DNA of 62,986 nt, the filler included, from Reticulomyxa filosa (lineage: Eukaryota > Protista > Foraminifera): assembly GCA_000512085.1 (NCBI GenBank). It is 28 parts of 28 records of this genome, joined end to end, with 100 filler letters (N's around TTAATTAATTAA, not from the genome) between each part and the next. Parts side by side here need not be neighbours in the genome. Positions count along the whole stretch, not along the records: positions 1,322 to 7,916 come from ASPP01028694.1; 27 more parts are not named here. One strand, 5' to 3'. The first letter of the stretch is position 1, and each line of letters begins with the position of its first letter. Under the pieces are notes generated by a model, which was not told the DNA's origin, made no database searches, and saw only the letters and a list, made by a program, of their open reading frames with translations. Below, piece after piece: positions 1 through 62,986 of the stretch. The position numbers and the translations under genes were made by a program.

Positions 1-1221
1 AAAAAAAAAAAAAAAGATTGATTTATATTTGTGTATGTATATATAATTTTTTTTTAAATAAAAGATCCTCGGTCAATATTGTCAACCACAGACAAAGAAA
101 AATAGAAAAAAAAAAAAAAAAAAAGAGAACAAAATAACAATAGCTGATGATGTATGAGAGAAATTTTAGTTCACAATTTTTTTTCTCTGTTTTATCACTT
201 TTCCCCTTTCCCTCCAAGTTCCTTGTTCAAGAGAGGCTGAAAGAGAAAGAGAGAAGGAAAAAAGAAAAGCAAGGAGGCATTAAAAAAAAAAAGTTACATA
301 TGTACATACATATAAATTATATATAAATGTATATACATATTTATGTATATGTATGTTGGGCATCTTTTCAAAAAAAAAAATGCGGTAGGGAAAACAAAGC
401 AACCAACTAACACAAAAAAAAAAACAAAAAACTTCCTCCCTAACTTGTTTCAAAAAAAAAAAAATAATAATAAATAAAAAAAAAATTAATAAAGAAAAAA
501 AAAAAAGTAAGCATTTCCTTCGCAAAGAACCACAAAACTTCGTGACAAATTGTGAAGTGGGTTCGAGTTGGCAGGGATAGAGCATTCGTTGCTATACATA
601 CAAAGACTGACGTCGGTTTTCATCGACATATTGTCACTATGGCCGAGATTGATTCTTGCGCAATGCTCACCAAGTTGAGTTCGTACTTCCTCACTGGCCG
701 CAATCACTCTTCTTTCTTTGCTATCTTCTATTTTCTCGTTGCTGTTGATAAGCAACAACCCACCAGTCAAACAAACAAGCAATTGCAGCAATAAAAGATA
801 TTTTCCAGTTTCTTTTTCAAGTCTTTTGCTCTTATTATTCGTTACTTTTTTTTTTTTTTTTTTTTTTGAACAAAAGGGGGAGGGAAGGGGTGATATTGTA
901 TACGTAGTTTCCGACTACCTGCATTCTTTTTTTTTTTATGGTGTTTTTTTTTGTCCATGAAAACTCTCATGCCCTTTAAGTTATCAAAAATTCTTGGTAA
1001 AATTAAGTCGATCAAACACAACAACAACAACAAAAAAATGGAGTGTTGGGGTTCGAAATGAAAAATTTCATCCCTTTTTTTTTTTGGTTTGGCAGGGTAA
1101 CTATCTTTTTTTTTTTTCCTTTTTCACTTTTGCCCTTTCCAAATAAAACAAAAGAGCTTTTGATAAGATAGGCACCGTCCAAAGCTACTTAAATCGATCA
1201 CATTCCCAAAAAAAAAAAAAA

Positions 1222-1321
1222 NNNNNNNNNNNNNNNNNNNNNNNNNNNNNNNNNNNNNNNNNNNNTTAATTAATTAANNNNNNNNNNNNNNNNNNNNNNN
1301 NNNNNNNNNNNNNNNNNNNNN
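1222..1321. other. Artificial contig-joining linker (N44-TTAATTAATTAA-N44); first of 27 copies (others start near 7917, 9742, 11163, 12484, 14216, 16238, 17654, 19477, 23361, 25192, 26941, 28722, 30172, 33078, 34618, 36132, 39425, 40613, 42580, 45354, 47140, 48393, 50885, 52777, 57445, 59045)
   Basis: Identical 100-nt spacer whose palindromic core puts stops in all six frames; the sequences on either side are unrelated. Confidence 0.98.
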
Positions 1322-1354
<33 letters not shown>

Positions 1355-1370
1355 AATATGCAAAATTAAC

Positions 1371-1608
1371 CATTTGGTATTTTTCATTGTAACAACAGGC
1401 ACTGGAAGAATAAAAGAAACGCTTGCAACCATTTCGTCTGGCTGCCTCAAGCACCTTCGATGAGACCATCGTGTTGTTGTACATCAACACAGACTCATTC
1501 GATTGAATGAACCCCATTCCGCCCATGTCTGCTGCCAAGTTGTACACATGGTCACAGTCCTTCGTTACGTTCTGACAATTCTAAGAATCCAATCGTTTGA
1601 TTATTTTG

Positions 1609-1640
<32 letters not shown>

Positions 1641-2273
1641 TTTTGTTTCGAAAACTTTGAAAACATTTCAAAAAAAAAAAAAAAGGGGTATAGGAAATGG
1701 CCAAAGCAACATGTGAACTTCACAAAATAAAAGCAATACGCTTATCATCAAAAGGGATATTATTTAGTTAATATACCAAAAAAAAAAAAGCTAAACTTTG
1801 AACAGTCGCAGATCAACCAAATGAAACTCGTTGCAAAACTCATCATTGTCCCAGAATTCGTGTGGCTTCTTATCCGCTGCAATAACGTAATATCCTTCGG
1901 ATTTTAGCCGCTTTGCCAAATGCGAACCAATAAAACCGCCTGCACCCGTTACGCACACTCGGGTTTGCCGGCGCTTTGCTATCCTCACATTTCAAATAAG
2001 TTGGTTACAAGTAGGGAAGGAAAAGGAGACAGCAAGAGAAAAAGAATCATTATGTTAATCATTTTTTTTTTTTTCTCTCATTTTTTTTTATTCCCCTTGC
2101 GATTGCTCATTTGACCACCCATTTCTCATTGATTTTTACCTGGTTCGAATTTTTCCACAAATTCTATCAATGCATCAATCTTGGCAATTAAATCTTCTGC
2201 GGACTAACACGTCAACAAAAAAAAATCAATATAACAACACAGCAAAAACAAAATGCAGGATAAAACTAACCAT
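1371..2273 (-). CDS. GME: GDP-mannose 3,5-epimerase, 5' part (exons 2273-2271, 2203-2140, ~1979-1797, 1580-1371; truncated by contig end)
   Basis: GT-AG splicing gives an in-frame M|SAEDLIAK...EP|AKRRQTRVCVTGAGGFIGSHLAKRLK...DLRLFK|NCQNVTKDCDHVYNLAADMGGMGFIQSNESVLMYNNTM...KRFFYSSSAC. The Rossmann GAGGFIG motif and NLAADMGGMGFIQSN are characteristic of GME. Confidence 0.9.
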
Positions 2274-2560
2274 GATTACGTTAGATGAAAGCGCTTAAAA
2301 TATAGTTGAAAATTGAACTTGTTTTTTTGAACTTGTAAACACTTGCCAATCTTGTTTACCCAAGATAAGGATAACATCCTTTTTAAGTTTCATTTATTAT
2401 TATTATTTTCGAAGTTTACAATCGGTGGAAGATTTTTCTTACTGTAGGGAGATTGAGAGATACTTTGCATTTTTTTTTAATGCCAAAAATACAATATGTA
2501 CAAATTTACCAACAAAGCAAATATTAGAATGAAGTTTAGTTACACTAAAAACGAAACAAA

Positions 2561-5500
2561 TCAAATTTTTCCACCACGTTGTCTTACAAGTAATTTTTCT
2601 TGCTCTGTTAAACCAGTGGCATTCTTCCAAATACTATCTTTCATAGTCAAGCCAAAACTCTGTATACCTACTTTCCAAACACATTTTACTGTACTATTTT
2701 CAGTTATATCTATTATTTTACCATGTTTATTACCCCATAATCGAATTGTTTTATCTTTTGAGTATGACATCATTTTGGAGCCATCTGGTGAAAATTGTAT
2801 ATCGATAATATCTCCATTATGTCCTTCTAACAATTGAATTTGTTGTTTTGAAGATATATCCCATATTCGAATAATGTTATCTTCTAAATAAAAAACAAGT
2901 TTTGAGCCGTCTGGTGAAAATTGTGCCCCTAGTGCATAAGTTGAATATCCATCAAGTACTTGAATTTGTTTTCCAGATGATGCTTCCCATAATCTAACTG
3001 TTTTATCGAGTGAATAAGATAATATGTTAGTACCATCTGGAGAGAATCTAACTCCATTTATGCCAGAAGTGTGTCCTTCCAATAATAAAAGCTGTTGTCC
3101 AGATAAGACATCCCACACACGAAATTTGTTATCTGATGTAGTAAATATGAACTTTGATCCGTCTGGTGAAAATGTACAATCACGTACTAAACCGTCATAT
3201 TTCAGCAATTGAAGTTGTTTTCCAGATGATACATCCCATAATCGAAATGTATTGTCATCAAAATAAGATATAATTTTGGTGCCATCTGGTGAAAATTGCA
3301 CATCACCTGTATATGTTGTATGCCCTTCTAATACTTGAAGTTGTTTTCCAGAAAATACATCCCATATTCGTACTGTACTATCACTAGATGAAGATGCAAC
3401 TTTTGAATTATCTGGCGAAATTGCACTGCATTTATTCTACCTGAATGACCGTTCAATACTTGAAGTTGCTTTCCAGATGACACATCCCATATTTGAATTG
3501 CATTATTACTTGCATAAGATGCAATTTTAGTGCTATCACATGAAAATTGTATCTTAGAATAACCATTTAAATCCACTTCCAATATTTGAATTAATTTTCC
3601 TGATTGCACATCCCACAATCGAATTGTTTTATCCTTTGAGCATGCAATAACTTTGAACCCATCTAATGAAAATCGTGCTCCCATTATCACATCTAAACTT
3701 CCTTCAGTCAATTGAATCTTTCTTTCTAAAGATACCTGCCATATTCGAATTGTCCCGTCTTCTGAACAAGACAAAATTTTAGAATCCTTTGGAAAAAATT
3801 CCATTCCATGTATTTGTCCTGAATGTCCTTCTAATATTTGAAGCTGTTTTCCGGATAATACATCCCATATTCGTATTGTATTATCCAATGAAGTGGATAT
3901 AATCCTAGAATTGTCCGGTGAAAATTTTGCTGCTATTACTTCTTCCGAATGACCTTCTAATAATTGAATTTGTTTTTCAGATGCTAAATCCCATATTCGA
4001 ATTGTTTTTTCTTTTGAATATGACAAAAGTTTTGAGTGATCTGACGATAATTGAATTCCACGTATACTTTCTATATGTCCTTGAAATGTTTGAATTTGTT
4101 GACCTGATAATACATCCCATGTTCGAATAGTTTTATCTTCTGAACAGGATATAATTTTTGATCCATTAGATGTAAATAGAAATCCAGTTAAAACGTCTGA
4201 ATGTCCTTGCAATTTTTGAATTTGCTCACCAGACAATACATCCCATATTCGAATAGTACTATCTGGTAAATATGACATAACTTTAGAGCCATCTGGTGAA
4301 AACTGCAATACTCTTGTCCAATCTGAATGTAACTCAATTAAGTGGATTTGTTTTCCAGATAACACATCCCATATTCGAATTGTCTTATCCAATGCACATG
4401 ATACAATCTTGGAGCCATCTGGTGAAAATTGTGCAGTATTTACTCCTCTTGAATGTCCTTGCAGCAATTGGATTTGTTGTCCTGATATCACGTCCCATAT
4501 TCGAATAGTTTTGTCCCATGAACATGACACAATTTTGGATCCGTCATATGACAGATTTACAGTTGCTATTGATTGTGAATGTCCTTTTAATAATTGAATT
4601 TGTTTACCTGATACTGTATCCCATATTCGAATGGTTTTATCATTTGACCACGATATAATTTTTAATCCATCAGGTGAAAAGTGAATTCCATTTACTCCTC
4701 CAGTATGTCCTTCCAAATACGCATATTCTCCAAAGTATATTCCATCCATTGATGCATTTGTAAAATCGGTTTTATTCAAACAAGTTTGATAAATACGAAC
4801 ATTAGTTAAATTAGCATTAGTAAAGTTTGATCCTTCAAGAAATGCATGATCTAAAATTGCATACGGAATTTTTATATTACTCCAATCTCGATTGTGCATA
4901 TTTACATTTGCTGAATTGAGTACTGTGATTGCATTTGCTGCTGCAATATTAACATTTTTATTATTTTTTGATGATTTAATGATTCGAAATAATCTTGATT
5001 TTAAATTTATAAATAATGGATTATTGTCATGAATTCTCTCTGCAATAAATTGAATAATCCCCAATTCTTCATTTAATAATTTATGATTAATAGATAGTTG
5101 TTCAACATATATTTCAAATTGTTGTTGAAATTGTTGATTATCAATAGTAATAATATTGGGTTTCCATGAAAGAATGTCAAATATAATTTTTTGTGCAGCA
5201 TAATATTCTTGACATGATTTATGTAAAAATTGATATTTGTTATCACCAACTCTTCTCAACACATATTTTGCAATACTATCGCCATTGAAATATTTTCCCC
5301 AAACTAAAGTATTAGCAATTTCGTTGATTGTTTTTGTTTCTTTTTTTTCTTCTGCAACGTTATCACTTTTATTTTCTGTTTCCATTTCTGGATCTAATTT
5401 ACTCCAAATGTCATTATCATGTTGATATTGAAAATCAGGTTCAATTGCAACTTGATTTCCTTGATGAAACATATCGAATCCTAAATTAAGACAATATCGT

Positions 5501-7864
5501 TTTAATGTTGATTTAATTTTGTTAATATTCATTTGAATTCTTAATTCTGCCAATTTGGAAATAATGTTTTGACTATGAATATCAATCCATTGATCATTGA
5601 ATACTTCATAAACTTGTGCTTTTGAAATTCTGCTTCCTGCACCATATTGTTTCACCAACGATGGCAATACACTTAAAATAAGTTGGAGAAGAAATGGCTC
5701 TTCCACCATTTTTTGAAGATTTGGATAATTATTTAATGTCTCTTTGTATTTTTGTGATGTCCAATTATTATCATCTTTCTTTTTATTTTTTGATTTCATA
5801 TTTGCAAATTTTTCGATATAATTATGCATCTGTTGTTTTGTAAATGGCCATAAATACATTGATAATGTTTGATTTTGATTTGTACCAATTAAAGTATTTT
5901 TAATATCTTCATCACTCAATACTTTGCTTCTGCAAGTGATAATAATTTTTGTATTCCATTGATTTAAATTAAAACGATCATAAAAATATTTATAATTATT
6001 ATGAATTTGATTATATTTATCAAATATTTCATCAAAACCATCCATAATAAAAATAAATGATACTTTTTCACGAATTGCATCTATAATTTCTTTGCTAATA
6101 TGTTTACCTTGTAATGATTGTAAAATAATATCTTTTTCATTTTTTATATTATAAATTTTTGGAAAAGAAATATAAACAGGAATAGGCTGTTTTGAATCCT
6201 TTTTATAATTATTCCATAATGTTTCTTCTAAATAACGACAAAATATACTTTTTCCTGACCCTGATTTTCCTTGAATCATCATTACTTTTTTTTGTTCTTC
6301 TTTTTCTTCTTTTTTATCCAAAAATGTAATTACATTCTGATAACAATCAAATGTATCATTTTTTTCATTTTCTTCACCATCAATATGTGGATATTTATTT
6401 GCTTGTAATGGAATATATGTTTCAAGATCTTGTAAAATAGTTATATCTTCTTCCATTTCTTGATTTCTTGATTCTTGTAATAATAATGCAAAATCAGCAC
6501 AACTTGCTGGATTTTTATCTCCAATAATGTATTTTTTATAATATTCATATAAAATCACATAAATTGCTTTTCCTTTTATTTTTTCTGGAATGAATTTGCA
6601 TAATTGTTCATATACAAATTGTGACATTTTTAATATTGCATTATCATTAATTTCTAATTCACTTTTTTTATATATTTGTGGTGGTTTCAATATTCCAATG
6701 TCTAAATGTGATTTATAACGATTTGCTATTTTTTGTATTCCTTTATCATCAATCCATTCACATATAATATCATTCATTTTTGTTAATGTTTCATCACTTG
6801 CTTGCTTTAAATCTTCTTCTTCAACATTCTTTGGTTGCCATGCTCTAATATGTTCATAAAATAAATGACTTAATTTTGGATTCTCAATTATAGTATACCC
6901 TTCTAATGTTGTAAAATTTTTTAATGTTGCTTGCATTTCAATATATACATCATATTTTGGAACATATAATTTAATATTATGAAATCTGTGATGTGTTTCG
7001 ATTGTCTTTCAAAAAAATCTTTATCTTCTGATACAATTAAATTAAATTTTTCTGCTTTCTTCATTACTGCTACTGCTGTTTGCAATTTAGTTGCATTATC
7101 ACATAAAATTGTAAATCTTCCAACATCAAATACTTGATTGTAATCTCCATTATAATCACATTTAATTTTTTCCAATAATCTTACGCTATCTTTTACTTTA
7201 TGTGGTTTTACCACTGTAATCAAATATTTTTGTAATTCAGCCACTAAATTGATAATCTCATTACTTATCATTGCATTTTCACTTCGAGTGATTAAATCTT
7301 CCAAACTTGTTGCATGTTGTCTAATTTTTTTGGCTTTCACTTCATAAGATAATCCTGATTTGATTGGATAAAAGCATTGATAATGATTATCCTTCACAGG
7401 TGTCAAATTATCACTTGAACTAATAGTGTGTTCAGAATTGAAAATCATTGCTTTTACAATAGATGTAACAGTTGATTGTCCACAGTCAGGACAACGACAA
7501 GAGGTTTTATCCGATTTGAATGATACATCTCCAAAACCAATATTTACCCATACTGGTAATTTTGCTTTAGCAGCTAAACAATCCATGTTTGTGCAATAGC
7601 CTTGTAAATTAATTCCAGGTTTTGTTTCTCCAATTTCTACTTTTTCATCTTCTTTTTTTAATTGTTCTGACCTCTGTCCTACTTCAATATGATCTACTCC
7701 ACTTTTATTGTCTTTTAGCTTTTTTTAAAAATAGATATATTTTTAAATGTGTTGAAAGAAATGCAAAGAAAAAAAAGAAAAGGGATAACAATAGTCTTAA
7801 CTTGTTCAGTTTTTTTTCTCTTCAATTGGACTTTGAATAGCAGTCTGTTTATTATTTTGTCCAT
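2561..7864 (-). CDS. NLR-like STAND protein: Cys-rich Zn-binding domain + RelA/SpoT-like nucleotidyltransferase + NACHT-like NTPase + pentapeptide repeats + 16 WD40 repeats (two 1-nt frameshifts in homopolymers)
   Basis: ORFs 6921-7586, 3328-6936 and 2561-3301 join into one frame by adding one base at ~6997 (QSK-THHRFHNIK) and one at ~3419 (VQF-SPDNSK). Walker A GKSGSGKS, Walker B IFIMDGFDE, ANLTN/ASMDG pentapeptides, and 16 GH...WD-type units. The main exon starts at ~7718; a short upstream exon at ~7802-7864 is tentative. Confidence 0.85.
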
Positions 7865-7868
7865 GCAA

Positions 7869-7916
<48 letters not shown>

Positions 7917-8016
7917 NNNNNNNNNNNNNNNNNNNNNNNNNNNNNNNNNNNNNNNNNNNNTTAATTAATTAANNNNNNNNNNNNNNNNNNNNNNNNNNNN
8001 NNNNNNNNNNNNNNNN

Positions 8017-8960
8017 TCAATGTTTGCTACACAAACACGAACTCTTCATTTGTGGAGGCTACAAACAAAGAGCTTGTTATTCTTGTCATATACTCAAAAA
8101 CGAATACAAGTTTATCTGTGAGTATCCAATTGATGTTGAATTATTTGAACAATGTGTAGTGAAACTGGTAGATAACAATAATCAAATCACTTTACTGTCT
8201 TTTGGTGGATATCCTAAACATACATTGGTGATGAAATATGTAAGTGTTTGGAGTAATGGCAGCAATAATGATGACGAAAATGAAAATGAAATGAAATTAA
8301 ACAAATCAAATAATTATAATGAATATGTCCCTTTCACAGACAATCACAATCGTCCAATTATCATTGGAAAAGATAATGGTTATTATAATGGAGCGCGTGC
8401 AGCGATTGGTGGAGTCAACAATCATTTGTTATTTATCACTTATCCAACAAAGAATAACAACAATTTTCAATTTCATCAACTTACCTGCTTGTAATGATAT
8501 TGAATCACTCAGTGAATATGCGTATGTGAGTATCAAGATTCATCTTATTCTTTGGTGGATGGAATTTCTATAACAATTATGCTTTAAAATCAGTGTACGA
8601 GTATTCAATTCGAGAAAACAAATGGATGCACTTGAAAATACTTTACCTAGTCGATTGTTTGGTTGTGCTATAATATTGAATGAAGAATACAATGATATAT
8701 ACACCATTGAAGGAAGAAATAGTAAAAGGACAACAGTATCAACTCACACGAAGACTAAAGTGCGTATATGAGATCATTTACAATTGGAAATAATTTATTT
8801 ATTATTTTTTTATTTTAATGAAACATGAACAAATTTTATTGTAAAATAATAATGAACAGTCAAAAAAATGAAATAAAATATATGATTGAACATTGGATTG
8901 AAACTTTGAAGATAAAATTAGGATGGATCGATGATTTTAATAAAATTATTTTAAATACAG
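8017..8960 (+). pseudogene. Kelch-like beta-propeller family member, decayed
   Basis: ELFICGGY, LLSFGGYPKH and RAAIGGVNNHLLFITY kelch-like GG motifs. The frame breaks after ~8460. The last exon encodes NEIKYMIEHWIETLKIKLGWIDDFNKII. Confidence 0.65.
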
Positions 8961-10715
8961 TGCTTTGGATGAAATAAGAATGAATTATAATGTTATGAAA
9001 AAAATATTCTTGTTTTAAATTGTATCAAAGAAAGTAAAGAAGAATGTTTGATAATGAAAGTTTTTTTAAGCATTAATTCAGTGCATTTTGTCAATCAACT
9101 ACTACGACAAGTAGTTTTTTCTTTATTACGTTAACGTCCATTACATCTAACGAATTATGTGCATTTTTCTCATTTGATCAATTGTTTGTAGAATCAAACA
9201 AATCAGATAATTATCAACAAGCATGTTACATTTTATATTTATGGCTGGGGTATTGTATAACAATATTGAAAATAAGAAAGGAAATTACTCGATGAGTTTT
9301 GATTACAATTTGGTGCAATTGTTCTTTTTTCCCTAATGTACACAATCTATTGGCTGTGGTTTTTATCTTCTTTTTTTATATTAACAATAATCTATTCCAT
9401 ATCCAGAAGAAAAATTTACATTCATATTTGTATGGAATATCAATGAAAAAGTGATTGTGTTTACTTATTCAATCCAAGACAAAACTTGAAATGATTTTTT
9501 ATAAATGTGCACCCTTTTAAAAAACAAAAATTGCACACAAGTGACAAATATCATTTTGAGTTTTCCAAAAATTTTTGAATATTTTGTCGCAAAGCATGAT
9601 CAGGAAAAAGCTCTAAATTTCCATCTGTCATTAAAGAATCATAATTTGGAATACTTTTATATTGATTCATAATTGATGATCGATCATATGTTATTCTATT
9701 CAAAGCAATTACAGGATCCTCCATAATTAAATTTGATAATGNNNNNNNNNNNNNNNNNNNNNNNNNNNNNNNNNNNNNNNNNNNNTTAATTAATTAANNN
9801 NNNNNNNNNNNNNNNNNNNNNNNNNNNNNNNNNNNNNNNNNATCGTTCCGAAAGCTATTTTATCATTCCAACAACAATGAAAAAAGTAATAGAAAACGCG
9901 GGAATATTCTATCTGTTTAGCCACGTTAAAAAAAATTTAAGCTAACCCTCTTACTCAGTTGTTCGACTGTACTAATCAAATGTGCTTGTTGGAGTTGATT
10001 TGTCAATTCTTGAACATCAAATTTTTCTTCTGACATGGCCTTAGATTATTGATATTTTACCCTTTGAAGAACTTTTTGGCCTTGAAACTAGTTGGTACAT
10101 TCAAAAAATTTTGATGCAAAATAATATTAAAACAATGGAAGATAAATAAAAATTGTAAGCGTAAAATGTATCACAAAATTCTGAAATGAAAAACAATTAA
10201 AAATCACTGTCTCCAAAACTGATTTACAATAAATAACAAGATGATGAAAAAGCATTTATTAAATATTTGTTTTTCATGGAGAAATCGATTATCTTAATAA
10301 GTAGCACAAAAGGTGTGACGTTTGCTTTTGCGGAACATATCTTTGATACACAATAGTTTGCAAAAAAAAAGGATAACTTGACGCAAACACTGATAGACTG
10401 AAAAACAATCTAATGATTTTCAATGTTCTACACAGTGTGCAGACCTTAAACAAAAATAAAATTAGTGTATTAAGTATACAGAGGTAGAACCAAACGTAAT
10501 ACGAAAGTTGTTACTGAATAATGTTCAGGAAAGAAAGCGAAAGTATTTAAATAATAAAGAAATGATCAACACACTAAGAAAACAGAAAGGTTAAAAAAGA
10601 TTGGAGGTTGTTTGTCAAATGAAAAGGTTCCCTTATTCCAAGTGGAACTTCTCCTGCAATTAGCAGGGCAGTGTACTACATTAGTAAAACAAAAATTCCG
10701 TAAATTGAATAATTT

Positions 10716-11162
10716 TTATTTTTTTGTCCCAAATAAAGAAAGTAAGAATGGTGTCACGAATGGAGCAAATCCTGCACTCATCTTTTCAGAAGATCCAGAA
10801 AACATAAAATTATTCATTATTAGAATGCTTTTGTTGACTCGTTTAGGTGTTATGCAAATATATGCCCAGCTGTTTGGTTTACATGTCTGCTCATTATGAT
10901 TTTTTGGTCTCCATGTCTGATCATTATGATTTTTTGGCCTCCATATCTGTCCATAATGACTTTTTGGTTTCATTGTCTTTACATTAAAATAGTCTTCGAA
11001 ATATTGTTTGCATTTATTGAACGAGTTATCAATCTTTTGATAATCAATACCTGCAGCAAATTTTTCAACTAGTGACTCAAGTGAGTCAAAATTTGATATT
11101 TTTTCCATACTTTCGCTTATCTTTGAGATAAAAGCAAACAATATTTTATTTCATTTCTTAGA
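10716..11162 (-). CDS. Hypothetical protein fragment with three 10-aa tandem repeats
   Basis: 141-aa ORF near the contig edge containing KPKSHYGQIW-RPKNHNDQTW-RPKNHNEQTC. Confidence 0.35.
10881..10973. repeat. 30-bp tandem repeat, 3 imperfect copies
   Basis: Unit ~CCATGTCTGATCATTATGATTTTTTGGCCT repeated head to tail with no spacers. Confidence 0.85.
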
Positions 11163-11900
11163 NNNNNNNNNNNNNNNNNNNNNNNNNNNNNNNNNNNNNN
11201 NNNNNNTTAATTAATTAANNNNNNNNNNNNNNNNNNNNNNNNNNNNNNNNNNNNNNNNNNNNGAGCAGTTGTTCCACAACATGAAGTGCTTTTACCGCAT
11301 CGTGGGTATTCCTTTCAAAGTGAATACTGAAACGATACGATAAACATATAGTGACAAACTATTTGTTATTTTTTTTGTCAATTGTTCTACGCAACAACGA
11401 AAAAGTAACAGTCTAATTTCTGTACCCAAGATAAATTACAAATTAAAATTTTTTTCAATGCAAAAATAATTACTTGCTACATCTCTTAAAAGTTTGATGC
11501 TAAACCTCTTTTTTGGAGCGAAATGCGCCATAAACTTGCTAAATAAAGAAAAAACAGGACAAGACAAAACAAAAAGAATCTGAGCTAGTTTCACTCACAA
11601 ATGATAAAATTGTGGAAAATGTAAAGGTCAGTTGTGCTATATTGTTTTGCTTGTTCTGTTTTTTTTCTCTTCGACATAAAGAAACAATTTTTTTTTGAGA
11701 CAGCAGATTTCTAAATGTTTGAAATCCTACTTTGAAAACCTTAGTGAAAGATGGAGGCAAACCGGTACTATTGCTGAAGAAGAAGGTAGGAGGGAGGGGG
11801 GGAGGACGAAAAACAAAACAAAGCAAAAAAAAAAAAAAAGAGAGACTAGATGAATAAGAAGAGTAGATAGAATATTTAATAAAGTAAAACTGTACAAAGT

Positions 11901-12409
11901 TTAGGACTGATGCCAATGCAAAGAAAGCTTGTGAATGAGATAAGAGGGCAAATAGTTGAGCCCGTTCATGAGAAGAGCAATGAAGGACAAATAGACAAGA
12001 AAAGGTTGGTCATCAGCGATTTGCAAGCCCAAGCCTTTGGGCATGTATCCGGACATGCCATAGCAAGTGTTAATATTGACAAAAGACAGATAAAACTTTT
12101 GGTCAGTGGTCACGACCAAGTGTTTGGGATCGGCGATGTAGTCTTCGCCGACCATGTGTTTCTCTGCGTCGATCAAGCTTTTGATTACAGCGACGGGTTT
12201 CAGTTCGGGTTTCTGTTCTTCGTTCCGTCGTCTGGCCTTGTCTTGATCTGCGCTGTTGGACACATCAAACAGGTCGTGTGGAACACACTTCAAGTTCGTT
12301 GTTTGCATCGTTTCCATTTGCTTTTTCACGCCCTCGGTCAGCGGATACCACGCGTGTTTCGGCGTCAGCAATCGAGCTATCACCACGAGCGACGTTGCAA
12401 TCACCGCAC
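11901..12409 (-). CDS. Hypothetical protein, last exon
   Basis: GC-richer open frame that begins after a minus-strand TTAG acceptor (~12410) and ends at a stop; no recognisable domain. Confidence 0.45.
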
Positions 12410-12678
12410 CTAAATTCAGTTTTGTTTATTTACATTTACATTTACATTTACATTTGCACATGAACCATTTAATAGTTTAAAAANNNNNNNNNNNNNNNNN
12501 NNNNNNNNNNNNNNNNNNNNNNNNNNNTTAATTAATTAANNNNNNNNNNNNNNNNNNNNNNNNNNNNNNNNNNNNNNNNNNNNTTTTGTTTTTGCTTTAG
12601 TTTGCATCCACTTTGCCCATCTCTTCCTCCTTGTTCCCAGGAAGTTGATGGGCGCACAGAAAAAAAGAGAAAGATTAC

Positions 12679-14215
12679 TTGTTGCAAGTTCTTCAAGCAT
12701 TTCGGACATCTCAAACAATGCTTGATGATGGTTTTGATCGCGTCTTTGTTATTGCAATCGACTGTGATGTTCAAATAGTTGACAACGAAGCGAAAGGCAT
12801 CTTCGAGCGAGTCTCGTGGTCCGATCAATATGAATCGAGGACAATCACTACGTTGGGTGATTCGCTTGTTCCGAGTCACTGTATCATCCCATCTCATTAT
12901 ATAAACAAATCAATATATAAACATATATTAAATAAATATATAAATAAATATATGTAATTAATAACCAATAATTCGTCCATCTTTTTTCGCGATATCAAAC
13001 AAGCGTTGTTGTGAGACAGGATTCATTTCCTCCTGAAAGAACTCGACATCGACTTCGAGCAAAGCGAGCATATGCGTCCACAGCGCAGTAGATCCCGATC
13101 GACGATGATGCGTATGTTTTTTCCCGGCGTGCCTTCCAGCGCAGACGACTGCGCGGATTCATTCGTGTTTGAGACCGAGACGTCATTGTTGTTCCCAGTC
13201 ACGTCTTCTTCGATCGATGTTTTTGCGGTCAAGTCTGCAGGTTCGTTTAACTCCATTATGTCGTTCTCGGTGACTACTTTTCCAATCACTCTTTTATAAT
13301 GATGCACGTATACGTGTAACATTATTGCAATTTATATAATTTGATGATTGAGCAAAATTTTTTTTTTTTTTTAAAAAAAAGGGGGAGGGGGGGGGGGGGG
13401 CAAAAAAAAAAAAAAAAAATAACAACTTGGATGGGTGGTCGCAATGTGAGGGAGAGTAGTTGGAACAATACGTAGCAGGCAAGGTGTCAATGTGTCCATG
13501 TACAGTTAGCTTGTAAACGGAGGAGGAAGGAGTGGAGTTTAAGTCTCCGGCCAACACGACCGGACATGTTGCGGATGTGACGTCACGCCATTTGTCGATA
13601 ATGTGTTGGACTGACCCGCAAGAACGACGCCTGTTGCCACAGCTTGACCAAAGGGTCTTCGGGCTGCCAATGCAAATGGGTGTTGGCCACACATAAGTAT
13701 CGCTTCGATTGTCGATGTCTCAACAACACTGTCATCCCGATGTTGTGTCTTTCGAACCGAAACCGATCTGTGGGATTGGAACACTGCATTATCAAGTCGT
13801 TATACGTCACACTATAAATTGGTGATACTTGTTCGAACACTTCATTTCGCCAAGCTATCAAACATTCCTTTTTTTTTTTTTTTTTAAAATTATCATTTCA
13901 AAAAAAAAGAATGTATATGCGCGTGTGGAAATAGACACTTGCCATCTTTTTTATGGCCTGGTCGTCTCACAAATCCCATGTCATAGTGCTGTGATGCAAA
14001 GTAATGGTGAAAGTCCTTCTCGTGATCCACCTCCTGCAAACATACAATGTCGCTGCTCATCTCGTTCAGTTGGCACAACAGGCGCGGCTTTCTGTTGCTC
14101 CATTTCAAATCTTCTTTGTCACAGTATTGAAACCTCTCTACGCGTGCGTACACGCCTGCTAAGATGTTGTAGCTGCATATTGATATTTCGTTCTCGCTTG
14201 TCGCCTCTTTTGTCG
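12679..14215 (-). CDS. Angel/CCR4/nocturin-family EEP protein with a Mut7-C (PIN-fold) RNase domain; multi-exon, partial at both ends, small indels
   Basis: EEP motifs ICSYNILA, DIVCLQEVD, VANTHLHW and VLAGDLNSTP. These are followed by RIIVDRDLLRCGR-MLALLEVDV...IAKKDGRII|VTRNKRI...AFRFVVNYLNI...LRCPKCLKNL, which matches the Mut7-C pattern. Confidence 0.8.
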
Positions 14216-14317
14216 NNNNNNNNNNNNNNNNNNNNNNNNNNNNNNNNNNNNNNNNNNNNTTAATTAATTAANNNNNNNNNNNNNNNNNNNNNNNNNNNNN
14301 NNNNNNNNNNNNNNNAC

Positions 14318-15974
<1,657 letters not shown>

Positions 15975-15996
15975 GTCGCTGCCGATCCTGAAAATC

Positions 15997-16032
15997 GAAA
16001 GGGCCCTCCGGTGCGAACCGGGGGGCCTTTTC
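15997..16032 (+). terminator. Rho-independent terminator after rpoC
   Basis: GAAAGGGCCCTCCGGT-GCGA-ACCGGGGGGCCTTTTC: long GC-rich stem, GNRA loop and T tract, ~22 nt after the stop. Confidence 0.85.
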
Positions 16033-16099
16033 ACATTGTCACGCGCGGGCAGAGCCGCCATGGTTGACCGTAGGTCGCCAAGGTAGGAAGATCGGTCGG

Positions 16100-16237
16100 A
16101 TGGCAGTTCAGGCGCTGGGTCTTTGCCGCTTTTCCTACCTGGGCGAAGGCGGTTACCAGACCGCCCAGGACACTTTGGAAGACCGCCGTCGCCACCTTTA
16201 TGACGAACGCAACCTTGCCCGGCGCTTTCGATGGTTC
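16100..16237 (+). CDS. Putative rhamnosyl/glycosyl transferase (Rhodobacteraceae type), N-terminus only
   Basis: MAVQALGLCRFSYLGEGGYQ...LEDRRRHLYDERNLARRFRWF matches the GLCRFSY...GGF/YQ N-terminus I recall for this family; purine-rich AGGAAG upstream. Confidence 0.7.
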
Positions 16238-17974
16238 NNNNNNNNNNNNNNNNNNNNNNNNNNNNNNNNNNNNNNNNNNNNTTAATTAATTAANNNNNNN
16301 NNNNNNNNNNNNNNNNNNNNNNNNNNNNNNNNNNNNNAAAAAAAATTAAAAGAAATTATAATTGAAGCAAAAGATAAACAAAATTTGAGGCAAGTGTCAA
16401 TACTTGCAATCGAATATGCCACAAATTTGGCATTATTTGACTTCACTTCACCTTCCGCAACCACTACTTTCCAATGTTTGGTGGACATATGTTGTATTCT
16501 TTGAGACCTATGTTATATACGTGTATTCATCATACATGTTTTAAGTATTTTCCAATTACATTATAAAAAAATATTTTGACTTGGAATACAGGTTGCGCGG
16601 CTCACCCCTTTCAATCAATCATAAGTACATTATACAGATACAAACCTTTCATTTTTTTTTTTCCAAATTATACTTTATGCAAAGCACAATATCATGATCC
16701 ATAATCGATTCACGCTGCTGCCATTACCAACAGCAATATTAACAGCAACAGCTTGTCCACTTTCATTTGCACACCTTCAAATATCTACTCAAACATTTGA
16801 AGCAATACACAACACATACGTATAAATAAATATTAAATATACGTTACATATTAAATATGTACACATAAAAAAAACTTTTTCAATGAATGGACTCAATCAC
16901 GAATTATAGCATCAGATAGCAGGAAAGAGACAGGCGCACAAATGACCAAATACCTTGAGCTCTTGTGTTGGAATGCGCGCGTTAATTTCAATGATGATGC
17001 ATCCATCAAATATTCCATTATTTGGAACAATTGATCTGTGACCTAGGAGAAGCTATTATCATTGAAAGGTTCTTTCCCAAGCTACCATTTTTTGAGTGAC
17101 AGTCTTGTAAATGGCAGACCCTTCCACTTTTCGATTCAAGTGATTCGGTTTTTGGTAATCGAAAAATTCGTTCGTATCCACAGCGCCAATTTCTTTAAGA
17201 GATGAGAGATGATAGATGAGCTCGACTGCTGATAACGTACACAATAACGTATCAAAAACACATCTTTTTTTAAAGACCTGATCTTTATCAAAAAAATACA
17301 ATTAAAAAAAAAAAAAAGGACTCTCACATAGAATTCTCAACAGTGAAAAGAAGTAAACTTAATGAACAGAAAGATATGGTACTACAATTGCAACCAGTGA
17401 CGGATACTCTACAGCGACGGTGTTATTTTTTTTAACATACGTGCATGTTGAATCGCATATTGATTTTTGACAGCTTAATTTTTTGCAGATATGATCAAAT
17501 ACATGGGGAGACGACAGGTTCGGCATTCATTGAACGAATTCAACATCACCATCAATGATAACAACTAGTTTACCGCCATTGCTTGTTATAAGGGAAACAA
17601 TTGTCAAACGACAACAACAGCGGAGAATTATTCTTGAAATGGGCGCCTGTGTTNNNNNNNNNNNNNNNNNNNNNNNNNNNNNNNNNNNNNNNNNNNNTTA
17701 ATTAATTAANNNNNNNNNNNNNNNNNNNNNNNNNNNNNNNNNNNNNNNNNNNNTAGTGCCATTTAGGTATGGCGGTTTTTTTTGCAATTTACTGTAAAAG
17801 ATTCAAATAATGAAAAAATATATAAATGAAACATACAAATTTTTCCATTACTCAATGATACAAGGAAAGTGATTAAGTTTTATTGTCAAAATGATATTTG
17901 CTTCTTTGTTGAAAACAGCACGAAAGATAAAAAAATAAAAGTACAATTCATTTTTTTGTATTTTTTTTTTGCAA

Positions 17975-18345
17975 TTAAATTCCACCATTTATAACAAACG
18001 AATTCAATCGTTAATGAATATTCAGATGTTGTACTTTGTGTAAAATTTTCACAATACCATTATTACAACAATCATCATAATGTCATTTGCTCTTCATCAA
18101 AAAACAAAACTATTCTTTTTTGGAATTTCAAATATAATAGGCAATTGCAAGCATTCAATGAACACATGTTGGATTGGTGGAATTGAATGTTCAATAGATA
18201 CTTGTGCTCTGATCATACGATAATACAATTTGTTTTTGGGATATTTGAGCAAATAAAGATGAATTATATTTGATCAAAGATGATGAAGAAAAAGATAACG
18301 GAATATTATATCTTAAATTTATTAGATTGGAAAATAGAAGCAAGA
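17975..18345 (+). pseudogene. WD40-repeat family pseudogene fragment
   Basis: Degenerate copy of the 40713-41383 family (QIQSLxE...VxCVKFSQYH...VICSSS...TIxFWNFKYN) with stops and indels. Confidence 0.7.
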
Positions 18346-18923
18346 AAAAAAAGTAAATGATTATTGTGTTAATTAATTTTTAAAAAATATAAGAATAGCA
18401 ACTGTTTTAAACATCATATCTGTGTTTATGTATCACACATTGAGACTAATGAAGTAAAGTGAGCAAATCCATCAAACTTTCAAAGAGAATTTATCGTTGC
18501 GTTGTATTTCGCTTACGCGTGTTGTTCGGATTAACGAATATTATATTGTCCAATTTTTTAAAAAAGATGATAGACGAAAAAAGCTAACATCAAATTATAA
18601 TTTGTTTTGAACTAAAAAATAATGAAAAAGAAAAATAAACTTTTCTTTTTTTATAACAAAAAATATATAACTACATTTTAAAATGTAGTGATTGAAAAAA
18701 AGATAGTTCATTTCGTTAACAATCATTGTTTATATAGGAACATGTGCTGGATTTCATTCCAACTAGTTTTTCTACAAAAAGAAACTAAGTTAGTCTAATT
18801 TATAGTAATGTTAAGCGAACTTCTATCAAACAAAAATAAAAAATTTTGTCACGGGGTCTTCACAAAAAAAGAAACTACAAAAAATTTCGGATAATCATCT
18901 GTGCACTTTGAAAAGCAAAAACT

Positions 18924-19476
18924 ATGGGTTGGTTTAAAAAGTTGTTTGGGGGTAAGCGTAAACGTACAACTGTAATTGTCCATCATGGCATTTCACCAGA
19001 GCAAGTTCAGAGAACGCAAGCAGAGCACGAAGAAAGACAAAGACAATTCCAACTTCAGCACGAAGCGCAAGAGAGACAAATGAAAGAGCTACAGCAAAAG
19101 GAATTGGAGAAATTGGATGGGGACTTGAAGACATTGGAAGAAGGGAATCAAAATTTGAGACAACAAATGAGCGACCAGTCGCAGTGGTTTACAAAGCAAT
19201 TGGACGCAACCAAAACGGAGCATCAAAGAAAGCTGGATGAGACATTGCGAAAAGAGCGAGAAAGGAGCCTGCAAGAGCTAGAAAAGGAGCGTATCGAAAG
19301 GGATAAAAAAATGCAAGAATTGCAATCCAAGCAGGAGAAAATACAAAAGCAGCACATTGAAGAGATGAAAACCATGGAAAAGTCGCAGTTACTGGACCGT
19401 TACGATCAGCTCAAATCGCACTATGTACAATTGAAAAAGCCTTACACTGAGTATTATGACATTTGGGTTGTATTGC
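18924..19476 (+). CDS. Coiled-coil protein, 5' part
   Basis: ATG-initiated frame, open to the contig end; MGWFKKLFGG N-terminus followed by ~150 aa of E/Q/K/R-rich heptads. Confidence 0.75.
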
Positions 19477-19576
19477 NNNNNNNNNNNNNNNNNNNNNNNN
19501 NNNNNNNNNNNNNNNNNNNNTTAATTAATTAANNNNNNNNNNNNNNNNNNNNNNNNNNNNNNNNNNNNNNNNNNNN

Positions 19577-19608
<32 letters not shown>

Positions 19609-19739
19609 GCATTAACAATATTGAGTAGTTGGCACCCAAACTATCTTTTGTTTTTTTTTTTTTTTTTATTGTATATATTGAGAACGAGATTGACACAAAC
19701 AAGCATTTTTCTCCCTTCCCTCCTCCTCTTCCATGTGAT

Positions 19740-20123
19740 TCACAATTTTTGAAAAAGCAAAATGGATCTTAAACAGTTGCTTGGCGAAAAATAAAGTTGC
19801 TGTCTCTGGAGCAAATGATTTTGTGCTTCATAGTAATTTTGAAGCTGATTATTATAATTCAGTAGGTATTCTCTGTTCGTCTCTTTTTCTGCGTTCTTTT
19901 CTCCATTGCCAATGTGATTGTTCAATGTACTTCTGTCACTTCCATTTTGATAGGAAGGAGAGAAAACATTCAAAATCGGATTGGGTTGCAACGTATTGTT
20001 GTTATTACTATTGTTATTGTTATTGTTATTATTATTATTATTACTGTTATTGTTGTTGTTCACACTGAAAGTATTTGAACCATAAGGCCAGTCATTTTTT
20101 GTTGAACACCATAAATATCCCAT
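19740..20123 (-). CDS. Asn-rich low-complexity hypothetical protein (probable first exon)
   Basis: ATG-initiated ORF with a poly-N tract encoded by AAT/AAC repeats. Confidence 0.4.
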   Translation of the reverse strand: MGYLWCSTKNDWPYGSNTFSVNNNNNSNNNNNNNNNNNSNNNNTLQPNPILNVFSPSYQNGSDRSTLNNHIGNGEKNAEKETNREYLLNYNNQLQNYYEAQNHLLQRQQLYFSPSNCLRSILLFQKL

Positions 20124-20419
20124 GCATGCGCCATTTTCAACAAAATAAAATTTTTATAATTTGATTAACCCCCGTTTGTCTGGTTGACCAACTTTTTACT
20201 CGTTACAAGTGCTATGGAAAAGCAAGGGAACTTGCAAATTTCTGAGTCTTAATTTGTGTGTAACCCTTTTTTAAATAATGCTTTGAAACAACACTTGAAT
20301 CTTTCTTCCTGTTTCAACTGACTTATTTTTGTGTTTACACCATTTGCAAGATAGACAAAACAGCGGTGTTATGGTTCATTTAATCGCAGTAATTGAAGAA
20401 TATTTGTGCATTTGAAATG

Positions 20420-21379
20420 CTATAACATTGGTGAAGGAGGTATACAAAAATTAAACCAAGCATTGTAGACAGCATATTGAAACAAAAAGTCTACATAAGT
20501 ATGAGTATTTCTACTGGGATCTAAAACAGAACAAATTTCAATGTAGGGAATATCAAATCGTTTGCAGATGGCAATGACAGTACCAAAGTTTTTTTTGTAT
20601 TGAGAGTGAATACATTTGGATGTATCTTTAACTCCGACGACGACGACAGAGCTTAGAACGCCATCAAGACGGCGGCCAATTCTTTTAATCGAAATGATGA
20701 GATATTCTTCAACACCATGGTCTGTGCAGACCTCAATCAAAATAAAAAAACAGTGGGCCTGCAAAACCCACTTCTCTCGCACTTCTGCAAACTCCGATGT
20801 TTCTTCGCAATCCAAGAATCCAATATCACAGGCCGTTGTATTGTTCAATTGAGTATGTCTCAGATACAGATCCTCAATTGTTTTTTTGCGTCGACCTGAT
20901 GGTAGAGGTATCTTAACTTCTGACCCAAGTCTCAATGCCGATTGATCGTATCCCAACACTGAAATTGGAATTCTTGAGTCCACGCTGAGTTATGTCCATG
21001 TTTCATCATATAACTTAAAACATATAACAAACAAACAAAACACATACTGCCAAGACTTGACCCATTGCGTGCATATTGGGAAATTATATCGAAGGGGTCC
21101 TGTATCGTCAATATTGCAAAGGCCTGGACGGATGAGGCGATAATATCGCTCATGTTCATCGTTTTCATCACCCAGCATCATTACAAACAAGTTCATCATG
21201 TCCTTCAAGTTGTAAGACACCAGCACGCTCAAAAGCAACTGTTGATGTTCAACTGTAAAGATCCAGCCTGACCAATGCAATTGATGGAAAAACTCATTCG
21301 AGATCTTTTTTTGTTTTGTTATACATTGTTGATTACAATGATGACCATTCTTTTTATTTTTTGAAGCATTATTACCCAT
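20420..21379 (-). CDS. N-myristoylated Ras-like protein with degenerate G motifs (exons 21379-21048 and 20984-20420)
   Basis: A 63-nt GT-AG intron joins the two ORFs in frame (KSWH|VDSR). MGNNAS N-terminus; Ras-like landmarks ISVLG, TIEDLY, LDCEETSEF, REKW, VVVVGVKD, IPYIEIC, VDFLF. Confidence 0.75.
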
Positions 21380-21815
21380 TCTTTTTTCGAAATCATTTTA
21401 CCCAGTCTCTGAATTGTCAACTTGCGGATAAAGTATATTATTCATCGCAAAATAATTTTACTAAAAAACCGTTTTTTAGTTTTGCAAAAATATTATGAAA
21501 TAGAAAGTGACGAAAATGCTTATACTGTAAGATATTTTGTATAAGATGAAGTCTCCATTTTACAAATTGTTGTACATACTGTACTTATCTATTTTCTTCG
21601 TTTAGACCAAAATTGATTTCATTAAGACATCTTTTTGATCATATTTTAATTAAATTTGATATTCCTCCTTACGTTAGAAATAAATTAATGCATTTTAGTC
21701 TTGAGTTTTGTGCATTAGCGTGAGTGTAAAGATTCAAACTGTCAATCATATTCGCAAATAACTTAAAAATGTTAAAAATTTCTTCCAATTAAAAAATCAA
21801 AACGTTGCGATTTTT

Positions 21816-22019
21816 TTATTGTGAGTGAACGTTTGTATTTGTTTCATCAAAATAAATGGAGTGAATAATATCTTGTTTGAACAAACAATTTCCCAAATAC
21901 ATACTTTCATTTTGTTCTGGTCCTGAATTTAACCAATGTGTATTTCGAATAACCAAGTTACCGGATGAGTCCATGCAATAAAGTAAGCCTTCAAATAATC
22001 TTCCATCTTTTGAAATCAC
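21816..22019 (-). CDS. Sm-like (LSm) protein, most like the NatC auxiliary subunit Naa38/Mak31; 5' end uncertain (in-frame TAG just upstream)
   Basis: Sm1 motif VISKDGRLFEGLLYCMDSSGNLVI and Sm2-like YLGNCLFKQDIIHSI. Confidence 0.6.
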   Translation of the reverse strand: MISKDGRLFEGLLYCMDSSGNLVIRNTHWLNSGPEQNESMYLGNCLFKQDIIHSIYFDETNTNVHSQ

Positions 22020-23460
22020 ACGACACTATTCATCACAAATCAATTCAAGTCCTAGCTATTAGTGTTGAAAAAAGTTCAAAAGAAAGTAACTGTTTTTTCC
22101 ATGTGATGCTGAAGCCAAGCTTTAAAAACGTCAGGTGGAGAATCAGCTTTTGGTATTAACAGCTATATCATCAGTAAAAAAACTGACTTCGATATTTATT
22201 TTTCTATTCGATAAATATATAAAAGTAAGACACCTTGGAATCTTTTTCATACGGGACAAGATGAGACTTTAAATCGGGACATTCAGATTGATTGTCTGTT
22301 CTGAGCAAAAATATATTTCATTGTGGTAATTCAAGAAGATTTCAAATATGTTTACCTTAGTTCATCTTCCGAGCTGGACATTATAGTAGCACCAAAAATT
22401 CGGGATCTGAGATTTCTGTTTTTGTAAGTCCCTACTGGTGTACCCTTTGACGCGTATTTTTCCAGGATATAATTAATACAAATTAAGAGCGAAAGAATGC
22501 ATATGAATTTAATAGGGTATATTGCATACTAACGCTTTGTTTTTTTTTTCAAAAATTTTTGTATTCTAAAAAATGTGTGGTCGAAAAAGTAGGAAAAAAC
22601 TCTTTTTGTTATAACGGATCAATTATCGATTTCCGCTATGACATTATGTTCATAACATTTCCAAATAGAAAATCAATTATGTGCGAATAAAAAAAATTGT
22701 ATTTTGTTCTCAATAAACAGTACAAGCATAAGAATGTTTTTGGTTTTGATTAGCATCAAAAAATTGTCGTTGAAGTGGCAATTGGACCATCAAGAGAATT
22801 TGTGATGATATGAACAACTTGGTGTCATCCAAACACACTTGATGTATTGGAATGCACATGCATGACCAAAAATAAAAAATACAAAACAGATACCAAAAAA
22901 TGAATTTTTGTACTTTGTCTAAATGGCATGACAACAGCAGTCACCATTCGCCGATTGAAAATATTATGATTCTTATTGTTTCATCAGATCTTTGACAATT
23001 GAAAATTGATTTATTTTGAACGTTGATCATTGATGATATTGTACAAATATTTTTTTATTAAAAAATAAATAAATGAAATATTGCAGGAATTTGACAATAT
23101 ATGGATCTTCTGTTCGCAATTCTTGCCAATCCAAGAAAGTTTCTTCAATGTTTTTGTGGGCTTATTGAAACAGTTTAAATATCTAAAGTTAATATTAAAT
23201 CAACTGAGACAGCAAATGCAAGACCATCAACTCTCTTTGTGACTTTGTGTTCTTTACCTAATTCACTTGTTTAAGATTAATGCATGATTCACAAACTTGA
23301 AATACTGATTTATGGAGGCTATAGAGAAGGACAGTGTTATTCATTATTATACCCTTAAATNNNNNNNNNNNNNNNNNNNNNNNNNNNNNNNNNNNNNNNN
23401 NNNNTTAATTAATTAANNNNNNNNNNNNNNNNNNNNNNNNNNNNNNNNNNNNNNNNNNNN

Positions 23461-23975
23461 CTCTCTTTGTCTTTGTCAGCTCACCTGCGTAAGCACGCGA
23501 TTGCCAGGTAAAATATCCTATTTTTTTTGATTGGTTGACATGTTGGTGTTCCTTGTGATATCTCAGAACTTGATTGGGTGACATTTTTGTCACACACAAT
23601 AAAAAAATAAAAAAAAAAGAGAGGAAAAAAGAAAATTTTAATCCTTCTTTTTTTTGTAATAAAGACACAGCTTTTTAGAACCTTGACATGGAATGACACA
23701 TTTCCATGCGCGAGACATACAGTCATTGAATGTCAGACTGGACTTTTCAAGCAAGGTCTCGATTTTTGAAAAGAACAGCCTCGACTTGAAGTTGTTCATC
23801 TCGATCCCCCAACGCATCATGTCCAGCACTCGGTCACCATTCGGCCCCAATCGGATCACCGGAACTAATTCTTCTGGGGAAATATTCGAACTCGGCACAT
23901 ACGAATTGCTGCCGGTGAATTCTTTAATGTGACATTTTTCTTCTAACTCATGGGCGGTTAGCAATAATGACAACC
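23461..23975 (-). CDS. SRAP (HMCES/YedK)-like protein, divergent, partial
   Basis: PSSNISPEELVPVI...RVLDMMRWGI...IETLLEK...KCVIPCQG|YHKE...KKIGYF follows the SRAP motif order (PxYNIAP, MRWG, ET..EK, RCxIPxxGFYEW, KxPYF). Confidence 0.6.
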
Positions 23976-24701
23976 TATTTGCAAATTCTTGATTTTTCAA
24001 ACAGAAAAAAAAAAAAAAAAACACTCGCCCCCTCCTTAAGTGCAAAAGTACAAGTTCTTGAGAACCACTTCGGAACAAAGGTCTGAGATAGTCACACAAA
24101 TGCTGTCACCTGCAAAATTTACTTTGATACATGCCTCCAGAATTTTGTTAGTTTTGCTATCTGTTGCTTAATGAAAAATTTACCTAATTGAACTTTTTGT
24201 TGTACTTTGGACCTGCGTGTCAAACGTTTTTTTTCCTCAGTGTAAGACAACGAATATTGTAGGTTTATTGGGCCTTGTATCAGGGCTAAAACTTTAGTTC
24301 GTGGGTTTTGAAAGATAATATTCAATGTTTGAAGTCGGATCATACTGTTTCTCTTTGCAAAAAATGTTAAACATCAGATCTTTGCTAACTGAAGCAAATT
24401 TTTTTTTTTAGAAACAATTTATTTAATTTGTGGTATAGTTTAAGGGACTTCGACTGTACTTAACACATTTTTCAGTATGTTTTTTGAACAGAATCGATAG
24501 CTTTTTTTTTTTTTTTCCCCCTCTTTTTATCAGCATAATCCCTTATAGTATATAAGCTTCCTTCTTTGGAAGTTAGTAAAATAGTTTAGGGAGGACATCT
24601 CTTCAATGTTATGTTAGTTGCAGTGTAGTTTGCAATTCATCACATTGGACGAAGCTTTAACGTTTAAAAAACAAGAAAGTGAAAAAAAAAAAAAATTTGC
24701 A

Positions 24702-25044
24702 ATGACACAAAAAGAGAAAAAGCGAATAAACGCGGCCAAACAAATTGGCTTATATCAATTGGGACGAACCTTGGGCGTGGGATCATTCAGTAAGGTGAAA
24801 TTGGGTGTGCATGGGCCAACAGGCAAGCGTGTGGCAATAAAGATATTGAATAAGCAGCAATTAAAAAAACTGGAAATGGAAGCAAAGATAAATCGAGAAA
24901 TCGAAATCTTGGCACAGTTGAATCATCCACACGTTATCCGTTTGTATGAAATGATAGAAACAGGATCAGACATATGTTTAGTCATGGAATACGTACCCAA
25001 AGGAGAGTTGTTTGATTACATTGTTGCCAACGGACGATTGAACG
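24702..25044 (+). CDS. SNF1: SNF1/AMPK-alpha family Ser/Thr kinase, first exon
   Basis: YQLGRTLGVGSFSKVKLGVH, VAIKILNK, KINREIEIL, HPHVIRLYE, GELFDYIV..GRL; GT donor at 25045. Confidence 0.85.
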
Positions 25045-27040
25045 GTTAAAAAAAAAAAATAAAAAATAAAAAATAAGTAATAAAATTATCACACACACAC
25101 ACGTTTATGTTTTATTATACGTACAAAACATCCCTCCTCACTTTGTCATATACATATATAAATATATATATATATATATATTTATATATGTNNNNNNNNN
25201 NNNNNNNNNNNNNNNNNNNNNNNNNNNNNNNNNNNTTAATTAATTAANNNNNNNNNNNNNNNNNNNNNNNNNNNNNNNNNNNNNNNNNNNNGAAAAAAAA
25301 AAACACGTGATAATATCGCTCAAAATGGAAACGACATCGATATGCGACTGGAATTGGTCGAAGAACTGGAAGACAAACAAAAAGAGGACGCGGACGTTGT
25401 ACAAAATAAATAATCACACATGTGACTATCCCTTCCGATATCGTGGCTCAATTTGGTGGATGAGTTTTGCGAAACTCAAGCCAAACATTCGCCAGTAAAC
25501 AAGAAGATGAAGACAGGAGGAGGATGATGAATAGAAAGAAGATTCCGAGAATACCGTGCTGGATTTGTCTTTTTTTTTAAAAAAAAAAAAAGACAGTCTA
25601 TCGACTTTACTTTCGTTATGAAATGGCTCTTCACTCGCGAGTGGTGGCTTTGCGCACTCTTGTGCATGGGATAATTTCACATAGCGCACCCCCAATGGAA
25701 GCTTCTTGACAGGTGTGACAATCTCAAGTGCAGCGTCAGTGATGCTTGTAATGACGATGACGACGAAGCGCAGTCCAAACCCTCGTTTACTCATTTGTCA
25801 ATTGTTTGAACACATTGGACTTGTGTTGCCCGACAATATTTGAGCGTCAATACTATACTCTACGATTTGATTTGGTGTGCACGGAAAAGCTAATATTGCT
25901 TGTTACAAAAAGCAACAACGTCATGCCAGTCGATAATTGTCTCGACGATTCAAAAAGTCGCTCCATTATTTGTCAAATCAAGACAAAAGCTTGGATATTG
26001 GCAATGTGTTGGCCCTGCTGAATGGATACGTGAACAACATCTTATGTTAGCAGCGAGCTCAGACGTCGTCGCTATGGCAATGAATTATTTGGTTACCAAA
26101 AATCGAATCACTGGGATTCGAAAATTGGAAGGGTCTACCATTGGCAAAACCGCCACTCAAAAAAATGGTAGCTCTAGGGGATGAGCCTTTTCAATGATAC
26201 CAATTTCCTCCCAAATCAGTCAGCCGTCTTAAAATAACGTAATACTCGATCAGAACAGTGGTTATTGAAATCGAATCATACATTCGCAAGACCTCAAGGA
26301 GTTGCTGTTATTTTGGTTGATCGTTTGTGCGTCTGTCCTCTTTCCAGTCATCTGACGCTATAATTCGTGTTTGGTCCATTGCTTGAAAAAGTTTTTTATA
26401 TGCTTTTTTTTTTTTTTTATGTACATATTCAATAACTAACAGCAACACAATATCTTTATACGTATATTGATTGTTTATTTGTATGTATGTGATATGCGTT
26501 ACTTGAAATTTTTTAATAGATATTTCAAGGTGTATCAATGAAGCATTTGGATGGATGGACACATTTTTGCTGTTTATATTGTTATTGGCGCTGCAGCGTG
26601 TTCCTAGCGATAATGGCAATTGTGACAGCAACGGCAGCAGTAACAATATCGATGGTTGCAGTAGATGAAAGTAACATTGGCAACCTCATGGTCGAATTGT
26701 TGCTGATGGAAACTAATAAGTCATCGAATCATAAAAGCCGCACTACAACACACGCACATGTCATTTCTTCAATAAAATTTACTTGTTCATCATTGAACAA
26801 ATATCGGCTTCAGTGACAGTGTGCATCATATATGGATCATGTTATTCGTTTTAAACGACGTACAATTTGGGAAAAAATTGGAGGTCCATATCGTGTAATG
26901 TGACCCATGATGGATTGAAAGTGTGAGCTGATGATTATGGNNNNNNNNNNNNNNNNNNNNNNNNNNNNNNNNNNNNNNNNNNNNTTAATTAATTAANNNN
27001 NNNNNNNNNNNNNNNNNNNNNNNNNNNNNNNNNNNNNNNN

Positions 27041-27900
27041 CATGAAGAAGTATGTCGTATTTTAACAAAAGAACAACTCAATCCAAAATATTCAATAATG
27101 ATACCATTTATGGCTGGAATATTATATGGTAATATCGAAAACGAAAAAGATTCTTCAGGATCTGGTTTATTATATTTTTGGAAACAATTACAATCTTTAC
27201 CACTTCAAATGATTCCAATTCATCAAATAATGTTACATATACGTTGTTTGGATGCTTGCAAAGCAGACACAGAAAGTAAATTTCTTTCACGCCAACTAAA
27301 AAATAATCATAAAACGCTCATTGGCTCATTTAAAGAATGGCTCAAAGCGTGGGCAGCTCCTGACAAAGTCACTCATTTGAGGCGCAAGCGAATTGTGGAC
27401 AGACCATTGGATAAGATTATGAGAATGTATTTACCCAATTTGCAGTATGTTCTTGTTCATCCAGATATTCACTCGTATGTTACAGATTATTTTAAGGATT
27501 GTAAATGCAGAATATCAGAAACACAGAAAAATGGTAATCGATTTGATGGAAACAAGAGAGCATTAATAAAGCATATATTTAATGTGCTACCGTACTTGTG
27601 TGTTTCTACAGAAACTTCACGTATGCTTGTGGAATGTCTTAGATATGAATTTATTGATATCATATGTAAAGAATCGCATGGAATGATATCAATGAAATTG
27701 AAAGAAGATCAGTTAAATGAAGTATTGACATCTTTATTGAATGGACTTGTGTAAAAATGATGAATATGCAAATAACACAAATATCAAGTCACTTGAAGAA
27801 ATGGTGGCAAACTTAAATAAAGAAAAATTGACATCGAATATGAAACGTTCGTTGATTGATCATATTTAATGGCCCCTGAGGTAAGGATCAAAGTTGTAAA
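27041..27900 (+). pseudogene. Fragment of a probable NACHT-associated helical / HEAT-repeat protein, truncated or decayed
   Basis: Open from the contig edge to 27754 (NPKYSIMIPFMAGIL...GLLYFW...CLDACKAD...QLNEVLTSLLNGL), then stops. Family assignment is from recalled resemblance only. Confidence 0.45.
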
Positions 27901-28929
27901 TGAACTTTCAAAGCTCGTTGTCGCAACTTTAATGAAAATATATAGTTTCTACTGAAATATAAGAACAAATTCTATAAATTTTTTTTCAAGACTTTTACTT
28001 CTATTTCATTTGTGACAGTTATAAATTTTTGTTTATTTGAACGGTAACATTACTTATTTTGGTCAATGTACTTTAACTTGCTTGTTTGCATTTTGGGGAT
28101 ACATCAAGCGCGCAAAATCATTGAAGTGTGAAGATGGAGCATGTAGTAATCTGACATATCACGCCATCTCATGCAAAAGCTTAAAAAAATGTGCAATTTT
28201 AACAACTGCCGCTAACAAAATCATTACGATCTATCCGTGAACGCTATTTTAATCAAGTTGGGTTCAACAAAAAAACTACAATGAAAACAAAAAACATTTC
28301 TTTTGGAACAACGATCAACAAAATGGAAAGAGGTTCTACAAAACACCATCAGTAAGAAAAAGAAAGAAAAACTGCAAGCCGCATACTGAAACGTCGTATT
28401 ATTTCTTTGTTCAACAATGTTAAATTTTTCAATTTGTGCAAGCTCATCAAAAAAAATAAACAATTAGATCGGGGCAGATGAAAGAGAAAGAAAAAGCCCA
28501 CAACAAACAACGCATCATAGAAAAAAACAATGAAGGGAAAAATGCACATGGAATAAACATGCCTGCTTTGAACTAGTTTTTGAAGAAATTCTTGCAACAA
28601 TGGAACGGTAAAAGATATTGTAATGTTCAATAAACAAAGCAAACAAAAAGCAAAAAGAGGAAAAATTATGTTTGCAGCTATGTTTTCGTTACTCGGGGTT
28701 TCCTCTTATTTTTTTTTTTTTNNNNNNNNNNNNNNNNNNNNNNNNNNNNNNNNNNNNNNNNNNNNTTAATTAATTAANNNNNNNNNNNNNNNNNNNNNNN
28801 NNNNNNNNNNNNNNNNNNNNNCTGGCCCACGAGCGAGTGAGTAGACTCTTGCAATGTGCACCCGATGATATAACATTTACAAGTGACAGGAGTGATGATC
28901 TCAATCACGTCATCCAAACAGTGATGAAA

Positions 28930-29950
28930 AAGGCCCCCTTCGGGACGCGCATCATAACCACATCGCTGGAGCACTAAGCTGTATTGCGCGTTTGCGAGCA
29001 CCTTCACAAGAACTACAGCAATGAAGTAATTTACCTCGAATGACAAATTCGGAAGGGTTCATCCAGAAACGTTGGCAAAGCACTTAACACCAAAGCTAAT
29101 AAAAAAAAAGCAATCATAATAATACGATCATTTTTTTTAATAAAAAAAAGACAGTGTTAGTATGTGTAATACATTCGAACAACAAAGTGGGTACAATAAA
29201 TCCGATTTGCGAACTGGTGGAAGTGACGAAACGGTATGATAAGAAGATTGTGTTTGTGACGGACGCTACGCAATCGATTGGCAAAGTGCGCGTGCATTCG
29301 CACGAATCGGGGGTCGACTTTTTGACCATTAGGGGCCACAAGTTATACGCATCAAAGGGGATTGGTGCTTTGTTCATTAAAAAAGGGGTCCAGTTGCAGC
29401 CGTTCATGCATGGAGCTGTGCAAGAAAGTGGATTTCGTGCTAGCACCGAAAACGTACCTTAAATTGTCGGTTTGGGTACTGCTCATTTGGTCAAACAAAT
29501 TTTTTTTTTTTTGATTATTGACACCCCCTTTTTTTTTAAATTTTTTTTTAAAAAAAAGAAATTTAGAAAACAATTGCAGAGATGATTGGAAAAAGTGGTG
29601 TAAACTAATCAATAGTGGTATTTTACAGCGCATGCCAAAGGAGTACCATAAATATGTCTATCTCAATGGCATCCACGCAAAAGTTGCCGAATACGTTGTC
29701 GATTAGCTTTGAAGGGTTAAAGAGAAGTGATCTCGTACTCTCGTTGGGTGATCAGATGTGAGTGAGTACTGGCGCTGCTTGCCACTCGGATCATGTACAG
29801 CTATCCCATGTCTTGTCTGCAATGAATATCTCTCGCTCGGTTGGCATGGGCACACTACGCATTAGTGTCGGCTGCTTCAATACTCTGTCTCAGGTACAAC
29901 AGACTGCTAACACGATTGGACATTTAATTACTCGGTTGTATCAACAATCA
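28930..29950 (+). pseudogene. Group I NifS cysteine desulfurase / selenocysteine lyase-like, disrupted
   Basis: IITTSLEH*AV, HSNNKVGTINP, TDATQSIGK, GHKLY (PLP lysine), RASTENVP*, LPNTLSISF, VSTGAACHS, TLRISVG; at least three in-frame stops plus indels. Confidence 0.85.
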
Positions 29951-31231
29951 TCTCATCTTAGACTTGACACAAATGCTTCAGGCTCAAATTCAAATTATAG
30001 TCATTGGTTCCTCTTTTTTTTTTTCTTTAATACTCACTAATTACTACAATCCAATTTAATTCCTAAAACATTCATATTTAGACTCTAGTCAATTCTTCTT
30101 TTTTTACACGGTAAACTCTTTACTATATTCAAGCGACATTTATTGATCAACTTGTATTTCAATGCAATACANNNNNNNNNNNNNNNNNNNNNNNNNNNNN
30201 NNNNNNNNNNNNNNNTTAATTAATTAANNNNNNNNNNNNNNNNNNNNNNNNNNNNNNNNNNNNNNNNNNNNCTTCAACTTCGGCTCATCTTCTGCTTTCT
30301 CTTCTTCTGTCTCCGTTTCATTCTCTAAATCGCCAGTACCCCTTTCCAACTCTTACCAGCCCAAACAATATCTCCCTGCCCAGCGAAAGCGACATGATCA
30401 TGGCGCCAAACGCTGTACAAACAATTTCCATGTAAAACCAAAAAATTTCTTTTTATCTCTTACTGAATCTTTTGTGACTTCATTCTTTTCTTTTGGTAAA
30501 CGTACTAGTTTATATTTTTTTAATGTTAAATATGCGCTTTTCGTGAATAGCTATTAGTGCAAGTTAAAATGCTAAATGAATTTTACAGTTCAAGTGATAA
30601 TGCTTTTTATTATTTATTTTTGAAAATTAATACTCTTTTGAATAATTTGATGTTGCACTTGTTATTTTTTAAAAGTTATGAGTACTATTAATTGTCATTT
30701 TAGAACATAGTTTTTTTAGGAAATGTATGCACCAAATGAATTAGAAAATCCAATATTATCTGAATCATATAATAAAAATTTTTAATGTTTTTTTTTGATG
30801 ATTATCAACAATTCATCAATTACTTTGCAAAATCTTTCGTTGTTCTTTTGCTTGATCAAAAAAAATGAATGCAATTACAAAATAAGATAAAAAAATAATT
30901 GATATTTGAATTTCTTTTTCAAAATTGTTACACATTCTATTTTATTTAGATAGTTGGGTCGACACATTCACACAGAAATATTAAAATAGTTTTAAAAAAC
31001 ACTTTTAAAAAGTTATTTATTATATAAGTATTTTGTCGTTGCCTTTTATTTTTGGCCCTTTTTTCTTGAAGACTATAAAACTCTTTTCTTTGGAACAAGG
31101 CTAGTTCTTAGTCACCGATATTAGTATGGATTTGGGGCATTTACACTGCTTTGGCATTATCTGGAGACTATCTCACCAGCATGCACAATAACGAATAGGT
31201 GGCCTAAGTCACGCAGGAACATGCGATCACA

Positions 31232-31730
31232 TTGAAACGAATCTACTTCTTGTTCCTCCAAAACACATTCACCACGGATGTCGAAAAGCTGCTCCTCGCT
31301 ATTGCCAAAACATACGTCGGACATTGTGCAATCTTCCATCAGGTCCACGACGCTGCTATACACGTCCTAAGCACACATCGCACTTTGAGAAACTTTCGAC
31401 TGGCCTTGGAACAGATCTTCATCTTCTTCGTCAGATGTGCTCTGTCAAGACAGTTCCGACAAACAGTCCCTCCAGGCCACTTTGCTTATCTTGCAATCTC
31501 AAACTCATTGCCACTGTTATTTATGTATAAAGTGTATACATATATGTTTGTGTATATGGTTAGTTGGTATGTGCCAGCGCAAAGACGTCTGCATTTTCTC
31601 AACACATTGCTACAATGCTGGCGACACAAAGATACCAAAGTACGAGATTGCGTCTATAATGCGTTCATGTCATACTGTGTGCAATTGTCATTCGACATGA
31701 TCCATCTGCCATTAGACAAACTTCAAGACA
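31232..31730 (+). CDS. Hypothetical helical protein exons, possibly decayed
   Basis: GC-richer open frame interrupted by an AT-rich intron-like stretch (~31500-31563); no clear domain. Confidence 0.3.
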
Positions 31731-33211
31731 GTTACTTATATTTTCTTGTAGAAGAAAAGCTGAAAAAAATAATAAAATAAAATTAAGAAACTAGTAAATA
31801 CGAAGTCATCAAGCGATGAAACTTATAAGTCAAGAGCTCGATATTTCGTCCCAAGAGTTTGTGGAAATTGCCAAATGTGGCAGAGACTCCAATGTGAAAC
31901 GAAAAAATAATGATGATGTGAGCAAGAAACTGAAAGCGATCTCAAGCGAAAAAAGGTGTTGAATTGGAAATTGCAGCGATTCAAAAACAAATGAAGGAGG
32001 TCAATATTCTAAAGCTACAAAAGGACATTAGCGATTTGATTTTGAAGAGACTCAGTGAAATCAACACTGAACAATCATGTCTATTCTTAAAGATCGCAAT
32101 CTCCCCATTTACAAACAATTGTTATTAGCTTTTCTCCAGCTAAATTTGTTACATATACTTTTTGAATTGATTAAAGGATAATCTCCATCAGGCTCCACGT
32201 CCCCAGATGCTATAGAAAGGTTCTGCAAGCAATCACTGATTTTCTGACTTAGCATTTGTTTAATTTGGTGTCTGTTGGTTTACTTGGTATTATCTGAAGC
32301 CGGACGGCTGAAGAGCATCTGTTTACAGACCATGTCGATCAAACAAAAAAGTAACTATGATTATCTTCATTTGCTTTTGATAGAACATCAACAATAGTGG
32401 TAGCAATAGCAATAAAAGAATGCAATTTGGTATGATGTTTTGTAGACATTGTTAATATTGTTTCACGGGCAAAGATCTTGGCACAACCGTAGCAGAGATA
32501 AAGACAAAACACATTATGATAAGATAGTTGTTACCAGGTGGATATGCCAAAGTACTACTGTTGTCATCAGTTAATATCTCCAATATGTAAATGCAGGATT
32601 TTCGTTGTTGAGTTTGGAAACGGATGTTCGCAAACTCATAATAGCATATACAAAAAAATATAGTCAACAACTACGATAACTTATACTAAGTTTTTAATTG
32701 AACAGGTAAAAATATAAATAAGTCTATCACCACAAAAAAACATAAATATGTATCAGTGTAACAAGCAAACAAAAAAATTAACATTATATGAACAATCAAC
32801 ATTATGTAATATAAAGTATTATATTGTCTGATTAATTGTTATTTATATTATTCAATTATTTCTTCGTACTCATTTTCTATTTGAACAATATCTACGTGTT
32901 TGGTTCCAATACAGAATTATTAAATTAACAAAAGTTTCTAAGCGTTAAACAAATAACTTTAAAAGAATTATCAAGCAATTGTCCCCAATTGTTGTTTTAA
33001 ATGTGCAATCTTTTTATCTTTTTGCCTTTCAATTGCAAGTATTTTTTTTCCGAATTTAATTTCCAAATTTCTTCATANNNNNNNNNNNNNNNNNNNNNNN
33101 NNNNNNNNNNNNNNNNNNNNNTTAATTAATTAANNNNNNNNNNNNNNNNNNNNNNNNNNNNNNNNNNNNNNNNNNNNCCCCCCTTTTTTTTTTCTCCCAA
33201 TTTTTTTATTG

Positions 33212-33861
33212 TCACCTTTTTGTCAAAACTGATATGTTGTCCCACACTTGCTGCAATTTATCGGTTGCACCTTCTTGATTATTATTATTATTGATATTGC
33301 TGTTATTATTGTTTGCATTGCCGTTGTCCCCGGGCCCATCTTTCACATCCACGTTCCATGTCACTTTGTTGCCTGTCTTCGCTGGTGGCAAGTCCGGCAC
33401 TTCCTCTGCCTCTTCTTCTGATTCTATGTACTCTTCCGATTCCCCTTTTTTTACCTCATGCGTTTCATTCACTTCTGTCGCCTTTGCTTCTTTGTTCGTA
33501 GAGTCAGCGTCAGTTGTGTTGTCATCTTTTTTTTTAATATAACATCTGATGAACTGGAATCGATCCTCTTCCACACACCTCCCCCCCCCCTCAAACAAAC
33601 AAAAAAAGTCTGTCATGTAACTTTACCTGTGAAACTACCCTCTGGGGGCAATGGGGAATATTCTCTTCGATTTGAAATTATAGTGTTCACATCCGGTACT
33701 GATTGCTCTCCACGAGCACAAACCTGACCCATTCCAACTTTTATTTCAACTTTTTTAAATCCCTTCCCTCCGTTAAATCCCCTATCAAACACACAAAAAA
33801 AGATACTTAGTTGTATTTTTAATTCAATTGCATTAAACGAGATTACCAACACATTGCCCAT
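33212..33861 (-). CDS. Hypothetical protein, 5' exons (acidic / Asn-rich)
   Basis: ATG at 33861; coding-like blocks separated by GT-AG intron-like segments. Confidence 0.45.
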
Positions 33862-34443
33862 TGTTATGTTTATTCTCGAAGTTTTTTCAAGCTAGGAGAT
33901 TCAATCTTTGTGACTTATAATTAATTGATATTTTTTTTTTAAACAACTACGAGATGTGAAGTCAGGAAACAAAATTCAAGAATTGAAGGGATATTTAATT
34001 TCTAATGGAAACTAAATAACAAAAAAAAGTATGTAAGATTGAGCTTTTTTGCTCTTTTTTTTTGAAAAGTGTTTCAATCGTTTCATTTGAAGTATCTGTT
34101 GTGGGATTATCGTTAGTGTTTTTTATAACGTTGTAGTAAAGGTAATCTCACTGTTCTGTTTTCTTTTTTTGAAAGATTTGAAAGTTTATATGATTAACAC
34201 TACAACTTAAAAAATAGATTTATACGTTTTAAAGATTGGATGTGGTTATTTTATTGAAAAGAAGTGATGATTCTGCAGCATAACTCCATTTTTCATACGT
34301 GTTTCCCATTTTTCCTTGTCTTTTCATACATGACATTTATCCAATTTAATGTCACTGGATAAATTTGTATTTTTTTTGTTGTGCGTTTCAACAAAAATGA
34401 TCAATGATTTGGAAAAAAAAGAATATTTGATTTCCTGAATCTA

Positions 34444-34617
34444 CATTAGGTTGCAAAGAAAACTGAACGCATAAAACGATATACTATGATGATAATTGAT
34501 TTTCTCCATGAAAAATCAACATTTAGATCTAATCTTTTTTTAAAAAAATATCTACAAGTCTTGTAGTTTTTAAATATGATATTGATTTTTTAATAACTTT
34601 TTTTTTTGTTGGATGAA
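34444..34617. mobile_element. Tc1/mariner-type terminal inverted repeat, cut by contig end
   Basis: TA|CATTAGGTTGCAAAGAAAACT... aligns by eye with the TIR at 36624 (CATAAAAC, TTGATTTTCT, GTAGTTTTTAAATAT blocks). Confidence 0.7.
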
Positions 34618-34717
34618 NNNNNNNNNNNNNNNNNNNNNNNNNNNNNNNNNNNNNNNNNNNNTTAATTAATTAANNNNNNNNNNNNNNNNNNNNNNNNNNN
34701 NNNNNNNNNNNNNNNNN

Positions 34718-35068
34718 TATTTGTTTAATATCCAAAGATCAGAGTCTCCTGATTGTATTTGGTGTGAAGAAGAAGATACTGTCGAGCATTTCCTGATGGA
34801 ATGTTTGCGGTATCAAGAATTACGTCGCAGTTGGTATTGGGGATCGAGTGTGGAAACCAGATATTATGACCAAAGTTGTTAAGGCAGCAGCAAAGTTCGT
34901 GATCGATACTAAGAGGAAAATTTGGAGGATTTTTTTTCAAGCGAATTTCAATCTCAACAGATTAACTTTATTGTTTGTCTTTAACTGTTTTTGCATGGAC
35001 CTTTGGTCGTTGTAAGTTTGTGTCCAACACTTGACACGCCCCCACTGCTAACCATCTAAAAAAAAAAA
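34718..35068 (+). mobile_element. Non-LTR retrotransposon (LINE) 3' end, copy 1
   Basis: YLFNIQRSESPDCIWCEEEDTVEHFLMECLRYQELR (CCHC knuckle typical of LINE ORF2 C-termini); the 3' UTR ends GACACGCCCCCACTGCTAACCATCT-poly(A). Confidence 0.8.
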
Positions 35069-35249
35069 TGCCAACTTTTGGAAGCTTTTCTAGTTGACAC
35101 TTTTTATTTTTGCTTAGTTGGCTCAGTTGTCACTTAAAAGATCTTGATCTCGATATGCGTTTGATCTTTTTGAGATACTGAAGTATCTTGAAGTTTCATT
35201 TAGAACGTGTCAGATCGTCACGATGATCTGATATATATATTTTTTTTTG

Positions 35250-35998
35250 GATCTTGTTGCAAATAATGCTCGCAAGAAAGCGTTGCAATCGGATTTGAAT
35301 CAACAGCAGATCAGCGGCATTCTTGAATAATCACGGATTGAATTCCTATTTCACATAGCAATAAACATTTGATATGTGAAGGAGTATGTCACGATATTTC
35401 CTACCTAACCTGATGGAAGCACAATCATTTGAGAAGATTGTTATGCATTCATTGATATTTAGTGAACGCAAGATCATTTGTCGGTTGATCATTGGCAAAG
35501 TTGGATTGAATGATTCCTGATTGTATTTGGTGTGAAGAAGAAGTCGAGCATTTCCTGATGGAATGTTCGAGGTGTCAAGAATTACGTCGTAGTTGGTGGA
35601 CAAATATCCAAGAAATGCTTCCGAATATTAATGTAATGTCCCTGTCGATGAAATATTTCATTGTTGGTAACAGATCATGGAAACCAGACATTATGATCAA
35701 AATTATCAAGGCAGCAACCAAGTTCGTGATCGATACCAAGAGAAAGATTTGAATCAATTTCTTTAATTACTTTTGTGGACCTTTCTGGTCGTTGTAAGAT
35801 TTTGTGAGATTCTTTCTTTTGTTTTTTTTTGTTTTTCTTTTGAGTACTGTGTTCTATTTCTTAGAACAGGCGCTCTTTTAACTTGAAAGACCTGAGTTTG
35901 TGCAGGTAGAGAGGGCAAAATGAAGTGCAAGTTGAGGATGAAGCGAGAGAGTAGTCCGACGCCTGACACGCTCCACTGCAACTCATCTAAAAAAAAAA
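35250..35998 (+). mobile_element. Non-LTR retrotransposon (LINE) 3' end, copy 2, 5'-truncated
   Basis: ERKIICRLIIGKVGLN, then PDCIWCEEEVEHFLMEC...TKFVIDTKRKI*; ends GACACGCTCCACTGCAACTCATCT-poly(A), homologous to copy 1. Confidence 0.8.
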
Positions 35999-36623
35999 TG
36001 TTTGCATCTTGTGCACCCCTCCTTCTGCGAAATTGTGATTCTTTTGCTTTTCTCGACCAATCTGTTCTTTCCGTTCAATAACTTTCCAATCTTTGACATT
36101 ATTTTCTGGATGACAGGACATAAAATGGAGTNNNNNNNNNNNNNNNNNNNNNNNNNNNNNNNNNNNNNNNNNNNNTTAATTAATTAANNNNNNNNNNNNN
36201 NNNNNNNNNNNNNNNNNNNNNNNNNNNNNNNAAAAAAAGAGTTAGAAAAGTTATGAAAAACTTTGATGTGGAGGCATATTGGCGTCGAAAGCGCCAAAGA
36301 TTTGCGTGGATGCGAAAGCTAATCTACAAAAAGTATTATTATTGGTAGTACTATTGTGACGAAGTTATCGTCGGCGTGTGCAGCATTACCTCTATATTGT
36401 CTATCGTATTTACAATTGGAGTCAACTCAACAGTAGCGGTGCTAAGTATAAAAAGTGTGGGTAGTTGATGCAAATCAGCAAATTGCCCGCACATTGCAGA
36501 TGCTTCGGAGTGTACAAACAGCAAAAACTATACGAAATTGCGCATAGATGTTTGTTTATTGGTGCGCAAGTTGCGAAAGACTTATATATATCATGTGCAA
36601 TTTATTGTCACATATACATACTA

Positions 36624-37506
36624 CAGTAGAATTCAAATGAAGGTTGAAACATAAAACTGCACATTATATATATGATTGATTTTCTTCACGAAAAAATAAT
36701 ACATATAAATAATTTTTTAAAATATATAAGAATATTGTAGTTTTTAAATATATTTTAATTTTTTATTAAATATTTACTAATTATTTTAATATTTTGTACT
36801 TTATTTTTATTTTCTTTTTTTTTAGTTCAGTATAGTTCGACATTTGATATTTTTAATCATTTTGATTTTTTTGAAAATGATTAAAGGACTGCAAAAAGTA
36901 CAAATAATTGACATTAGATAATTGAAAAAAGTAATTTTCTGTGATGAAAGCAAAATTAATGTAAAGATTGATATAATGTGTCATAATTGTGATATATCAT
37001 TATAACAACTATAACAATTTAAATTAGAATTTGAAAGAATTGACAAAGAAATATGCACAAACTTAATAAAATCAATGTCAGATCGAATACTAGCATTATA
37101 CAAGGCAAAAATGATTTAATCAAATGATAATTTTCATTAAAAAAATCTTACAACAAAAAAAATTTTCAGTTATAAAGCTTTTGACTCAACTGGACTTGAT
37201 TGCACTGGACAAAAAAAGTCAAAAAAATAAACATATGAATTAAGCACTTTCTGAAAATGCTTAAAAAAAGTTATGATTACGACAGTCAAATTGTCAATTT
37301 TTTCTCGAAAATTTTCAAAAATCAATAAAATATTCAAATTTTTTAACAATTAGTAAAGATTTAATAAAAAATCAAAATGATATTCAAAAACTACACGATT
37401 CGTAGATATTTTTAAAAAATAAGTCTGGATGTTGTCTTTTCGTGAAGAAAATCAACATCTATATAATGTGCCGTTTTATGTGTCAACTTTACTTTGCATT
37501 ATACTG
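36624..37506 (+). mobile_element. Internally deleted Tc1/mariner DNA transposon (~190-bp TIRs, TA TSD)
   Basis: TA|CAGT...ACTG|TA ends; 36624-36810 is an imperfect reverse complement of ~37320-37506. Internal remnants KKVIFCDESKIN (first catalytic D) and ICTNLIKSMSDRILALYKAK. Confidence 0.88.
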
Positions 37507-37679
37507 TATTACGATTTTCACCTTAAATAAATATCTTATGCAAAATGTTAAAAGATAAAAATTTCCACAAAAAAATTTCAAAATGAATAAATGTAAAAAT
37601 GGAAATAAATTAAATTCGTTCAAAACAGCCTTTTATCAATGTGTTCGTCCTCAAACACGAATTAAACCTTTCTTTGAAT

Positions 37680-37950
37680 CGTCGCATTACAAATGGTGAA
37701 TATTCAACACATCACAGTACTTGAATGTACATTGAACACTTGAACCTGTTTACCATGAAATTTAGTGTGCTCATTTAGTGTTTGTAATTGCTTATTATGT
37801 TTGAAATCCAAAAACGAATGATTTTGTCCCATGATGAAGACAAATAACATTTTGAAGATGATTATGATAATTGTATGGTGAAAAATTCACACATTTAACA
37901 GATCTTGAATATCCATTGAATGATTGGATTTGTTTTTAAAAGATCCCACT
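37680..37950 (-). pseudogene. WD40-repeat family pseudogene fragment
   Basis: Similar at nucleotide level to 40740-40900 (QIQSFNG, KFSPY, ICLSSWDKIIRFW-like remnants); frame broken. Confidence 0.6.
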
Positions 37951-38628
37951 CTTGGAATAGAAAACAAAGCAATGTAAAGAGAAAGACAAAGATTATTGAA
38001 AGTTAATTTAAAATATAAAAAAGAAAATATTATCAAGTGCTAAAAGAGCATTGGACATACATGCAAAATTGAAAGAAAAATGTGTTAATTTGCAAATTAC
38101 TGGGCATCGTTTTAAGAGATACGTGCACATTGTGTCTAGCACAAAAAATAAGTATGGTATACAAGTCATAATTGACAAATTTATCAAAATTCTAATTGCT
38201 TGTTTTCTTCAAAAAGGAAACGATTAAATTACCAAAAATTTTATGTATTAAATGCGTTTATCTGATGTTATGTAGCTGCTTCAAAAAAAATATGACCTAT
38301 TGCGATCGTTGTATTTTCTCAATTCACACTTGAAAATTAAAAAATGTCCATGTTTTTGATTTTCATTTTTCAATAAAAACAATCGAAATAATTGGAAAAA
38401 GTTTCTGTTTCAAGACCGCAACAAATGCCTGCTGATCAAGTTGTGGAAAAACAAACACCCCCATAAAATCAATCTTCACTAGTTTTACGTAGATCAAAAC
38501 TTACGACAAATGGTCAGCCAAGGCGTGGAACAAAACCCAAACAAAAGCAAATCAAACAAAAACAAAACAAAACGGAAAAAAAAAAGCATTTTGAATTGTA
38601 TTGGCATTAAAGACGAAAAATTCCACAT

Positions 38629-39375
38629 TTACGGGCGCCATTTCCCTCTGTGGTGGCGTGAGCCAGATCTCGAACGAGAGCGCACAGTTTTTTTCTCTTT
38701 AGTTTTGCGACTTCGACTTCTGCTTCTGCTTCTATTTTTGCCTTTTCTTTTACGTGTATCTCTTTGTCGTTCTTTGTCTCTATCTTCCTTGAATCGGTTC
38801 AAATGTGTTCCTTCATCTCCTTTCTCTTTATTTGCAGTAGATGTTGGTTTTATGTCATTATCGATGCTTTTAACCTTAGAGTTATTGTTTATGCTAATGC
38901 CATTGAAAATGGCAGTGGGATTATCTGTTTCCGCATGAGTAGTAAGATAAGCGACATTTGATTTGACTTGATCAGGTGTCGGTGTGGGTGAAGGTATGGA
39001 AGCGGGTTCACTATTAGTTCTGGAGCCTGAGGATAGAGATTCGGAGCCAGAGATAATTCTATCTTGCTCCAAATAGCCTGAATTTTTTGAAATTGTTCCT
39101 TCGTTTTCTGGCTGTTTGTCGTTGGTTGTTTCTTTATTGCGTTCTCTGCCTCTATGGCGATTTCGATTTGCACTTCGGCTTCTGCTTTTATTTCGGATTC
39201 GGCTTCGACTGCGAGTACGAGTGCGACTACGATTGTGGCTATGGCTGCGGCTACGACTTCGACTCGGACTTCGACTTCGACTTCTGGTTTTCTTTTTCTT
39301 TGATTTTTTTTTTTCCCTTTTGCGATCTTTGTCAACACGTTTGCGATGACGATCGTAATCCTTGTCTGAGTATGT
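38629..39375 (-). CDS. RS-domain (Arg/Ser-rich) protein, last exon
   Basis: A 747-nt frame after an AG acceptor reads TYSDKDYDRHRKR...RSRSRSPSRSRSRS... and runs in frame into ORF 38629-39072, ending RSRSRSGSRHHRGKWRP*. Confidence 0.75.
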   Translation of the reverse strand, partial: TYSDKDYDRHRKRVDKDRKREKKKSKKKKTRSRSRSPSRSRSRSHSHNRSRTRTRSRSRIRNKSRSRSANRNRHRGRERNKETTNDKQPENEGTISKNSGYLEQDRIISGSESLSSGSRTNSEPASIPSPTPTPDQVKSNVAYLTTHAETDNPTAIFNGISINNNSKVKSIDNDIKPTSTANKEKGDEGTHLNRFKEDRDKERQRDTRKRKGKNRSRSRSRSRKTKEKKTVRSRSRSGSRHHRGKWRP

Positions 39376-39381
39376 CTTTTT

Positions 39382-39422
<41 letters not shown>

Positions 39423-40712
39423 AANNNNNNNNNNNNNNNNNNNNNNNNNNNNNNNNNNNNNNNNNNNNTTAATTAATTAANNNNNNNNNNNNNNNNNNNN
39501 NNNNNNNNNNNNNNNNNNNNNNNNCAGAAAATGTATGTGCCAATACTTTTCTGGACAACACGTTCATATTCTTCAATCCAAGTAACTTAATTACTGATGT
39601 CGCTGATTTGAGTTCTTTGGATTTGATATTTGTGACGGCAATCGTTGGATTGTTGGAACACATAAACTGCCGTCGCACTTTCATATTCTTTTTTCACACA
39701 TTTTCAAATGTCACTTCTTCAATCTTCTTTTCTTCATTTTGTTGCAAAATTGAAGCGTTGACGATTGAAGTCTTGATTTCTTTATAACATTGATCTGCTA
39801 ATCCACTGTCTGGCTGCTTTCGTTTTATAGCAGTCCGTCTTGCGCCTTCATGTCGACTCCATATTATCGTTCGACATTATTTTGGATTGTCGTTGTCGAT
39901 TATGGAATCATGCATGTCCAATTCCATTTCCAATGCCATCATGCATGCTGGCATTTGATAATTCACTAAAGTAGATATGTTCGGAAATGTAGTTAACATG
40001 TCTGCCTTACCATTAGATCGGATGCTTGATCCAATCCCATGTGGGGTATTTTGTCCCAACATAGCTTGCAGTAGAGCCGATTAGGGTTAAAACACCTTGA
40101 CTCGGATCGCCTTCATAAGCCTTGTTATCAGAGAGTGAGTTTCGGTTTTGCCCGAGGTTCAGTAAAAGTTACAGACCCTCGTAGTTCTGCCAAAAACAAA
40201 AGACTAGTATTTGCCTCGAGAATGCCAATTTCCCGAAAGCGTCGAACACTCTTAAGGCTAAACAAGGAGCGATACACTATCACACAAGTCGCCCGTTACC
40301 AGTAAAAGAGTTACTATGAGTTTGCACCACTGTACACTTAAAGCAACTGATGACAAAATACGTGGTAAGTTTAAAAAGCACTTCCACCTCTCAAAGTACA
40401 CACTAGATGCTGAACCGACGAAACCCCCAAAAAATGAACTGCAACAAAAAACGTTGCCAAAGGGTAACAAAATAGTTTACAGTCACACTCCAGCCACAAT
40501 CTCACAAAATCTAACTAATATAAAAAAACTTTATATCACATAAAAAAATTTTTTACTAGTTAAAAATTTTCTAGTTAGAATTTTCTTTCTTTCTTTCTTG
40601 GTCCGGAACTTTNNNNNNNNNNNNNNNNNNNNNNNNNNNNNNNNNNNNNNNNNNNNTTAATTAATTAANNNNNNNNNNNNNNNNNNNNNNNNNNNNNNNN
40701 NNNNNNNNNNNN

Positions 40713-41383
40713 TGAACACTTGATGTGTGTCCATTGAATATTTGTAATTGATTATTATGTTTGAAATTCCAAAAACGAATGGTTGTGTCATGTGATGAAG
40801 AACAAATGACATTTTGACGACGACTATGATAATGATATGATGAAAATTTCACACAATACACAGGAGCTGAATGTTCATTGAATGATTGAATTTGTTTGTT
40901 GTTATCAACATCCCATACACGAACTGTGTTATCAGATGATCCAGAACAAATGAATTGACAATAATCAAATGTTGAATAATCAATGCCATACACAGCGCCG
41001 ATATGTCCAGTGAATGTATTGATTAATTTGGATGATGAACGAAATGTGTCAAACATTAAGAAGGTAGTTGCCTGTGTTTACATCAAACAAATTTGAATTT
41101 ATTTATTTTTATTTGAATTAAATGAAAAACAAAAATAAAAGAAAACTTAACATAATTGGCAACTAGTTTAGTGAAATCATTTATCCATCCAAATTTAATG
41201 TGTAATATTCGAATCCAACTCTGAATAATGATTTGGATCTCGTTTTCATCTGGCTAATTCATCACAAGTTTATACAATAAATACAATAAAAACTTGAAGA
41301 TAATCAACTTTTTAGAAATTTATAATAAAACTTACTACTACTAGTTGAGCTAAAGTTTGTTCATGATTGATAATAGTTGTCAT
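40713..41383 (-). CDS. WD40-repeat protein, 5' part (exons 41383-41336, 41253-41152, 41071-<40713)
   Basis: Phase-0 GT-AG introns give MTTIINHEQTLAQLVV|PDENEIQIIIQSWIRILHIKFGWINDFTKLVANY|ATTFLMFDTF...FTGHIGAV...SSDNTVRVWD... Confidence 0.88.
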
Positions 41384-41899
41384 TTTGCAACTGTTTTTGT
41401 TTTTTTGCTTGGATCGTCTTCAACGATGTAAAATGGAAACTTTAATTTTTTTCAAGTTCAATGAAGGAACTTCAAAAATAGAATTTTGCAGTGTATGTGT
41501 TTTCTTAATGAAGAAAAAAAGGAAAATGAATTATAACTTTTTGTAATTATATTAAGAACAATAAATTATCTTTTTTACTTTCAGAATATCTAATAATATA
41601 ATCTTATGGTTAAAATGAAAATGAAAATATCTTTTATATGATCCAATGAACTAATACTTTCGACGAAGCAAAAAAACAACATAAAATGAAAACTAAAGAT
41701 TTTTTGAAACTAAAGTAGTCCAGTTCTTTTTAGTCAACAATGCTTTGACATGAATTGGATGTTGCAATTGAAGACTTCAGAACAATTAGTTATTTTATTA
41801 ATTTGATTTGCAATCAAGTTGCAAATAATTCAGTTGATTTTTTTTTTTTTTCTTAAATGACAAAGATTTACTTTACTTTCTTTTCAATGATATAAATTA

Positions 41900-42180
41900 A
41901 AATATCTTATTCTATTGTTTCCTTTGATCACATACAATTCATGCTTATTTGATTGAATATCCCAAAAACAAATTGTTTTGATAATGATATGGCGAAAATT
42001 TCACAATTTACATAACTTGAATGTCCATTGAATGATCGAATTTGTTTATTGTTATCAACTCACATACACGAACCTTTCTATCATCTGATTCAGAGCAAAC
42101 GAATTGACAATCATCAGATGCTGAATAGTCAATATTATTTACACAATTAGTATGTCCAGTGAACGTAAAAATAAATATAT
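41900..42180 (-). pseudogene. WD40-repeat pseudogene, tandem paralogue of the upstream gene
   Basis: FTGHTNCVNNIDYSASDDCQFVCSESDDRKVRV, followed by frameshifts. Confidence 0.7.
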
Positions 42181-42679
42181 TAAACCTTAGCATATATTAA
42201 TTGTAGATTGCCTTTTTGATATTGCTCTAACTGTTGTTTCAAACTTGCAATCTCTTCATGTTTTTTCCCTTTCAATTGTAATTCCACTTTAAGGGTTGCA
42301 TTTTTCAAATTTAATTTCTTAATTTTTTCCTATTTTTATTTTTTTCAATATGGATATAGATTGTCTTTTGTTAAAATTATCGATAAATAATGATACCTGA
42401 TATTACCGAATAGTTTGTTGTAACGTATCAAAAGATTTAATTACCAAATCAAAATGAAATTGCATGTTTGATGTCAAATGATCAGTGATCGCAGATTTCA
42501 AACATAAATGATTGCATCCAAATGATTCAAACCAACATTTAACCATTTGTAGACAACAAGAATATTCCAAATGATCATTNNNNNNNNNNNNNNNNNNNNN
42601 NNNNNNNNNNNNNNNNNNNNNNNTTAATTAATTAANNNNNNNNNNNNNNNNNNNNNNNNNNNNNNNNNNNNNNNNNNNN

Positions 42680-43697
42680 GAATTGCTCCCGACAACACAC
42701 AGACTGCGTAAAATGGCGCCCATCCGAGAAGAAGAAGAAGAAGAAGAAGAAGAAGCGGAAGCGGCAGGGACAGAAGTAGCAATGAAATCAAACAAAATGA
42801 CGACCTCGCAATCCTTTTCCGAGTTTGCGTGGTCTGCGCTAAAGGACTTGTCCTTGCCACAAGCATTGGAGTCGTCACAAACTTATATCCAGTCGCACTT
42901 GCGCAACTTCAATACCGTATATTCCTTGCAACCCCAGCAACATCCAAAGCATAAGCCGCCTCGTGACGGCGAGCAAGACGCAACATTGTCTTTTACATCC
43001 CCTTCCTTGTCAGGTCGATCCTCAAGACGGGCATCCAAATCACGACGACGTTCCAGCACGACCGACTCCAGAACCAAATCTGATTCTGTTTCTTCTGGTT
43101 ATATATATATATACATATATGACGCATATATGTATACATATACATATATATATATATTTTTTTTTTTTTTTTCTCTCCTTTTGCATATGTAAAAATGTAT
43201 ACGTAACCCCCCCCCCTTTTCTTTTTTTTTTTGAAGGTAGATGGCTCCATGTCAAGATCATTGTTAGAAAATATTTTGGATGATTATGACCAAATGCTAA
43301 TGAGCAAGACCACCGACGATGGCTTCACTAATCTGTCACAGAACGTTATGTCCCGCGTCGTGTACAGAAAAAAGGCAACAAACAAGCGGCGGTCGGAGAG
43401 GCAGGTGCAACCTCGATGACCACCGACGATGGAATGTATCAATTGGCTTGTGATTCCATGAAGACGGCGCTCAAACGCAAAGTGAGCGAAGATGAAAGGA
43501 GAGGAAGAGGAGACGCAGGAGAGGTTCATGGGCAATCCATAACTGAAGACATGGACGATGGAGAGGGAGATGAAGGGTGTGTGCGGACAGAAGAACTCCA
43601 TCGACTCTCAAACCAACGCATGCTGCAACAATTTGACCTGCACGTTACACAATCTAATGCCATGCCTGGATTTATGTTCTCTGGTACTCAACAATAA
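42680..43697 (+). CDS. Hypothetical low-complexity protein, 3' exons (~42680-43097, 43241-43697; one indel near 43410)
   Basis: GC-richer coding-like blocks separated by a GT-AG intron with (TA)n and poly-T; stop at 43697. Confidence 0.55.
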
Positions 43698-45453
43698 ACT
43701 AATTTTTTTCTTTTCATCAATTGTTGGACATAAAAGAGGGAGAGGGTCTATGTGAATTTTTTAAAAAATTTTGGATAAAACTACTTCAAATAAATTTTTT
43801 TTTTTTTTTGTTCTTCATATTTTTCATTGCCCTATGAGAAGAAACAAGAAATTTAAGTTTGTTTCTATTAAATATATGCGGGTGTTTGTTTTTGTCTTTG
43901 TTGTTCAAGTGTTTGCTTTTTTTTTCTTTCTAAGTAAAACCATTTTTTTCTCAGCTTTTTGCTATCGATTAAAAGACGATATTATTGCTTTTTTTTTTTA
44001 ATCACGAAAACTATTTTGACATGTGTGACCATAAAACTCTTAATCTTTTAGAACTTGTACAAAGATTATTGCAAAATCTTTCTGCCCTAACAATGTTAAC
44101 ACTACAAAGATAGTGTTACTCAGGTTCTACATCGCTGAACATCGGTAGGGCATTATATGCATTCCAATGTACCAAAATTTGTGAAACAATAAACACCATA
44201 AATTAACATCCATAAAATGATCACACAAAAAAAAATTACAAATTTTATTGTCAGATTGATCAAGTTTTGGCTTTCCCAACTAAAGAAAGCAAAAACAAAA
44301 AAAAAACCAATCAATCCACAAAACGTTTCTTTTGTTTGTTTGTTTTGTTTTTTCCTTTTTTTTTGCGGTCACTGTTGGCAACTACAACAACAAAATAAGC
44401 CCAAAAACAAAATAATTGAAAACATAACAAAAAAAAAGAAAAAAGACCTCAACGTTTCCGATAGGAAAAAAAACAAAACAACACAGGCAAGACGCTGTGC
44501 AAATTTAACCATTGCGAAAATAATAAAGAGAAAAAAAAACAAAAGACAAAATGGGACAAAAAAAATACAAGCAACAATTAAAATGCTACATTAAATCTTA
44601 AACAAAACAAGTTTTTTTGTTAACAAATATAAAATTAACATTAAATAAGAACAAAAAAAAAAATTGGTATTGTCAAAAGGGAGGTCAACTCATACATAAC
44701 CTCTTAACGTATTCAAAAGCCAGCGATTGTTTGTTGCTCTTTGTGTTTCGACTTGGCTTTTTTTTTGTGGCAAATTTAACTCTCTGTTTCATGTTTGTTC
44801 CAAGTCTAAAACAACAGCAGCAACACAAAGACACAGCTTTAGACGCCAATTGACACAAATAACAAAAATAATTATTTAATCACCCCGCAAATAACAACTT
44901 AGCCTTCCACTATTTGCTCACTCCTCCATAAACCTCTTTGTTGTTTTTTGTTTGCTCCCAACCTCTTTGTTCTTTTCCCTTTTCTTTTCATGGAAAGAAG
45001 AAAAGGAAAAAAAAAAAACATACATACAAATAAAAACCAATTGATCAAAGTCAAACTCAAACAAATTAAATCAGACGTTGATGATTCAATGGCAACAATA
45101 ACATCAAAACAACAAGATAATAATAATAATAAAAAAAGCCGGATGATCCATTTTTGAGAATACAATGAATGACAAGTGTCCATAATTTTTCTTTTTCAAA
45201 GTTTGTTCTTTCAAATTGAAAAAATGAAAAAATGAAAAAAAAAAAGTGGAGGGGGGGGAGAGAGGAAGAAAGGGCTAACCAAAAAAAAAAAAAAAGAACA
45301 ACGAACAAAAAGACAAACAAAAAAGAAATACAAAGACATAATGACTAAAAAAANNNNNNNNNNNNNNNNNNNNNNNNNNNNNNNNNNNNNNNNNNNNTTA
45401 ATTAATTAANNNNNNNNNNNNNNNNNNNNNNNNNNNNNNNNNNNNNNNNNNNN

Positions 45454-45494
<41 letters not shown>

Positions 45495-45497
45495 ACC

Positions 45498-46950
45498 TTC
45501 GCTAATATTAATCAGATCAGCAGGACGACTTGGCTGTTTGACATTGGGACCCAAAGATGGCTTGGCAAGTCTACCTTTTTCTCGACGCTTTTCAATATCG
45601 GATTGCAATATTTTTCTTCGGAGCTCTTCATTTCGGTCATCCAAGATCTTTTGGATATCTGGGATATGCTGACTAAATACTTCGCTGACTTTTTCGAGTA
45701 AGTGGACGACGGCGGGATCGTGCTCGACTCCTTCCATGCGTGAAATGTGTGACATGATGTCCACCACACCGCCTGTCCCAAGGCCAGAACCAGAACCAGA
45801 ACCAGAACCAGACCCTATATACTTGGGCTTGGCCATGGCCATTGCCATGCCGACGCCGCCGACATTAGGAGACAGCGGCTTGTTCCGCACGTTGGTAGGG
45901 ACTCTGGGCCGGGGTCTCCCCACACGCTGGCTTTTCTGCGCGCTTTTTACTTGATAGTGATCATGCATGGCATTTGCATTTAGCACAGGTACATGGCCAT
46001 CATTTGGTCGATCATTGGAAACATTGTCATTGTCATTGTTGTTGTTATTGTTATTGTTATTGTTATTGTTATTGTTGTTGTTATTGGAATTATTTTTTTT
46101 TTTGACAGACGCTGTTCGATTAATGGCCGTTGTATTAATATTGAATTTGACAATAGGTCTTGTTCGTGAAGAGGTACCTTTTTTTCTCCTCCTTCTCATC
46201 TCCATCTCTATCATCATTGCCATTATCATCGTTATTGTGTTGATCGTCAGTATCAATGTACCTTCGACTGTCATCGGCAGACTTGAGAGACACGTCCAAG
46301 TTGGCAGCCAATTTCCTTGCGGAGGAAGAGACCACGGCGTTGGACTTGGATCTGGGTTTGGCCGAACTCGATCGCAACGGTGTCTGTCTCTTCTTTTCCT
46401 CTGTCTTGTCTTTCAGTCGCACCTTTTTGACGGGCTCGTCATCTCCAACTGTCGCTCCTGTCGAACTCACTGTCTCCGTTTCAATGTCATTGCCGTGGTC
46501 CAATTGAATCGTCACGTGCTTTTTTTTCGTCTTTGGCCCTGCGGCTTCTTCATCCACCATCGCTATCATCGAGTTCGCACCCAACGACATCACTTCGACC
46601 TTACGTGTGCTTGCACTTGTGCTCCCTCCTCCGTTTATGCTTGCCGCTGTTGTTACTGGGGTACCTACTGTCACCGTCACTGTGCTGTTGGTCCCTGTTG
46701 TCCCTGTTGTCCCTGTTGTCGCTGTGCCTATGCCTGTGCCGACACTTGCACCCATGTTCATCATTGTTGTCGCTGTCGCATTGCTGTTATTGCTGCCACT
46801 TGCTCCGCCTTTGTCGTCTTTCCCTTTCTCTTTCCCTTTGCCTTTGTCTTTGTCCGTTCGCTCGTCTACATTCTCATTGTCTGATCCACTGTCCGTATAT
46901 GATATTGATTCTTCTTCATTCTGAATCGTCGCTGGGCTACTCGCATCATC
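45498..46950 (-). CDS. Hypothetical intrinsically disordered protein, internal exons (Thr/Gly-, Asn- and GS-rich)
   Basis: Long minus-strand frames (46135-46764 extended upstream, and 45498-~46100) flanked by microsatellite-containing introns. Confidence 0.6.
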
Positions 46951-47239
46951 CCTCTTTTTTTTTTTTTTTAGTGTGTATGTATGTATGTGTGTGTGTGTGT
47001 GTGTGTGTGTGGCAAATGAAACTGGGATTTGTCCATTGAAACAGTTTTGAAATCAACAACGAAATTTTTTTTTTTACGATACTGACTCTCAATCAACCCC
47101 TACCAAAACAATTAAACTACAAAAAACGAATCACTTATANNNNNNNNNNNNNNNNNNNNNNNNNNNNNNNNNNNNNNNNNNNNTTAATTAATTAANNNNN
47201 NNNNNNNNNNNNNNNNNNNNNNNNNNNNNNNNNNNNNNN

Positions 47240-47685
47240 TGCGCGCACAAAAAGAACACACATTCGCATGAAAAGCAACCTCTATCTACGTAGTCTCCTA
47301 AAAATAAGTATTGTGTCTCAGCAGGATCACCACCGGCCTCCATCAAACGCAGCAAGTCAAAAAATTGGCCATGTACATCTCCGCAAACTGTGATCGGATC
47401 TTTCAAGCGTAGTATGTTGGGTTCTTTTTTAAACAAGTCTAAACATGTCCTCACGAGATAAAATGCATCTTCCAAACGAAGTCGTCCTTCCTTGTTCAAG
47501 TGACTACCCAACGCTTCCAGATCTACGCTGCCGTCAGTCTTGAATAGCTTGTTGTGTGCTAAGGGAAAGCGGGGCGGCGCAACAACGTCTCGCATTGCCC
47601 TATCGTCGTTCTCATCCTCACTTTTTGTTTCATCATCTCCTGTACTTTCCAAAGCTGGAGGCAAAGGTTGTTCCTTTTCTGTCAT
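47240..47685 (-). CDS. CNA1: Calcineurin A (PP2B catalytic subunit), 5' part
   Basis: DVVAPPRFPL...HLNKEGRL...EPNILRLKDPITVCGDVHGQFFDL...YLFLGDYVDRGCFS: PPP motifs GDxHG and GDxVDRG with a PP2B-type N-terminus. Confidence 0.92.
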
Positions 47686-47953
47686 TTTAATGTTTTTTTT
47701 GCAAAAAAAAAAATGTTGGTTCACAAAAATCACCTCTTTCTTTGTTTCAAGCGTCAATACAAAACCATTCTTTTATCTATTAACTCTTAAGTTTTTAATA
47801 TAATAAGTCACACTTCGTAGAAATCGATGTTAAAGATAATTAACACTGGATAACTTTAAGTGAAAGAACGGAACAAAAAACAAAGCCGACGTTGTTGTGC
47901 CCGAAAATTTTAGTTTTCTTTTTGTAAACAAGTTTTTTAAAAATTGAATTATA
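47686..47953. promoter_or_regulatory. Putative bidirectional promoter between calcineurin A and RPL4
   Basis: Only 268 bp separate two divergent ATGs within one contig. Confidence 0.55.
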
Positions 47954-48335
47954 ATGGCAGAAGTAAAAGCAACCAAACCCAAACCTAAAGAAGAAAAAAA
48001 AACGGTTGAAAGCGGTCCTGTAAAGACTGCGAAACAATCGGCTGCAGCAAGACCTTTGGTGACGGTCTACAGCGTCTATGGGCGCCCAACAAACAAACGA
48101 ATCAAAACACCTCAAGTCTTGTTGGCACCAATCCGAGCTGATATTGTTCACTGGGTCCACAAAAATATAAGCAAGAATTCACGACAACCTTATGGTGTGA
48201 AATATCACAATGGTCCAAAAGGTGTTGTCGCTGGTCATCAAGTTAGAGCCCAATCATGGGGAACTGGTCGAGCTGTGTCTCGTGTGCCAAGAGTGAAAGG
48301 TGGTGGTACTCACCGAGCCGGACAGGGTGCCTTCG
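47954..48335 (+). CDS. RPL4: 60S ribosomal protein L4 (uL4), first exon
   Basis: [60 protein letters not shown]; GTATGT donor at 48336. Confidence 0.97.
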
Positions 48336-50863
48336 GTATGTTGTTTGTTATAATTTGATATTTGTTCTTTTTTCTTTCCAAAAAAAAAAAAANNNNNNNN
48401 NNNNNNNNNNNNNNNNNNNNNNNNNNNNNNNNNNNNTTAATTAATTAANNNNNNNNNNNNNNNNNNNNNNNNNNNNNNNNNNNNNNNNNNNNGCTAGAAA
48501 TGTAAATATTCAACTATTTACATAAAGAAAATGCAAAGTGCATTAATTGTATAGAATACTTTTATCATGATACTACTACATATTCAATTTCACAAATTCA
48601 ACAATTTGTAAATGATTGAAATATTGAAATATAATTTACAAAAATTTAAACATAATACAAGTAATGCAAGTTTTTCATTTTTGCTTAGACTGGATCCTGA
48701 ATTTTATTTTATCACAATGACTATAATACATAAAGTGTTATTCTACAATCGATATAATTATAATTCATTGATATGAAAAAAAAACTCAAGCATAGTTTAT
48801 AATAAAATTTTACATATTTGAAATTATGTAGCAAACATTATACTATATTATTTTATCAATGATAGTATATATTTAGAATAAATTGAAAAAGAAATTGCTC
48901 TTATATCATTTTTTTGCAAATCTTTATTTCAAGTTGCCACATTTTTTAGAGAAAATTAAGTCTTTCGCTTTTGATATCTTATAATAGTATTTTGTATTTG
49001 AAATAGTAATGTATCGACTGAGTATTAAATCAATTCTTCTTGCATTAACTTTGTAATATTAGCAAAGATGAACGTTAAAAAAATAAATTATATAAATTAA
49101 CTAAAAAGCAAAAAATTCAAAAATTAGATTTTTAATGTTGGATATAAATTATTCTTTTTTATTTTTGTAATATTGATCAATTGAACTTCTAATAAAAGTC
49201 TTGTTTCATATGTTCACTTGTTATGTTTGATATTTGTTGTATTGGTTTTTTAATGATTTTTAAATTCTAATGATGATATATTGTATATCGATTTTATAAT
49301 CTTTTTTAAGTCATATAATAATTTAATCAATATATTTTTCGATTATTATGTCTAATTTCTAGTTTTTCTTTTTACGTCATGTAATATTGTGCAATACAAT
49401 TGCATCGATGTTAAAACTGTGATAGTTGTGTACTTGCTTTACTTATCAAATCTATTGATCTATAATTTATGTTATTTAAAAAAAAAGTAAATTTTTAAAA
49501 AATTATATATATAAGCATCAAGTACTTGGCGCTATTGATTTCATCTGATAAATTATATGTAATAACTTATTAATGGCAACAACATATCAAGTTTTCTGTT
49601 TTATGTTTGTTTTCAACTTTGGTAATTCGTTCAATTAAATTATCAATTTTTCTGTAATATTTTGAGTATTCGTTCAAAAAATTATCAATATTTCGTTTAA
49701 TTTTTTCATTTTCATTAAGTTGCATTTTAAATTATTGCTGCAAAAAACAAAACAAATATTAAAAAACTGAAAATTGAGAATTATTATAACAATTTTAAAA
49801 AAGTTTCACAAACGCGTTAAAATAAAAAAAACTAAAAAAATCAATTTACAAAAACAAATAACAATTTCAAATGCAATTAATCTATTAATTTTTAAAAAGT
49901 AAAAAAAATTGTTAAAACGACTATTTTACACTTTTTTCTAAATTGATCAACTAAATCAAAAAAAAAAGAAAAAACTATTTTTATTCTTCATTAAAATTAG
50001 GTGTCAAAATCAATATAAACTGTTCAATATACAAATAGACCTAATATCGTCAAAAACTATTGTAAAAAAGTTAATTACTAATAATTAATACAAGTACATC
50101 GTTAGTGAAAGTAGACTAAAAATGTTTTGTAATTTGATAATTTTAATTAGGAATTGTAAGTTGTATACGTATCCTTAAAAATACTTTTATGTCAACATAT
50201 TGATTGTAAAAAAAAAACTCAGTATTCAGATAATACATATAGTTTTTCTTAGAAAAATAATTATATTGATGTTGTAGATTTGTAGAATCCTTGAAATCAT
50301 TTTTCTACAATTTAGATAATTAGATAAAAGTGAAATTAAGGATCCATAAAGCTTAAGAAAAAAATAGCTTTAATATATAAACAAGCAATGCAAAATATTT
50401 TTAAAATAATTTATATTTTAATTTCTTTTTTATAGTGTTTTCAGGGTAAATTAAAACAATTTCTATTACAACAACTCATTTTTGACATTGAAATTATTAT
50501 TGCAAGATTAAAGTTAAAGAATATAATATATACAATTTGAATATACTTATTTATTTCCATAAATTTTAGTTACATGTAATATTATGCTAAAAACAACTTT
50601 GAAGAAAATGACTATTGTTATAATTAAACACAAGAATTTATTTGCAAATAATCCGTTGAAGTCATTGACATGTATGAATTATTAATTGCTAATATAATTT
50701 TTAAAACATTCCTTAATAATAACAGCAGTTGCTAGAATATGTAAATATAAATAAAGCTAGGTAAAACGCAAGTTAGTGACTTAAAAGTTAGATTTACACT
50801 ACAACTCAAGTAAGATTTGAAAATATCCTTAAGACAAACAAATAAAAATATTATTACATTGTA

Positions 50864-50884
50864 CATTAGGTTGCAAAGAAAACT
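50864..50884. mobile_element. Tip of the same TIR as at 34444, cut by contig end
   Basis: TA|CATTAGGTTGCAAAGAAAACT is identical to 34442-34464. Confidence 0.7.
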
Positions 50885-51938
50885 NNNNNNNNNNNNNNNN
50901 NNNNNNNNNNNNNNNNNNNNNNNNNNNNTTAATTAATTAANNNNNNNNNNNNNNNNNNNNNNNNNNNNNNNNNNNNNNNNNNNNAAAAAAAAAAAAAAAA
51001 ATGTTGTGGGTACGTAACCCACTAATTCCATTAGTGTACATACTTTTTTTTTTTTTTTTTTTTTGAACCAGATTTGACACCAAAGACAAGTTCCGGCGCG
51101 GTGACAGGTATTCGCTCGTTCACTGGTCTTTTATGGTGTGGTGTCACTGTTTTGATCACTGGCGTGTTCTGGAGTCGTACAGAAAATAGTCTATGGTATG
51201 CACAAATGGGAAACTGGTCAATACATTTAACCCTTTGGGTTGTCATCTTCTTGGTTGGAAATGATTATGTCAAAGTCAATTGATTTCTTTTACCGCGCTC
51301 TTGTTCTTGATCTTGTTGTTGCTGTCACTGTTGTCCCTTTATTTCAACTAGTTTGTATTCTTCAAATATTGATCTCCCTATAACGCCGCAATAAAAAAAA
51401 AAAAAGGAAAGAAAAAGATGTGAAAAAAAAAACGGAATTGTTGCTCTAATGCGCCTTTTTTTCTTATTTTTTTTTTTTATTAAATGGTCACATTTTTTTT
51501 GTAATTATTTGGACAGGTTTTTTTTTTTGGTTCGTTTTTGTTTTTTTCCCCCCTTGAACGGGATAAAACTTGAATGATTTTTTTTTGTAGTGCGTTTTTG
51601 CAATTGAGGTGATCTTACAAGGATATTCCTAAAAGAATAATTTTATGTTGGGCAAAGATATTTGTGAGCCGTTTAAAAAATTCAATAAAGCGATCAACAC
51701 ATCCTGTGACATAAAGAAACAAATTTTATTTCTTTATTTCGGACAAAAAACTCGACCCCTTTTTCTTAAATAGACTAAACACAAACTGGTTAAGTCTTTC
51801 CTTGGTTCGCAAAAAAAAAAAAGATCTCTGAGAAAAATCTTTTCATAATGTGTGAAAAGAAAAAATTTTTTAAAAGTGGGATAAATGAAAATGTAAATTT
51901 TGCATTCGTAGAAAAATTTTAAAAGACTTCCACAGACA

Positions 51939-52705
51939 ATGACAAGCATATTGGATAATAATGAATTTCCAAAGACGAGGGAGCGTAACAATTCGACAAG
52001 TGAGAACGGACAGAAGACACGTGAAAAAGTTTCGTTGCAAGATGGCATGGAAGAAAGCAACCCGAGTGATGTAACACGCCGACAGTTGGCAGTCGTTCGT
52101 AAACAAATCCGTGAGTTTTTCAAAAAATCAGACAGTGATCCCTTTTGCGAGAGAGGCTTGGATAATCAAACCAGTTTTCGGCGCTCGGTATCTTTCATTA
52201 ATTTAAATTTCACGAAAGGTATTGGTCCTGTCAAAGAAAAAAAGAATCTAGCACGTTCAAGGTCGAACATAAAAGCTACAGCAAAATCGAGAATTTCCGT
52301 CGGAGATGTGATAAGACTGAATAGCGCACAAGAGAAAAAACAAATGACATACAGTCCTCTCCAAATCAAGACGAGACAACCAACAACAATGATATTGGAG
52401 ACTCAAATTGGACAACTTCCAAAATTTCAGTGATCACACGTTGGAACAGTCGGAACATGCAAGCACAGTGGAGTGCCGAAAAAGTGGAGTCACAAGCACA
52501 AAGCAAAGAAAAACATGCAAATGAAAAAGAAAAGAAAAAAAAAGATGACGAAAATGAAAGTGAAAACGAACAAGTACAGGAAGATGAACACTTGTGGAAG
52601 TGGAAATTAGGTTTTGTCCCTGTGCAAGGATACGTGTTATTTCCTAATACGACCTTGCACCGACTCATGTTACAATTGGTTATGATTGCCCTTATCTATA
52701 CAGTG
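51939..52705 (+). CDS. First exon of a membrane protein, possibly a CNBD-type (EAG/CNG-like) cation channel; 1-nt indel in the A run at ~52340
   Basis: Long hydrophilic N-terminus, then YVLFPNTTLHRLMLQLVMIALIYTV (like a channel pre-S1/S1 segment), then a GT donor. Confidence 0.4.
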
Positions 52706-52715
52706 GTATGATACA

Positions 52716-52746
<31 letters not shown>

Positions 52747-52876
52747 GTATATATGTATATAGTAAAAATATATAAANNNNNNNNNNNNNNNNNNNNNNNN
52801 NNNNNNNNNNNNNNNNNNNNTTAATTAATTAANNNNNNNNNNNNNNNNNNNNNNNNNNNNNNNNNNNNNNNNNNNN

Positions 52877-54652
52877 CAACACAAGTCATACGCAAAGCTT
52901 CAATGATGACGTTCGAAAAAATGATTCATCGAGTGGTGACGAAATTGCGTGTGCTGTTGGCGGCCCAATTCAAGTACTGAGACAAAAAGAAAGAGAATAC
53001 AAAAAAAAACAAAGAAAAGGACAAAGAAAAAGGCTGCCAATCCAATGATTATTCGTGCGATACCAAAGGTTATATTATCTTCCAACCCAATTTGATCATT
53101 ATGGGCGGTCGTTTCTGTTTGATAAGACAGCTCGGAAAAGACACCTTTAGTCGGGTATTTGAGGCCATTGGCAAAAAACCTTTCCTGAGATCGTCGTCAT
53201 CAAACACTGACAGCGCTCAAGACCCCAAGCCACACACCTGCACACAAACATGTCAAACATGATTTCCAAACAAAGCGAGCTATCAAAATTATTCAAAGCA
53301 TTTACAAATATCAAGTTTTGATTTTTGTCATTACAAAAAAAGTTTTTTCACCCCTTTTTTTTTTTTTTAATACGTATACGGTCGTGTAAATTGTTGTATT
53401 GCGAAAATGGTCGTAACGTATACTGCTATTATCCACGACATCAATAAAAAAAAAACAATTAAAAAAAAAAAAAAAGGTTGCAGCAAAAACAGAACTTGCA
53501 GTGCTGCAGAAAATCTGTTCAAATGATCCTCATGAAGAAAGTCATTGTGTGCATTTGCTGGAAAATGGGCTTTATAAAGGACATCCATTGTTAATATTTC
53601 CCCACTGTTCGGACGCTCATTGTATGGATTTCTTGTGAACAATGGCTACAAAGGGTTCACAATGCGCGATGTGAAAATGTTTGGCACGGCAAATAAATCA
53701 AAGGCGTAGCGTACGTGCACAGGCTGGATATAATAATAACGGACCTGAAACCAGAGAATATTATGTTGGAAAATGATGAAACAATTTCGCACACGTCGAG
53801 CAACCGACAGCTGTATTACACGTCAAAGGATTGCAGCATTCGATTGATCGACTTTGGCAGCGCCGTGTTTGAACGAGGTTTACATCACATGCATTTAATT
53901 CAAACCCGACATTACCGGGCCCCGGAAGTGGTATATCACATGGGTTGGAATTTTAGTGCCGACATTTGAAGCATTGGGTGCAATACTGATTGAACTCATT
54001 TCCGGAAAAATGCTGTTCAACACGCATGATAGCATCGATCATTTGAATCAAATGACCACTCCCCTCCGGAAAAATTCTTGTAAAAATATATATACATATA
54101 TTTCTCTGGTCTCATGTCTTTCTCAACAAAGAGAGAAAAGAGGAGTGACAAAAATATCTTTTATTATTATTATTTGAAAAAGACGAGATCGATGATGAGA
54201 CACTACACTTCTGATGGACGGTTAAAACTTGCCGCTGCTCGTGTGAGTCCTGTGCAGTGTGTAAGCCATTGCGAGAATATTTTGCCAAATTTGGCAATGA
54301 TTCTTAAGCCAAGAATTTGTTCGATTTGGTCCAACATATGTTACAATGGGATTCTAATGCAAGGATTACAGTGGAACAAGCGTTGATTCATCCTTACTTT
54401 TACAATCACTGCGCTTCCACATCATCTGTTTCTATTGTACGATCTTTTCCTTATCTTCATCCCCATTCTCATCCACACATCCACAGCATCCAACATCAGC
54501 ATATGCATTCCCATTCTCATCAGCAAACTTTCTCGCATACACATTTTTATCCTAACATGATCTTGCCAAATAATCCACCAAACAAAGATTCGTCCAACTG
54601 TGACAACTTTCAGCATCCTGCAGAATTTGTTACTATCGCTACAAGCAAATAA
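52877..54652 (+). pseudogene. CLK/LAMMER-family kinase, disrupted
   Basis: RQLGKDTFSRV, AIKII, ITDLKPENI, IRLIDFGSA, IQTRHYRAPEV, ADI*S, DHLNQM. It has an in-frame TGA, several frameshifts and substitutions in the Gly-loop and HxD motif. Confidence 0.85.
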
Positions 54653-55699
54653 GTCCTTTTTTTTTGCACTTGACGACGATAGATTTTGTATGGTAAGTAC
54701 GTATACACTAGTTGTTTGATTATGATCTAATTTTTTTAAAAAAATTATATTTGCACTTTATGTGTATGTGTGCATGGGCTTCTTTTACAAATGCGTGATT
54801 ATTTCCTTTCGTTCAAATGTATCAAAGCCAAAAAAAAAAAAGTAAACAAAGAAAGAGGGAAAGATACTTTAACATATACAACTGACGGGAATTGTTGAAA
54901 TGAAATACATCGCTAAAACAAAACAACAAAAGTGGCACTATTTGTTTTTTTTAGACAAAAGATTAGAGGGACTCTGATCTTTCATCTTCAACGGGTTTAG
55001 AAAATGGGAAAATAAAAAACAATAGTTCATGGGTCGGTTATGAATTTTTATGTTGATGAAAGGTGGGCTTGCTTCTTTCTTTTTTTAACTTTTTTTTCTG
55101 TTTGAGATTGGAGATTTGTTATTACCTTCTTTCCATCTCTTTTTTTTGTGATTGTTTATTTGTACGTTGCCTCTTTTGTGTGTTCTTTGATATTTCCTTG
55201 TCAATTACGGCGTCTTTTGTTCTTTTTGGATCCATTGTATTCTTGAAAAAATATCCACTTGGAGGTGAATTTTTATTCTTCTTGATAAATTGAGAGATTG
55301 TCATATCATGCTGGTGATATATTTGGTAATCTTTTATTCTGACAATTTAATCCCACTTCAAAAAAAAAGACTTTTTGTTAGGCAAAACTTAGAAATTGAA
55401 AGAGTCGAAATTTTGACAGAGTGGAAAATTGGATCCGCTTATTGGTGGTGTGCATTCTTTTGCAATGTTGACAAACTGAATTGGAGAAGGCAAAAATTAG
55501 ATTAAAGAAACAAACTCAGATGAAATTTGAAAATGGAAGAAACATCTTTGCAGCAGACAAACATCAGAATCTTACCTTTATAATTTCATTTTAGAAATTG
55601 CTTCACACAATTCCAAAATATCAAGTAGCTATTGAAGAGTTCATATTTGTTATTTGTCCTTGCTTTTGCTTTGAGATTCAAGAAATGGCTTAACACAAT

Positions 55700-56352
55700 C
55701 TCGAAACAAAATTAATTGATACCCTTGGGGTGCAAAGTGGAAGCCATCAAAAGACCAAACATCATCTTTGGTAAGGTAGTCATGTTTAAAATTGTTTAAG
55801 GTACTTTCACATTCAAATCGAATACAGCGAAGGCGTATGGGTATTTATTACGATTGCCAATTTCTGATCTGATGTAATCGTTTAATGAATTTCTGCGTGT
55901 AATAAATTGTTTGTTTTCATTGGTATCGTCGCTTTCTGGGACTGTCATAGAAATTGTATAGCAGTTATGTTTCCACGCCATTTGATCACAAATTTTTTTT
56001 ATAATCCCTCTCAAATGCCAAATCGTTTGTTCCTGCTAATATTATTGCCAAATTTCACTTGCTTTCGTCACTGAACAACTTTTCTAAGCCACCTTTCATA
56101 TTAACTATCTGTATTTATTTGTTTTAGTTATTTGTTGATATAACAAATATCACTGCTCACCATCTTGTCGCAAGTAATTTAACCTGTCCCCGTCAATACC
56201 ATGATTGACACGAACACACAAAAATTTCTCGTCATCACAAAGTTGTTGCAGTGTTGTCACGTACGGCGAAGGCTTGATTTCGAATGGTGCCATGGAGTCT
56301 CTATTATATCCTGCTGTCAAGGAATCTCCAAGACATAATATTCGGATACCAT
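55700..56352 (-). pseudogene. SGNH/GDSL hydrolase domain, disrupted (missed by the ORF track)
   Basis: Block I RILCLGDSLTAGY, block II VNHGIDGD, block III AIILAGTNDL and block V WSFDGFHFAPQGY. Intron ~56160-56106; stops and frameshifts lie between the blocks. Confidence 0.85.
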
Positions 56353-56404
56353 TGTAAGTATATTTTAAAAAACACCTTTTCTATTATTATTCAATTCGAC
56401 TCGA

Positions 56405-57282
56405 TTACCGACAACATAGTGACGAGTAGTATGCGTCATTATAGCCATCCCTTTTACAATCTTGCACTTGCCAGATCATCGACAGCTGGTTCACATCATT
56501 GTTATCTACAGTGGGATAGCCTTTTGCGATTTGATCCAATGTAGCTTTGTTTACGAATTCATTTGAAAAGATATTCGAAGGGGCCGATTCATGGTGTCTC
56601 TTTGTTACAATTTTGTCTTCATTCTGCTCGTCCAACTGCACAAAATTTTCAAAATCCGTTGTCAATGTTATCAGCCCTTTCGTCAGTTTCAAGATACCTC
56701 TCGCTTGGAGTATGCTGCAGTCTTGACGCATACTCAACAGTCGCTGTAGCGTATCCGTCACTGATCGGATTCCTTTTTTCGTCAAATTTACTTTAGAGGG
56801 TGTTGATTTCAAAAACAGTTGCAAATTTTGTCGGGATTCATTAAGTTTACTTTTTTTCACTGTTGGAGATTCTATGAGAGATTCCTTTTTTATTTTATTA
56901 TTTTTTATAAGAGATCAAAGTTTTTAATGAATAAATAAATTATATTTGCTAGTCCAATCCCTCCCACTCATGCAAGTTGAAGATTTACATGTTTTAATAA
57001 TGAATCATCAGGTTGATTGTGTTGTATACCTACCTGTGGTTTTCCGTCTATTTTCTTGTGTTTGGTATCAAACATTTCTCCCGTTGATGATAATTCCGAA
57101 AAAGATGAACTTCTTTCTTTTTCGGCAACTGTCGCAGTTTTGCAGAGGAGTACATTGGAGAAGGAATCCTCGAGAGCGAGCTCCATGCTGTATACTTTTG
57201 AAGAGAGAAGAGCCACATTTGTAATGTTCAAGAGAGCTTTTTCTAAAAAGGGAAAACTTTTTCTTTGAAAGAGAAAAGTCAT
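56405..57282 (-). CDS. Hypothetical exons upstream of, and possibly spliced to, the SGNH domain
   Basis: Same-strand ORFs 56968-57282 and 56405-56860 with a GT donor at ~56407; the splice phase to the SGNH exon is off by one base. Confidence 0.4.
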
Positions 57283-59389
57283 TACTCAAAAAAAAGTATT
57301 GGTCTACTCAAAAAAAAAAAAATATAAGTTCAATTTTCTGTTTTTGGAATCACAAATGTAGAATCATAAATGAAATAATAAACAAAAATTTTAACAATTC
57401 TTTTTTCAATTTATTTTGTCAAAATATTCCAAAAAATTGCAAATNNNNNNNNNNNNNNNNNNNNNNNNNNNNNNNNNNNNNNNNNNNNTTAATTAATTAA
57501 NNNNNNNNNNNNNNNNNNNNNNNNNNNNNNNNNNNNNNNNNNNNTGGTATTTTATTGCAATGTAATAAATTGTCAATTATAACACCAACAATCATCCGCC
57601 TAAAATACAATGCACTTTACTGGTCATTTGGTTTTATGATTTTTTTTTATTGATCACCTTCCAACCTTGAGGAAATGTTCGAAACTCAATTAAAAATACA
57701 ATGAAAAAATTAAAAAAACATTAAAAGATTTATAACTAACATTTCTGTAAAACAAAATAAAAATTGCAATATCAAAACCAATCAACATCCCAATTAAAAT
57801 GATAACTTGTCACACCCATTTGTCTGATGAGCTGATACTATACCGGCCGAACTAATGAGACGGCTAAGGGAGCGTCCCTTTTGTAAATAAAAACAAGTTT
57901 TGTGCCAAACATCCACTTTGTTGGATCACAAAGTATATGGCGGCTCGACGTTTTCTGCTAACAATCTACGATAAACCAATCTTAATATGCTCACTTTTAT
58001 TGCCTTTTAACCAATACCCGCAAAAAAGATTACGTACTGGAAATTGCAATTAACACACTACTGACACAGTTTGTTAGACGTTTTGCTGATGTTTTAATTG
58101 AAAAAACTGTTTTCATTTTCTTATGAAAAAATATTTCATTTCAAAAAAAAAAAATTTATATTCTATTGTTATATGGACCGACAGAATTTCGCTCAAACAG
58201 CAATACGTTAAGTGTAAAAAGTTTGGAAATTTAACTCAAACTTCATTTCACCATAAAAAAAAAACAACATAAAATCATTTGCCTTATACTATTGGCACCC
58301 ACAACAAATTCATTCACCCCTTTTTTTCTTCCTACAAGTCTTTTTAGCAAGACACTACACTTTCGAGTGCAAAACGATTTTCTGGAACATCTTTGGTCAC
58401 AAATGCTTTGATTGCATACGTTGTTGAGACCATGAATGATTGTTCAACAGATTGCGTTGTACTCGTGGAATTGCAATCAAAAAAGTTGCAGTGGCTGTTG
58501 AAGTCTAGCTTATCAAAAGCCAGCTGAGTTTTTACTTTTTCGCGGTACAAATCATCTCCTATGCACTCCCTCAACGAAATCCTACTCAACCCACTATTCT
58601 ACTCATTTGACCGTTTGTCGATTGCTATGACGTATCTTTCGGTGTGATCATTGCTTTTTGTCTGTAATCGACATATATCCAATCACATTCAACGTACAGA
58701 AGCTAAAAATAAAAAATAAAAAATAAAAAATAAAAAAAAATAAAAAAAATACAAAACGAGTTGACAACAACAGTAACTTTTTTTAATTTTGGAAGAGACT
58801 ATCAAATATTTTGCTGATCGTTTTTCACAGTTATCCATTGCAGTTGACTGAACCGCTTTTTTTGAAGCGCAAGGAGACTTTTTTTTGTGTGTGCTCGCTT
58901 TCTTCGAGGCCATCTTTTTTTTTGTAGGCAACGTATACTCTTTCAACGACATCATTGTCGAGAATCCATCTTTCTCTACAACTGTTATCAATGTTTGGTT
59001 CCATATGAAATATCAAAAAAAATACAAAGTATTTTTTTTTTTTTNNNNNNNNNNNNNNNNNNNNNNNNNNNNNNNNNNNNNNNNNNNNTTAATTAATTAA
59101 NNNNNNNNNNNNNNNNNNNNNNNNNNNNNNNNNNNNNNNNNNNNCATTTGGGGCGGGGTCATATAAACATTCTTCTAAAAAAAAAAAATTCTATCACTAA
59201 AAGGTTTTCAAAAGTTTTAACAAATGTTTGAAATTATGTTGTTATCATTGTCAGGAATTGATAGCAGCAGAAGCACTATTGTATTGTTTGTAACCGAACA
59301 GTTAAAACAGATAAAATGACAAATGCGTTTGAGAATGACCAAAAAAAAGAAAAAATAGTTTTTTACTTAAATTATTTTTTTTTGTATTA

Positions 59390-60283
59390 CAGTAGTTTGC
59401 AAAGAAGACATTGCACACAAAAAAGCATGCTTTTTTAGTATTTGGTTTGTATATCTTTATTGAAAAGAGCTAAAGTAAAATAATTTTGTATATGCACAGA
59501 ACAAATAACAGACTATCTTTCATATATATTGTAATATCTTATATCTTGCATTTATTTAAAGGTTATACATTCAATTTTTTTTTAACAAAAATTTTTTTAT
59601 TAAATATATATCAAACTGTAAAGAAAATAATCCATTTAACAAACGTTTACATTTGTGTTTAAAATAAGCTTTTATGTGTAATTTACCACTTGATGGTATC
59701 GCACTTGGTCTTTAGCAAGCAATAGTACTCGATTGAATGTGATTTGTGATAATTCAATGCCTAAGTGCATTTGTGCTGCGATAAACTCATCAAAGAGCTA
59801 CTCTTTGCTGGAAAATGGTCCATTTTTGTAAGTAGGTCACTTAGTAATCCACCAAATGTTCTCAATTAGATTCAGATCTTGTTTTGCCAATTTTCGCATA
59901 GACTTTCTATCCAAAAGCATTTATAAAACTATTCACTTTGTAAACTCATCAAATTGCTTCCAAATAATGATTTTTACTTTCTTACTTGTTTATTATGCGT
60001 TAAATACTTTAATATTAGTCAGTATAATTAATTTTAAACTTTTTTTATTTGGTAAGATAGTTTTTTTAACATTTAATTTTTCAAACCATTGAAGGAAAAA
60101 AAAGGATAAAGAACTTTTCAAATAAATGCAAGAGATAAGATAGTACAACATAGATGAAGATAGTATGTGATTTGTTTTATGATTTTAAAATTATTTACTT
60201 TAGCTCTTTTCAATAAAGATATACAAGTCAAGTACTAAAAAGCTTCCTTTTTTTGGCTGTACTGTTTTTTTTGCAAACTACTG
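59390..60283 (-). mobile_element. Internally deleted Tc1/mariner transposon, second family (~165-bp TIRs, TA TSD)
   Basis: TA|CAGTAGTTTGCAAA...TTTGCAAACTACTG|TA; 59390-59557 mirrors 60121-60283. The minus strand carries the remnant QDLNLIENIWWITK (cf. Tc1 SPDLNPIENLW). Confidence 0.88.
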
Positions 60284-61683
60284 TATTTGTTCAAGCTCTT
60301 TCTTGGACTTTTCAATGTTTTCTTGTAATGTTTAAGTCTATTTTTGACTTTGGTTTGTCAGTTATATTGTTTGTATTCAATTTTAAAGTGTCTTTGTTGT
60401 CTTCATATTCAATGTCATAACTAACAATAAATTCAACAGCTTTGTTTATAAATGTTTACATTTTAGCAATTTTTTAATTTAATTTTTAAGTGCAATATTT
60501 CATTTTCTTGAAATAAATGATTATTATCACCATTTTGAAAATCAAATTCATCAAATGATCATATTTCGTTATTTCCTGCAAAATTTAATCCAATATTAAT
60601 GTTATTAGTCATTTCTTTTTTTTCTTTTTTCAAGTCTTGTATGATGTTTTTTAATTTCTTTCAAGTACTCAATATCTTTGCGTTCGTGTAATTGCTGTTC
60701 AATGTGTTGTTGCAATTCTTTTAATTTTACAATTTCTTTATCTTTCTAATTATACGTTTTTTGTAATTTATCTAATAATTCTATTATTTGTTCATTTCTA
60801 ATTATTGTACTTTCATCTTGCTTCTTAATAATATTTGTAATTTTTTAACGTAATTTTTGCAAAAAATGACTAATGATAAACAAAGTACGTTACAACCATG
60901 AAATTTTAAAATTCATCATAAAAATCTTTTTTTTTACATAAAATGAAAACGAAAAGTTGTATTTACTATTAGACATAAACCACTAGAAATCAAATTTAAG
61001 AATACTACAACGAATCATTAACTATTTTAAAATTTTCAAAACAAAAAAAATTAACAATTCTTTGATTGTCTTCTATCTTTTAGTAAAAACTTAATATTTT
61101 TGAATTCTCTAGGATGCGTAGATACATTTTAAAAAATGGTTTTGATGAAATATTGATTTTTCATGAATAAACTTATAATGTTTATAGGAGTTTATTTTAT
61201 GACATTTTTTTGTTGTGGGACGTCTGCTGATAGTATTGGTACACTAACTGTAATACGAGAGGTGTTTACTAAGAAGAGAATAAGTGTTTCGTAAAACGAA
61301 AGAAATTTAAATAATAAAACAAGATAACAAAAGGAAAGTAAAGAAAAGCAAGAAAGTAAGAAGTAGTTTGTTGAGGAAGTTTAACCTACTGAGGATTCCT
61401 CCGTTCCCTTGACGTTCAGATACTCATAATAGGGACTTGCCCTACATTGTCATTGTAATTTTTTTAAGCTACATTCAATATGCGCATTAATGAATAGTTT
61501 ATTTCAGTAATATTATTTTGTAAAAGTAACGCCTATGTCGTGTTGTCGATGGCACACGGTCCAGGAGTTCACCCAATTTGTTAAATAAACCCAGGCTGTT
61601 TTTCGATATTGTAATTAACATGAAAAGTTGAAAAAAACAATAGTCTCTACTAGTCTTCTTTGATTTCTAACAAAGAAGAAAGT

Positions 61684-62810
61684 TTATTTAAAAAGTTGAT
61701 TTAGCACAGATGGTCGTTTTTTTTTTGGAGAATTTTTGACAACCAATTGATCAAAGTTTTCAATCAACCTCCGATTTTTTGGTAATTCCATGTTTTTTAT
61801 TTGCAAAGTCGGGAGTGTAGAAAGGGAACTTTTTCGGTAAGATTTTTGGGGTTTAGGATGGTCTAATGCTTCATATGTTTGATTATCAATAATTAATGTA
61901 TCACATCTTGCGTCCATTTTTGCAGATTTTTGTTGTGGTGTAGTCACTTCTAGGCATTGTTCATTCTGTTTGACAGTTGCCTAATCTCCCCTCGGATCAT
62001 ATCACAAACAATCAACAAACAAAAAGAAAGTAATAATCAATAACACGCTTGTAAGTATCCCAAAAAAAAAAGGCGATAAAACAAACTGAATTTGTGCCAT
62101 GCGATTCAAGACTTGCAGGTGATATTGAATGCATTGTCGTGATGCTTTTTCCGGATGTTGGTGTAATAGTATTGGAGATAGACAGCCAATTTGAGAAAGC
62201 TGCATTTGCGCAAGGAATGTGTGTGTCATTGTTTTTATTTACGTCATCTTCTTTTTGTAATTGGGAATACCAAGTATTCCAAGCATTGACATCAGTGACC
62301 CCCTTTTTAAAAGCATCCACCAATTTGTAATTCAATCGGTCATGTGCCAAATCGTCAACAAACCCATCTCGATAGTACACAGTTGTTTTTGTCGTTATTG
62401 TGGAGGAGCTGTGACTATTGTCATTGTGATTTCCTTCATTCTTCTCTTCATAACCGATTGAAATCAATGTTTCATTCCGTTGGCATCCCTCATCCTCAGA
62501 GTCGTGACAAGGAGTAGGCACAATTCTCCTTTGCGAGCCACTTGAAATGGCTTTCTTTGATGACACAATGGAATCAGATTGGACGTCAGAAGATGACAAT
62601 GGCAAAGGCGATATTTTTCTTCGTTTCGAAAGATGGCCCCCAACAGGCGACAGCAAAGAATGAGTTAAACTTGGACATTTTTTGTGTTTACGTGCCGTCG
62701 CAGATTTAAATGATTGTTCATCATTTTGATCGGTCAGCTTGATGGGTTTCATTGTCTTGCGATCGTTCTTTGCTAATGGTTTATCTATAGATACTCGTTT
62801 TTTCGGTTCC
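61684..62810 (-). CDS. Hypothetical Ser/Lys-rich protein, 3' exons
   Basis: ORFs 62012-62752 and 61684-61947 on the same strand, separated by an intron-like segment; no recognisable domain. Confidence 0.5.
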
Positions 62811-62904
62811 TGTTATCGAATTTTATTACAAAGAAAGAGAGGCGAAAAAAAATTGTATATACGTGTTATGTATAGATAGACATCACGGACACACAAATAT
62901 TACG

Positions 62905-62942
<38 letters not shown>

Positions 62943-62986
62943 AAACCGCTTCTTTTCTTCTTATATGTCTACTATTTGAATACAAC

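Follow-up and report, generated by a model that had tools for sequence, protein, structure and literature searches.

Does a foraminiferan use an alarmone-synthetase-like enzyme as the output of an NLR-like receptor and, if so, what would this enzyme make? The question is raised by RFI_32426, a minus-strand gene on contig ASPP01028694.1 of Reticulomyxa filosa, studied here in a window of 62,986 nucleotides (the whole stretch of DNA analysed, along which all positions count). The original prediction described an NLR-like receptor whose RelA/SpoT effector domain was hidden by a single frameshift. The three ORFs on which it was built are present, all on the minus strand (221 aa at 6921-7586, 1202 aa at 3328-6936 and 246 aa at 2561-3301), and the gene encodes, in this order, a Cys-rich domain, a RelA/SpoT-type synthetase, a helical linker, a NACHT, pentapeptide repeats and WD40 repeats, for which the proposed count of 16 holds (Table 1). 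The true exon for the N-terminus falls outside the piece; in paralogues, the corresponding exon encodes an xGG-MQ sequence and a small helical domain. The Cys-rich domain, whose look-alikes are eukaryotic (rotifer) proteins, probably binds Zn. No model of PADLOC or NCBIfam fits the Reticulomyxa protein, and Rfam gave no match within the piece.

Table 1. Features of RFI_32426, listed in the direction of the gene (positions along the window)
Feature	Position	Strand	Remark
Small coding exon, linker peptide	7802..7844	(-)	carries break no. 3
Break no. 3	~7812-7819	(-)	A-run in small 5' exon; exon of 43 nt vs 42 nt in paralogue L008
GT-AG intron, 83 nt	7719..7801	(-)	NCBI model P0049 splices at the same site
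Cys-rich all-beta domain, GINLQGYCxNxxC ... CPxC	7290..7640	(-)	without Pfam family
RelA/SpoT-homologue synthetase domain, Tas1/Apk1-like clade	6760..7289	(-)	assigned by profile and fold matches
Syn1 KVKDSVRLLEK	7199-7167	(-)	synthetase motif
Syn2 DVGRFT	7127-7110	(-)	synthetase motif
SEDKDFF	7031-7011	(-)	synthetase motif
Break no. 1	6994..6998	(-)	single-base frameshift, A-run immediately preceding the G-loop
G-loop THHRFHN	6996-6976	(-)	synthetase motif
Syn4 EMQAT	6939-6925 (EMQ 6939-6931)	(-)	synthetase motif
Syn5 SHLFYE	6870-6853	(-)	synthetase motif
Helical linker domain	6300..6759	(-)	C-terminal end is the YIPLQA pre-NACHT motif
NACHT NTPase core	5806..6285	(-)	Pfam NACHT above cut-off, E 2e-8
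Walker A GKSGSGKS	6273-6247	(-)	NACHT motif
Walker B FIMDGFDE	6051-6028	(-)	NACHT motif
Sensor-1 ITCR	5940-5929	(-)	NACHT motif
NACHT-associated helical and winged-helix region	4860..5805	(-)	EEPFLL 5703, FLHKSCQEY 5229
Pentapeptide repeats	4756..4854	(-)	Pfam PF00805, E 7e-7
WD40 repeats (n=16), sensor	2720..4719	(-)	repeat reading; hypervariable top-face positions
Break no. 2	3416..3420	(-)	single-base frameshift, T-run, WD40 repeat 11
Conserved C-terminal tail and stop codon	2561..2719	(-)	

The frame change proposed at ~6997 does correspond to an A-run one base shorter than in the in-frame paralogue loci (5/5), but it is not the sole break: RFI_32426 has three (~7812-7819, ~6997 and ~3418), each a single-base indel in a homopolymer run. 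Sequencing errors in these runs are the most likely source, an explanation in which we place considerable confidence. That this copy is instead a real, recent pseudogene within a functional family is improbable, even though three frameshifts fall within about 5.3 kb and birth-and-death is usual in NLR families: all breaks are of the single-base homopolymer type, comparable single indels occur in paralogues L008 and L012, no nonsense codon has arisen by substitution, and the synthetase dN/dS between this copy and the paralogues closest to it is 0.06-0.09. Contamination of the contig by bacterial DNA was excluded by the GT-AG intron, an intron-containing epimerase neighbour, the AT-richness and the origin of the contig in the NCBI R. 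filosa assembly. The gene is annotated as 'hypothetical' in NCBI and 'NACHT-domain' in UniRef, and the NCBI model spans the break with a false intron, by which the HRFHN and EMQAT motifs are lost. The frameshift had been held responsible for the missed annotation, which proved incorrect since intact paralogues likewise fall under the Pfam gathering score.

Is the domain truly of the RSH synthetase fold? AlphaFold, Foldseek, VIA and a chain of profiles all recovered this fold. The pieces of RFI_32426 were searched separately (those of the WD40 region being read through with X at the break), and folds were obtained from intact natural paralogues, the model used here being P0050:150-330 (RFI_03583) with a pLDDT of 89. 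Foldseek gave Tas1 (6OX6) as its best match, with an E of 1.1e-7, and the next matches were exclusively RSH enzymes. With VIA, the model superimposed on Tas1 over 163 residues (Z 12.9, rmsd 3.0) and the top ten rows were all RSH; Z was 11.7-12.7 for RelP/RelQ, 10.7 for CapRel and 6.5 for FaRel. Other Pol-beta nucleotidyltransferases (CD-NTase, TUTase, RsfS) reached a Z of 7-9.7, under all ten top RSH rows, and were rejected. A non-circular sequence chain was also established: the Reticulomyxa profile matched a profile of distant relatives with a probability of 99.7%, and the latter found Tas1 at E 3e-22, followed by RelP at 3e-11. The Pfam RelA_SpoT profile matched 28/29 members (best E 3e-7), the member shown reaching 22.6 bits where the gathering score is 27. 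A chance resemblance of motifs was ruled out by the fold, the profile chain and the conservation in 67/67 domains. The RSH assignment thus stands as to the fold, but the enzyme appears nearer to the Tas1/Apk1 toxin clade than to the (p)ppGpp synthetases. By profile and predicted structure, the domain belongs with the Tas1/Apk1-like clade, Tas1 being its closest match in both.

The motifs provided further detail. Those originally quoted were located at 7199-6853, yet they follow the pattern KxxxRxxxK / DxxRxT instead of RxKxxxSxxxK / DxxxxR, and the G-loop lacks its GY. A canonical (p)ppGpp synthetase was rejected, as RxKxxxSxxxK, DxxGxR/AVR, GYxSxH and ExQIR are replaced by KxxxRxxxK, DxGRFT, HHRFHN and EMQAT. 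The best match is to Tas1/Apk1, a Pseudomonas aeruginosa PA14 enzyme that synthesises (p)ppApp, together with the Apk2 / exported alarmone synthetase (EAS) group; with these the domain shares KxxxRxxxK, DY.GD, DxxRxT, the G-loop Asn, ExQ and HxxYE. The expected invariance of the catalytic K, D, R, E and Q among paralogues was found in 67/67 domains: K32, D54, R57, R101, E117 and Q119 never vary in the alignment, and K40 (66/67), R36 (64/67) and N104 (63/67) hardly do. Conserved Reticulomyxa residues align with R330, N370, E382 and Q384 of Tas1, which bind ATP (PMC12691689).

It is the acceptor side that differs. The Gly-Tyr of the G-loop that stacks on the acceptor base is absent and is replaced by His-His, His-Tyr or His-Asp: the Gly is His in 67/67 domains, and the stacking Tyr is His in 56/67, Tyr in 10/67 and Asp in 1/67. 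In FaRel2, a Tyr-to-Phe change impairs the enzyme (PMC11782079). The conserved Asp of GYRD became Phe (THHRFHN vs GYRD/GYS), and in the RxKDR strand two Arg gave way to acidic or aromatic residues, turning a basic strand into SEDKDF. The G-loop reads T-H-[H/Y]-R-F-H-N against L-G-Y-S-G-V-N in Tas1. The sequence identity to the Tas1/Apk1 match is 17-19%. Compared with the Apk signatures (Syn2 R-aromatic-T, Syn3 GxN, Syn4 YH; PMC12226406), Syn2 RFT and the Syn3 Asn match, the Syn3 Gly is Phe, and Syn4 is AT (VN in Tas1). The product is uncertain because of this remodelled loop, and clade membership leaves it unfixed as well, since some of the Apk1-like exported synthetases make (p)ppGpp (PMC12691689).

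A domain whose G-loop GY and D are lost, a change fixed clade-wide, might be a pseudo-enzyme or nucleotide sensor which binds ATP or bacterial (p)ppGpp or (p)ppApp and acts as integrated decoy or NACHT regulator, while the helical or Cys-rich domains at the N-terminus would carry the true output. These extra domains are conserved among paralogues, and a bacteria-eating amoeba would be expected to encounter alarmones. We nevertheless consider it unlikely: the Mg-binding Asp/Glu and the donor-site Lys/Arg/Gln are 100% conserved within the domain under the tightest constraint, the synthetase sits N-terminal to the NACHT, in the effector position, and His can stack on purines. Moreover, FaRel Y175A remains toxic (PMC7229694).

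The SEDKDF strand bears on another possibility, a sub-case of the explanation that we prefer: an active pyrophosphokinase of a macromolecule, likeliest the tRNA 3'-CCA end as for FaRel2 and CapRel, which would shut down translation without making any alarmone, with the Cys-rich domain aiding RNA binding. In tRNA-targeting toxSAS, the positive patch of the acceptor site is characteristically smaller (PMC11782079), which agrees with the loss of the basic strand, and CapRel is a phage-sensing immune enzyme of the same fold (Z 10.7), switched on by invader sensing. However, CapRel and FaRel2 are controlled by a pseudo-zinc-finger antitoxin instead of a STAND NTPase and have lower structural scores, Tas1 is nearer than CapRel or FaRel in sequence and structure, and RelQ, whose corresponding strand (DQRDY) also contains an acidic residue, still makes alarmones. 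A tRNA target is therefore a doubtful, though conceivable, outcome.

RFI_32426 had been seen as a single hidden gene. The joining of the synthetase to NACHT-WD40 was confirmed in dozens of paralogues, but the gene is one of a family of ~60, whose synthetase domains could be read in frame. A Walker A follows the synthetase in 53/57 domains, and paralogue L009 carries effector, NTPase and repeat sensor in one ORF of 1851 aa. Among 70 long paralogues, Walker A is present in 66, Walker B in 63, sensor-1 in 59 and the winged-helix FxHKS in 54. The synthetase is the most constrained domain of the protein and is under purifying selection, with a median pairwise dN/dS of 0.12 against 0.38 for the NACHT and 0.50 for the WD40. 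The WD40 sensor surface is diversified and presents a hypervariable top face: positions 7, 9 and 25 reach an entropy of 3.4-4.0 bits when most core positions stay < 2 bits, and pN/pS is ~1.3, a saturated value that is no formal test of positive selection. The Podospora HNWD allorecognition NLRs (het-d/het-e) offer the same picture of NACHT-WD40 proteins with conserved repeats and a hypervariable top face in a syncytial organism, although their effector is HET (TIR-like) and the Reticulomyxa repeats are less homogenised. We found no incompatibility genetics for Reticulomyxa in the searchable literature.

These many copies with variable sensor faces, typical of non-self recognition, argue against an active family that would serve symbiont or prey manipulation, with an alarmone directed at food-vacuole bacteria or endosymbionts, or housekeeping stress signalling, and not immunity. 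Dyrka et al. raised the manipulation idea for fungi, and bacteria naturally answer to alarmones (PMC4986451). There is a transmembrane variant without NACHT (P0118), and relatives with signal peptides lie on bacterial-looking contigs. In contrast, no signal peptide was seen in the NLR-type Reticulomyxa members and their product would therefore be cytosolic, which makes such a role quite improbable.

The synthetase-plus-NACHT module was also found on bacterial-looking metagenome contigs. In L003, recA adjoins the relative, the best recA match being 61%. The relatedness tree was built without a Tas1 row, an outgroup root or a one-clade test, and its P0138 is an environmental record. Within their limited sensitivity, pattern scans of GTDB genomes and viral contigs and tblastn searches of phage and plasmid sequences returned no relatives; nor did pattern scans of JGI metagenomes, one of which missed JGI loci found by another tool. 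Among the 20 distant matches looked up, none bore a fungal name.

How does this family compare with known systems? Fungal NLRs with a RelA_SpoT N-terminus had been reported, as the original prediction acknowledged (PMC4986451). They show the same RelA_SpoT-NACHT-WD40 order and their biochemistry is likewise predicted (PMC4986451, PMC12258605), but they are rare, RelA_SpoT representing <1% of annotated N-termini (Dyrka et al. 2014, PMC4986451) and 17/4613 Sordariales NLRs (PMC12258605), whereas one Reticulomyxa genome holds ~60 copies. The Reticulomyxa domain further differs in being Tas1-like and under the Pfam cut-off, and in its extra Cys-rich, helical and pentapeptide parts. Tas1 itself is a toxin that one bacterium injects into another, and it comes with an immunity protein, whereas the Reticulomyxa domain is built in cis into a eukaryotic receptor of the cytosol. 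The same effector-NACHT-sensor logic is found in bacterial NACHT (bNACHT) and Avs STAND receptors; alarmone synthetases are among the predicted bNACHT effector domains, and repeated transfer from intracellular bacteria to eukaryotes was proposed in a preprint that mentions neither Reticulomyxa nor Rhizaria (Kibby et al., bioRxiv 2022.07.19.500537). The literature search returned no paper combining Reticulomyxa with NACHT or ppGpp, in line with the claim that no description existed for Rhizaria or foraminifera. The architecture is thus known from fungi; what is new is its large expansion in a protist with a toxin-clade enzyme and an altered substrate pocket.

We therefore favour, as the reasonably probable reading, a lineage-expanded family of NLR-like STAND receptors with an active Tas1/Apk1-clade RSH-fold pyrophosphokinase as putative effector. 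By analogy with STAND/NLR biology, the WD40 propellers would bind a non-self ligand upon meeting a parasite, a symbiont or non-self cytoplasm, and the NACHT would exchange its nucleotide and oligomerise, releasing or clustering the synthetase. As in Tas1/Apk1, the latter would move pyrophosphate from ATP onto a 3'-OH acceptor and free AMP, so that metabolism would shut down locally, part of the syncytial network would die or a diffusible signal would be produced. If the enzyme is active, there is about an even chance that the acceptor is an adenine nucleotide, giving (p)ppApp and an ATP drain; another acceptor, for example an RNA 3' end or another nucleotide, is less probable, and a guanine nucleotide, giving (p)ppGpp, rather improbable. 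More speculatively, and with fairly low expectation, the fixed THHRFHN / SEDKDF pocket might mark a new RSH sub-family that uses a new acceptor and yields an undescribed pyrophosphorylated nucleotide or RNA modification. This product would be the chief output of the ~60 receptors, and the entire synthetase-NACHT-WD40 module would have been exchanged with intracellular bacteria.

We know of no deliberate alarmone synthesis in eukaryotes outside plastids, and the fungal RelA_SpoT NLRs have been, to our knowledge, an untested curiosity since 2014. In one protist, dozens of NLR-like receptors appear to share an alarmone-synthetase-like effector as their standard output, with strong purifying selection acting on it. 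Natural paralogues supply a compact, intact enzyme (180-300 aa) with which to ask if pyrophosphorylated nucleotides can serve NLRs as a signal or as a means of killing. The family offers a first handle on foraminiferan non-self recognition and may reflect a recent exchange of NLRs between intracellular bacteria and a eukaryote. If the pocket does accept a new substrate, it would point to a eukaryotic cytosolic immune pathway based on alarmone chemistry.

The piece of 6595 bases (ASPP01028694.1) from the foraminiferan R. filosa carries RFI_32426 on the minus strand, with its stop at 2561 and its start beyond the piece edge. Its long ORF was 100% identical to RFI_32426, the best protein match, and 118 of 118 matches from two word-indexed protein searches were R. 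filosa proteins. The ORFs and motifs of the original prediction, an NLR-like receptor with a hidden RelA/SpoT domain, were found again at the positions claimed, and its count of 16 WD40 repeats held. A bacterial contaminant was rejected, since the GT-AG intron and low GC fit a nuclear gene. The downstream epimerase, which resembles GDP-mannose 3',5'-epimerase, is an ordinary neighbour.

Features of RFI_32426, in gene order, and of its neighbour (window positions)
Feature	Position	Strand	Remark
GT-AG intron	7801-7719	-	in RFI_32426
Cys-rich beta domain	7640-7290	-	first domain of RFI_32426 within piece
Synthetase-like domain	7289-6760	-	RFI_32426
Helical linker	between synthetase-like domain and NACHT	-	RFI_32426
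NACHT	after helical linker	-	Pfam E 2e-8, above cut-off
Helical and winged-helix region	after NACHT	-	RFI_32426
Pentapeptide repeats	after winged-helix region	-	RFI_32426
16 WD40 repeats, then short tail	C-terminal part	-	RFI_32426
NAD-dependent epimerase/dehydratase gene, intron-containing	1322-1988	-	cut by piece edge; downstream of RFI_32426

The frameshift predicted at ~6997 is real but not single: the reading frame contains two more one-base breaks, at ~3418 and ~7815, and every one lies inside a homopolymer run. Paralogue DNA was in frame across the site equivalent to ~6997 at all five loci compared, the paralogue L009 is a single ORF of 1851 codons, and no nonsense substitution was found in RFI_32426. 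Its synthetase presents a dN/dS of 0.06-0.09 against its two nearest paralogues, and a single-base break in the WD40 region was also seen in 2 of 5 paralogue loci. For all these reasons, the breaks are probably assembly errors of the pyrosequencing type; the assembly was presumably built from 454 reads.

The pieces of RFI_32426 were searched apart, and fold predictions were made from intact natural paralogues. Alone, the 5' piece matched Pfam RelA_SpoT weakly (E 0.04), and its best PDB match, also weak, was Tas1 (E 0.18). RelA_SpoT was matched by 28 of 29 intact paralogue domains (best E 3e-7), and a paralogue profile run against 1.84 billion proteins gave 68 matches, the distant ones having in common the motifs KxxxRxxEK...DY.GD...DxxR...GYRD...ExQ...HxxY; one is a phage SPP1-gp7/MuF protein, the context of Apk2. 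A profile of the distant matches only aligned with the Reticulomyxa profile at a probability of 99.7% and with Tas1 at E 3e-22, far ahead of RelP (3e-11). Using the AlphaFold model of residues 150-330 of the paralogue P0050 (RFI_03583; pLDDT 89), Foldseek placed Tas1 at the top (E 1.1e-7), the best 50 matches listed all being RSH, and VIA-align tied Tas1 (Z 12.9) with RelQ (12.7) and RelP (12.6). Other nucleotidyltransferase folds were rejected, their Z of at most 9.7 in VIA-align being below that of each of the top ten matches, all RSH. The RelA/SpoT-type fold was thus borne out by the profile chain and, on the model of the intact paralogue, by Foldseek and VIA-align, and the family domain has the RSH synthetase fold.

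Conservation was analyzed in 67 domains spanning Syn1-Syn4 in one frame, ~60 of them from named R. filosa proteins (numbering of P0050:150-330). K32, D54, R57, T98, H99, R101, E117, Q119 and T121 are invariant, including the D, R, E and Q whose conservation the original prediction had proposed to check, and R36 (64/67), K40 (66/67) and N104 (63/67) nearly so. R57, N104, E117 and Q119 align with Tas1 R330, N370, E382 and Q384 (chain numbering plus 21), which bind ATP (PMC12691689). Two elements of the (p)ppApp-synthetase signature (PMC12226406) recur, R-F-T in Syn2 and Asn in the G-loop, next to Phe for the Syn3 Gly and AT in Syn4 (VN in Tas1); the domain may belong to the (p)ppApp synthetases. 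A canonical (p)ppGpp synthetase was rejected, as the motifs quoted for it do not fit. The G-loop G-Y is replaced by H-H (H-Y in 10/67 domains), the GYRD Asp by Phe and RxKDR by EDKDF: a remodelled, fixed acceptor side. Stacking on the acceptor base is the role of the G-loop Tyr, and FaRel2 is impaired without it (PMC11782079); FaRel Y175A is still toxic (PMC7229694). A rival output is tRNA modification, and a smaller positive patch is the mark of tRNA-targeting enzymes (PMC11782079). Another rival, that the domain is a pseudo-enzyme or sensor, is opposed by its being the most constrained domain: across six genes, a rough median dN/dS, with dS near saturation, was 0.12 for the synthetase, 0.38 for NACHT and 0.50 for WD40. 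With its donor site intact and its acceptor site changed yet conserved, the domain is best interpreted as an active enzyme; the acceptor is not callable from sequence.

The predicted synthetase-NACHT-WD40 layout recurs in the family, including L009. The synthetase-to-NACHT stretch matched 71 long R. filosa proteins, a Walker A lies at most 330 residues downstream in 53 of the 57 synthetase domains whose following sequence was long enough, and among 70 proteins Walker A is kept in 66, Walker B in 63, sensor-1 in 59 and FLHKS in 54. In 374 WD40 repeats, variation was highest (3.4-4.0 bits) at positions 7, 9 and 25 of the 42-residue unit. These residues follow GH and precede the conserved Asp, and we take them to form the ligand-binding top face; pN/pS there was ~1.3, saturated. 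Variable WD40 repeats with a constant effector form a pattern expected of diversified non-self sensors. Several members depart from the common layout. P0048 (RFI_08856) and P0119 (RFI_07141) have tandem modules of the Cys-rich, probably Zn-binding domain, synthetase and linker ahead of one NACHT; in P0048, the G-loop of the first copy is degenerate (HDRFHS). P0118 (an RFI 'vcbs repeat-containing protein'; L013:4946-7999), a single intact ORF without NACHT, with 46% GC against 30% upstream, runs from a signal-peptide-like start through extracellular repeats, a transmembrane segment and a coiled coil to a cytoplasmic Zn domain and synthetase, possibly a transmembrane-receptor alarmone synthetase. 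An xxGG-MQ motif resembling the ubiquitin C-terminal cleavage site was seen in 40 paralogue N-terminal models (e.g., L008:3640-3820), followed by a small helical domain, UBA/CUE-like by eye with no Pfam match, and then the Cys-rich domain, whose Atlas look-alikes include ubiquitin-fused proteins. One family member has as neighbours, at L012:9604-18417, a fragment of WD40 repeats and another STAND gene (NACHT and HEAT repeats, 1905 aa), a hint that NLR genes lie in clusters.

The THHRFHN G-loop type was also found on the AT-rich metagenome contigs L005 and L006, which resemble other foraminifera, on L002 (48% GC) and on L003/L004. Within the L006 synthetase gene (4600-4700), GC jumps from ~30%, foraminifera-like, to 59%, bacterial DNA, which suggests a chimeric assembly. 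The L003/L004 gene (L003:786-2505) has a signal-peptide-like start, encodes Zn-synthetase-linker-NACHT, contains two in-frame TAG codons and directly follows a bacterial-type recA; it may be an endosymbiont pseudogene, or TAG may be recoded. That recA is divergent (61% to its nearest match). L001:2745-6532 encodes a signal peptide, ankyrins, a THYRD-type synthetase, NACHT, pentapeptide repeats and WD40; frameshifted near its 3' end and adjoining Rpn and IS1634 transposases, it is the putative bacterial counterpart of the module, on a bacterial-looking contig. Its NACHT region belongs to the Reticulomyxa sub-family (30% over 544 columns, E 4e-71). In a maximum-likelihood tree with a midpoint root only, the THHRFHN clade (100/99) has the L003 protein branching first (80/73) and L001-type proteins as sister (97/92). 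From the NACHT match and this tree, synthetase and NACHT were apparently inherited together, and bacterial-looking contigs with endosymbiont-like traits appear to carry the same module. Transfer from endosymbiont-like bacteria is plausible, and would match the bacteria-to-eukaryote NACHT transfer proposed by Kibby et al. (bioRxiv 2022.07.19.500537). Tas1-like domains also occur in the long proteins P0153, P0156, P0157, P0159 and P0168, some with TPR or DUF285 repeats and at least one eukaryotic (P0157, Guillardia theta); protists may harbour this RSH clade more widely.

The design itself is already known, from fungal RelA_SpoT-NACHT-WD40 proteins, described in 2014 as a rare class, without test (PMC4986451; PMC12258605), and still called poorly documented (PMC10197012), and from alarmone synthetases among the predicted effectors of bacterial NACHT proteins (Kibby et al., bioRxiv 2022.07.19.500537). 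The literature search, which did not cover the genome paper, found no paper joining Reticulomyxa with NACHT or with ppGpp, in line with the claim of no prior description in Rhizaria or foraminifera. As far as this search shows, what is new is the occurrence in Rhizaria in ~60 copies, a putative Tas1-type enzyme whose new acceptor pocket is fixed, and candidate matching modules on bacterial-looking contigs. The protein belongs to the NACHT-WD40 STAND class, has an RSH fold, and may be likened, from sequence and models, to an NLR with a toxSAS effector.

The receptor family is real and structurally well supported by comparison and modelling, and its function is putative. Reticulomyxa feeds on bacteria and forms a multinucleate network whose pseudopods fuse with one another; bacteria-directed signalling is a rival role for the family. 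We moderately favour a sector-killing or signalling output through ATP pyrophosphotransfer. By STAND biology, a ligand would bind the WD40 propellers, and nucleotide exchange in NACHT would lead to an oligomer that switches on the N-terminal enzyme. As in Tas1/Apk1, the synthetase would then transfer pyrophosphate from ATP, at a high rate draining ATP/ADP and killing, at a low rate giving a signal. By analogy with fungal heterokaryon incompatibility, a sector of the network would likely be sacrificed or sealed on contact with a parasite or foreign cytoplasm.
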